Shown one piece after another: positions 1-64,000 of a stretch of DNA of 64,000 nt. How positions within the stretch are numbered: the stretch's first letter is position 1; every line of letters begins with the position of its first letter. The translations under genes and the position numbers were made by a program. Under the pieces are notes generated by a model, which did no database searches, was not told where the DNA came from, and saw nothing but the letters and a program-made list of their open reading frames with translations. The DNA is from Mobula hypostoma. Taxonomy: Eukaryota. The stretch is from contig NC_086097.1 of the NCBI RefSeq assembly GCF_963921235.1, positions 58,654,001-58,718,000 of the forward strand, written 5' to 3'.

Positions 1-1396
1 AGCTCTCGCAGCAGTATGTTGACTGATGGGCACGTCCTCTATCCAGAAAATTACCCACTGTCCCCAAGTCCACAAAAGCCTTCACCTGCCTCAGGTTCTT
101 ACCCCAGGTAAACTCCGCCTTCAGCACGAAACCAGAATCCACGGGGTTGGGCGTAACGGCTGCTACCGACGCAGTCCTCCTGACATTGGACAGGATCAGC
201 AGGTCCCCAGGAGGACGCAGCTTCGGACATTTGGCCCACAGGTGATCTGCTTCCCCACAGTAAAAGCTGCAACCTTGACTCCGATGCTGGGGCCTCTCAT
301 CGGTGGAGAGTCCAGTGCAGGGGTTCAACTAGATCTTCAGCAGGCGATGGGCTGGTCATGGTCCGAGGTTGGGGAGTGGAACAACGATGTGCTGAGTTTG
401 GGTTCAGGCTCGCCCTCCTCGACCTTGACCACCTATGCTGCATCAGACAATCATCGAGACAGATGGGCTGGTCAATGAGAACTTTTAAGTTCTCTGCTGG
501 CCCTCCCAGGGCGAGGGCATCCTTAAATTTATCTCAGAGTCTGTGGCAGTATAGTGTGCCCAAGGCCTCCCCATACCAAACACTCTCCTAGGTCAAGGTC
601 TGAAATTCAATCATGTAGCAGCTGCTGACTGTCCGCCCCCCCACCCCTCTCAAACCTTCATCAGGTAGTCTGAGGCTTGGCTTGCTCTGGTGGGGTTATG
701 ATTCACCTCACTCATGGCAGCCATGAATTCCTCTGAATTTGAGCAAATTGCCATCCTGTGTTTCCAATGCACAGTGCCCCAGGCCAGGGCGCTCTCAACC
801 AGACACACACACCAAAGGGAACTGAGATAGCTGGCACTCAAACACTAATGAGCACTGGATGAGGAAGCCGTGGAAAGAACCCAGGTCCCCATCAAATCTC
901 TGTGGGATTGGAAGCAGGACTGACTGGTTCTCCCCAGCGACTCTGGTCTCCTCCTTGCAAAAGATGACCAAGGGCTACCTGGAGGTCAGGTTTCTCCATG
1001 CTCTGTTGGGAATTATCTTCACTATGGCTGGTCACAGCAAACGAAATACTCTGATACCCCACTGGGTCCATACTAGCTCAATTGTACCATGACGAGAATG
1101 GCTTCGATCCAAATGTTGCAGTATCCAAGGTTAGGATCAAGACACAGCTTCAAACTGAATTGAGAATCTCAGCACAAACAAACACTTGATGAAATCACAA
1201 GTAGACATACAACTGAGCACCAAACTCCAGTTTAGGTGCTCCTTAAATGCTCAACCCTTTGCACCCAAAACATGATTGCCAATTAGCAGGACTGTCCTGA
1301 ATCTTTAAAGGGGCCACATCAGCCATCCATTCATACTCTGAGGAGTTAGAGCGTCTAAACCTCGGAAGCTGGTGCATATGGGTGCATATCATAACA
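1..1396 (-). mobile_element. Ty3/Gypsy (sushi-like) LTR retrotransposon, 5' part: LTR, gag, zinc knuckle, protease; decayed and running off the window edge
   Basis: The minus strand gives ATG GAC CCA (MDP) at 1071, a gag-like ALAWGTVHW..CSNSEEFMAAM stretch, a knuckle SFYCGEADHLWAKCP and protease-like KAFVDLGTVGNFLD. Stops and frameshifts are present. Confidence 0.85.
1089..1396 (-). repeat. Putative 5' LTR of the sushi-like element
   Basis: Begins TGTTATGA at 1396 and ends about 17 nt before the gag ATG. The partner LTR is outside the window, so the 3' boundary is approximate. Confidence 0.55.
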
Positions 1397-1409
1397 CCCT
1401 AATTATACT

Positions 1410-2011
1410 AAGCTTTTATAAGCACATAGTGGAGTGTACCCCAACTAGTTGCATCATGGTCTGGTATGGAAATACCAATGCCCCAGAACAGAAAAGCCTA
1501 TAAAAACTGATGGATACGGCAGAGTTTATCACAGGAATAGCTCTCCCCATCGTTGAGCATGTCTACAAGGAGTGCTGCCACAAGAAAGCAACCTCCATTA
1601 TTAAGGGTGCTCACCATCCAGGCCATGCTCTCTTCTCGCTGCTGCCATCAGGAAGTGGGTACGGGAGCCTCAGGTCCCAGGCCACCAGGTTCAGGAACGG
1701 TTATTACCCTTCAACCATCAGGTTCCTGAACCAGAGCAGATAAATCCATTCAACTCTAGATCACTGATCACAACCTACGGACTCACTTTCAATGACTGTA
1801 CAGCTTATGTTCTCTTTATTTTTAATTTTTTTTTGTATTTTCAGTTTATCTTCTTTTGCACATTGGTTTCTTGACAATCTTTTTGTGTATGGTTCCTCAT
1901 TGATTCTGTTGTATTTCTTTGTTCAACTGTGAATGCCTGCAAGAAAATGAATCTCAGGGTAGGATACAGTGACAAATATGTACTTCATTAATAAATTAAC
2001 TTTGAACTTTG
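1410..2011 (+). mobile_element. Rex1/Babar-type LINE 3' fragment
   Basis: ORF 1510-1743 has KATSIIKGAHHPGHALFSLLPSG..RFRNGYYPSTIRFLN. The T-rich 3' UTR ends AATAAA..ACTTTGAACTTTG. Confidence 0.85.
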
Positions 2012-2039
2012 TTAAAGATATCATGCCATGCTATTTGCA

Positions 2040-2400
2040 AGTCTGACATCAGACTACCAAAACCGCCTCTCTATTCCCAGCTCCATCATAGTAAAAGTTA
2101 ACCAAGCAGATGGAAAAAAAATTCAAGATGTGTTCAAAGCCTCTGCAAAAAGATGTAACACCTCTGGTCCATGACTGATCGAAGTGGAGGAGGAAGATTT
2201 ATGCTGATATTGAGGACCTCAATTCCATGGCAAACTACCCCTCCACTCACCCCAGCAGACAACTCTTGCCCCATCCACAGAAGAGTCAGTGGTTCCCACA
2301 GTGGCCTCATTAGCCATCCCAGAACCTATAAAACAGAAAAAGCACCAGTCCACCCTCAATCCTAAAGGATTGCCTGAGTAGTTGAGACCGTTTGCCCAGT
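2040..2400 (+). mobile_element. Old RTE/BovB-like LINE 3' remnant
   Basis: Degenerate C-terminal CPI..RVSGSHSGLISHPRTY and an upstream HD.SKWRR-like stretch. Confidence 0.6.
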
Positions 2401-3065
2401 GCAACATCTAATTATTTCTCGAATGAGCCCCAGCTAAGCATATTCACTATTTTATCTGCTAATTTATCCCAAGTGTTAGTTACTTTCTGCATGACAACTT
2501 TCTTGACCACATATGTAAAATCACCTTAATTTGTTTGAACCTGTGACTATTTGTTTACTCACTAGTCTCACTATTTTGTTCAAAGCAGTATTGTTGATCA
2601 ATACTTCCCATTCTTTAATTATTTTATATATTTTGTTTCCATGCTGAGAGAACAGTCTTTCATCATGAATCAATTCTGTCACAAAGGATCAGCCTCTTGA
2701 TATCTCTGTATTTGTTGAATATTTACTCTAGTAAATAGTAGACTGTGATATCTGACAATAACATTATTGTTACATTATGACATGCAGGATGTTAACTTTA
2801 ATATTAATCTGGGACTGGCTTGATAGGCAAATTTCCCAATCTAATGGCTGAGATATCTGCAGAAACTTGCACTACCCTACTGGGCCATTAGATGTTGAAC
2901 TATGAAGTACAATTTTCCAATTGGCATTTATAGGCTTTGTGGAGTTCTTCCTTTGCTTGGTGCTCCTGCGGTTACACAGTAGATACAAACAATACATGAG
3001 GAACAGTTCAATCCAGTTGACTGGGAGATTGGTTTTGCTGAATGCTGATCCAAATTGAGTGTATA

Positions 3066-3268
3066 CGTTGTGTTTGTACAACTACATATCAAATAAATAA
3101 AAGCACTCATGTGAGAGATGAACTGGTGTATTCACATTGCAGAGAGAAAGAGAGAGAAGATCAATGTGTATGCACAGACAACAGATCAATGCACACAGGT
3201 AAGTTATCAGTCCATTAGTAGTACTAAGGGGAGTCATTGCTCTAAAATAAGTAGATCCATACATTACA
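3066..3268 (-). repeat. 3' LTR (~200 bp) preceded by a polypurine tract
   Basis: The minus strand reads AAGGGGGGGAG (PPT, 3279-3269) then TGTAATGT. The distal end near ..AAACACAAC is approximate. Confidence 0.7.
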
Positions 3269-3645
3269 CTCCCCCCCTTAAGATTGATGTAACATAAAAC
3301 TATATATGTAACAAAACATTCAACTTCCCTTAAACAAACCATATTCAAATAAACATGCTTTCACAGTAACAGTCCATAACTAACCTCACTATACTAAAGA
3401 TTGAGTCTTTTGCCAAGTACTCTGTTTCTTTCGGGATAGCGTCTTTGGACCTGTGGAGTGGCATCAGGTTTGACTGGTGTCTTGTCAAAGGTAACTTTCT
3501 CTGTTGCAGGAGTCATGTTGCAGTCAATGACATGATTATCACTGAGAGGTAAGTCTGCTGGCTGTATTGTGCCAGTCTTGTTGGATGCAGTCGACTCAGG
3601 TGTGTTCTTCAGTTGAGCATTCAGTATCTGGTCCACATGCCATCT

Positions 3646-4293
3646 CTATGTCTGATCTCCAACATCTACTGTGTACATCAGTGGTCCATTTCTCGTAGCT
3701 ATCCCACTGGTTGTCCAATTGTCTTCTTGGTAATCATGTGCTAGGACATCCTGTCCAACATCAAAGCTCCTTGTTGATTCACTTGGCAACTGGTTGAACT
3801 GTTTATTCTGCACTTCCCTCCATAGATCTGGTTTCAGGAAGGCTATGTGAAATCTCAGATTCCTGCTCATGAACAGCTTTACAGATGTTTGATTTGTCAT
3901 GGCATTAACAGAGTTCGGATACACAAAAAGCAGGTTGTCCATCTTGTGCTGTAGAGAAACGCCCTCCTTGTCTATTGCTTTAATGGACTTTTTGAAGGTT
4001 TGGATAAATCTTTCAGTGAGCCCATTTGTTGATGGGTGGTGAGGAGCTGACTTGAAATATCTGATGCCATTTTTCTTCTTGAATAGTCTGAACTCTTCTG
4101 ACGTGTGTTGTGGTCCGTTGTCACTCTCAATTTGTTCAGGTAAGCAGTTTCTGGTGAAGGTAGTCCTCAGAGCAGAAACAGTCTTTTCTGATGTAGTTGA
4201 ATTCATTGGTATGACCTCCAGCCACTTTGAATGAGCATCCACGGCAATCAGAAACATGGAGTCCATGAATGGCCCAGCATAGTCAATATGCAC
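3646..4293 (-). pseudogene. Gypsy integrase core fragment
   Basis: D-D-E motifs HIDYAGP, SDNGPQ and NGLTER lie in a 215-aa ORF; the rest of pol is disrupted. Confidence 0.9.
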
Positions 4294-4536
4294 TCTTTGC
4301 CATGGTGAAGGCGGCCACTCCCGTGGGTGTAACGGTGTCTGTGGGGGTGTATTTTAGACAGCTTTTGGTCAAGCCTTCAATCTGTCTATCTATTCCTAGC
4401 CTCCACACATAGTTCTGGGCGAGACTCTTCATCTTGACTGTACCCAAGTGTCTTTCGTGCAGATTCTCTAACACTTTGGTGTGCTGTTTAGAGAAACCAT
4501 GACACAAGATCCACACGTCCATGTTCTTTGACATAC

Positions 4537-4909
4537 AGACAATAGACAATAGACAATAGGTGCAGGAGTAGGCCATTCGGCTCTTCGAGTCAGCACCGCC
4601 ATTCACTGTGATCATGGCTAATCATCCACAATCAGTACCCTGTTCCTACCTTATCCCCATAACCTTTGATTCCACTATCTTTAAGAGCTCTATCCATCTC
4701 TTTTTTGAAAGCATCCAGAGGCTTGGCCTCCACAGCCTTCTGGGGCAGAGCATTCCATATATCCACCACTCTCTGGGTGAAAAAGTTTTTCCTCAACTCC
4801 GTTCTAAATGGCCTACCCCTAATTCTTAAACTGTGGCCTCTGGTTCTGGACTCACCCATCAGCAGGAACATGCTTCCTGCCTGCAGCATGTCCAATCCCT
4901 TAATAATCT
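4537..4909 (-). mobile_element. 5'-truncated CR1 LINE inserted into Gypsy pol
   Basis: ORF2 C-terminus SRTRGHSLRIRGRPFRTELRKNFFTQRVV; (AGACAAT)3 tail at 4537-4557; Gypsy sequence on both sides. Confidence 0.93.
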
Positions 4910-7900
4910 CATCTCACTGAGAACTCTGGAGATATAGGATTACCTAGAGCTGGCCATCCTTGCATGGTGATGTCATAGGCTTTTGACAATGTCAGGTCAT
5001 TCCTTGTTTCTCTTTGTGCATCAGAATTTGTTAGTGGCATCTGGTCCACCAGTGCTGTGTGAAACACTTCTGCTGGGTCACAGTATGAAGATTTTTCTTC
5101 TTCAGTTGCCAGCAGTGGAAGACATGACAAGCCATCAGCATTGCTGTGTTGTCTGGTACCCTTGAACTTGATGCCAGAAGAGTTAGCTCCTAGGAATAAT
5201 GTCCAATGTTCAGACCAGGTAGCAGATGTCACTGGGATTTCCTTTCTGGGATTGAAAATGGAAACAAGGAGCTGGTGGTCTGTCACTAGAGTAAACTTTT
5301 GTCCGTAGAGTTAATGGTAGAATTTCTTTATTTCCCATACTAGACTAAGGGCCTCTCAGTCAATCTGTGTGTAGTTCTGTTCTGTACTCGTCAGTGACTT
5401 TGAAACAAATACTTTCCGACGTTCAGATCCATCTTTCATAGTGTGTTGCAAAACAGTTCCAATGCCACAAGGGGAGGCATTGCACACCAGTCTGATGGGC
5501 GGAGATGGGTCATAATGGGTGAACAGTTCATCGGATGTTATTAGTCTCTATGTTTCCTTGAATGCTCTTTCACATTTTTCTGACCATTACCACTTGCTCC
5601 TGTCTGTAGCAGTGCATTCAATGGGTGCATGACTGTAGCAATGTTAGGGAGAAACCAGTGGTAGTAGTTTACCAGGCACAAGTATGAGCTGAGTTGTGAC
5701 ACATTTTCTGGTTTGAGTGCCTGCAGCGCTGCTTCAAATCTTCTCTTGTGACTTATGTAAGCCATGCTTGTCAAAGACAAGTCCACAATATGAGATTTCA
5801 TTCTTGAAAAGCTCATATTTCTCTCTCTTTGCATGCAGACCATACTCACTCAGCCTGGTAAGCACTTTACCAAGATTCCGGAGGTGTTCTTTATCACTCT
5901 TGCCAGTCACGATGATGCCATCAATGTGACATTGTGTTCCTGGGATATCTTGGAGCACTTGGTCCATTGCTCTTTGCCAAATTGCTGGAGCAGACGTGAT
6001 ACCATAGATGAGACAATTATACTGGAAGTGTTGATCATGAGGAACTTTGTACTTGACTCCTTGATCTCCATTTGTAAATAGGCTTATCTGCCTATCTTTG
6101 AAAGCCTCTCCCCTCCTGCCAAAGATGCAGAAATGATTTTTGTTTGTGGCAGGGGATGCTGCACAATATGCAGCACAGGGTTGATGCTCACTTTGAAGTG
6201 CCCACACATGCGACAGCTCTGGTCTTCTCTTTCTTGATACCGGGTCAATGGGCAAGGCCCAATCTCGGAGAGAATGCCAAACATCTCCAAGCTCTGAAGT
6301 TCAGCATCCACTTTAGGACGTAGTGTGTAAGACCATGGATGTGCTTTATATAATCTTGGTGTTGCTGCATTATCCAGTTCAATTCTAGCCTTCATGCTCT
6401 TCAATACACTTTTCAAATGCCTTCACATTAGCATTAAGCAACTGTGACAGTCTCTGGTTAGTGCTACAGCTTGGGCTGCAGTTGCCTATTGATGACACAT
6501 TGAGATCTTTGATTGTCTGCCAGTCTCGTTGGATTTTTCTTGACCATTCACGTCTGAAAAGTGCTAGCCCTCCACTTTGCAACTCATGAAGCTCTAACTG
6601 CTGTGTTTGGCTCTGTACGTCACATTCACTTTCAGTTTTGCCTTTGGGAGACACTTTTTTTGTCCTTAGTATCATCGAGGCCTTTTCTAAAGGTAGCTTA
6701 GAAACCAGTCTGTTGTAGCTAGCTTCTGAAATTATAGACAAAGCTGACCCTGTATCCAGCTCCATTTTCAGTTTTACACCAGACACATATATTGTGATCC
6801 ATATGATTTTATGATCTGTTTCAGTAATGCTGTGCAGTTCCAGGCATTACAACCCACCTTTGTCACACTCTGTGTTGCCTGATTTGGTTTCACATTCAGT
6901 CACTTTGTGCATTTGTTTAGTTTTTGTGTTTGAAACTTTTCACTCTGTGTGTTTTTTCTCTTTGGTTGTGCTTTTTAACTGACTTGCACATTCTCTCTAT
7001 ATGGCCTTGTCTGTGGCACTTTCTGCAGACTTTTTCTTTGAACCAAAGGTCATTTGTATCATGGGAAGATTTGCCAAATCAATAACATTTTTGGCTTTTT
7101 GCACCATTCCAGGACATTTTATGCATTTCACATCCTAAACTCTTTTTCTGTAGTGCTACTGCATACTTTGCTGCAGTCGCTAACAATATTGCAATGGTCA
7201 ATGCCCGTTCTAAGGTTAGGTCACTTTCTGTCAGTAGTCTCTTCTGAGTGCTTTCAATATGCACGTGACATACAAGCTTGTCCCTTAATGCATCAGAAAG
7301 TACATCTCCATAATCCCAGAACTGGGAATTTTGTGCAGTTCTGTGATGCATTCAGAAATGTTTTCATCATTTAACTGATTCCTTATGTTAAATCTAAATC
7401 TCTCAGGTATTACCATCAGTTTAGGGCTCAAATGATCTTGTAAAATTGTAACAATTTCATCATTCTGGTTGCTGGTTTTTCAGGAGTTACTAAGTTGCAT
7501 AAAAGCTTGTATGTTTTAGTACCTATTAAGCTCAGAAGCATGGAGACTTTCTTTTCTTCATCCATGTCATTTGCATTACAATACAGTTCAACCCTCTCAA
7601 TATATAATTCTCAGTCCTCATTAGCACTCTCAAATTTGCCAACTTTCCCGACTAAGGCCATCGTCAGAATTATTTTACTTTAACTTTGCCAGTTGTGCGC
7701 CTTTCAAGGTGCAATTCTACTAAATAAGAAAGGAGTGAGATAGAAAACAAGGAATTATTGACCCATGACCCTAATGTTGGTAGCAGCGAATCTGGCAAAG
7801 GATACAATAACAAAGCACCCTGAAAGGAATAATAGGATTTATCAGAATCACGACTGACTAATTTACTGGTTACCTTTGAGGATATGATTGGCATAGTATG

Positions 7901-9499
7901 TGGCTGATAGAGAGTTTAATATAACATATTACAACTGTCCATTACAGACTGCAGTATTATTACATTTGTTATCAGTTCAAAACATTTTTTTGGTCTTTAT
8001 GCATTATTTCCAAATGCTTCTAATATGAGAAATATGAAAATAGTCTTTTCAAGAATTAAAGTATGGACTGTTTCAATTAGCACATCACATAATAGGGAAA
8101 CATATTTCTCATGCTACTGAATACTTATTAATTTAATCCAAAATGATTTTTTTAATGTCCAGAATTCCACAAGTGATGCAAAATTCTGTTTTGTCAGGGC
8201 ACTGCCACCAGGTGTCACAAGTTTCCCTCTTTCAGAGCTGTAGCACGTCTGCTGTAAGAAAGATTTTGGTTTGTGCTCGGCACAGACTACATGGATCAAA
8301 GAGCCTATTCCTATGCTGTACCGTTTAATGTTCTATGCTAATGATTTGGTAGAAAAATAAACCTAATCTATTCTACAAATTTTCTACAGTAAATTCATAC
8401 TGTGTAGGAACATAAGATTTAAAGAAAATGAAACCTTGGCTAACTAATTAGAGGAGGGAAAAAAGTTTAGTTTCATTCGAGCCACAGAAAAAGTATGTAT
8501 TTCATTATATGGCATTTTGGCATGATCAGTATGAAAAGATTTAGCAATTATCAACAACATGTCAGGCAAGTAATATTTTAGACACAAGACCTGACAAGCC
8601 AGATGGTGTGTATTAGAATTAGCAGGGGACATGAGGTAACAATCTGGATAGCCTGTGGTAAATGACACAATATAGCTTGGGTTGGAGCATTTATCTCAGT
8701 ACAAGGATGTGGTCGGCTGGATCAGTCCCTTCACAGACAGAATCTTAATTTATCCTTAATTTTGATTGGCAATTAAAATCATTCCAGGTTTATTGTTCCA
8801 ATGTCTGAAGACTGGCTGCAAAGTAGAGCAACAATGTTTGTTGTTCCATGATTCAATTAACACTGGATTTAAATTTTATCTGGGCATTTCTGGTGAAGAA
8901 GCTGCCTGTGGTGGCCACGGTGGTAGTGTTTGGGGGTAGGGTGGGGAGTGGTGATGGTAGGAGGATGAGTTATGATTGGGTTTTACACCAAAATTTGCTC
9001 CTGCACTGTATCCATTGTCAAACAATATTCTGCAAATCTCATTTATTTAAATCAAGTGGAAATTAGCACCTATGCTTGAGACCACATAAAAGCACTAAAC
9101 TTATTCCTAGTTTGAATGTATTTGAAATATTAAAGTTACGGATTCACAGGATTCAACAAAATATATTTTATTCATAATAGGTGTAGTACAATTACCTTAA
9201 CTTACACTGCAATGATGTCATAAATGCAAAGACTCAGAAAAAAATTTGAAAGTTGTAGTGGGGATAAAATTGTTCAAAATTACAGTGAAATTAACTTGAT
9301 TCCTGATATGTCTTATGTTTTTACCTGTTTGGAATCAGCATAATGCAGGTATTTCATACATTTGTTCCAATATTATCCTGATGACAGAGGCACAAGAACA
9401 AATTGACATAGATTTGACATAGAAATTAATTAACTGGTATAATTACAATTGTGAAACTTTTGCACCTGAATTTCTGAAAGTGAAGAGCTGAAAATGTGA

Positions 9500-9620
9500 C
9501 ATAAAATTAGACAGTGCTGGAAACACTCAGTTGATCAGGCAGCAAACGTGGAGAGAGAAACAGAATTAGCATTTCAGGTCAATGACCCTTCATCAGAAAT
9601 ATGTTTCTTTCTCCACTAAG
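9500..9620 (-). mobile_element. Degenerate Penelope-derived terminal-repeat fragment with a hammerhead-like core
   Basis: The minus strand reads CTGATGA-A-GGGTC-ATT-GACCT-GAAA (9596-9572), followed by sequence resembling the arms of the other copies. Confidence 0.65.
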
Positions 9621-9637
9621 CATTCTCTACACGCTCT

Positions 9638-10420
9638 GTTCAAAGTTCAAAGTAAATTTATTATCAAAGTACATATATATCACCATATACAACCCTGAGA
9701 TTCATTTTCTTGTGGGCATACTCAAAAGATCCATAATAGAATCAATGAAAGACTACACCAACTTGGGGGTTCAACCAGTGTGCAAAACACAACAAACTGT
9801 GTAAGTACAAAAGGAAATAAATAATAAATAAGCAATAAATATTGCGAACATGAGATGAAAAGTCCTTGAAAGTGAGACCATAGGTTGTAGGAATATTTCA
9901 ATGAAATTGAGTGAAGTTATCCCCTTTGGTTCAAGAGTGTGATGGTTGAGGGGTAATAACTGTTCCTGAACTTGAGCTCCTGTGCCTTCTTCCTGATGGC
10001 AGCAATGAGAAGCCAGCATGACCTGGGTGGTGGGGTCCCTGATGATGGATGCTGCTTTCCTGTGACAACGCTTCATGTAGATGTATTCAATGGTGGGGAG
10101 GGCTTTACCTGTGATACTCTCTACCACACATGTATAGAAGCTTGCCAAAGTTTTAGATATGCTGAATCTTTGCAAACTCTTAAAGAAGTAGAGGCACTGC
10201 TGTGCTTTCTATGTAATTGCCCTTATGTGCTGGGCCCAGGACAGGTCCTCCAAAATGATAACTCCAAGCAATTTAAAGTTGCTGACCCTCTCCACCTCTG
10301 ATCCTTTCATAAGGGCTGGCTCATGGAACTCTGCTTTTCTTTTCCTGAAGTCAATAATCAGCTGCTTGGTCTAGCGAAAACTGAGTGTTAGTTGTTGTGG
10401 CACATTTCAACCAGATTATT
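9638..10420 (-). mobile_element. Rex1/Babar-type LINE 3' fragment
   Basis: KTLASFYTCVVES..CHRKAASIIRDP; the tail reads TTCAAAGTTCAAAG on the plus strand. Confidence 0.85.
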
Positions 10421-12333
10421 ATTATCTGTTATTATTGCATCTGAGTTTCTTTGATCGACTAATTTAGGTAATTGCATCTTTAAATGCCCAAAGTTGTATT
10501 GAGAAGTTTGTGTGGCTTATACTACCTACAACATTGTGTAGAGGAGCCTGTGCTTTATTTCTGAATATCTGTTGTCAGGTTATCTGAGAGACACAACTAC
10601 ATCTTTGGAAATTGTAATCCTGGTGGCCATCAGTTTGTAGCTAGCTTTTTCATGGCTAGCACAAGTCAATCTTATATATATGTGTGTAGCTTGTCCTATT
10701 TTTGGAGAAATATATTGTGCATATCTTTGCCTTTTCTCTTTAACAGTAATAGACTTTCTTTTTCCAAGTGTCAAATTTTTCCAGATTGAAATGAAAAGTC
10801 CTCAGACCTCTTCTGGAAGATGTCCTTTAGACATGATTTCAAGAAATCTCATTCCATCAATAAGAACATAAGAACATAAGAAATAGGAGCGGGAGTAGGC
10901 CATCTGGCCCATAGAGCCAGCCCCACCATTCAATAAGGTCATGGCTGATCTGTCTGTAAACTCAGCTCCATCTACCTCCCTTTTCCCCATAACCCTTAAT
11001 TCCTGTACTATGTAAAAATCTATCTAACTGTATCTTAAATATATTTCATGAAGAAATCTCAACTGCTTCCCTGGGCAGAAAATTCCACAGATTCACCACT
11101 CTCTGGGAAAAACAGTTTCTTCTCACCTCTGTCCTAAATCTTCTCCTCTGAATCTTGAGGCAATGTACCCTAGTTCTAATCTCATTTACCAATGGAAACA
11201 ACTTTCCTACTTCTATCTTATCTATCCCTTTCAAAATTTCGTATGTTTCTATAAGATCCCCTCTCATTCTTCTGAATTCCAGAGAGTATAGTCCCAGGCT
11301 ACTCAATCTCTCCTCACAGACTAACCCCTTCATCTCTGGAATCAACCTGGTGAACCTCCTCTGCACTGCCTCCAAAGCCAGTATATCCTTCCTCAAGTAT
11401 GGAGACCAGAACAGCACACAGTACCCCAGGTGTGGCCTCACCAGTATCCTGTATAGTTGCAGCATGACCTCCCTGCTCTTGAATTCAATCTCTCCAGCAA
11501 TGAAGGCCAACATTCCATTTACCTTCTTAATAGCCTGTTTTACCTGCAAGCCAACTTTTTGCGATTCATGAACAAGCACTCCCAAGTCCCTCTGCACAAC
11601 AGCATGCTGCAATCTTTCACCGTTTAAATAATAATCTGCTCTTTTATTATTCCTTCCAAAGTGGATGATCTTGCATTTACCAATGGTGTATTCCATTTGC
11701 CCACTCATTTAACCTATCTATATCCCTATGCAGACTCTCCACATCCTCTGTACAATTTGCTTTTCCACTCAGTTTAGTGTCATCAGCAAATTTTGCTATG
11801 CTACACTCAGTCCCCTCTTCCAAATCATCAATGTAAATGGAAAACAGCTGCGGGCCCAGCACCGACCCCTGCGGCACCCCACTCACCACAGACTGCCAAC
11901 TGGAGAAACACCCATTTATACCAACTCTCTGCCTTCTCTTGGTTAACCAATCCTCTATCCATGCCAGTACACTTTCTCCAACTCCATGCATTCATATCTT
12001 ATTTATAAGTCTCTTGTGTGGCACCTTATCGAATGCCTTCTGGAAATCCAGGTACACAACATCCACCTGTTCCCCTCTATCCACTGCACCAGTAAGTTTG
12101 TCAAACAGGACCTGCCCTTTCTGAATCCATGCTGCGTCTGTCTAACGAAACCACTCCTTTCTAAATGTTTCGCTATTTCTTTCTTAATGACAACTTCAAG
12201 CATTTTCCCGACTACAGATGTTAAGCTAACTGGCCTATAGTTGCCCGTCTTTTGCCTACATCCTTTTTTAAAAAGTGGTGTGACATTTGCTGTCTTCCAA
12301 TTTGCTGGGACCTGCCCAGAGTCTAGAGAGTTT

Positions 12334-15300
12334 TAGAAACATAGAAACATAGAAAATAGGTGCAGGAGTAGGCCATTCGGCCCTTCGAGCCTGCACCGCC
12401 ATTTATTATGATCATGGCTGATCATCCAACTCAGAACCCCGCCCCAGTCTTCCCTCCATACCCCCTGACCCCCGTAGCCACAAGGGCCATATCTAACTCC
12501 CTCTTAAATATAGCCAATGAACTGGCCTCAACTGTTTCCTGTGGCAGAGAATTCCACAGATTCACCACTCTCTGTGTGAAGAAGTTTTTCCTAATCTCGG
12601 TCCTAAAAGGCTTCCCCTCTATCCTCAAACTGTGGCCCCTCATTCTGGACTTCCCCAACATCGGGAACAATCTTCCTGCATCTAGCCTGTCCAATCCCTT
12701 TAGGATTTTATACGTTTCAATCAGATCCCCCCTCAATCTTCTAAATTCCAACGAGTATAAGACTAGTTCATCCAGTCTTTCTTCATATGAAAGTCCTGTC
12801 ATCCCAGAAATCAATCTGGTGAACCTTCTTTGTACTCCCTCTAAGGCAAGGATGTCTTTCCTCAGATTAGGGGACCAAAACTGCACACAATACTCCAGGT
12901 GTGGTCTCACCAAGGCCTTGTACAACTGCAGTAGTACCTCCCTGCTCCTGTACTCGAATCCTCTCGCTATAAATGCCAGCATACCATTCACCTTTTTCAC
13001 CGCCTGCTGTACCTGCATGCCCACTTTCAATGACTGGTGTATAATGACACCCAGGTCTCGTTGCACCTCCCCTTTTCCTAATCGGCCACCATTCAGATAA
13101 TAATCTGTTTTCCTATTTTTGCCACCAAAGTGGATAACTTCACATTTATCCACATTAAATTGCATCTGCCATGAATTTGCCCACTCACCCAACCTATCCA
13201 AGTCACCCTGCATCCTCTTAGCATCCTCCTCACAGCTAACACTGCCACCCAGCTTCGTGTCATCCGCAAGCTTGGAGATGCTGCATTTAATTCCCTCATC
13301 CAAGTCATTAATATATATTGTAAACAACTGGGGTCCCAGCACTGAGCCTTGCGGTACCCCACTAGTCACCGTCTGCCATTCTGAAAAGGTCCCGTTTATT
13401 CCCACTCTTTGCTTCCTGTCTGCTAACCAATTCTCCACCCACACCAATACCTTACCCCCAATACCGTGTGCTTTAAGTTTGCACACTAATCTCCTGTGTG
13501 GGACCTTGTCAAAAGCCTTTTGAAAATCCAAATATACCACATCCACTGGTTCTCCCCTATCCACTCTACTAGTTACATCCTCAAAAAATTCTATGAGATT
13601 CGTCAGACATGATTTTCCTTTCACAAATCCATGCTGACTTTGTCCGATCATTTCACCGCTTTCCAAATGTGCTGTTATCACATCCTTGATAACTGACTCC
13701 AGCAGTTTCCCCACCACCAACGTTAGGCTAACCGGTCTATAATTCCCCAGTTTCTCTCTCCCTCCTTTTTTAAAAAGTGGAGTTACATTAGCCACCCTCC
13801 AATTCTCAGGAACTAGTCCAGAATCTAACGAGTTTTGAAAAATTATCACTAATGCATCCACTATTTCTTGGGCTACTTCCTTAAGCGCTCTAGGATGCAG
13901 ACCATCTGCCTTCAATCCCTTCAATTTACCTAACACCACTTCCCTACTAACATGTATTTCGCTCAGTTCCTCCATCTCACTGGACCCTCTGTCCCCTACT
14001 ATTTCTGGAAGATTATTTCTGTCCTCCTTAGTGAAGACAGAACCAAAGTAATTATTCAATTGGTCTGCCATGTCCTTGCTCCCCATAATCAATTCACCTG
14101 TTTCTGTCTGCAGGGGACCTACATTTGTCTTTACCAGTCTTTTCCTTTTTACCTATCTATAAAAGCTTTTACAGTCCGTTTTTATGTTCCCTGCCAGTTT
14201 TCTCTCATAATCTTTTTTCCCCTTCCTAATTAAGCCCTTTGTCCTCCTCTGCTGAACTCTGAATTTCTCCCAGTCCACTTTCTCTGGCTAATTTGTATGC
14301 TTCTTCTTTGGAATTGATACTATCTCTAATTTCTCTTGTCAGCCACGGGTGCACTACCTTCCTTGATTTATTCTTTTGCCAAACTGGGATGAACAATTGT
14401 TGTAGTTCATCCATGCAACCTTTAAATGCTTGCCATTGCATATCCACCGTCAATCCTTTAAGTGTCATTTGCCAGTCTATCTTAGCTAATTCACGTCTCA
14501 TACCTTCAAAGTTACCCCTCTTTAAGTTCAGAACCTTTGTTTCTGAATTAACTATGTCACTCTCCATCTTAATGAAGAATTCCACCATATTATGGTCACT
14601 CTTACACAAGGGGCCTCTCACGACAAGATCGCTAATTAACCCTTCCTCATTGCTCAAAACCCAGTCCAGAATAGCCTGCTCTCTAGTTGGTTCCTCAACA
14701 TGTTGGTTCAAAAAACCATCCCGCATACATTCCAAGAAATCCTCTTCCTCAGCACCTTTACCAATTTGGTTCACCCAATCTACATGTAGATTGAAGTCAC
14801 CCATTATAACTGCTGTTCTTTTATTGCACACATTTCTAATTTCCTGTTTAATACCATCCCCAACCTCACTACTACTGTTAGGTGGCCTGTACACAACTCC
14901 CACCAGCGTCTTCTGCCCCTTAGTGTTACGCAGCTCTACCCATATCGATTCCACATCTTCCCGGCTTATGTCCTTCCTTTCTATTGCGTTAATCTCTTCT
15001 TTAACCAGCAACGCCACCCCACCTCCCCTTCCTTCATGTCTATCCCTCCTGAATATTGATTATCCCTGAACGTTGAGCTCCCATCCCTGGTCACCCTGGA
15101 GCCATGTCTCTGTGATCCCAACTATATCATAATCATTAATAACAATCTGCACTTTCAATTCATCCACCTTATTACGAATGCTCCTTGCATTGACACACAA
15201 AGCCTTCAGGCGCTCTGTTACAACTCTCTTAGCCCTTATACAATTATGTTGAAAAGTGGCCCTTTTTAATGCTTGCCCTGGATTTGTCGGCCTGCCACTT

Positions 15301-15513
15301 TTACTTTTCTCCTTAGTACTTTTTGCTTCTACCCTCACTTTACACCCCTCTGTCTCTCTGCACTGGTTCCCATCCCCCTGTTGTGAACTAACCTCGTCAC
15401 GCCTAGCCTCTTCAATTTGATTCCCACCCCCAACCATTCTAGTTTAAAGTCACCTCAGTAGCCCTCGCTAATCTCCCTGCCAGGATATTGGTCCCCCTAG
15501 GATTCAAGTGTAA
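12334..15513 (-). mobile_element. Young CR1 LINE nested in the older CR1: ORF1 C-terminus, nearly complete ORF2, 3' UTR
   Basis: ORF1 ends LHLNPRGTNILAGRLARATEVTLN*; ORF2 pieces are 15060-15437, 14226-15017 and 12431-14092; (TAGAAACA)n tail from 12334. Confidence 0.96.
12431..14092 (-). pseudogene. CR1 ORF2 reverse transcriptase domain, 553-aa open segment of a disrupted ORF2
   Basis: [45 protein letters not shown] and LADDTKL motifs. Confidence 0.95.
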
Positions 15514-18343
15514 CAAACGCGTCTACTATAATCTCCACCAATTCCCTCAGCACCCAGGGATGCATCCCATCAGGACCAGGGGACTTATCTACCTTCAGGC
15601 CCTCTAGTTTGCTCATCACCATCTCTTTAGTGACAGTGATTTTATTGAGGTCCTCACCTCCCATTTCGTCCATAACATCCTTCTTTGGCATATTAGACGT
15701 GTCCTCCACTGTGAAGACCGACACAAAATAGTCGTTCAATGCCTCAGCCATTTCCTTATCACCCAATATTAATTTCCCCTTCTCGTCTTCCAGGGGACCT
15801 ACTTTGACTTTAGCCACATCTTCTGCTTTATATATTTATAAAAACTTTTGCCTTCTCTTTTTATATTTTGTGCTAATTTACTTTCATACTCTATCTTCCC
15901 TTTCCTTATTTCTTGCTTAGTTGTTCTCTGTTGATTTTTAAGGGGAAGTTTTCCTAATCCTCCAGTCTCCCACTACTCTTTGCAACTTTGTACACATGAG
16001 CTTTTAATTTGATGCCTTCTTTTATTTCCTTAGTTATCCAAGGCTGGCTCTCCCCACACTTACTGTCCTTACTTTTGACTGGAATATACTTTAGTTGAGC
16101 ACTGTGAAAAATCTGTTTGGAAGTATTCCACTGTTCTTCAACTGTGCTCCCAATCCACATTAGCCAAATCCTCCCTCAACCTGTTGTAGTCTCCTTTGTT
16201 CAGGCATAATACGCTAGCTTTAGATCAAACTATTTCATTCTCCATCTGTATGCGGAATTCAATCATACTATGATCACACTTTCCAAGAAGATCGTTATAA
16301 GATCGTTAATCTTACCTGTCTCATTGCACAGGACTAGATATAAGATAGCATTTTCCCTTGTAGGTTCACTAACATGCTGCTCAAGAAAGCTATCACAGAT
16401 GCATTCTATGAAGTCCTCCTCAAGACTTCCTTGACCAACCTGATTCACCCAATCTATGTGGAAGTTGAAATCCCTCATGACAACTGCTGTTCCGTTCTTA
16501 CAAGCCTCAGTTATTTCTTGGTTAATCGCTTCTGCCACTGCAATATTTTTATTACGTGGCCCATAGACAACTCCCACTGGTGATTTTTTTTCCCTTTACT
16601 ATTCTTAATCCCTACCCACATGGACTTAACATTCTGCTCCATAGATCTTATATCGTCTCTCACAATCGCCCTGATCTCATCCTTAATGAAGAACGCCACC
16701 CCACCTCCTTTGCCTTCCTGCCTATCTTTCTGTATTACCTGATACCCTTGGATATTTAATTCCCGGTCATCTCCACCTTGCAACCAGGTTTCTGTAATGG
16801 CCACTAAATCAATGGACAAGAGTGAATATGGAACGAGGAGGATAAATGTAAGAGGTTATATACAGTACACTATGTTCAGCAGTTCACCTATCAGAAGGTG
16901 CCATGAGTTAAGGGAAATATGGGGAAGAGGATTAAATATAAGAATCCAAACAAACTTAATGCATTGCATATCACCGATAGTTAAGGCCTCAGCAACAGGG
17001 ACACAAAGTAATAGATTACAAATCTTTAAGTGCAGTCTTATCAGCTTTTTAATTTTATCTCTGCTCATGCTTCTCTCGACCTATCAGATCTGTTGTATGA
17101 ACGTGCAATTGAACTCCCATGCCATTTTTGTAAAATATGTGCAGGCGAAAATATTTGAGTGGAGCTTGGAAGTAACAAGAAGACCAGAAATAAGAATGCA
17201 AGTTAGGTTCTATGAATGAAGATCAAAGGGAAAGCTTGCTAATTAGACTTCTGGAAATCAATCTTCTTAATGCTTGGAGCAAATTCTAGTTGTTCCTTTT
17301 TTCGGAAAGACATCGGATAACAATGGTGAACATAACCAACTGGAATGGAAATAGTTAATCAGGATAGTCACAGAATTCTAGTGCAGCACTACCAATGATT
17401 TGTTTACTGAACATATTGTAGCAGTGAGAACAGGCTTTCAAGACTGAATAAAAATGCTGGATGATAGAATGTCGGTACCCATTGATAGGCCTTACTAGAA
17501 ATGAAATGCTAAAGGACACCATCTGCTCAGACTAAAGCAATAAAGTTCATGTAAAATCTGGGAAACAGGGGAATGTAACTATTGAGACATGCTGACAGCT
17601 ATTCAACAGTGATAAGGAAGGGTATAAAGAGAGGCAATTGTGCCCCTAGGAGTTGAACTTTGAGTATCTACTGCAGAGAAACTTTAGCTGGCTAGTTCCA
17701 AGCCAGAGGTGGTGGAGAGAATTTAATACTGGCGAACTCAAGAAGCCAGCAGTTAAAGATAGATATATTGCTTGAGGGTTATGAGAAGCAGAAATGCTCT
17801 TCCTGCTCTCTTGAACAAATCTTCACCCACCCAACCAGCCAGCCAACCAGCTTTATCCATTCTCCTACAATTGTTCCCAATGTTCTTTCCTCACTCTTTT
17901 TGTCACTTTGACTCTGGCACATTCTGTACCAGAAAATCTGCAGTGTTGATTTTGCTCTTCTCCTGACTGTTACCCTGAAACTCTGTCATCAAACCAGCAC
18001 GTTCCCCATACCCCACCTCCTTCCCACACTGACATATCAAACATGCCCCAATCTGCAACTCTTTGGCCTCTGACATGATTGCATTCCTTGGACCCTAAGT
18101 TCCCCACACCTGCAATGCCCTCACACTCCTTTCTCTTCTTGGTGATGGTCTGGTCCTGTCTCCACTTTCCAAACCTTAAACCAGTCACCTAGGCTCTTCT
18201 TTTCTCTCCCCAATCTGGCAGAGTCATAAAGTGAGCACCAAATAGAGTAATAACAAATTGAATGTCCAGGTAAGTTGCTGCTTCTAATAATTTGTTATGG
18301 TTTGTCGAATACCTCTGGTCAACCAGTAAGGGTGACCTTGAGC

Positions 18344-18346
<3 letters not shown>

Positions 18347-18379
<33 letters not shown>

Positions 18380-18446
18380 CACACTCACACTCACACTCAC
18401 ACTCACACTCACACACACACACACACACACACTCACACTCACACTC
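18347..18446. repeat. Compound (CA)n/(CACACT)n microsatellite
   Basis: Directly visible. Confidence 0.98.
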
Positions 18447-18565
18447 AGATTCTTTCTTGCCTTTGGCTCTTACACTGTCCTAACAAACCTCAATGTAAGC
18501 TCACAGATCAGCACCTCATCTTCCAGGTTCAGACACATAAGCTTTCCAGACTCAGCAATGAACTG
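18447..18565 (+). mobile_element. Penelope-like element, GIY-YIG endonuclease C-terminal remnant
   Basis: [34 protein letters not shown] resembles the PLE C-terminal pattern LGLLHC..E..RKLEEQHLIFRLGTLQP.GLN. Confidence 0.65.
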
Positions 18566-18744
18566 GAGACACAAGAGATTGCAGATGTTAGAATCTGGAG
18601 CGAAAACAAACAAGATGCTGGAGGAGCCCAGCAAGTCAGGAAGCAGCTATGAAATGTTAATTGTGGATATGGACATCGACTGTTTACTTAGCTGCACAGA
18701 TGTTGCCTGATCTGTTCAGTTCCTTCAGCTTCTTGTTTTATTGT
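18566..18744. mobile_element. Older palindromic Penelope-derived short element with TSD
   Basis: Imperfect inverted arms, flanked by TCAGCAATGAA(C/T)TG at 18552-18565 and 18745-18758. Confidence 0.75.
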
Positions 18745-18999
18745 TCAGCAATGAATTGAATATTTTGTGGATAACCATCCCAAGTTTGTATCTTTCACTC
18801 CTAGACTTCAAGATTTAGAAAGCAGAGTTTCGTGTCAGTTTCTCTGAGCTGGACAATCCACGCCACGGATGTGTGAAAAGAGCTACTTCTTAATCAGCCA
18901 TAATTGAGATTTCAAAGGCAGAGTTATGCAGCAGTTTTTCTGAATTGAGGAGTGACAAATCAGCAAGTGGCATTCATTAGAAAGGGCCAATAAGAATAA

Positions 19000-21900
19000 T
19001 TTAAGTTCAAGTTGAGCAGTCGTTCTTTGAAGCGGCCACTCATTTGGAGTATGCCAGTCTTTAGAGTGGCTTTGACTCATCAGGCTTAAGCGAGATCAGG
19101 CTTGGGTAAGGTGCGTTGTCTTGTAACTTACTCTCTCGGTGTTCTTATTTGTTCATTCCTCATCTATTGGGGCATAGTATAGTGAGAATGGCTCCAGGGG
19201 CAGTATTTTGTACCATGTGGGATGTAGGATATCTGGGAGACCTCCAGTCTCCTAGATAAATGCATTTGCACCAGTTGTAGCGAGCTACAGGTCTTGAGAG
19301 AAAGTATTAAGGAACTAGGGCCGCAGCTTGATGACCTTCGACTCATTTGAGAGAATGAGAAGGCGATAGACAGGAGCTACAGGGAGGTAGTCACCCTTTG
19401 GTTGCAGGAGACAGATAACTGGATGTCTGTCAGGAGAAGGAGGGAAATGCACAGCCAGTGCAGTGTACACTTGTGGCTGTTCCCCTCAATAATAAGTATA
19501 CGATGTTAGATACTATTGAGGGGGATGACTTACCAGAGGGAGCCACAGTGACCAGGTCTCCGGCACTAAGTCTGGTCCTGTGGCTCAGAAGAGCAGAGAG
19601 ATGAAGAGGACTGGACAATTGATAGGAGATTCATTAGTCCGAGGAACAGAGATGAAGTTCTATAAACATGATGGAAACACCCAGCTGATATGTTGCCTCC
19701 TGGTGCCAGGATCAGGGATGTCTTGGATTGTGTCCATAACATTCTCAAGGTGAGAGTGTGCAGCTAGAAGTCTTGGTACATATTGGAACCAATGACATAG
19801 GTAGACAAGCTGAGGAGGTCCTGAAGAGAGATTTTACAGATCTAGGTAGAAAGCTGAGAAACAGAACCTCCAGAGTAGTAATCTCTGGATTGCTGCTTGT
19901 GCCACATGCCAGTGAGGGTAAGTACAGGATGTTTACATGGCTGAGGAACTGGTGCAGGGGTCAAGGGTTGAGATTTATGGATCATTGGGATCTCTTCTAG
20001 GAAAGGTACGACCTATACAAAATGATAGGTTTGAGGGGCTCCAATATCTTTTCAGGCAGGTTGGTTAGAGTTGTTTGGGTGAATTTAAACTAACTTGGCA
20101 GGGGGATGGGAACCGGAGTGATGGTGCTGAAGCTGGGTTATAAAGAGAGGTAATATCCATTGAAACTCCTCACACTGACAGGCTGATGACAGGGCAAAAT
20201 TACAGTCAACAGGATGAGTTGCAATGTAAAAGGCAGACAAAATCGAGAAGGGTGAATACAGGACTAAAGGTGTTATATCTCAATGTGTGCAATATATGGA
20301 ATAAGGTCAATGAACTTGTAGTAGAGTTACAGATTGGCAAGAATGATGTTGTAGGTGTCACTGAATCATGGCTGAAAGAAGATTACAGCTGGGAGTTTAA
20401 TGTTCAAGGATACACAGTGATAGGCAGGAAGGCAGAGGGGGTGGTATGGCTCTGTTGGTAAAAAAAGAAATTAAGTCATTAGAAAGAGGTGACGCAGGAT
20501 CGGAAGTTGTTGAATTGTTGTGGATAGAGCTAAGAGGCTGCAGGGGTAAAAAGACCCTAATGGGAGTCACATACATACCTCCAAGTAGTAGTAAAGATGT
20601 GGTCTACAAGTTACAATGGGAGATATAAAATGCATGCCAGATGTGCGATGTTACAATAGTCATGGGGTGTTTCAATATTCAGGTATTTTGGGATAATCAT
20701 GCTGGTGCAGGATTCCAAGAGGGGGAATTTCTAGATTGCCTGCAAGATGGCTTTTTAGAGCAGCTTGTAGTTGAGCTCACTTGGGGTGTGATATTTTGGA
20801 TTGTGCAATGAACCAGAATTGATTAGAGAGCTCAAGGTCAAAGAACTCTTAGGTGAAAGTGGTCATACTATGATCAAATTCACACTGAAATTTGAGAAGG
20901 AGAAGCTAAAGTCAGAAGTAGCAGAATTACAGTGGAGTAAAGGAATTTCCAGAGACAGGAGCGAGGTGTTGGCCAGAATTTATTGGAAAAATACACTGGC
21001 AGGGATGACAGAAAATCAGAAAAGGCTGGAATTTCTGGAAGAAACTTGGAAGGCACAGGATACATACATCCCAAAGAGGAAGAATTATTCTAAAGGCAAG
21101 ATGACACAACCATGGCTAACAAGGGAAGTCATAGCCAGCATAAAAACCAAAGAGAGGGCATATAATAGAGCAAAACTTTGTGGAAGATTAGAGGATTGGG
21201 AAGCTTTTAAATACCAACAGAAGACAATTAAAAACTCATTAAGAAGGTAAAAATGGAATATGAAAATAAGCTAGCCAATAATAATAAAGAAGATACCGGA
21301 AATTTCTTCAGAGACGTGAAGTGTAAAAGAGAAGGAAGAGTGGATATCAGATCATTGAAAGACAATGATGGAGAGGTGGTAATGAGGTACAATGAAATGG
21401 TGGATGAACTGAATAAGTATTTTGCATTAGTCTTCACTTTGGAAGACACTAGCAATATGGTGCAAGTTCTTGATGTCAGGGTTCATGAAGTGTGTGAAAT
21501 TACTATTACTAGGGAGAAGGTTCTTGGGAAACTGAAAGGTCTGAAGGAAGATAAGTCACCTGGATCAGATGGTGTACACCCCAGGTTTCTGAAAGAAGTT
21601 GCTGAAGAGATTCTGGAGGCATTTGTAATGATCTTTCAAGCATCACTAGATTCTGGATTGGTTCTGGAAGACTGGGAAATTGCAAATGTCACTCCACTCT
21701 TCAAGAAGGGAGAGAGGCAGAAGAAAGAAAATTATAGGCCAGTTAGTCTGAGCACAGTGGTTGGGAAGATTGTTGGAGTTGGTTGTTAAGGAAGTGATTC
21801 CGGGGTACTTGGAGGTACATGATAAGATAGGATAGGATAAAATGGTATTACAGGATGAAGCAGTGGCTGATTGGCAGGAGGTAAAGAGTGGGGAATAAAG

Positions 21901-22650
21901 GGAGCCTTTCCTGGCTGGTTGCTGGTGACTATTGGAAGATAGTGGCAGATGGAATACAGTGTTGGGAAGTGTATGATCATGTACTTGGTAAAAGAAGTGA
22001 AGGGTTGATTATTTTCTAAATGGAGAGAAAACATAAAATCCGAGGCTCAAAGGGTTTTGGAAGTCCTTGTGCAGGATTCCCTAAAGGTTAATTTGCAGGT
22101 TGAGTCTGTGGTGAGGAAGCCAAATGTGATATTAGCATTCATTTCAAGAGGACTAGAATATAAATGCTAAGATGTAATGCTGAGACTGGAGAGGCCTCAC
22201 TTGGACTATTGTGAGCAGTTTTGTGCTCCTTATCTTAGAAAGGATGTGCTGAAACTGGAGATAGTTCAAAGGATATTCATGAAAATGATTCCAGGTTTAA
22301 ATAGCTTGTCATATGAAGACTGTTTGATGCTTCTGGGCCTGTATTCACTGGAATTCAGAAGAATGAGTGGTGACCTAATTGAAATCTATCAAATTGTGAA
22401 AGGCCTTGATGAAGTGGATGTGGAAAGGAATATCTAAGACCAGAGGAAACAACTTCAGAATAGAGGGACGTCCTTTTAGAATGGAGATGAAGAGGAATTT
22501 CTTCAGCCAGGCAGCAGTGAATCTGTGGAATTCTTAGCCACAGGCAGCTGTGGAGACCAAGTCTTTATGTATATTTAAGGAAGAGGTTAATAGATTCGTG
22601 ACTGGTCAGGGCATGAAAGGATATGAGGGTAAGGCAGGTGTTTGGGTCTG
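19000..22650 (+). mobile_element. Near full-length, decayed CR1 LINE (5' UTR, ORF1, ORF2 with internal deletions)
   Basis: ORF1 CxxC..CTSC finger and esterase-like VLVHIGTNDIG; EN VVGVTESWL; KSPGSDGVHPR and NYRPVSL. The RT core is largely deleted around 21830-21940. Confidence 0.9.
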
Positions 22651-23380
22651 AGAGCAAACTCCACCTGCCACTTCGCAGTCCAGTTCTGCATCCTATTGAA
22701 GTCACACTATAACCTCTGACAACCCTCCAGACTATCCACAACACCCCCAACTTTTGTGTCATCAGCAAACTTACCTACTCTAGAAACTGCCTAGAATTCC
22801 CTGGCGCATAGCCCTCTATTTTTCTAAGCTCCACGTACCTATCTAAGAGTCTCTTAAAAGACCTTATTGTATCTGCTTCTACCACCCTTTTACTTCCTCA
22901 TCCAGGTCATTTATAAAAATCACAAAGAGGAGGGGTCCCAGAACAGATCCCTGCAGAATACCACTGGTCACCATCCTCCATGCAGAATACAAACCACCTG
23001 CAACCACATTTTGCCTTCTGTGGGCAAGCGAATTCTGGATCCACAAAGCAAGGTCTCCTTGGATCTCATGCTTCATTACTTTCTGAATGAATCTCACATG
23101 GGGAACCTTATCAAATGCCTTACTGAAATCCATATACACTACGTCCACTGCTCTACCTTCATCAATATGTTTTGTTATATAATTTACCACCCTCAGCCTC
23201 TCTTCAATGAAGAAAGCAGTTCCAGCCCCTCCAATGTATCCGTGCAAATGTACTCTCTCATCCTGGAACTGTTCTTGCAAAACTCCCGTGGACCATTTGC
23301 AATGCCTTCTTGTCCTTGCTGTAATAAGTTGATCAGAACAGAAAATAATGTCCATCTGAGGCTGGGCCAGTGTTTATATA
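22651..23380 (-). mobile_element. Scrambled CR1 RT fragments
   Basis: [28 protein letters not shown]; a ~100-bp piece of CR1 3' region interrupts at 22781-22883. Confidence 0.85.
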
Positions 23381-23411
23381 TTTTAAAAATTAATTTTATT
23401 TAAAGATACAG

Positions 23412-23908
23412 GAAGGATGTGGAAGCCATAGAAAGTGTGCAGGCGGGATTTACAAGGATGTTGCCTGGATTGGGGAGCATGCCTTATGAGAATAGGTTGA
23501 GTGAACTCGGCCTTTTCTCCTTGGAGCGATGGAGGATGAGAGGTGACCTGATAGAGGTGTATAAGATGATGAGAGGCATTGATCATGTGGACAGTCAGAA
23601 GCTTTTTTCCCAGGGCTAAAATGGTTGCCACAAGAGGACACAGGTTTATGGTGCTGGGAAGTAGGTACAGAGGAGATGTCAGGGGTAAGTTTTTTACTCA
23701 GAGAGTGGTGAGTGCGTGGAATGGGCTGCCGGCAATGGTGGTGGAGGCGGATACGATAGGGTCTTTTAAGAGACATTTAGATAGGTACATGGAGCTAAGT
23801 AAAATAGAGGGCTATAGGTAACCCTGGTAATTTCTAAGGTAGGGACATGTTCGGCACAACTCTGTGGGCCAAAGGGCCTGTATTGTGCTGTAGGTTTTCT
23901 ATGTTTCT
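23412..23908 (+). mobile_element. 5'-truncated CR1 inserted in a SINE 3' end
   Basis: ORF2 C-terminus TRGHRFMVLGSRYRGDVRGKFFTQRVV; TTTCTATG-type tail; ATACAG direct repeat at 23406-23411 and 23909-23914. Confidence 0.9.
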
Positions 23909-24149
23909 ATACAGTGCGAAGCAGGCCCTTTTGACCCAATGAGCTACTCGTCCACCTCTGTGTCTGCTTAAATCTTCAGTGACCTGGATTCCAACTTCAC
24001 CATCGTAATGTCTCCTCAGAATTTGCACGATTTTCCTGTGACCCCATGGCTTTCTCCACTTGCTCCAGTTTCTCTCAATTCCTAAATGTGCTAATTGATA
24101 GGTCAATTGATTAATGCAAATTACTCCGGTGTATGTGGGTGGAGATTAC

Positions 24150-24400
24150 AACACTGCCCTTCAACAATGAAGATCCATGCTGAAATCCTGGGAAATAAAG
24201 ACCACTTCCCATATCCTGGCAATCATCTTTTGGCAGAGACAGTTGTCAGTGATATTATAAATTCACCATCATCTCTGATTGCAGCACAGTAACCTTTGTC
24301 ACCCAAGGTAAACATTTGAAGATAAGGACTTAATGCCGGTTCAAATTGGAAAGCAGTGAGCTTTGTCCCGCTTCTGCCTACCTAAAGGACCTACCATGAG
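24150..24400 (+). mobile_element. Old RTE/BovB-like RT fragment
   Basis: MKIHAEILGNKDHFPYPGNHLL resembles the RTE pattern I.I.GE.LENVDHFPYLGSHLS. Confidence 0.6.
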
Positions 24401-24427
24401 GCATGAACCATAAGACGATAAGACTTA

Positions 24428-25645
24428 CAGTACTGTGCAAAAGTCTTAGGCATATACATGTAGCCCCCCGGTAAGCCTCAGGCTCGCTCAACTCGCTGTC
24501 GTGTAGGGGAATCAGCCCTCGGCCCCGCCAAACTGGGTAATTAGTTTGTGTGGATGCTATGTGATGTACGCCACACCGCCAAATAACAGACAAAACACCA
24601 GATATGATTAAATGTTTACAATTTATAGATATTACTGGAACTATGAAATTAATAGAGATAAAATATAAAAGGAAAGTAAAAGGTGCCAAAATTATCAAAG
24701 TTCAACCTCTTTGTGCACAACAGTTGGAGCTCAATTAATGGAGTCTTCTTTCCATCATTCGATCCCCTCCGACCACCTCGACCCACCGCCTGGGACCAAC
24801 CACGGTGGTTGACCAGACACTCCACACGAGTCTGTCTTCGTCTCCTCTCCTCGCCAATGACTCTGGACCTCGAACTTGGGCTCGGGCTCTGTCCTGTTGG
24901 CCAGCTCACAGCATTGCGTCCACACTCTCTCTCCCCATTGCGCCTTCTGCCCAAAAACCTGCGCATGCAGTAGCTTACAGACACACAAAAAAGAATAACA
25001 TCTATCCCAATTGGTTAGCAGCTGAATACAACTCTCTCTATAATCCAAACAAGCTGCTAGCTAGAGAACTTTCTTAGCAGCTAACATAACAAAGAAACCA
25101 TCTTGATTAGCCTACACAGTAACATAAAAGAAGAAACCCCTTACATACAGTACGTATAGCTAGCGTGCGTAAGACTTTTGCACAGTTCCGTATTTGTCAA
25201 TGTGGAGCAGAGAGTGAGTTGTAAATCTGGTGTGAGCAAAGGATGTTGGGAGTGGTGATGGTGGAGCACCACAGGAGGTGTGCCAGGGTGAGGGGGAGGT
25301 TGCACAGGTGCAGACACACCCCAGACCTGAGACACCAGGCAAGGTCAGATGATTCCAAACAACTGGTATATTAATCATTACGGAATGACTCTCTGGTGGT
25401 TTCTGCTCCCTCCCCTCTCTATTCCTCTTTTTCTCAATCATGATTTCTATCTTCTTGCCCCATTCCCACTCTCAGTCCACAATAGAGACTCATATTAGAA
25501 TCAGGTTTATCATCACTCACACATATCATGAAGTTTGGTTTCTTTTGCAGCAATACAGTGCAATACATAAAATTACTACAGTATTGTGCAAAAGTCTTAG
25601 GTTCTCCAGCTATATATATGCGCCTAAGACTTTTGCTCAATGCTG
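24428..25645. mobile_element. Composite non-autonomous Tc1/mariner-type element (two ~70-bp palindromic MITE units around ~390 bp)
   Basis: The TIR CAGTACTGTGCAAAAGTCTTAGG occurs four times: at 24428, ending 25190, at 25579 and ending 25645. Each unit is flanked by TA. Confidence 0.85.
24459..25145 (-). mobile_element. Solo LTR, 687 bp
   Basis: TGTA...TACA termini; 4-bp TSD TACA at 24455-24458 and 25146-25149; removing it restores a MITE unit; CpG-rich. Orientation is inferred. Confidence 0.88.
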
Positions 25646-28407
25646 TAGGAGCAGAATTAGACCAGTCGGCTCCTTGAATCTCCTTCAACATTCGATCATG
25701 TCTGAATTATTATTCACTCTCAAACCCATTTTCCTGCCTTCTCTCTATAACCTTGGATGGACTTACTAATCAAGAAGCTATCAACCTCCACTTTAAATAT
25801 ATCCAATATCTTGGCCTCCACAGCCATCTATGCTGATAAATACCATAGATTCACCACCCTCTGGTTAACATATTCCTCTTTATCTCTATTTTAAAGGGAT
25901 GGTCTTGTATTCTGAGGCCATGCCCTCTGGTTCAATGCTCTCCCACTATTTAAAACATCCTCTGCACTTCTGTCACAGCAATAGATCACCAATGCAGGAA
26001 AATGTTAGGATATACTTTAGAGTTTAAATGTTACGAACATGCTCAAGGATATATTTAACTAAGAGTTCTGGTTAAAGATGGAAGGTTGCATATTATTACT
26101 CCAAAAACGTGTCACACACATTGATGATGTCATATACATATGATTGACATCGGAAGATCTTTACTTACAGAGAATCATTGGAAATATTCAGTTTAGTTTT
26201 CCAATGGGCACGACTTCAACCAAGAATAGTTTCCATCTTGTTCGAACACATGTAAAATTGATTCTATGTATGCATTGGTACAATAAGGGCTGCAAGTAGA
26301 TTCATTTCTAGGCAAACATTAAAATGCAATGCCCCATTCTTAATCCATTGGCTAGGTTTCTTTAAGATTCAACATTGTGCCTGGTGCCTGCACATGAACC
26401 TACCTGGTCAATCTTCATTGGGGATGCCTGATGCAGCTCATATGCTTTTGTTCCTGCCTGTTGAGCTGCTGCTGATGCTATGTGCAAAGCATTCTTTAGC
26501 AGTTTCAATTTTCCATTTCAAACAGAACACTGTTATAATCCAATAAAATCAATGGATTATGTTCATAAAACCAGACTTTGAAATTTCAGAGTTTTCATCC
26601 AATACACTACAGCATATAACACCTAATCCATGGCATTAATACTCCGGCAAGGATACTTGTGCTTCCAGTAACTACCTGATTTCATTTTAAGGGACTAGTG
26701 TAATTTTTTTTTTACTTTCATGTGCTTACAGCTTAAATATGCAAAACCATAAGTTGCCAATCTACTGGCTGTTCTTGACTGTGCTCTGATATTGGATCTC
26801 TCTGAGCTGAGAAACAATTATTGTATTCATTTCAAAGAAGTGGAACAGCAATGTGCTAAAACCAATTAATAAATATTACACTTATTTCAAGTTAAGATTA
26901 TTTAATGTTTTAATATTTTGAATCTTTATTAAGTGCATTTAAAGGTTTTACATTTTACTTTTTAAATACTTAGTCACCTTCAATATTTTAAAATTGTTTT
27001 TATTGATTTCAATAATTTAAAATATTCTTAAATGTTTCAGAACTTCATAGATTTTCAAAGACATTCATCATTCCTGCCAATTTGACAACCAATTAAGATA
27101 ACAAAGTTTGCTGACAAAGTTCATTCAGTTGTTCCATAAGATGCTATTATGGCATTTGTGATCCTATTTTGCATGAATAGGGTTGGCTTTGTTTGCAGAA
27201 CAAATACAGAATGATAGGGTTGCAAAGTTAACTTCTTGCATTGGTTAGAGGGAAGTCCTGGTAACTTGCTGCATCAGGTTCTAGCCTAAATGTCACTAAT
27301 GATAAGGCTGCACAATGACTTTCAATTGGCTCCCTAGAGCTATTTGAGTGATAGTTATTATAGTTGACAGTGAATAGAAAATATTTATTCACATTGTGAT
27401 AGACCTTTCGATGCAGACAAACACTACGAGGCTTAGAATTATTTAGGGTCATGTGCTTTGATGATTAGCAATAGAGAAGCTTCTCAGAATTTTACAAGAC
27501 TTTTAAGTCTCTGATTGATAAATAGCATTTTAGTATTTATTACTTTCTGACTCATTTATTATATCATATTGATTAAATTAGAGGACTATAATCTACATTT
27601 GATCGCATCATGGTAACATGTGCATTCACACTTAAAACAATTGAATAAAACTAGTTTTTAAAAAAAATCTGTTGGTATCCAATAATAGTGACTGTAAAAG
27701 TACTGAATTGCTATTATAAAGCCACCAGGTCTATTGATGCCCTTTAGGAAGCGAATCTCATAACTTTACCTCCTCTAGACTGTGGGACTCCAGATATACC
27801 ATTTTAATTGAATCTTAAATAGACTAGGGGCAATTAGTTGTTGAAAATTAACATGAGCCTTGTCAGATATCTCCGCATCCTGTGAATGATTAAATTCCAA
27901 AATGACTTTTGTTTCACTGGTTGCCCTTAGGAAATTAAAAAAAACTCAAAATAATTCCTTCCAACAGATGTGTTTTCTGCATTTAAATACTTTATGATCT
28001 TCAATGCTAAATTAAAGTTGGGATTTCAGTCATCTACTCACCTGTTTCTTCAGTGTTTCCTCAACCTCTTCCAAGTGACAATTTTCCTAATGCCAGGTTT
28101 TGTGTTTAGTTATCAGTCGCAGCCTTATCCAGTACATCGATAAGTAGCCAGTCTCAGTAAACAAGTACCTGACGTTATACTTATTGTCCCACAATATACT
28201 CTGCCTTTAAGCTCCTGTGTTATGAACATACTTACCATACAACTATACAGAAGCAATGGGAAATATAATGTTGGATGTTATTCATAACCTGTATCTTCAT
28301 TTACTTTTTTTAAATATACAATCAGCACATATGATAATACTGTTGAAAGCAAAATATAATTTAAACATCCTTAGCAATGAAAAGAATGTTGATGACAAAA
28401 AGACAGC

Positions 28408-28447
28408 ATAGTCCTGATGAAGGTTCTCGGTCCGAAACGTCGACTGT
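28408..28447 (+). ncRNA. Minimal type I hammerhead ribozyme motif, weakened stem II
   Basis: ATAGTC-CTGATGA-A-GGTT-CTCG-GTCC-GAAA-CGTC-GACTGT; it begins a Penelope-derived arm that extends to about 28513. Confidence 0.65.
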
Positions 28448-29172
28448 ACCTCTTCCTATAGATGCTGCCTGGCGTGCTGAGTTCACCAGCATTTTACCAG
28501 TATTTTTTGTGTGATAGGCTTTACAGATGGCCAAATCACATTAATTGCTGGCTGAGAAACTGGGAGATAACATTAACAGAGATTATCTGTCAAGACAAAG
28601 GCAGCAGCTGAACCAAGAGCATGAATCTCCTGTTGCTATGGAATCAGAGAAAGCAACCAGCAATTTTTCAAGGTAGAAACGGAAAAGCTGTAATGAATAA
28701 CTGAGGAACCCTCACTAAATTTTGTACCAGCTATAAACAGTAAAGAGACTTGGGATGCCTCAGGGGGACTAATACTTGTACAAAAATTATAAAGAAAGAG
28801 AAGACCCCCAAGTTCTACTTCTGACTTGGATATAACTGATATAACTTGTTTAAAAGAAATAAGAGTGAAGGTTCAACAGATTTTTGGTGTGTCTCTATTG
28901 TGGACAAACAGAAGCTTGAAAACTTCAGGACATGTATAGTTGATTCCCATTTTAATCCATGGTGAAATAATCATTCAGTAAAGAAATATGTATCCAACTT
29001 CTGCTGAGGTGGATTCAGGTCTCCCATCTCCACTCAGATATCCATGGTGGTAGGTACAAGTTCAAGTTCAAGCTTATTATCATCTGATTGTACATATGTA
29101 CAATAAAACAAAACAGCAAATCACCACAAAGCAAATATTACCTACTGCACACAAAACAAAATATTATCACAA

Positions 29173-29395
29173 ACAACAGGAATTCTGCAGATGCTGGAAA
29201 TTCAAGCAACACACATCAAAGTTGCTGGTGAACGCAGCAGGCCAGGCAGCATCTCTAGGAAGAGGTGCAGTCGACGTTTCAGGCCGAGACCCTTGACGCA
29301 GAGGTGCAGTCCTGACGAAGGGTTTCGGCCTGAAACGTCGACTGCACCTCTTCCTAGAGATGCTGCCTGGCCTGCTGCGTTCACCAGCAACTTTG
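29173..29395. mobile_element. Young palindromic Penelope-derived short element with 15-bp TSD
   Basis: 79-bp arms at 29216-29294 and 29318-29396 with 1 mismatch; TSD AAAATATTATCACAA at 29158-29172 and 29396-29410. Confidence 0.92.
29300..29351 (+). ncRNA. Minimal type I hammerhead ribozyme motif
   Basis: Stem I AGAGGTGCAGTC/GACTGCACCTCT, core CTGACGA(A), stem II GGGT-TTCG-GCCT, GAAA, palindromic ACGT stem III; predicted cut after C29339. Confidence 0.78.
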
Positions 29396-30813
29396 AAAAT
29401 ATTATCACAATAGGTTAACAAAATATAATTCAAAATGAATGTGAAGTGCACAGCACAGGCAAACAGTAAACAGTACAGTAAACAATAAACAGTCCACTGT
29501 CCTAGTGAAAAGACCTTGGTGGTGGCAGGATATTCATTGGTACCACAACCCGAGTGAAGAATCTGTTACCCAGTCTGGCAGTCCTAATCCTGATGCTCCT
29601 GTTCCTTCTTCCTGATAGTAGTGGGTCAGAGAGATTGTGGGATTTCTGCTGGGAATCCTCAGCAATGCTTGGGTCCATATACAACACTCTAGGTAAGTGT
29701 CACAAATAGGTGGGAAGGAGACCCTGGAGTTCCTTCTGATTGCTTTTCCTATTCTCTGTAGGGTTTTGTGGTCTGGTGCCTTGCAGCTTCCGTACCACAC
29801 AATGATGCAGCCAGACAGGATTGCCTTGATGGTGCTCCATAGAAAGTTGCAAGAGTGGGGGTAGGGAGCCTTCAGTGTCTCAATCTCCTTTGAAAGCCTA
29901 TACATTTCTGTGCCTTCTTGACTAGTGAGGAGGTGTTATGGGTCCAGGTTAGATCATCCATTATATGCACACCAGGGAACTTTGTGCTCTTCACTCTCTC
30001 CACGACAGAGCCATTGATGTGCAATGGAAAGTGGTCCACCTGTGCCTTCCTGAAGTCCACAATTGTCTCTTTTGTCTTGTCCAGGTTGTTATTCTCACAC
30101 CATTTGATAAGACCCTCTATCTCCACTCTGTAGGCCAATTCATCATTGTTGCTGATAAGGCCAATCATTGCTGTATCATCAGAGAACCTGATGATGCAGT
30201 TTGGCAGTGCAGTCGTGAGCCAGCCGCGGGCGAGCATACAGCCCTGGGTGGCACCAGTGCTCAGCGTGATGGAGCTTGAGATATTGCTGCCAGCTTGGAC
30301 CGACTGTTGTCAAGCAGTCCAATATGCAGTTACAGAGAGGGATGTTGAGTCCCAACAAGGATAGTTTACACAGCAGCCTCTGGGAGATGATCATGTTAAA
30401 TACAAATCTGAAATCGATGAACAACATCCTAGCATTTTCTAGGTGGAACAGGACAGAGTTGAGGGCCGAGGCTATGGCTTCATGCGTGAACCTGTTTAAG
30501 TAGCCAATGAACTGGAAAGGGTCAACGTAGCTGGAAGGTGGGATTTTATTTGATCTATTACAGCTCCTTAAAACACTGTATGATTTTTGAAGTCAGTGCC
30601 ACTGGGTGGTAATCATTTAAACCAGTTACCATCGGTCTCTTGAACACCCTGGGATGGCAATGGCTGATTTGAAGCCTTCAGGGGCAGTGAACCATTGCAA
30701 AGAGGTGTTAAAGATACCTATAAAGACCTCTGTTAGCTGGACCATCCAATCCCTCAGCACTTGACCAGGTATGTTGCCTGGCTCCACAACTTTATGTGGG
30801 TTTACCCTGGCTA

Positions 30814-31953
30814 AGCTCATCTCCAAACTCCACCAGCTAGGCCTCAGCTCATCACTCTGCAACTGGGACCTGAATTTCTTGTCAGAGCGTTCACAGGTAG
30901 CGAGACTGGGTCCTCACCTGTCCTCCACTACTATCCTGAACACTGGTACACCACAAGGTTTTGTATTGAGTCCCATACTCTACTCCCTCTTCACTTACAA
31001 CTGTGTACCTGCATTTAACACCAATACTATTGTCAAATTCACATACGACACAACAGTGATCGGGTTGATCTCCAACAGAGACAAATCAGCGTACAGAGTG
31101 GAGGTACAGAACTTAGTGAGCTGGTGCTCAGAGAACAACCTGTCTCTTAATACAGCAAAAACTAGGGAGCTAATTATCAATTTTGGAAAGTCACGGGATG
31201 ACGAGTATGCTCTAGTCTACATTAACAGAGACATAGTGGAGAGAGTGTCCAGTTTCAGTTTTCTGGGAATACATATCTGAGAAGACCTCACCTGGTCCAC
31301 TAACACCACAACAATAGCTAAGAAAGCACAGCAACGCTTGTTTTTCCTCAGGACGGTGAAGAAAGCTGGTTTACCTGAACAGATGCTGGTGACCTTTTAC
31401 CGCTGCATCATAGAGAGCATCTTAACATACTGCATCTCTGTGTGGTATCTCAGTTGTACAGCAGCTGATAGGAAAGCACTTCAGCAGGTCATCTCTAGTG
31501 CACAAGTCATCGGGACATAGCTCCCAGCCTGGAGGACACCTACGGCTCACGTTGCCTAAGGAAAGCTACAAGCATCTGTAAGTACAACACACACCCATGC
31601 AATCATCTGTTTGAACTTCTTCCATCTGGCAGATGTTATAAGATTTTCTATGCCCTCACTTCCAGACTGAAAAATAGTTTTTTCCCCAGAGCTATAATTG
31701 CTCTGAACCAATCGATCAAGCATCATCCAGAAATTTGTTACATTGCTACTTTAATACTGGTTTTGTGGCTGTCATGCATCTGAGTTGTGCTTTTTGCTGC
31801 TGGACCTTGCTTGTACTGGCTGGTTACTTGATTTATTTATCGTTTATTTATTTTATTTGTCTTATAGCATTGAGTATGAGAGTTGCAAACTCATTTTTGC
31901 TGTATTGGTGCATGACAACTGTACTATGCAATGACAATAAAGATATTTCATTT
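30814..31953 (+). mobile_element. Second Rex1/Babar-family LINE, 5'-truncated, nested in opposite orientation
   Basis: [32 protein letters not shown]; the 3' end is AATAAAGATATTTCATTTC; CTA occurs at both junctions. Confidence 0.92.
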
Positions 31954-34799
31954 CTAGGATCCTCCTCACCTTAGCCGTGGCCAGACAGTGTGCCTGTTTC
32001 CCAGGGGGAGAGGGGGGCTTTCCTTGATGTCACATCATTCACTGCGAATCGGGAAAAAAATACCAATATATGAGCAGATTGTCCCTGTTCAAATGGGACT
32101 TAATAACTTTTGATCTGGTGATTAATAAAATAAAATATGACTTTCATTTCACAGTGCTCAGTTCAGCTCTAAATATTGCTTTATTGCTTCTCCTGTATAT
32201 TTGAAATCGATTGTTTTTGCCTGGGGCTACTTCACAAAGAGAAAAACAAACTTGTGCAACACATGGAGAAAAAAATACATAATGAACTAGATTTTAGGAA
32301 GTGTACCCTTCTTCTTTATCACACTCCTTCAAGCTGAAATCAATATAAATGTATGTGCAGTATCTTTGTATTTATGCAGATGTAGAACAAATATATTAAG
32401 CAAATTGCCCTTTGAAATGCTAATATTAATACAGCTCTAAAATGATTACAATTAACTCTTTCGTATCTATTATTAAGAATTGTTTCAACACATTTTTGGT
32501 TTGGGATAATTAAATGAACTGTCACACATTTTTATTGCACTAAAAAGGTTCTTCCTATATTCTCAATATCTCATGAGTGGTTGCTGATTTCAGCTGGTGT
32601 TATAAAGGAAGCAAGAAATTCTGTTTTTTTCCATTTCTTTCTCCAGTCCTATCAGGGGTGCTAAATTCTGCTTGACTTCCAGTTACCTGGGTGATAGCAT
32701 TCCTCCTGTATCTCATTAAAAGACCATCTTTAAATACAAGATCAGGCAGTAGATGTTCTCTGACTGTTCATCTATTCAGAGTGATACGATTGAGTGTAGG
32801 CCTAGTTTCTTTCAATACTGGGAAAAAATCATTTCCTAAAGACATGAAATATAATTATTTTTTCTTCTCTCCGGGCATGGAAATCAAAAGCCAATTATGG
32901 TAATTGTACAATCCACTTTATTGAGCCTGACTAATTCAACACAGAATAGGTAAGTAAAGCTTGTACCTCCCTGGTCTAACTGACTCAGTACTATTCTAAA
33001 GGCACCAAATGTCTAATGCCCTGAGAAAACAAAAATGTACATTTATAACATGAAGAACAGAATTCAGCCATGTCATTCACAAATCTAACATGCTTGTTTA
33101 GTTTTTTGCATTGGGAGAATATGGAGGTAATAACTTTGAACGGTTGATGTGTGACATTGATCGATTGCAACAAAGCTGCTGCTCCAGATTCCGTGTACAG
33201 TACAGAAATCTTCTGGCAGTCTAAGGAGGCATGCAGTCAATTGTTACGATCAAGATTGAGATTGAATATCTGACCTTTGAAACTGCAAAACTAAATTCAA
33301 AACTGATTCCCAAATTCTCAGGCATTACATGAATAAGAGACAGTCATTCCATAGCTTATTTCAAAGAGAGCTTCACTTGATTGTCTGGTGACCTCTGAAA
33401 GAGATGCAATTTCTCCTCAATGCTGTTTCATCTCTGATTGTTAGCTCCTGAGACCCGAATATACAGCAAATGGGAAGAGAACTGAAATCATTACAGACTT
33501 GAACTAGAATACTGATCAAGTTCCATTAAAGTTTTTTCCATGAATTATCAGATACTGTTATACATTCTTGGCAGGCTTTTGGCTTGTAACATTAAGTGGA
33601 TTGGGGTGAATATGATCAAATATCTGAAAGTACAAATAGAACAAAAGCACAAAAATATATAATCACAAAAATATATAATTACAAAAATGCACCACAGCTT
33701 GTATTTTCTTGTTTCCATGCTTATTATAAAAAAACAGACATTTGCCATGATTTAATTCACTTGATTCATATTCAGCAGGTTTCTTTCTTCTCTGACTGAA
33801 TCTCTCATTCATGGCTGGCTGAAAAATTATAATGCAAAAGTAGCGACAAGTTATCAGTAGTATCCATAACAAACAGCATCCTAGAACAATTAAATGCTAC
33901 AGTGGATCAAAGGAAATTGGATCATTGCTCTCAGCCTGATTTCTGCTATTTTAGCACTGACATTAAACTTTTGGGCTGTTTCCAAGGATGCTCACCAGAA
34001 CTGAGCCATTGCTTCACTTCTGTTGAATTCAAAGAAAATCAGCTACTATGTTATGTTTGCATAGGTGGGGAGCGCTCCCTTTACCCATTTCTAGTGAGCT
34101 CTATATGTACTATAGTTCTTACATAAGGCATGTAGCCTTTTTGTTTTTCAATTGTGTACAATACTTTCTTTACAGATTTCTATTTCATTCTGCAGGTTTG
34201 CTGCCAAATTTATGAAGATTAAGTTAATGGATGGAGTAAACCCTGAAGCACTTTTGGTAACCCCTTAGCTGGCAGACCACAGCTTTTCAAATTTTAGCTC
34301 CAAGCCTTTCAGATGATTTATGTTCTCTGCTTCATCTCACCTTCCTTCATGCAGACATTTCTTGAATCCTCCAGGACATAGCATTCTGAGGATAGCTAAT
34401 GTGGAAATGGATGACAAAGAATACTCCCTGAGCCTTTTCAGTTCAGTGACCTTAACCAGCTGGGTGTCGACAGGAGCAAAATAAGATATATTAAAACTAA
34501 GGGTGGAAGAGGCATTTTGAAACAGACCATACAGGATTTGCGGTGCATCATGTAACCTAACTATATCTATGTATTAGTCAGTAAATATAAAAGGAATTAA
34601 GAGCAATTAGATGTTCTCCCTTTGTTTTAACTGTTAACGTACTTAGAGAGAAGTTATATTGTTAGCTTTCTGCTGCAACTGTGAAGTGAAACCAGTGAAC
34701 AAGCTGAGACAAGTTCTGGGGAGGGTGGGGACAGAATAGTATTTATGCTGTTTGAAGTGAAACAGTGCCTTTAAAAGAACTTACAATCTACAGTTTTAT

Positions 34800-36390
34800 A
34801 GGAGCAAAAGACATAGGAGCAGAATTAGGCTATTCAGCCCATCAAGTGTTGCCCATCCGGCTGATCCCGGATCCAACTCAACACCACACACCTGCCTTCA
34901 CGCCATATCCTTTCATGCCCTGGCCAATCAGGAAACTATCAACTTCCGCCTTAAATATACGTATGGAATTGGCCTCCATCACAGTCTGTGGCAGAGCATT
35001 CCACAGATTGACTACTCTTTGGCTAAAAACATTCCACCTTACCTCTATTCTAAAAGGTTGCCCCTCAGATTTGAGGTTGTACCCTCTAGTTCTGGAAACC
35101 CCCAACATAGGAAACATCCTCTCCACGTCTATCTGTTTTTTTCAATATTCAGTAGGTTTCAATGAGATCCCATGCATTCTTCTAAATTTCAGTGAGTACA
35201 GGCCCAAAGCTGTCAAACTACTACTACTACATCGACTCAGGCCTAGGGGGCCGGCGTTGGGCACGAACGCTCCTCATATGTTACCCCTTCATTCCCGGAA
35301 TCATCCTCGTAAACCTGCTCTGGGCTCTCTCCAATGACAATACATCTTTTCTGAGATATGGGGCCTAAAATTGTTGATAGTACTCTAAGTGCAGCCTGAC
35401 GAGTGTCTTATAAAGCCTCAGTATTATCTCCTTGCTTTTATATTCTATTCCCCTTGAAATAAGTGCCAACACTGCAATTGTCTTCTTTACCACAGACTCA
35501 AACTATAAATTAACTTTCCTGGGAAACTGGCACAAGGACTCTTGAGTCCCTCAGCACCTCTGATGTTTAAACCTTCTCCCCATTTAGATGATAGTCTACA
35601 TGATTGTTCCTTTTACCCAAATGCATTACTGTACATTTCCCAGCACTGTATTCCATCTGCCACTTTTTTGCCCATTCCTCCAATTCGTCCAAGTCCTGTT
35701 GCGATCGCATTGCTTCCTCTGCACACCTATATTTATATCATCCGTAAAATTTGCCACAACACTATCAATTCCATTTTCCAAATTACTAACAATGTGAAAA
35801 GTAGCAGTCCCAATACTAACCCTTGATGAAAACCACTAGTCACCGGCAACCAACCAGAAAAGACCCCCTTTATTTCCACTCCTGCCTTGTCAGCCATTCC
35901 TCTATCCATGCCAGTATCTTTCCAGTAACACCATAGGATTTTATCTTGTTAAGCAGCCTCATGTGTGGCATCTTATCAAATGCCTTCTGAAAATGTAAGT
36001 AAATGGCATCCACTGCTTCTTCTTTGTCCATCCTGTTTGTTACTTTCTTGAAGAACTCTTGTTGGCCAAGTTTTCCCTTTACAGAAACCATGCTGACTTT
36101 CACTTATTTTATCATTAGTCCCCAAGTACCCTGAAACTTTATCCATAGTAATAGACTCCAACATTTTCCCAAGTCTCCAACACTTAGGCTAACTGGCCTA
36201 TAATTTCCCTTCTTTTGCCTTCCTCCATTCTTAAAGAGTGGAGTGACATTTGCAATCTTCCAGTCCTCTGAGACCATGCCAGAATCATGTCATTTTTGAA
36301 AGATCATGACCAATGCATCTGTTATCTCTTCAGCAACTTCTCTCAGGACTCTGGGGTGTAGTCCATCTGGTTCAGGTGACATCCACCTTA
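34800..36390 (-). mobile_element. Decayed, 5'-truncated CR1 LINE
   Basis: PEPDGLHPRVLREVAEEI, FQKAFDKMPH and SRTRGYNLK..FSQRVVNLWN motifs. Confidence 0.92.
35219..35265 (-). mobile_element. ~47-bp LINE 3'-end insertion with a (TAG)n tail, possibly RTE-type
   Basis: Interrupts CR1 TGTCAAAC|GCTCCTCAT, with AAC on both sides; GC/CpG-rich. Confidence 0.7.
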
Positions 36391-37394
36391 AGACAAGTTT
36401 TATAAATACTTGTACTAATATTTTTTCAAGAAGGTTTACAGATTCCCTGATGAAGATGGCAGAGTTTGTCCTCAAAACATCAGTTAAAATCGATACCAGT
36501 ACCCAGCTGAAGCCCAATAAGGATTATTCATTTACATAAATTGTTTGTCACCTTTATATGACTAGACTTTAATGACTAAGCTTGGAGAAGAAAGAATGAC
36601 TTATCATTCAAAAGACAATATGCCAATCGTCTAGAGTTAAAAAGCATAAACTTTCACTATGTTTGGTTTAATAATTTTTTCTTCACAATGTAATTAAACT
36701 AAACTCAGCATCAAACACTGAAATACTTGCAAAATATAAAAAGTATGTGTTTGTACTTAAGTGCACTAGTGTCTATCTAATCTAATGGCTTGGATGCTAT
36801 AATTTGTGGCGAGCTTCCATGGTTCTCTCCACATCTCCAGACCTGGTCTGCATTTACCTTTGTCACACCCAGCAGAGGAAGGTGGCCAAATCTTCTGTGG
36901 TGACATCCTGTTTGCAGTCGCATTTCATGTGTGAATAGCAGGTGTTGGTGAGTGTCTGGAAATGGGGATGGGCGGAGGAAATCATGCAATGAGCTCAGAA
37001 GCCCAAGTTATACAGACATAGAACACTTAAAGACAAAAACATGTTCAAATAAACTTTCGTCTCTGAAAAAACTAAGCAAAAGATGAACATGTGCTGTACA
37101 TTCAACCTCATAGTTCTCGTCTACTGGAGTCAATGGGGGGAACCTCAATGGAAGAGAACCAAGTTCAATTAGGAGAGGGTTGTTTGAATAGAATCCTTAC
37201 TGTAATTGCTCAGGGATTGCCTCAACTTAACACTCTTCAACTGGACAAGATGAAGAGGCCAATAGTGGAATGCAGCTGAGTAACCACCAGCAGATAATTA
37301 TCAGCAAACTCTGAGTAAGACATATGGCAATGTGTGAGGGAATGGTCAGTATTTCCACATTCTCTCTCCCCACAGAAAATGACCATCATGCTTT

Positions 37395-37683
37395 TGTTTC
37401 AATTAATCTACTTGCTGAAATACAGCAAGCTGACCAATCCATTCCTTTTCTTTACTGTTACAGGAAGCAGATTCTGCAGTTAAAATTCATTTGATTTTTT
37501 AAAAACTAAATTGAAACAGTGTGAGATGTTATTAATATATATAAATTTATCAAGTATGCTGTACTTTTCATTGCATTTGGAGTATAATAAAAATTTAGCA
37601 AATTTGTGTATTACTGGGGCAATATAGTTGGAACTAGTACTATCAAGATTGAATACATGTGGAGTTCTGCTAACATTAAGCCA
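37395..37683. repeat. Source arm of a local inverted duplication
   Basis: Reverse complement of 38209-38495, with about 16 substitutions and 1 small indel by manual alignment. Confidence 0.95.
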
Positions 37684-37989
37684 ATTGCTTTTTATAAATT
37701 TATGCTGTCGCTATTAAAGCTTTTTATTAGATTTAATCCATTCAAAATCAGATCCTGGAGACAAGTTGTGTGTATATGTAAAAAAAAGAGCTGAAAATGC
37801 TGGAAAACACAGCAGGCCAAGCAGCATCTGTGGAAGGAAAAACTGCCTAACTTGCAGCATTATGCAGGCTCACTCTCTCACTCACCGAGTTAGTCAGCTG
37901 GCTGGCAGTTGCTTTTTCCATACCTTCTCACTTTCCCATCTCAGATGTTTCTCTGATTCTCTCCCACACACTGTTTTTGTTCATTTCTG

Positions 37990-38060
37990 CCTTAAACTCA
38001 GCTTAGTTTACAAACGGTTCTCAGAGACGGAACCCTATCATAACCTGGGGTCTGCCTGTA
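37990..38060. mobile_element. Tigger-like DNA transposon terminus
   Basis: The minus strand reads TA-CAGGCAGACCCCAGGTTATGA; no partner TIR was seen. Confidence 0.55.
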
Positions 38061-38208
38061 TCTCGCAAGAACACCTATAAGTGGTTGCAGAATATATATA
38101 TTACAAACTAAAAGTCTGTAATCAAAGGGCCTCACAGTAGTGTAGTGGTGGGCATGACACTATTATAGCTTGGGTCGTCGGAGTACAAAGTTCAATTTAA
38201 GAGTCCTC

Positions 38209-38495
38209 TGGCTTAACGTTAGCAGAACTCCACATGTATTCAATCCTGATAGTACTAGTTCCAACTATAATGCCTCAATAATACACAAGTTTTCTAAATT
38301 CTTATTATACTCTAAATGCAATGAAAAGTACAGCATACTTGGTAAATTTATATATATTAATAACATCTCACACTGTTTCAATTTAGCTTAAAAAATCAAG
38401 TGAATTTTAACTGCAGAATCTGCTTCCTGTAACAGTAAAGAAAAGGACTGGATTGGTCAGCTTGCTGTATTTCAACAAGTAGATTGATTGAAGCA
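38209..38495. repeat. Inverted copy of 37395-37683 at the 5' end of the Nimb insertion
   Basis: Direct reverse-complement match of about 94%. Confidence 0.95.
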
Positions 38496-38499
38496 GATT

Positions 38500-39241
38500 C
38501 ATGCTTAGATTCATCCTCAGTTTTAGCAAGTTTAAGGTCTTTTCACTCAAAAAGTCAGCAAGATGTACTTCATGAAGTCCTTCAGTCAGTCACAAGAATT
38601 GCAAATCAGGGAGGTCAGATAAAATTTCTATGGGTTCCAGCACATGTAGGGGTGAAGGGGAATGAGAGGGTAGATGAGTTGGCAAAGAGGGCGTTCAAAG
38701 AAAGAAAATATAGAAATGCATATTAGCATCAGTAAAGCAGAGGTTAAGTGTGTAATCTGGGAAAAAAATCAACCAAATGTGGCAAGAAAGATGGGACAGG
38801 TAGGGGAAAGGGAGGCATTTATATCAAATACAAGAAAGTGTTGCAGCTACTAGGGTAGGTAGTGGATACAGAAGAGAGGAAACTGTGTGGACTAGGTTAA
38901 GGCTGGGGCATTGTGCATTAAACAAAACATTGAAAATGATAGGGAAACACCAGACAGGATTGTGTGAGGAATGTCAGGAAGAAGAATCAGTAGAACATGC
39001 AGTTCTGAGTTGCAGGAAGTATGGGATACAGAGAGAGATGATAAGAATTAATCTAAGGGAATTGGGGGTGCAGGAATTCACATTAAAAGGGTTGTTGGGC
39101 ACGGGTGAGAGAGCACAGGTCAGGGTATTTTTAGCTTTCTTAAGGGGTATAGGTACAGGGTTTTTTTTAATAGGATATGATGGATAAGCAGGAATAGGGC
39201 ACTAGGATGGCCAAAGATGGGAGGATAAAGTGAAGGCTAGG

Positions 39242-39303
<62 letters not shown>

Positions 39304-39420
39304 TTGGGTGAAAGGATTTAGAATGTAAGTCTATTGCACACTCCGGATCAGAAGGTGGTGGTAATGCACCATTAAGCTGGGTGCCAACCGCCGTAAAACA
39401 AGACGGAGAAGAAGCAGAAG
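38500..39420 (+). mobile_element. I-group (Nimb-like) LINE 3' part: RNase H, CCHC finger, 3' UTR
   Basis: DSSSVLASL..FLWVPAHVGVKGNERVDELAKRA; TRLRLGH..CEECQEEESVEHAVLSC; GAA-type tail. Confidence 0.9.
39246..39303. repeat. (TG)n(AG)n microsatellite in the Nimb 3' UTR
   Basis: Directly visible. Confidence 0.98.
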
Positions 39421-40439
39421 GGTCCTCTGGGTGTCCTCCCCGTGGAATGTGTGGATTTTCTCTGGGTACCCTAGTTTCCTCCCACAGTCCAAAAATCTAC
39501 CAGACAGGTTGATTGGTCATTGCAAATTTTCTGGTGATTAGGCGAGGTTTAAACTGGTATTGTCCGAGGTTGCTGGATAGTGCGACTCGAAAGGCCGGAA
39601 GGGCTTATTCAGCACTGATCTCTAAGTACAATAAAATAAAGACTTTCACATTTTGCATTGGGCAAGCAATAAAAGGTTTCACTCACACAGAGTCATAAGG
39701 ATAAAAAAGTACTTCTACGTTTAGAAATAGAACGAATATAATGATAATATAAAAAAGGCGGCATTTGAACTTGTAAGGTAATCATCTTTCCTGCTAATCT
39801 TTCCCAGAATTTGCAGTCAGGTCACACTTCTAAATCTCTTTCAGCAATAGGTGTCCAGCAATTATGGTCTCTGTCTTTTGGCAATGTTTAATAAAGCAGA
39901 AATGTTGGCTTTATGATAAAGAGTTTGGTCACTCTTATAATATGTCAATTATGAACTACTGCAGTTCAAGGAAGTAATGGGCTTCTTGTATTACAGGGAG
40001 CTTAGAAAAGCAATTCATACTCGAGTTTGAAATTACAATTCATAAACTGCAGCATTATCGTTCTCTTCCTGAAAAACATAAATCAATTTTAATTGATTTT
40101 GAACAATTAGGTTTTATATTAAACATGTATTAATATACTCTGCTCATCACCAGTGATCCTTCATTGCCTTTGTTAATTGTTATCATACCACTTAGATGAA
40201 CATCACACTCCCTTTAGCATTAATGATATTCTTGATTAACCTGTAGAAACACAGCACTCTCCATCATTACTAGCCACACTACTGAAAGAGGTAACTTTTA
40301 ATCCTTTTTAACTTAAAGATGAGTTCTAATGGGAAGAACCTAGTTATTTATAAAGAACATATGTTGGGCAAAGATCATTGAAATCCAACTGGTCAGCATC
40401 ATTTCTGAGGAACTGTGACATCACAAAGTTTTTTTTTCA

Positions 40440-40865
40440 CCAGGTACTTACATGTTTATCTCTTTGGTATTCTGATTAAGATCAGAGGACCCAATACAGT
40501 TGACCACCACTACACATCCATCATTAATGCCTACCATTCCATTCCTCGACCATATTTTGGGAAATATGACCGCCTGGTTGTCCTCCTGTTTGCATGTGGG
40601 CAGTAGCTAAAGAGCAAGGCACCAGAGGGTAAGGGCGACAAAGAGGTAGTCACGGGAACAAAGAAGCAGCTAAGAGGATTGCTTCGAGTTGGTGGACTGG
40701 GCCATGTTCAACGGCTCTTCAGAACACCTGCATGAATATGCTGCAGTGGGCGAGTGTGTCCCCATAAAATCATTCAACGTGCTGCCTAACCAGAAGCCCT
40801 GGATGAATCAAGAAATTCAAAATCTACTGAGGGCTAGATTAGACGGCGTTCAGGACTGGTGATTT
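40440..40865 (+). mobile_element. Rex1/Babar endonuclease/linker fragment
   Basis: RGPNTVDHHYTSIINAYHSIPRPYFGKYD, with PNQKPWMN downstream. Confidence 0.8.
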
Positions 40866-42539
40866 TGACTAGTTACTCAGCAAAATCTAACTTAATCTAG
40901 ATTATATGAACCAACACAAAACAGAGTTAAAAGGACCAGATCTTGCTGAGAACTGCTCACAGTTTGTGGTGAACTGTGGTCATCATTAATTCTTATAATT
41001 GTAACAAATATGAATCTGTTTCACATTTACCCCAACATAGAAGTCCCTAACTTGCTGACAAATTCCAACCAAGGGATTCAAGATGAAGGTTAACAATGGA
41101 GTATAAAGCAGATGAGATTCACTAATGGCTGAGAATCATTTCTCTAACCTCGCACCAGCATCTGCACCCATCATTTAAAAGGAGATTTTACAAATATTAT
41201 TTTCTACCGGTTTTATATAGGTTATATATATAGAAATATATATACAATATTTCTGATATTTTTCATCATTTAGAGGTGCTTTAGATGATATTAATAATAT
41301 ATTTTCTTTAAATGTTCATTTTGAATATTGTTTGGATGTTGATCAGTGTTAGGTAGAGTAAGTATTACTGAGAGCCTGGCATTGCTCCTGACAAAAGTTT
41401 TCTCAGCCTGTTGAATTTCTCTTCATTTACTGCCTAAAATTACTGAGGAAGTGAGACTCAAGGGTTTCAATCTAGAGATCCAGAAGAGAAAGTAAGCATT
41501 AATGGAGAGAAGAATATCATAACAAAAGCTATATTTTTACAGTAAGATGATTGTCAGGAGAGAGCTGAAAACACGAAAACATGAAAATAGTTATGCATCT
41601 AAGAGGTTTGGTAGTAGATGTACCTGGATTAGTATTCAGAGGCCTAAACGGGAGACATGGGCTTGGATATCATCATGTAACAAGGGAATTTAAGTTCAAA
41701 TAAATGAGCAGGAAAATGCATGTTTAGGAGTGATTTGGAATGAGCAGTAAATGCTGTCCAAACCAACATGCCAAAGTAACCTATGCATGAATGAATAGAT
41801 GAAGTGGTGTTCCAAATAACTACTGTACTTCTGCAAATACTAACAAGGGAAGGTGCGTAAGAAGATCTTCCTAAAAAATAAAATGCCAGAAATAAATACA
41901 TAGGTGATATCTAGATTCCACCTGGACAATGTTGGTCCAAATAAATCATTGAGGTGATATGGTATTTCTGTTGCGTGAAGCTGTCAAGGAGATTTGTGAG
42001 ACATGGACAAACATCATGAGATAGATGCTAGAAACTAAGTTTATATCGATGGATATTACCACAGGTAGCATATTTCCAAAGGCTGACAGACAAACCTCAA
42101 AAGTGGAACAGAACAAAAATGCAACACATGCTGAAAAACTGAGGCAAAACAGAATTTGCTGGAACTCACAGCATGTGAGGCTACACAGGGAGATTAAATG
42201 TGCCTATATAAAGGTGTGGTAAACATTACAATATTGTTTACTTAGATTACCAAAAAAACAATTAAGTAAAATGTGTTATATAAATGTAAACTGTAGATTG
42301 CCAACTAATTAAAAATACTTTAGGAAACTAGAATTGGAGACAGTTAACTACATGCTGAGCTCAAGTTACAGTCTATTTGATAAAGTTTGAAATGGTCTCC
42401 TAAGTTTTCTACCAACAACCTGCTTCTTAAAGGCCAAATTTAATAAATAAAATATTAGATTTGAACCTTGTATCTGTAGTAAGTTGTTTATTTCCTAGAT
42501 CAGTCTATTTACCTAGTGATCTCCATCATTGTGTCTTGT

Positions 42540-42895
42540 CACAAACTCAACTCTGGATCCAAAATTTCCATCCATCTCCCTGGTGATGAGCTGAAATCGC
42601 TGGAAACCTTGTTTCAGACCCAAAGAGACGAGGACGGCAGATGTGAATGTCATTAAAACTGCCGATTTCCATTTCTATATCATTACCTGGCTGCCTGTCA
42701 GCTCCTTCACTAGTGAACACTCATTCATGCCTTTTGACTCCTCAAGTGTATCCTTGGCTAACTTCCATTATTCTACTCTCCACAAATTTGAAGATGCTCA
42801 GACCTCAGCTGCTTCTATTCTAACTCACGTTCCCCACTTGTCCATCCAGAGATCACACTTGCTCTTGCTGGCCTACATTGGCTTCTCGCCACAAT
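42540..42895 (+). mobile_element. Ancient L2 LINE fragment
   Basis: TLIHAF followed by STLHKFEDAQTSAASILT, resembling L2 LIHAFVTSRLDY..LQ..QNSAAR.LT. Confidence 0.65.
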
Positions 42896-43729
42896 TCTTT
42901 GTTTTCTCTGAAGCACTTCTTGATGCTTTTGACAAGTTGTTGCCAGTCATAGAAATAGATGTGGTTGTTGGCTTTAGCTAAGATAATTGTCATGCCTATT
43001 TAAGTTTTGAAATTCAAAACCTGTTCGAGACAACCATACAAATTTCACCCCAAATGGTCCATGTTAACCAAATTCCGCATCCAAGCTTGATCCATTTGTC
43101 TGCATTTAGCCCACGCCCCTTTAAATCTTTCCTAGCCATGTACCTGTCCAGGTAACCTTTAAGTGTTGTTAAGATACCTGCGTCAACCTTTCCTCAGGCA
43201 GCTCAATCCGGATACTGACCAGCCTCTGTGTTAAGTAATTGGCTCTCAGATTCCTATTAAACCTTTTATTTCTCAACATTACTTTAATGGGGATATTTTT
43301 AAAATTTTCTACCCATCAATAAATTAATACTGAAGACCAGTCACCCATTCTAGAAAATTTTAATTTACATTGATGGTGTCAGGGACCAATGGCAACATCC
43401 TGCAGACAGCTCATGAAATTACTAGATACTCCTCTTCTTTTAAATATATTCTTCTCCCGAACTGTAATCAATTGCAGCCTGTAATTTCCATAAGGATGTA
43501 CTTTTAAACTGATTAAATGGTCTGGTGCTTTTCCGATCAGCTGTGGGTCCCGGCGAGGCTGAGAGAGTGTGCAGGGGTGGCCATGGCAAAATGCGATCCC
43601 ATGGTCGGCTCCATTACTCTGCACTGATTAAAGCCTTGAGCAAGATTAAAATCGATGAGGACAAGAGTGGAAAACAAATGGATGCCCAGTGCAGCACTGG
43701 CTATATTTAACTGGTCTCCCCCTTGCAAC

Positions 43730-44272
43730 TGCTGGTGGAAGGTACGGGAGTCTTTGGTCCCATGCTGCAAGGTTCGATCCCTTTAGTGGCTTGTGGCTGT
43801 GCTCTCACTTTTGGGGGATTCTGCAGTTTGATGTTTAATGTCCTCAGTGCTGTACAGACTCTGCAACTGTAAACATATGCTGGGAACTCTGCAGTTCATA
43901 TTCCATGTGTTTTTGTTTACTTATTTTTACTATTTGAGCGATTTGATCGTGGTGCTTCGGCCCAGAACTGGCTCTGCATGTGGTGGCCTGCAGCAGTTGA
44001 CACAGCACGGAACTGATCGACTTGGTGGGTGTGGCTCCTGGACCATTTCGGAGACTCCGCAGTTTGATGTCTGTTGTCTGTGTGCAACTTGCTCAGTTTT
44101 TGCTGTTTGTGCGACTTGTTCTTTTTTTCACATGTTGTGTGACTGATGGTCATTGTGTGGGGTTTCTTTTAAACAGGTCCTATGTGTTTCTTTGTTTCAT
44201 GGTTGCATGTGGGAAGATGAATCTCAGGGTTGTATACTGCTTACATACTTTGATAATAAATGTACGTTGAAA
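43730..44272 (+). mobile_element. Non-autonomous element with a Rex1-type 3' UTR
   Basis: The 3' end AAGATGAATCTCAGGGTTGTATA..TGATAATAAATGTAC matches the tails at ~2000, 9640, 48280 and 57120. Confidence 0.6.
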
Positions 44273-45573
44273 CTGATGTTAATTTGGGTTTTAAGTAGTT
44301 GCAGTGCCAGTTCAAACCTATAAGTGGCACTGTTGGCCTGTCAATTAAAGCACATTTACCTTTCATCTTTCTCAGTCGCCAAGCAAACAAAGTGAGCTAC
44401 CATCTTCCTTATGTTTCACCAGAATTTCAAGATATTCTCAGAGTGTGAGCTAAAAATCCTGCCTGTAAGAGTATATGCAACTTTCAGATTACCACATTAT
44501 TTCTTGGGTCTTTTGTTGTAGAAGCCTTTTCACTGTGGCTTTGAGGGTTATAGCCAGACATCTATCATTGAAGGACGTGAGTAAAGGTTGCCAGCAATCA
44601 CCTTGATTCTTTACTCACAGTGAAGGGCGTCCTTCGGAGAGGCAGCAAGGCTGATGGTAAGATCTGACAACTTAAGTTTACAATTTAATATGGCTGTGAG
44701 TATCTGTTGGTTCCCACAAACACACTGTGAGCAGTGATTAATTATATGGCTGGTCAAAGGATGTTTCTCTGTGGGCCTTCTGCTATGGAATTCAAGAGCA
44801 TACCAGGCTCAAGAGATACTGAGGGGCAGTCATTGTAGGGTGGAGTGTTTGGGTTTGGTGTTGGATGTTGGGAGTCAGGCAGAGGGAGCTTTGGTTAGCT
44901 TAGAGGAATGGTTGTGATTGGGAGGGGGTGGGCAAAATCAGTCAAGGTTGGTGAACTTATGTTGGGGGTCTAAACCTTGTGCTGGTGTTCTGATTAACTA
45001 ATTTTTTTAAAGGTTCTTATCAGTGTCCAGGTAGCAGTACCAGTCTGCAATATGCTCGGGGTGGGGAGGGGGCATTCGCTTTAAATTGGATGGAAAAAGT
45101 CTTTCTAAACTCGTTTGTGCAGGAGTGGCCTGTGGATCACAGAATGTAATGCCATGACACAGACTGGGGACATTGGCACGTTATATGTCAGATTTATGGA
45201 GGACCCTGGAACAAAAACCAAACTTTATTTACAAAGGCCAAAGGCTACTTTGAACAATTTTGAGTTTCGACACAGGACTAAACTCATTTGTGTGTGTGGC
45301 AACCATGATGCCAATTTAAACTAATCCCATCAGCCTGCACAAGGTCTATACCCATTGATCCTGTGCCTGCTCATGTGCCTGTCTGAAAGGCTCTTAAACA
45401 TTGCTGTTGTCTCTATTTCCATCAATCTCCAAGCAACACTTTGATACGTCTGCTACTCTCTCTGTCTGTAAAAACTTGCCCTGTAAATTTCCTTTAAACG
45501 GATCCAATCTCAAAATAAAGTGATGGCCTCTAGTATTCTAATACCCCACAATATTCCAATCTACTGTCCATAG

Positions 45574-46267
45574 TAGACGTAATCAACATCAAAAAGACAG
45601 AAAGCATGGTCATCTCCAAAAAGACAAACATCCCACAATGTGTGATCAAGATCGGAAATACAAACATCAAACAAGTCAACAAATTCAAATATCTTGGCAG
45701 CCTAATAACAAATAATGGCAGGTGCGACACTGATATCAAATACAGAATAGCAATGGAGAAAGAAGCTTTCCAAAAAATGAAGACCATATTAACAGACAGA
45801 AAGATGAGCACGTACACTAAAAACAGAATACTGCAGTGCTACATTTATTCTATCCTGACTTATGGAAGTGAATGCTGGACCATTTCTCCAGCAATGGAAA
45901 AGAAACTAGAAGCAGCTGAATTATGGTTCTACAGGAGAATGTTAAAAATATCATGGACCACACACACATCAGATGAAGAAATTCTCAGAAGAGCCCAAGC
46001 AGTTCGATCACTCATACCAACAATAAGGGAAAGACAACTCAGATTCCTAGGACACATCATGTGGAACGATGAACTAGAAAAACTCATACTCTCTGGAAAG
46101 ATTGAGGGGAGCAAACCTAGAGGAAGACCTCGGCTTATGTACATCAAAAGCATAGCCAGGTGGCTACACATCGAGGAAATGGAAGTCATCCAAAAAACGA
46201 AGGATAGATCTATATGGAAAACCATGGTCACCAAAGTCTGCATCGGATATGGTACCTAGACAGACAG
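45574..46267 (+). mobile_element. 5'-truncated RTE-clade LINE, uninterrupted frame, 11-bp TSD
   Basis: 217-aa ORF with FKYLGSLIT..LTYGSECWT..QLRFLGHI..GKIEGSKPRGRPR; (AGAC)3 tail; TSD ACTGTCCATAG at 45563-45573 and 46268-46278. Confidence 0.95.
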
Positions 46268-46516
46268 ACTGTCCATAGATTCTACTATACGATGTTCAGC
46301 AAGGCAAATAATAAACTTCTGTATGGTGATCAGTAACTAAACATCATTCACTGAGAGTGAGCTGTGACTCCTTTAACAAGGTACCAGTCTAGTCCGTCAC
46401 AGGCAAAGCCCTTCCCATCATTGAACACATCTACAAAAACTGCTGCCACAAGGAAACAGCATTCATCGACAAGGACCCCTACCATCCACGCCATCCTCTC
46501 TTCTTGCTGCTACCAG

Positions 46517-47937
46517 GTTGAGGTTTATTGTAATTCAATCGCACATGTATAAAGGCGGGAGGAGAAGATGGCGGCGTGCCTGTGTGTGCGCAGCCCTCCG
46601 GTAAAAATGATATCGTATCGGTTAAATAGGGGCTGTGGACAATTCTGATTTGATGGAGAATGGACGTGAAAGCACAGAGGAACATCTGGAGAAATTTCTG
46701 AAATGCCCGTTCGCTGCTGTCGTTACCGTATGGTCGGGAATCTTTCGGAGGGTAGGCCTCAAAATCCCCGGCCTTGCCTGCTTTTGGCGACGGAGAAGGA
46801 GGTCGAATTGTTCGGACAGAGATGGCACTCAGTACTCAGTGTTGGAGAGCTGATCAGAGCTCGAAGTTTTCGGATGACTCAGAGTCGGATTGTGGTCAGC
46901 ATGGCAGGGAGAGTTTTTCTTCCTTCTCCCGTCTGCGTGAGATGTGGGACATTTGAGAAACTTTGAACTTTACTGTGCTCATAGACTTCTTCATCAAGTT
47001 ATGGTATTGTTGCACTGTTTGTAACTATATGTTATAATTATGTGGTTTTGTCAGTTTTTTCAGTCTTGGTCTGTCCTGTGTTTTGTGATATCACACTGGA
47101 GGAAATAATGTATCATTTCTTAATGCATGCATTACTAAATGACAATAAAAGAGGACGACGTGTCTTCATAATCTAAAATATTCCTCAGGGACCAAGGTGC
47201 AAAACACGATACATACTGTATGTCACATACAGCACATAAAATAATATTATCGCAATAATATTTACAGATAAAAAAGTACTTTATAGATATACACGTTGAC
47301 ATTAAATACATCTATGACATATAGTTCAACATTCAATAGTATGCTGTTACTGGTGCTGTCTTAAATAATGTGTACTGGGTGGTAGCAGGGTGTTTAGAGG
47401 TCTCACAGCCCTTTGGAAGAAGCTGTAGACCAGCCTGTCAATCCTTCTTCTTATACTGAGTCACCTTTTGCCTGACGGTAGGAAGTCAAAGAGATTATGG
47501 GATGGATGGGAGGGTTCCTTGATAATGCTGAGGGATCTCTGTGAATGCAGTGCTTCTGGTTAAATGTCCCAGATGGGATTGGGTGGGGGGGGGGTGGGGG
47601 AGGAGAGATTCTGGTGATTTTGTCAGCAGTCCTTACAATCTGTTGCAGGGGCTTGCAGTCAGTTACCTTGCAATGCCCATGCCAGATGGTGATCTCCATG
47701 TGAATGTGATTAGAATGTGGATGGGAAGCCTCACTCGCCACAATCTCCTCAGGAAGTGGAGGTGCGATTGTGCTTCTTTGGCCGGTGCTCCTGACACTCT
47801 CCAGGGAGGAGATATTGATGTGCACCTTCCTGATGTCGACAGTCATCTCTTTAGTCTTGTCCCTGTTGCGACTCAAGTTCTTGTGTTCGCACCAGTTCAC
47901 AAGCCACTCTACCTCTTCTCTGTATGCCAACTCATTC
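46517..47937 (-). mobile_element. Rex1/Babar 3' fragment, related to the 29057-32045 element
   Basis: NELAYREEVEWLVNWCEHKNLSRNRDKTKEMTVD. Confidence 0.85.
46552..47177 (+). mobile_element. CpG-rich ~625-bp non-autonomous retroelement
   Basis: 5' GGAGAAGATGGCGGCG and 3' AATAAAAGAGGAC..CATAATCTAAAA; the same 3' end recurs inverted at 53032-53147. Confidence 0.75.
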
Positions 47938-48379
47938 TTCAGGTACATTTATTTCCCTATCAGTATCAGGCACCTGAACCAGTGCAGATAACTTTGCTCA
48001 CCTCAACTCTGAACTGATTCCACAACCTATGGACTCAATTTCAAGGACTCTATGACTCATGTTCTCTGTATTATTTATTTATCTATTAATTATTATTATT
48101 ATTGTATTTGCACAGATTGTCTTCTTTACCACATTGGTTGTTTGTTAGTCTTTGTGTGTAGTTTTTCATTGATTCTGTTGTGCTTCTTTCTTCTACCATG
48201 AATGCCTACAAGAAAATGAATCTCAGGGTAATATATGGTGACATATATATGTATTTTAAAAATAAATTTACTGTGAACTTTGGTCTTGCCACCTTGTGGT
48301 TCATATGATTGTTTAACATATTACAGTGATGGATTTTTTTAAGAAAACATTTTTCTAATTGTAAAGAAAAAGACCATTT

Positions 48380-49350
48380 TAGTGCAAAGTGATCAAAGTG
48401 GTCATAGTGTTGCTGAATTGTAGTGATTAGTGTTTGCCGGTTGGTTCAGGAACTATTTGGTTGAAGGGAAGTTCTTGACCCTGGTGGTGTTGAACTTCAG
48501 GCTTTTGTACCTTCTCCCCGATGGCAGCTGTGAAAAGGTGGCATGGTCCAGATGATGGGTACCTTTGAGGATAAATGTTGCCCTCTCGAGTCAGTGCCCC
48601 CTATAGATACTACCAGTGGTGGGAAAGGATGTGTCTCTGATGTATGGACAGAGTTCTGAAGTTTCTTACATGCCTGCACATTTGAGTTGCCATACTTGAC
48701 CATGATGCAACCAGCCAGGATACTTTCAACAGTACACCACTCCATGTTTGTTAGAGTGTTTGATGACAAGCTGAATCTCTTTAACCTCCTATCAAAGTAA
48801 AGATACTGGCGAGTTTTCCTTATAATTGCATCTACATGCTGAGCACAGGGCAGGTCACCTGATAGGTTAATGCCTACCCCTTAATGTAGACTGGAGCTTG
48901 TTGATCCTTCTTCCCCTTCTTGAAGTCAACAATCAGCTATTTAGTTTTTCTAACATTGAGTGGGAGGTTGTTTTTGCAACACACTCAACTACAGTAGATT
49001 ACCAGTCTTACTCAAGTAAGCCAAAGTAGAGCAGGAGGTTAAGCACACGGCTTGAGGTGCACCTGTGTTGGTGGTCAGTGAGAAGGTATTGTTACCAATC
49101 GTCACTGTTTGAAGTTTGCCAATGAGAAAGTTAAGGATCCAGTTGCAGAGGGAGGTGCAGAGGCCCAGGTTTTGAAGCTTGATGACGAACTTGGATGGGA
49201 TGATGATTGTGATGAACACTGAGCTGTGGTGAATGAACAGCAGGCCAGTGGATGAGTTCCTATTGTCTCCATGATCCAAAGCAGACTGAAGGACCAGATA
49301 AATCACATCTGTTGAGGACTTGCTGTAGTGGTAGGAAAATCTGAACGGAT
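48380..49350 (-). mobile_element. Rex1/Babar RT fragment
   Basis: TIIIPSKFVIKLQNLGLCTSLCNWILNFL..NTGAPQ. Confidence 0.85.
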
Positions 49351-49699
49351 TCCTCCATTGAGTTCCTCCTGCAGCTCACTTTTTACATCAAAATACATTT
49401 TCTTATAGATATAGAGCAAAACTTTTCTGTGATGAACAGTGCAAACCCTTGAAGGTCAGTTTCATATAGGTCCTGTTGAACAGGCAGGTGTTATTGTAAG
49501 CCAGGCTGCATTCAATAGGTGTCTATTACATAATTCTCTGAAGAGTTGCTGATGAAACAAAAACAATGTAGTGTTATCCAAACATTTTGTGTAAGAGAAT
49601 GAACCGGAATCATAGAAGAAGATCAATTGAATCCAAGCCAACCAGTAAGCACCCACTTACACCAGTCCCTGTGTTTTGTTCTCCTCTTATTATCATCTA

Positions 49700-49785
49700 C
49701 TCAGGGGCAATTTACAGTGGCCAATAAACCCATCATCCACATTTGTCTTTTGGATGTGGGAGAAAGCTGTAGCACCCAGGAAACA
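49700..49785 (-). mobile_element. HE1/V-SINE-like fragment
   Basis: Reverse-complement similarity to the SINE core at 39450-39530. Confidence 0.6.
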
Positions 49786-49789
49786 TACA

Positions 49790-51680
49790 GTACACAGAAG
49801 GTGGAACAGTACACCACAGTACAGGCCCTTCAGCCCATAATGTCATAGTAACCTTTTAAGCTTCTCCAAGATTAATCTCGCCCTTCCATCCCATATTGCC
49901 CTCCATTTTTTTTAATCCATGTGGCTAACTTAAGAGTCTCTTCAATGTATCTGCCTCTACCATTAACCCTGGCAGTATTTTCTATGCACTTACCACTCTT
50001 TGTAAAAACCTTCCTCTGACATCCCCCTATACATGCCTCCAATTACCTTAAAATTATGCCCTCTCGTACTAGCCATTGCTGCTCTGGGATAAAAGCACTG
50101 GCTGCCTGCTCTATCTATGCCTCTTATCATCTCACACACCTCTATCAAGGCATGTCACCTCCTCCCTAGCTCCAACAAGAAAAGTCCTAGCTTTTGCAGA
50201 CATGCTCTCTAATCCAAACACCATCCCGGTAAAACTCCTCTACATCCTTTCTGAAGCTTCCAGAGGTGACCAGACCTGAACACAATACACCAGAATTTTA
50301 CAGAGTTTCCATATTTCCATGTAGTTCTTGAACTCAATTCCCCTGGCTAATGAAGCCCAATACACTGTACACTTTCTTAACCACCCTTTCAACTTGTATA
50401 ATAACTTGAAGGGAACGATGGATGTGTAGCTGAAGATCTCTCTGTTCCTCCATGCTGCTAAAAATCCAGCGATTAACCTTTTAATCTGCCTTCAAGTTCA
50501 ATCTTCCAAAGTGTATCACCTTAAATTTCTCTGGATTGAACAACATCTGCCATTTCTCAGCCCAGCTCTCCATCATATCAATGTCCTATTGTAACCTACA
50601 ACAACCTTCTACATTATTCACACCACCATCAACCTTTGTGCCATCTGTCAACTTACTAACCCACTCTTCCACTTCCTCATCTAAATCAATTATAATAATT
50701 ACACTGAGTGATCCCAGAACAGATCCCTGTGGAACACCACTAGTCATGGAACTCCAGGCAAGATATGCTCCGTCTGGGATAAACCTCTGCTTTCTGAAGG
50801 CAAGCCAATTCTGAATCCATGCAGCCAAGTATACCTGGATCCCATTCCTCCTGACTTTCTGAATGACTCTGCTATGGAATACCTTGTCAAATACCTCAGT
50901 AATATCCTTAAATATCACATCCACTGCTCTACTTTCATCAGTTTGTTTTGTTATTTCCTCTAAGAAGTCAATCAAGATTATGAGACTGACCTGTCCCTTA
51001 CAACGCCTTGCAGACTATCCCTAATTCGACTATGCTTCTCCAAATGCTTGTAAATCCTGTCTCAAAGAATTCTCTCCAATAGTTTTCCCATCACTGATGT
51101 ACAATTCACTGGTCTACAATTCTCAGAATTATTCCTATTACCTTTCTTGAACAAAGGAATCAAATTTGCCACAATCCAGTCTTTTGGTCCGACTCCTGTG
51201 TGCAGTGAGGGGTATCACCAAAGGCGCACCAATCTCTTCCCTCGCTTTCCAGAGTAATCTGCGGTATATCCCACCTGACCCTAGGGACTTAATTATCCTA
51301 ATCTTTTTTTTCAAAAGTTCCAATACATCCTTTTTCTTAACCTTGACATGTTTCAGCACATTTGCCTGTTCTACACTGACCTTCCGTTCATCAAGGTCCT
51401 CTCACTGTGAATACTGAAGCAAAGTATTCATTAAGGGCTTCCTCTACCTCCTTTGATACCAGACCCTTTTATCCCTGATTGGTCCAACCTCACTCTAGTC
51501 ATCCTCCCGTTCTTCATGTACATGTAGAACTCCTTGGGGTTTTCCATAATCCTACTTGCCAAGGCCTTCACATGTCCCCTCCTAGCTCTTCTAAGTCCAT
51601 TTCTAAGCTTCTTCTTCATGAGCTTGTAACTCTCCAGAGTGCTGCCTGACCCTTGCTTCCTAAACCTTACGTATGCTTCA
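49790..51680 (-). mobile_element. Decayed CR1 LINE
   Basis: RAVDVIFKD..FDKVFH..SGVPQGSVLG..KLTDGTKV, plus a CR1 3' end. Confidence 0.9.
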
Positions 51681-52420
51681 GTAAAGCAGCCAGCATAACC
51701 AAAGACCCCACCTATACCGGACACACTCTCTGCTCCCCTTTCCCATTGGGCCGAAGAAATAGAAGCTTGAAAGCATGTAACACCAGGATCTAGGACAACT
51801 TCTACCCCAATGTTATGAGACTATTGAATGGTTCCTTGGTACGATAAGATAGACTCCCGACTTCTCCATACATCATTATGATTTTGCACCTTACTGTCTA
51901 CATACACTACACTTTCTCTGTAGCTGTTATACTTTATTCTGCTTTCAGTTATTGTTTCAGCTTGTACTACCTCAACACACTGTGTAATAAATTGATCTAT
52001 AAGAATGATATGCAAGCCAAGTTTTTCATTGTATAGTACATGTGACAATTGTAAAACCAATTCCAATACAAATTTTAGATTGGAGGAAGCAAGGCTGTCT
52101 GTAATTATTAATGGTGTTGAGGCCAATTAGGAGTGCATTATGCTTTATATACTCAGTCTCCAATGTACTCTATGACTGCATGCAGTTTTACTGATGCTTA
52201 CCAAGGCATAGACTGCTGATCTTACAATCTACTGCACCAATGTCTCACACCTTATTGTCTACCTGCACTGCACTATCTCTGGAACTCTAACACTTTATTT
52301 TGCATCCTGGTATTGTTTTCCTTGTACCACCTCAATTCACTGTTGTATTGAAATGACAACATGATCTGCGTGGATGGAATGCAAACAAATTTATTACTGT
52401 GCCCCTGTACACAACCCAAT
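51680..52420 (+). mobile_element. Two Rex1/L2-type 3' fragments
   Basis: HPPIPGH.L..PF-like ORF end, followed by TGCAC/TTTATT-rich UTRs similar to 60780-61200. Confidence 0.65.
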
Positions 52421-52424
52421 TTAC

Positions 52425-53030
52425 TTTAAGGATGCCATCCCTTTCTCTCAATTTTCCCATTTTGATAGTAATTTTTCTTGGAAATGGTACTTCGCAGGAA
52501 TTCTGAAATGTACTGCGTTGTCAGGAAATATGGCTCCCCCCCACTGCAATCAATGCAGCCCTCACTCACATCTCCTCCATTTAGCAGGTATCTGTTCCCA
52601 CACTACCTCCTATTAGGCAGAACATAGAAAGAGACCCCTTGTCCATACTTCTTATCCAGCCACCTTCACGTTCAGTACATCACCCTTCAACTCTTTTGCC
52701 AGCTGCAATGGGATCACACCGCTAGCCAGAACCTCCCCTTCCCTCACTTGCTGCTTTCCACACGGATCAATCCTTCCATGGTTCTATCTGCCCACAATTC
52801 CTCCCTTACCTGGTTCCACTTCACACTTTCCAGCCTTGGTTTTGATCCCTCACCTACCCGGCTCCCATTTCATCTGGTTCCATCTATCAGCTACCAGTCT
52901 CTATCCCACCCTCCTTCTCACAGCTTTATACTATCCACACCCTCCTGATACACGTTGCAACCTGAAATATTGCCCATTCATTTGCCCCCACAGATGCTGC
53001 TTGTTCTGCTGAATTCTTTTAGAGGTTTGC
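52425..53030 (+). mobile_element. Penelope-like element remnant
   Basis: KDAIPFSQF, then a degenerate PLV..HVQYITLQLFCQLQWDHT..PSLAAF stretch typical of the PLE post-RT region; it ends in a degenerate terminal repeat CCTGAT..CCTGAAA..CACAGATGCTGC. Confidence 0.75.
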
Positions 53031-53031
53031 T

Positions 53032-53147
53032 TTTTTTTAGATTATGAGGACACTCAGTCCTCGTTCATTGTCATTTAGAAATGCATGCATGCATTATGAA
53101 ATGATACGATGTTCCACCAGAATGATATCACAAAAAAAGGACAAACT
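53032..53147 (-). mobile_element. 5'-truncated copy of the 46552-47177 family 3' end
   Basis: The reverse complement matches 47065-47177. Confidence 0.8.
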
Positions 53148-54439
53148 CTAGCTCTACCCAGCTGCAACACTCTGCTACCTTGTAGAAAAATAAGGATCTT
53201 GCAAATACATTTGAGACTTGTTGAATGATCAATGGAAAATAGGACAAGAGGAAGTAAAAACATTAGCTGTGTAAATGTTTGAGAAAGGGTATAGATGTGC
53301 ACTTACTGGAGTTCCTGCAAAGTACGTTAGGCCTGGTCAGCAAAGAGAGAATTCCGGTGTCAGTTCCGTATGTGATTAAGATTTTGTCATCAGTAGTAGC
53401 CAAATTGCAGAAATATGGAAAGATGCTGACTTGGATACTTACATTGGCTGAACGATTATCAGCTTGAGGTTGAGCATAAGGACAAGATCTGCATCACTGA
53501 GTTCAGCCTGCAGGCAAAGGAACTAAGGGAGTTTGAAGGAGAATATTAACTTCCATTTAAATGGAATCTAAAGATTGTATAACATCCAAGAATCTCCAAT
53601 TCAGTGTTGTCAAACAAAAATTTCAACTGAGCCATATAAAATGTCACACAGCACTTTTTTTTCAAAAAGTGACAAACTGAATATGCTGTAAATCCAGAAG
53701 TAAAAGAAAAAACTGAAAATACTCGGCAGCAGTTCCGGTCTAAGAGCAAAGAATGCTGGGCGTGGTTGGCAGGCCGATCTGTAATGATGATGATAGCTTT
53801 GAATGAAATTGCCCTTACACTTGCTGCATCTTCTGGGAGTAGAATATATAGTATATCAGAACGTAGGGAGATGATGCTGATGGAGCCATACCAACTCGAA
53901 GGTAACATCTTAATAAGAAAGCCTTCTTTATGAGATGGAACACAGCTAATTCTGAATATCAGTGGGAAGTCCCATGCAAGATTTTCAAACAGCTGTCAGC
54001 TCCAAGAGAAGAATGCAGACTAGAACAATGGAATTGTTTATGTCACTAATTTCAAGCTATTCCTTCGTGTGATACAGATCAGGAAATCGAAGTGTCTGAA
54101 GAGCTGCATGATGTAGCTCATCAGAATCACCATAGCAACACACTCACTCATTGCTTTTACTCAGCAAGAAGGATGCAAGAAACAGGAGCCATTACCCCTC
54201 AGAGAGCTACAAAAGATTAGTCTCACATTCCAATTCAGACAGAGTCAAATAGCTGAACTTAAGGCCTTGAACCTTATAACTAATTTAAAGCAGATGAAAC
54301 ACAGCAATATGCCATTGATTTCCTTTCATGGCTGCCTTAAAATAAACAGACAGAGAGAGGTTTTTGTCTGGTGACCTTTAAATGTAATTACAGTCTGACG
54401 AGATAGTTCAGAACAATGCGGTTTCCCAGCAAACTATAG

Positions 54440-54830
54440 GGTCCACCCTCATTGACACCCTCGGCCAGTGCAAAGTCAAAAAAGGCATTTACCAACTGAA
54501 CAATAAGACTCCAGGAGCAGATGGTTTCCCTATTGTAGTTGAAAATTTTCGGTACAAATTTACAACTTCATCTCACAGTTTTGTGAAGGAGAAGATGTGC
54601 CAAGTGATCATGATCATCTACCAGAAAGAAGACAAATCCAAGTGCAGAAACCACAGTTGGTTCTCCCAACTGTTTGCAATAGGGGAAGTCATCGCCAGGG
54701 TCCTCCTCAACCACTTTCTCCCACTGGCCAAGCGGTTGCTCAATGATTTCAGTTTGAATTTGTCTGTAAGCCACACGGGCATCACTGAATGCCAACTTCA
54801 TGAGGAATTCAAGGAGCATCACTACCCATG
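54440..54830 (+). mobile_element. Old RTE/BovB-like RT fragment
   Basis: NNKTPGADGFP..KEDKSKCRNH..IGEVIARVLLNHFLPLA. Confidence 0.75.
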
Positions 54831-56842
54831 GAAGAGCAGTCTGCTGGACTTTCTCAGTGGATTGATCACTGTCTGTTGGAGGAGGAGGAATTGAATTATC
54901 CATGTTTCAGACCAAAACCCTGCAACTGGACTCTCATGTCTCCATTGATCTCACGTATCCTAATCTCCTGGATCAGTACATCATGAAGGACCTTGCTGAG
55001 TGCTTCATTGAAGTGTTTCCTTTTCCCCGGTTAGGAGATTCTGCAGCTAGAGGGTTTAAAATGAGAAGGAAAAGTTTTCCGTGCTGGTGGAGAGCCTGAG
55101 TGAGGGCAGGTAGGTAAATACATTGAAAGGACGCTACCTGAAATATTCTCGCAGGCTACTTTGGGCTTGCTCAGGGGTTTCTCTTTAAACTGTTACAGCT
55201 GGAGAATATGCAGCACTTGTAAAACTCAGTTTGTCAATGACTGTTGGGCTGCATTAGTTAAACAATAGGTGCTTCACCAAATCACCTGAATAAGGCAATG
55301 CAGATTTATGGAGATCTCACGAGAATTGGTCTAATGGCCATTCTCAGTAATTGACTTTGGACCAAGGTAATTCCTTTCAGTATGGAAGCATTGTGAAAAC
55401 TATCATAATTTATAGGCAGTATCATACTGCTGACTAACTAATAATCTGTGCAGGGTGCAACCACCTTTGCAAAGTGATGATATAATGCTCCATTTTTATC
55501 CTAGCAACTTGTGTGCCTCAGCATTTTGTTGTTAACTTTTTATCAGTGGCTGACTTTGTGGGCTCTAATGTAATGGCTGAATGTCATACTGGACGGATGT
55601 GTTTGATATGCATTTAAAATAGTACAGTATTCAATTAATATGTTATAACTAGAAAGAAAAGTGGACATAAACCGTGTGCTCACAAACCATTGAAAATTTA
55701 ATGAATTAAAGACAAGTGAAGACTGAACAAATAACGTTCCACCACAGAATCTGTGTCGTGAAGTCATATGTTCATGGCAAAAGTCATGAATGTGTTTTCC
55801 TTGGTGAAATGCAAAGGTGACGAGCAAAGATCTCAGGGATCTGCACCAGATTCGGTTGGCAAGTTTTGTTGGGTGTGAGTTCTGTTAGTCTCCTTCTTTG
55901 TCAGATCCTCATCACTATCCTGCAAGGCTGCACATTACATCTTTCTCAAAGCAAATGTGCCACATGGCTGATTTAAAAATATAGTGCACAACATTGCTGT
56001 AAGATTTAAGTTAACATGAAGCCAACAGAGAATATAATTTCCAATTACTTGTCGTTGCTCAGCAGGAGTCAGAACATAAAATTGAAATACCATGCCTGCT
56101 GCTGGAAAACTAAAACGAAAACAGGAAATGTTGGAAATATTAAGTCAGCCACCATCTGTGGAGTCAGGAGCAAGAATTTCCTTGATTAACAATGGCTATT
56201 TAATGTTTTGTCCTTTGAGGAAGATAAGAAACAGAGAGAAAGTATGTTGGCACTTATTTATTGATACTTGCACATCTTGTACTGTGGTTCCTGCAAGAAA
56301 TATACTCACAAGGGTCTCTTAAAGTGTCGAAATGGTGGGAGTGAATGAAACTCATGGTAAAATGAATACATCTGAAGGTTTCTGAACAGAGTAAATGGGT
56401 TTTGGCCCTTCCAAACTTTATTATGAGTGTGATCATAATATTTCCTCAACCTTCCTTGAAACTACAGCATAAAATAAGTCAAAAAGTTATTAGAATCTTA
56501 GTTTCATCTCGTAGTGAAACCTTATCTTCCAAAAAAAACATTCTATCTTTAATTTCTTTAACTGCATACCAGCTAAGTGTGCCTGGCCATGTCAGATAAG
56601 GTGTGGTACCCTGCAGACTCCACAGATGGGACACTGTACAGTTACTAGGTGATCATATGTAGTAATCATAATATCCAGTTATATTAGCAAGTTAAAGGCT
56701 AACAAATTCTCACCCCTATGAAGGGCCAATTGCTTCATTATTACAGTATTTTCACCAAAGTAAACCAAATAGACTGTGGTCTGTTCTAGGCTTTATGACT
56801 GGCTGCTGCTTGAAATGAAGCCATTGTTCATAAATGTACAAT

Positions 56843-57132
56843 GAGGGGATAACTTCACTTGCCCCATCACTGAAATGTTCCCACAACCTAAGGACTCACT
56901 TTCAAGGACTCCTCATCTCATGTTCTAGATATTTATTGCTTATTTATAATTATTATTATTTCTATTTTTTTTCTTATTTACACAGTTTGTTGTCTTTTGC
57001 ATACTGGTTATCCACCCTGCAGTCTTCCATTGATTCTAGTTATTGAGTATGCCAGCAAGAAAACCGATCTCAGTGTTGTATACGGTGACATATTCTTACT
57101 CTGATAATAAATCTACTTTGAACTTTTGAACT
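56843..57132 (+). mobile_element. Rex1-type 3' UTR fragment
   Basis: Matches the 3' UTR at 1740-2011; ACTTTGAACTTTTGAAC tail. Confidence 0.8.
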
Positions 57133-57239
57133 CAGAACTCTACTTGGATAAAAATATCTTTGCAGGTAAGATGTAGCTCACTCAGGTTCACCGATTGACT
57201 ACATAAGACAGTGACTTGCAGCAGTTTGGTGATTTGACC

Positions 57240-60200
57240 CGGGGCCAATCAGTGATTGGGATTGATTGGCAAGAACAAATTAAAATACGGCAGGAGCATG
57301 TGGAGCAGCTATTGTTGGAGTGGACAGAGTTAGAGTGAGGATTTTGAGGCCTTAGCTCTTCAAGTTTGCAGCAGGAGAGGCTTCAGTCAGAGAAAGCGTA
57401 AAGCTGTGGGTAGATTTTTTCCCCCCATAGCTTATTTATTGTTTTCAATTCTTTATATTTGCTCAGTTAGAAGAGTGGGAAAGTAGGCAGGGTAGTTGAA
57501 TGCTCCTCTTGTGGAATGTGGGAAGGCAGGGAAACCTCCAGTGTCTCTGAGGACTACACCTGCGAGAAGTGCATCCAGCTACAGCTTCTAACAAACTACG
57601 TTAGGGAGTTGGAGCTGGAACTGGATGAAGTCTGGATCATTTGGGAGGCTAAAGGGATGATAGCTAGGACACATGGAGAGGTAGTTACACCCAAGGTGCA
57701 GAACTCAGGAAACTGGGTGACAGTCAGGAAGGAGGTTAAACAGCCAGAGCAGAGTATCACTGTAGCCACCCTCCTCGACAACAGGTATTCCACTTTGGAT
57801 AATGTTGGGCATGATGACCCTGCAGAGGAGAGTCACAGCGGCCAGCTCTCTACCACTGTGACTGGCTCAGTAACTCAGGAGGGAAGTGGGTGGGGAGGAG
57901 TCCAACTGTGGTGATAGAGGGTTCTTTAGTTAGGGGAACAGAAAGGAGGTTCTCTGGATGAGAATAAGATTCCTGGATGGTACGTTGCTTCCCTGATGCC
58001 AAGGTCCGGGACATCTCAGATCGAGTCTTCAGCATTCTTAAGTGGGAGGGTGAGCTTCCGGAAAAATGGTTGTGCGTGTAAATGCTGCGGCCTCTCGGGG
58101 GCCAACCAAAGGTGCTTTTAAAAATGTGTTTTTTAAAATCCAAAGATGAATCTACTCCATTGGGTACTACAGGGCTACTCCATCAGTGAGCTGCTCGTTG
58201 CTCGGGATAGCTGGACTGGTGTTGGAGGAGTCAGCCGAGGTGTCGAAGGGGCTGACCGTGATGTTGAGGGGGATGATTAGGATAGTGCAGAAGCTGACTG
58301 ATGTGTTGGAGGAGCTGGTTTGGGCTTGGAGGAATTGACCTGACTGCAGGTAGTGTTGCTGCCCGCTACTCCGAAGCATTGAAGTTGGTGCAGTATAACC
58401 ATGGGAGATTGCCTCAAACATATCGCTTGTGCTCTGTTGGACAGTGATAATGTAAGTTGCTGCAGGCCTGTTGCCCTTGTCTGGTGGAGGGGCAGTCAAT
58501 ATGAGAGCTGTGTAGCCTTGGTTGTAGTGAGGACTAGGTCTCAGGCCTTGGGCTTGCCTGCTGCTGCAGACCAAGTGAGAGATATGGAAGCACTACAGTG
58601 TATTGAGCTCAGCTGGGGCCTGCCCCTCTTCTGTCAGTGCTGCCTTCCTGTGTTTGAGCGGTGGAGTGGCAGGCTGGATTGTGTGCGTCTACACTCTGCT
58701 GAGAATCTGTACCATCAATTGCCAGACATTGTCGCTCAGGGTCTTGGACTATGTATACGTTTTTTTTGGAGTCAATATGCTTTCTTGCTTAGTATTTTGA
58801 TTTAAGCCACTCACTTTTTGAACTTTACTCCATATTTTTAAGGTTGCTTGCTATTTTGAATGTTTTTCACCTTGGCTCCAGAGAAACACTGTCTCGTTTA
58901 GCCGTATCTTTGTTTGAATGATAATTAAACTTGATTTGATTTGATTTGAATAGCCAGAGATCATGGTCCATATAGGTACCAATGACGTAGGTAGGGAGAG
59001 TGACGGGTTCTGTATTGGGAGTTCAGGGAGTTAGGTGCGAAGTTAGAGGGCAGAACCTCCAGCGCTGTGATCTCAGGATTACTACTCATGCTACGTGCTA
59101 GTTAAGCTATGAATAGGAAAATAATACAGTTTAACATGTGGCTAAGGAGTCGGAGAAGGTGGGTGAACATCAGATTTTTGGATCTTTGGGCTCTCTTCCA
59201 GGGAAGATGGGACCTGTACAGAAGAGAATGTTTGCACCTGAACTTGATGGGACTAATATTCTTGTGGGAGTTTGCTAGTGGTCTATGGGGTAGGAGGAGG
59301 TTAAACTTGAATTGCGGGGTATGGGAACCAGAATGGCAGAACAGACAGTAGACAGTTTGTGGAGACAGATGTTGTCAAGACCTCAGACAAAGTCAGGAGT
59401 CAGAAAGCTGAGCATGGTGTGAGTAACGTCCTGAGCTGCATATACTTCAATCTAAGAAGAATTGTAGGAAAGTCAGATGAGATCAGGTCATGGATCAACA
59501 CCTGGAATTATGAAGCTGTAGCCCTTAGCGAGACTTGGTTGCAGGAGGGGCATGACTGGCAGCTCAGTATTCTGGGGTTCCATTGATTTTTGGACGTGAC
59601 AGGGCGGGAGGGATAAAAGGAGGAGGGGTGAAGTTACTCATCAGGGAAAATGTCACGGCAGTATTCAGTCTGGATGGACTGGAGAACTCATCTTCTGAGG
59701 CATTTTGTCTGGAACTGAGGGCTAAGAAAGGTATGACCATGTTAATGGGATGATATTACACACCACCCAACTGTCAGAGGGATTTAAAGGAACAAATTTG
59801 TAGAGAAATCGCTGGCTGTTGCAAGAAACATAATGCTGTTCTAGTAGGTGATTTTAACTTTCCAGATATTGACTGGGAATCTCTTACTGTAAGATCCTAG
59901 ATGGGATAGAGTTTGTCAAGAAAGTGTTCAGGAAAATTTCCTTAATCGGTATGCACAAGTCCTAACAAGAGAGTTTGCGATGCTTGATCTGCTATTCGGG
60001 AATGAGACAGGGTAGGTGACAGAAGTTTGTTTAGCGGGACTAAACTCTTTGCATCTAGTGATTATAATGCCATTGGTTTCAAAGTAGATATGGAAAAAGA
60101 TATGTCTTGTATGCGGGTTAACATTCTAAATTGGAGAAAGGCTAATTTTGACGGTATCAGAAATGATCGGGCAAGTGTGGATTGGGGCAGGCTGTTTTCT

Positions 60201-60780
60201 GGGAAAGGTGTAGTTTGTAAGTGGGAGGCCTTCAAAAGTGAAATTTTGAGAGTACAAAGCTTGTATGTGCCTGTCAGGATAAAAAGTAAAGATAACAGGT
60301 TTTCAAGAGTTATTGAGGCTCTGCTTAAGGAAAAAAGGTGTGCAGCATGTAGGAACAAATAAGGGGCTTATGGAGTACAATGAATGGAAGAGAATACTTA
60401 AATAAGAGATCAGGAGGGCTACAAGAAGGCTTGAGATTGCCCTAGCAGACAAGGTGAAGGAGAATCGTTAGGGATTCTACCGACATGTTAAGAACAAAAG
60501 GATTGCAAAGGACAAAATTGATGCTCTGAAAGATTAGAATGGTAATCCATGTGTGGAGGAGATCCTAAATGATTTTTTTTGCATCTGTATTTACTGAGAA
60601 GATGGATACAGAGTCTATAGAAGTGAGGCAAAGGAGCAGTGAGGTCATGAACCCTATACAGATTACAAAGGAGGAGGTGTTTACTGTCTTGAGGGAAAAT
60701 TAGGGTGGATAAATCCCCAGAGCTGGAGGAGGTACTCCCTCAGACCCTGAGGGAGGCAAGTGCAGAAACTTCAGAAGTCC
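57240..60780 (+). mobile_element. Decayed CR1 LINE (5' UTR, ORF1, EN), 3'-truncated before the RT core
   Basis: ORF1 ECSSCGMWE..YTCEKCIQLQLL and HIGTNDVG; EN VALSETWLQ and GDFNFPDIDW. Confidence 0.9.
58056..58950 (+). mobile_element. ~0.9-kb unclassified retroelement with a (TTGAT)n tail, inserted in CR1 ORF1
   Basis: CR1 reads GGGAGGGTGAGC before it and AGCCAGAGATCATGGTCCA after it; the 3' end is ATTAAACTTGATTTGATTTGATTTGA. Confidence 0.8.
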
Positions 60781-61205
60781 AAAGGAAGTACTTTTGCAAG
60801 AAATACAAAAGCCTGAAAGCACACATTACAAGGCTGTGATAAAGACTACTGAATGGTCCCCTAGTATGGTAAGGATGAACTCTTGACCTCACATCCTACT
60901 CCATTATGGCCTTGCTGCTTATTGTCTGTCACACTGCACTTCCTCTGTAATTGTACCACTTTATTCTGAATTCTGTCAACACACATCAAAGTTGCTGGTG
61001 AACGCAGCAGGCCAGGCAGCATCTCTAGGAAGAGGTATGTACCAGCAACTTTGATGTGTGTTGCTTGAATTTCCAGCATCTGCAGAATTCCTGTTGTTTC
61101 TGAATTCTGTTATTGTTTTCCCTGGTACTATCTCAATGCAGTGATGTGATGAAATGAAGGATGGCATGCAAAACAAAGATGTTAGCTGATACATATAACG
61201 ATAAT
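60780..61205 (+). mobile_element. Rex1/L2-type 3' fragment hosting a palindromic insert
   Basis: Similar to 51760-52070 and 52230-52420. Confidence 0.7.
60977..61097. mobile_element. Young palindromic Penelope-derived element, centrally deleted, 13-bp TSD
   Basis: 23-bp arms at 60977-60999 and 61041-61063; TSD TTCTGAATTCTGT at 60964-60976 and 61098-61110; identical to the 29173 copy over the shared sequence. Confidence 0.92.
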
Positions 61206-64000
61206 TTACCCATTGAATAAAAATATGTGGAAAAACTCATTCCAATCATCGTCTACACAATATATTTTAATTGCCTATTTACATTTGCTTCACTTCAAAA
61301 TAACTTATCCTCCATCCTAGTGTGATACTCAATAATTACTTTACCATTTTCTTTACAATCATTAAGTGGGGCATTTCATGGGAGAGTAGCATTTTGACAG
61401 CAGGTCAATATCCTATTGGTTGAGTAAAGAAGGGTATGACTACTAGAAATTAGAAGAAAGTAAGACTTGTTAGCACTGTGCTAAAACAACATCTGCAGAC
61501 AAAGCAAAAAGGGAACCAACTGATTAAAGCAGGGAAGTAGAAAAGGCAATTTGCAAAAGTTTATTTCCCTCATGAAGCCATGCAATAATTGTACTGTTGC
61601 AGTAATTTGCATTATTATTTCAAATCAATGTCATGCTAAGGCTTTTTCAGGAATTGCTGAGTTGAAAGCAAGGTTGAAATTATATGCTTGAGGTGGCTAA
61701 CTGTGTCTATAATTTCTATCTCAAATACAAGGAATTGTAAAAAATGTGCCTCTCTGTGATTAAACTACAGAGTTAATATCAGTATGAGATTATAAATTAA
61801 CGTTGTGAATGCCCCTGGAGAGATTAAATTAAATATTGAAAAGGTCCCTCAGACCCTTGCTTTAAAAAAGAAATGATGTGCACCCTGAATATTCCAAATT
61901 TGCTTGATAAAGGCTTAAAATGCACTTATAGAAACATACTCTTTCAGGTTCAGGCCAGTAGCTCATTGGTTTTTGGAATTGTTGATCTTACCTCATGGAA
62001 AGAATTTTGGGCTTGAATTGTATTTAATAGTTGAAAGAAAGTGAACTTGCAGGTGTGTGGGATAGAAAACCAATATTTTAAGGTCAGACTTGCTTTAAAT
62101 GCTCCTACACTAGCCAGATGGCTAATAATCCCAATAATATACGGCAAGATATTGAACCAGCGAATTCGAAGTACCAATTTAGAACGGTAATTGCTGATGT
62201 GATAACAATCAAACAAATTTGCTACAGCCAAATGCTTTCACTCTGTCACTCTGGAGTAAATTCAATATTCTATTTAACAGTAGTTAAACGATTCTCAAAA
62301 TATACAGGTCTCATTGAAGCTTAGGTGATCGGGGGAATTGAAATTAACACAAATAAACAAGGAGTCCAATAATTTTCAAATGAATAACATATTATTTTTT
62401 AAAAAGGAAAATCCCATATGATTTTTCAGGTGCTGATTATTTGCTTCATCTGTAATATTGTCTAGTAGAAACAGCACAAAGTACAAGAAATGTTTCGTAT
62501 GGCAAAGTACATGATAAATAAATTCCATCATTTTGCATTATATAGAGTCTTTTACAAGATATTATCCAATTATAAATCTATGTTTATTTTTCCAGAAGGC
62601 TATTTCCTCTTAAATAAATGTCATTCTCCACTTCACCGTTAATTGTTGCTCCGTTCAATAAAAATGTTCAATTCTAAATCTTACTATAACAATTGAAAAC
62701 TTTGTTCTGCTAAATGTTTTTTTTTGTAGAAGTACAAAGAATTTTTAAAAACTCAAGTACAGAGATATTTCTCATTTGCTTTAAGTTCAGCCTTACAGCT
62801 TTTTGGACTACATGTGCATGACTTTTCCCTTAGTCATATCAGCTGAGTAAGTATGTTACTTAGAATAATATAGACTGATATACTCAAAGCATCTAAAGTG
62901 CAAAATCATTAACCATGAGAATGAGAATCTTGTTCTTTGGGGATGTGATTTGCACATTACTAGGAAAGTCAATGCAGTATACTGCATCATGACATAATTT
63001 CCCACAAAATGTTGGGATAAAGAGGATTTCATCTGTTTCTTTCAAACTGATTGTTAAACTTACCAGAGACAGACCAAAAGCTACCCAGGAAAATTATATC
63101 AACGCATGTCCTTAAGACTAGACGCAGTCATATTGAAATAAAAAACAAATATGATGCTGTAAAATGAATACCAATCATTCACAAAATAGGTACAGTACTG
63201 CATGAGAAATGTCAATTAATGGCATATTTGATCCAACCCATTACTTGCTAGCCACCATTTCCAGCCAATTTGGTTCCAACTGTTGTTTACCTCTCCCCTA
63301 ATGGTTCACTTTCTTTCCTCTGTTACTTAGCAGAATTCAGTACTGGTAGCACTTCCTATTCCTGTTTATCTCCCTCTAGCAGCTGTTTCTTATCTTCACA
63401 CTCAGCCCTCCTCACCTTGCTCCCTGTTCTTTTCCCCCGTTTTTTTTATCTCTCTTTTGCCTGCCTCCATCAATCATTCAACTGCCATAGTTTTCCAACT
63501 CTACCTTGGCACACCTCCCATTCCTGGCAGTACTTACCTGTCATCTTGCACCCCTCCTCAGTGCACCACTAACCTCAGAATCCGTTTTTTGGCTTCTCCT
63601 TTTCTCCTCTATTTACTGCCTTTCTTGCCTCTCCACTCTCAGTCCTCACTTTTGACCTATATGATCATCAGTTCCTTTCCACCCGTTAATGTTGCTTGGC
63701 CTCTAAATTCTTCCTGCAGGTTGTTTATTATGTACTAGCTCTGTGCTGATTGTACAGCTTCCAACTACCTAGAGGCTCCAGACACACTGATGGCCCAGGA
63801 ACAGATGTTTTACCAGCTCTCCTGTTGTTGCTTCCTGAGAATTTGAGAATTCAAGAATACAAGACACTAGTAGAAGGATTAGGCCAAATGGTTTCTCCAG
63901 CCTGTTCCTTCATTCATCATGACTATGACTGATCTACCACAGGCCTGTACTACTGCTGTGTTCCAGCTTCCTGTAGCCATCAACCACCATGAGGCCCTCC

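Follow-up and report, generated by a model that had tools for sequence, protein, structure and literature searches.

Introduction

Penelope-like elements (PLEs) are retrotransposons whose insertions carry an inverted 5'-truncated copy and a tail of 30–40 bp at one end, as described in PMC8557442 and PMC8969392, the first of which names the formation of these inverted structures and tails as an open question. Among the closest described systems is Pen2a_Av of the rotifer Adineta vaga (Arkhipova et al. 2013, PMC3846280; Craig et al. 2021, PMC8557442), for which PMC3846280 reports an inverted pseudo-LTR (pLTR), a 31-bp tail and target-site duplications (TSDs) of 8–10 bp, with one TSD around the unit. 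Minimal hammerhead ribozymes (min-HHRs) lie within the pLTRs of metazoan PLEs, also as opposite-strand pairs, and in vitro no cleavage was seen with single minimal hammerheads and only weak cleavage with multimers (Cervera and De la Pena 2014, PMC4209133). In the study of Poseidon PAc from the green anole (Frangieh et al. 2024, PMC11167929), a PLE protein nicks and extends both strands and favours AT-rich DNA, two internal start sites define the tail, and uncleaved RNA is the main substrate. Animal non-LTR retrozymes, as outlined in PMC7229834 and by Li et al. (bioRxiv 10.64898/2026.07.22.740005), consist of head-to-tail units that each carry a hammerhead, mostly of canonical form, and give rise to expressed circles.

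Here we analyse an insert at positions 29158–29410 of a 64,000-nt stretch of the Mobula hypostoma genome (contig NC_086097.1; the whole stretch is called the window below). Like the units described for Pen2a_Av, the insert has a head-to-head inverted 5'-truncated copy, a one-sided tail and one long putative TSD around the whole unit; it differs from them in that its arms are cut to about 90–120 nt with no coding sequence left. Its tail of 44 nt and putative TSD of 15 bp are somewhat longer than the 30–40 bp and, in the rotifer paper, 8–10 bp cited above, which counts to some degree against assigning the insert to PLEs. Its ribozyme motif shares with the min-HHRs of PMC4209133 a type I core, a 4-bp stem I, an unpaired base before stem II and a loop-less palindromic stem III that needs a dimer. 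It departs from them in a 4-bp stem II with G.U as its closing pair where G10.1-C11.1 is usual, in a stem I that a junction patch extends to 12 bp, and in lying inside a 78-bp hairpin. With the PAc insertions described in PMC11167929, it has in common two tail-defining ends, a putative AT-rich target and copies that span the hammerhead cut site. With animal non-LTR retrozymes it shares its short non-coding make-up, a type I hammerhead, a relation to pLTRs and a long putative TSD, but it is one head-to-head unit with one minimal motif, which by prediction is sequestered.

Published accounts of PLEs already include both the layout and the ribozyme motif of this insert, and the structure of the insert points to a PLE origin. 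We consider it highly probable that the insert is a single dead-on-arrival PLE insertion, an ordinary stump. The single locus matters little, being one of very many dead fragments. Two-armed stumps as a class could help explain the inverted structures and tails of PLEs, since a single ray-type genome offers thousands of two-armed junctions to count. In a literature search that left most subscription journals and repeat databases outside its range, no paper was found on this ray repeat family and nothing on two-ended priming in PLEs, and the term 'hammerhead ribozyme' occurred in no elasmobranch paper among the matches listed.

Two head-to-head arms with a one-sided tail

The 223-nt insert occupies positions 29173–29395, between perfect 15-nt direct repeats at 29158–29172 and 29396–29410 (both on the plus strand). 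A direct repeat of at least 15 nt arose in none of 300 shuffles of the 1.5-kb region. Inverted arms at 29216–29294 and 29318–29396 are complementary at 78 of 79 positions, the sole mismatch being 29288/29324, and their longest exact inverted match measures 72 nt, compared to at most 20 nt across 300 shuffles. The original prediction had described a 223-bp insert with 15-bp repeats, 79-bp arms and a hammerhead core, and the perfect repeats, the arm pairing and the shuffle controls bear this description out. The direct repeats suggest a 15-bp TSD, 87% A+T in its left copy. The borders of the insert are ambiguous by 1–3 nt, as the outer end of the family is also matched by the final base of the right arm and by the final three bases of the left repeat.

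The insert is made of two short pieces of the end of an abundant repeat, placed head to head. Its left side holds 44 extra nucleotides (29173–29216, minus strand) that belong to the 3' end of the element and are missing from the other arm, so that the inverted arms are not terminal; we refer to this piece as the tail. It is followed by an inverted 5'-truncated arm at 29217–29294 (minus strand), which ends within the hammerhead core at sense-equivalent position 29318, and no hammerhead core is found on the minus strand of the insert. A junction patch at 29295–29307 (plus strand) is composed of 5 nt of unexplained origin and 8 nt complementary to 29344–29351, and with these 8 nt stem I reaches 12 bp in this insert. 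A sense 5'-truncated arm without a tail completes the insert at 29308–29395 (plus strand), starting at the first base of stem I.

The sense arm opens with a minimal type I hammerhead motif at 29308–29343 on the plus strand. The core consists of CUGACGA at 29312–29318 and GAAA at 29332–29335, with a loop-less palindromic ACGU as stem III; stem I pairs 29308–29311 with 29340–29343 (4 bp), stem II pairs 29320–29323 with 29328–29331 (4 bp), and cleavage is predicted after C29339. These features agree with the earlier assignment to minimal type I hammerheads with a palindromic stem III. A structural descriptor had been suggested as a check on the motif, and one that we built and ran over the whole window recovered it at 29308–29343 along with a second motif at 28410–28445, two in all compared to a mean of 0.015 in 200 shuffles. 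An Rfam search returned seven matches up to E 10, with a hammerhead among none of them.

The connection to PLEs and the origin through RNA, both part of the original prediction, gain support from the inverted 5'-truncated copy, the one-sided tail and the minimal hammerhead. On the coding side, no RT/GIY-YIG gene was linked to this end of the element, which counts against the assignment to PLEs, and the protein matches are host gene models that exonise the repeat. The window has 182 ORFs of at least 75 aa, and in the 133 of them run against Pfam no GIY-YIG domain was detected; patterns of PLE protein motifs gave one unconvincing match in six frames of the window, and protein searches with a 41-aa open frame of the tail arm retrieved three Mobula gene models, none with an RT or GIY-YIG domain. 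A pattern of the hammerhead region occurred in no viral contigs and no metagenomes. A 20-nt arm pattern gave 27 loci, which were dropped as chance, the matches extending over only 20–28 nt.

Further copies in the window

A second two-armed copy of the same family lies at 60964–61110 on the minus strand. Its 121-nt insert lacks a hammerhead and is flanked by 13-bp direct repeats (60964–60976 and 61098–61110, 69% A+T), so that the variable TSD length that had been proposed gains support from the repeats of two copies, 15 bp at one versus 13 bp at the other. The tail arm of 57 nt and the other arm of 60 nt each match the 29158–29410 locus exactly. Both inserts have the same outer end and different breakpoints: the tail arm halts at sense-equivalent 29383 and the other arm begins at 29346 in the second copy, compared to 29318 and 29308 in the first. 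Both also have a tail at one end only, which measures 34 nt here. The copies share the outer end and not the junction, and the ribozyme is an optional part of these stumps.

An older single-arm copy at 28409–28491 (plus strand) is 89% identical over 82 nt and carries its hammerhead core at 28410–28445. Both hammerhead-bearing sense arms in the window start where stem I starts, to within 1 nt, and the edge of stem I is possibly a hotspot for arm truncation. A still older relative of the element's end lies at 37798–37836. It is enclosed by a pair of 297-bp inverted repeats (37387–37683 and 38209–38503, 93% identical), possibly a MITE or DNA transposon. A separate abundant repeat, marked by raised contig depth, lies at 29546–29683, 140 nt downstream of the insert, and is not tied to it by direct repeats.

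An abundant repeat family in public contigs

The family was surveyed in 4 of 24 public sequencing runs, using contigs only, over a 1,351-nt reference stretch. On this stretch there were 99,860 contigs in run X1 and 59,498 in run X5; a further run, X17, may be RNA, and its contigs lie on the repeat family but miss the flanks of the 29158–29410 locus. Summed depth on the insert is at least 10^5-fold above that of the flanks, a depth that is not a copy number. The insert belongs to a very abundant repeat with a shared outer end and many different arm-to-arm joints.

Among the loose ends listed (24 of 1,556), those with unlike flanks cluster at 29170–29171 (309 and 180 contigs in X1, 281 and 191 in X5), with a second cluster at 29205 (192 contigs in X5) or 29209 (7 in X17). 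The family therefore ends at two positions about 35 nt apart among the loose ends listed. Further loose ends lie before 29307 and 29308 (156 and 211 contigs in X1) and before 29308 in X5 (118 contigs). Upstream of 29307–29308 the contigs of all four runs read pyrimidine-rich letters unlike the linker of the insert, and two Mobula gene models, P0002 and P0004, read the same upstream letters in frame. Because these native letters differ from the linker, the 12-bp stem I at 29158–29410 is a product of the junction patch; the family's own stem I is about 4 bp.

Fourteen of the 15 joints listed (of 635) run from arm to arm; the remaining one, 28458–29360, connects the older copy to the insert and was left out. 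All 14 are different, with 13 distinct left break points, and in two of them (29204–29308 and 29213–29307) one arm is the tail alone. Variable 5' truncation with an adjoining head-to-head inverted copy is thus present in the two window copies and in the contig joints. The hammerhead core is not constant among copies: it is absent at 60964–61110, and is whole in nine of the 14 arm-to-arm joints listed and incomplete in five. Ten of the 14 start at 29306–29314, a share biased by the edge of the reference. We rejected this pile-up as proof of a truncation hotspot, as the reference is native only from 29308. Several joints stand at about 3–12 times single-copy depth (for example 139 versus 15 in X1 and 181 versus 15 in X5), so a few junctions recur, which speaks against a reading of every stump as a one-off insertion.

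Proposed priming from two nicks and the self-priming alternative

The two arms of the 29158–29410 insert could have formed as follows. The GIY-YIG endonuclease of the element would nick the two strands of an AT-rich target at positions some 15 nt apart, and the reverse transcriptase would prime from each nick on uncleaved RNA. The top strand would prime at the tip of the tail, at about 29170–29173, with 3 nt of microhomology, and the bottom strand 44 nt further in, at 29395, with 1 nt of microhomology. Both cDNAs would halt early, one within the hammerhead core and the other at the 5' strand of stem I. The cDNA halted at stem I would snap back through stem I and copy 8 nt, leaving the junction patch, and joining and fill-in of the ends would produce the TSD. 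The hairpin of such a cDNA end at stem I has a predicted energy of -6.3 kcal/mol, and of -17.0 kcal/mol after extension. The inverted arm and the sense arm both span the hammerhead cut site, so the RNA that templated them was uncut at that point.

In both two-armed copies in the window each arm holds sequence that is missing from its partner, and joints with a tail-only arm occur, so that neither arm can simply have been copied from the other. This excludes plain fold-back as the source of the mutual excess, and from it we infer priming from two nicks. Priming from both nicked strands is in our judgement the somewhat likelier route. Against its use of different starts per strand stands the in vitro assay of PAc, which saw no difference between strands in its start sites (PMC11167929).

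The main rival keeps the PLE origin and derives the inverted arm from one cDNA or antisense template that primes itself through a hairpin intermediate, followed by trimming and resolution by the endonuclease. Self-priming has been proposed for head-to-head PLE structures in PMC3846280, and PMC8557442 credits the tail to endonuclease resolution. Within the insert, a local snap-back is the best reading of the 8-nt patch, the cDNA end forms the corresponding hairpin, and the arms differ at only 1 of 79 positions, all of which suits self-priming. However, fold-back copies only the first cDNA, and here the tail arm lacks 29308–29317 while the other arm lacks the tail. The mutual excess recurs in the copy at 60964–61110, where it amounts to 37 nt and 34 nt, and in two of the joints listed one arm is the tail alone. 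Self-priming therefore requires extra trimming steps, and we regard it as rather unlikely.

Returning to priming from two nicks, we tentatively propose, at somewhat less than even confidence, that such stumps record PLE integration, with one start at the tail tip and one at the tail base, and that the fold of the hammerhead and not its cleavage sets the stop of the reverse transcriptase. If this is true, the 29158–29410 locus caught the snap-back at stem I as an 8-nt patch.

Predicted folding of the hammerhead and self-cleavage

The RNA of the insert is predicted to fold into one hairpin of -179.2 kcal/mol (z -22), in which C29339 pairs with 29273 at a probability of 1.0. The energy cost of imposing the hammerhead stems is 43.5 kcal/mol for the full insert compared to 4.0 kcal/mol for an isolated right arm, and in every prefix of the insert RNA tested the probability of stems I and II is 0.000. 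On these fold predictions the hammerhead would be sequestered in the insert hairpin and would not self-cleave in this context. The end of the junction patch at the cut site was considered as proof of cleavage and rejected, since stem I begins there by geometry.

These predictions bear on a further explanation, in which the palindrome itself makes up a small non-autonomous family, similar to a non-LTR retrozyme: its RNA would cleave itself as a dimer, perhaps become circular, and return to the genome by means of PLE proteins acting in trans. An intact core and near-perfect arms would fit such a family, as would the several-fold recurrence of some joints and the second sense hammerhead 900 nt upstream. 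Non-LTR retrozymes are pLTR-derived and present in the sole chondrichthyan sampled (bioRxiv 10.64898/2026.07.22.740005), and pLTR sequences are enough for mobilisation in trans (PMC3846280). However, the insert has one hammerhead only, single minimal hammerheads failed to cleave in vitro (PMC4209133), and head-to-tail tandem units are absent from 27000–32000. CpG-type changes in the contigs also hit the core and the cut site, at 6–12% of depth compared to 13–16% at one CpG outside, a weak sign of neutral decay of the core, from contigs that in X1 are too deep for a complete count of differences. The original prediction had taken the palindrome for a family propagated by self-cleavage; this part of it is not supported, given a junction that differs among copies and is without a hammerhead at 60964–61110, a core predicted to be sequestered, a template that was uncut and the lack of tandems, and we consider such a family improbable. 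Least probable, and largely refuted, is a DNA MITE or fold-back DNA transposon with a hammerhead-like motif in its terminal inverted repeats by chance: it would supply a short, non-coding sequence with long inverted repeats and flanking direct repeats, but the arms are not terminal (one-sided extensions of 44 nt and 34 nt), the direct repeats of the two copies differ in length (15 versus 13 bp), the position of one end shifts (29217 versus 29207), a single-arm copy exists at 28409–28491, and the motif is the minimal hammerhead of PLEs.

Age of the insertion and genomic setting

The insertion had been called young, and this stands only loosely, as a second organism at about 2% flank divergence probably carries it too. 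In X5, which is labelled as another organism, contigs covering 28481–29191 (with 14 other letters and 2 gaps) and 29371–29468 enter the insert by 19 and 25 nt. These overlaps fall below the 31-letter bridging rule of the contig comparison, but X1's own contigs end at the same places. No empty site was seen among the joints listed (15 of 635). From these flank sequences, the insertion probably predates the split between the two organisms.

Stumps of this kind resemble MITEs or retrozymes in annotation, and may also be exonised into gene models. The 41-aa open frame of the tail arm is 76–93% identical to three gene models from Mobula hypostoma and M. birostris. These are P0002, P0003 and P0004 (a STARD3NL-like isoform, a CoA synthase and an uncharacterised protein), which take 30–34 aa from the end of the repeat, by either exonisation or gene-model error.

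The window is rich in LINE, LTR and RNase H remnants, as judged by Pfam on 133 of its 182 ORFs. On the minus strand, the remnant of a broken LTR retrotransposon lies at 3649–6846 and matches integrase (rve) and RT, and a nearly intact LINE, which we take to be CR1-like, lies at 12434–15443, with RVT_1 in a 573-aa frame and Exo_endo_phos in a 277-aa frame.
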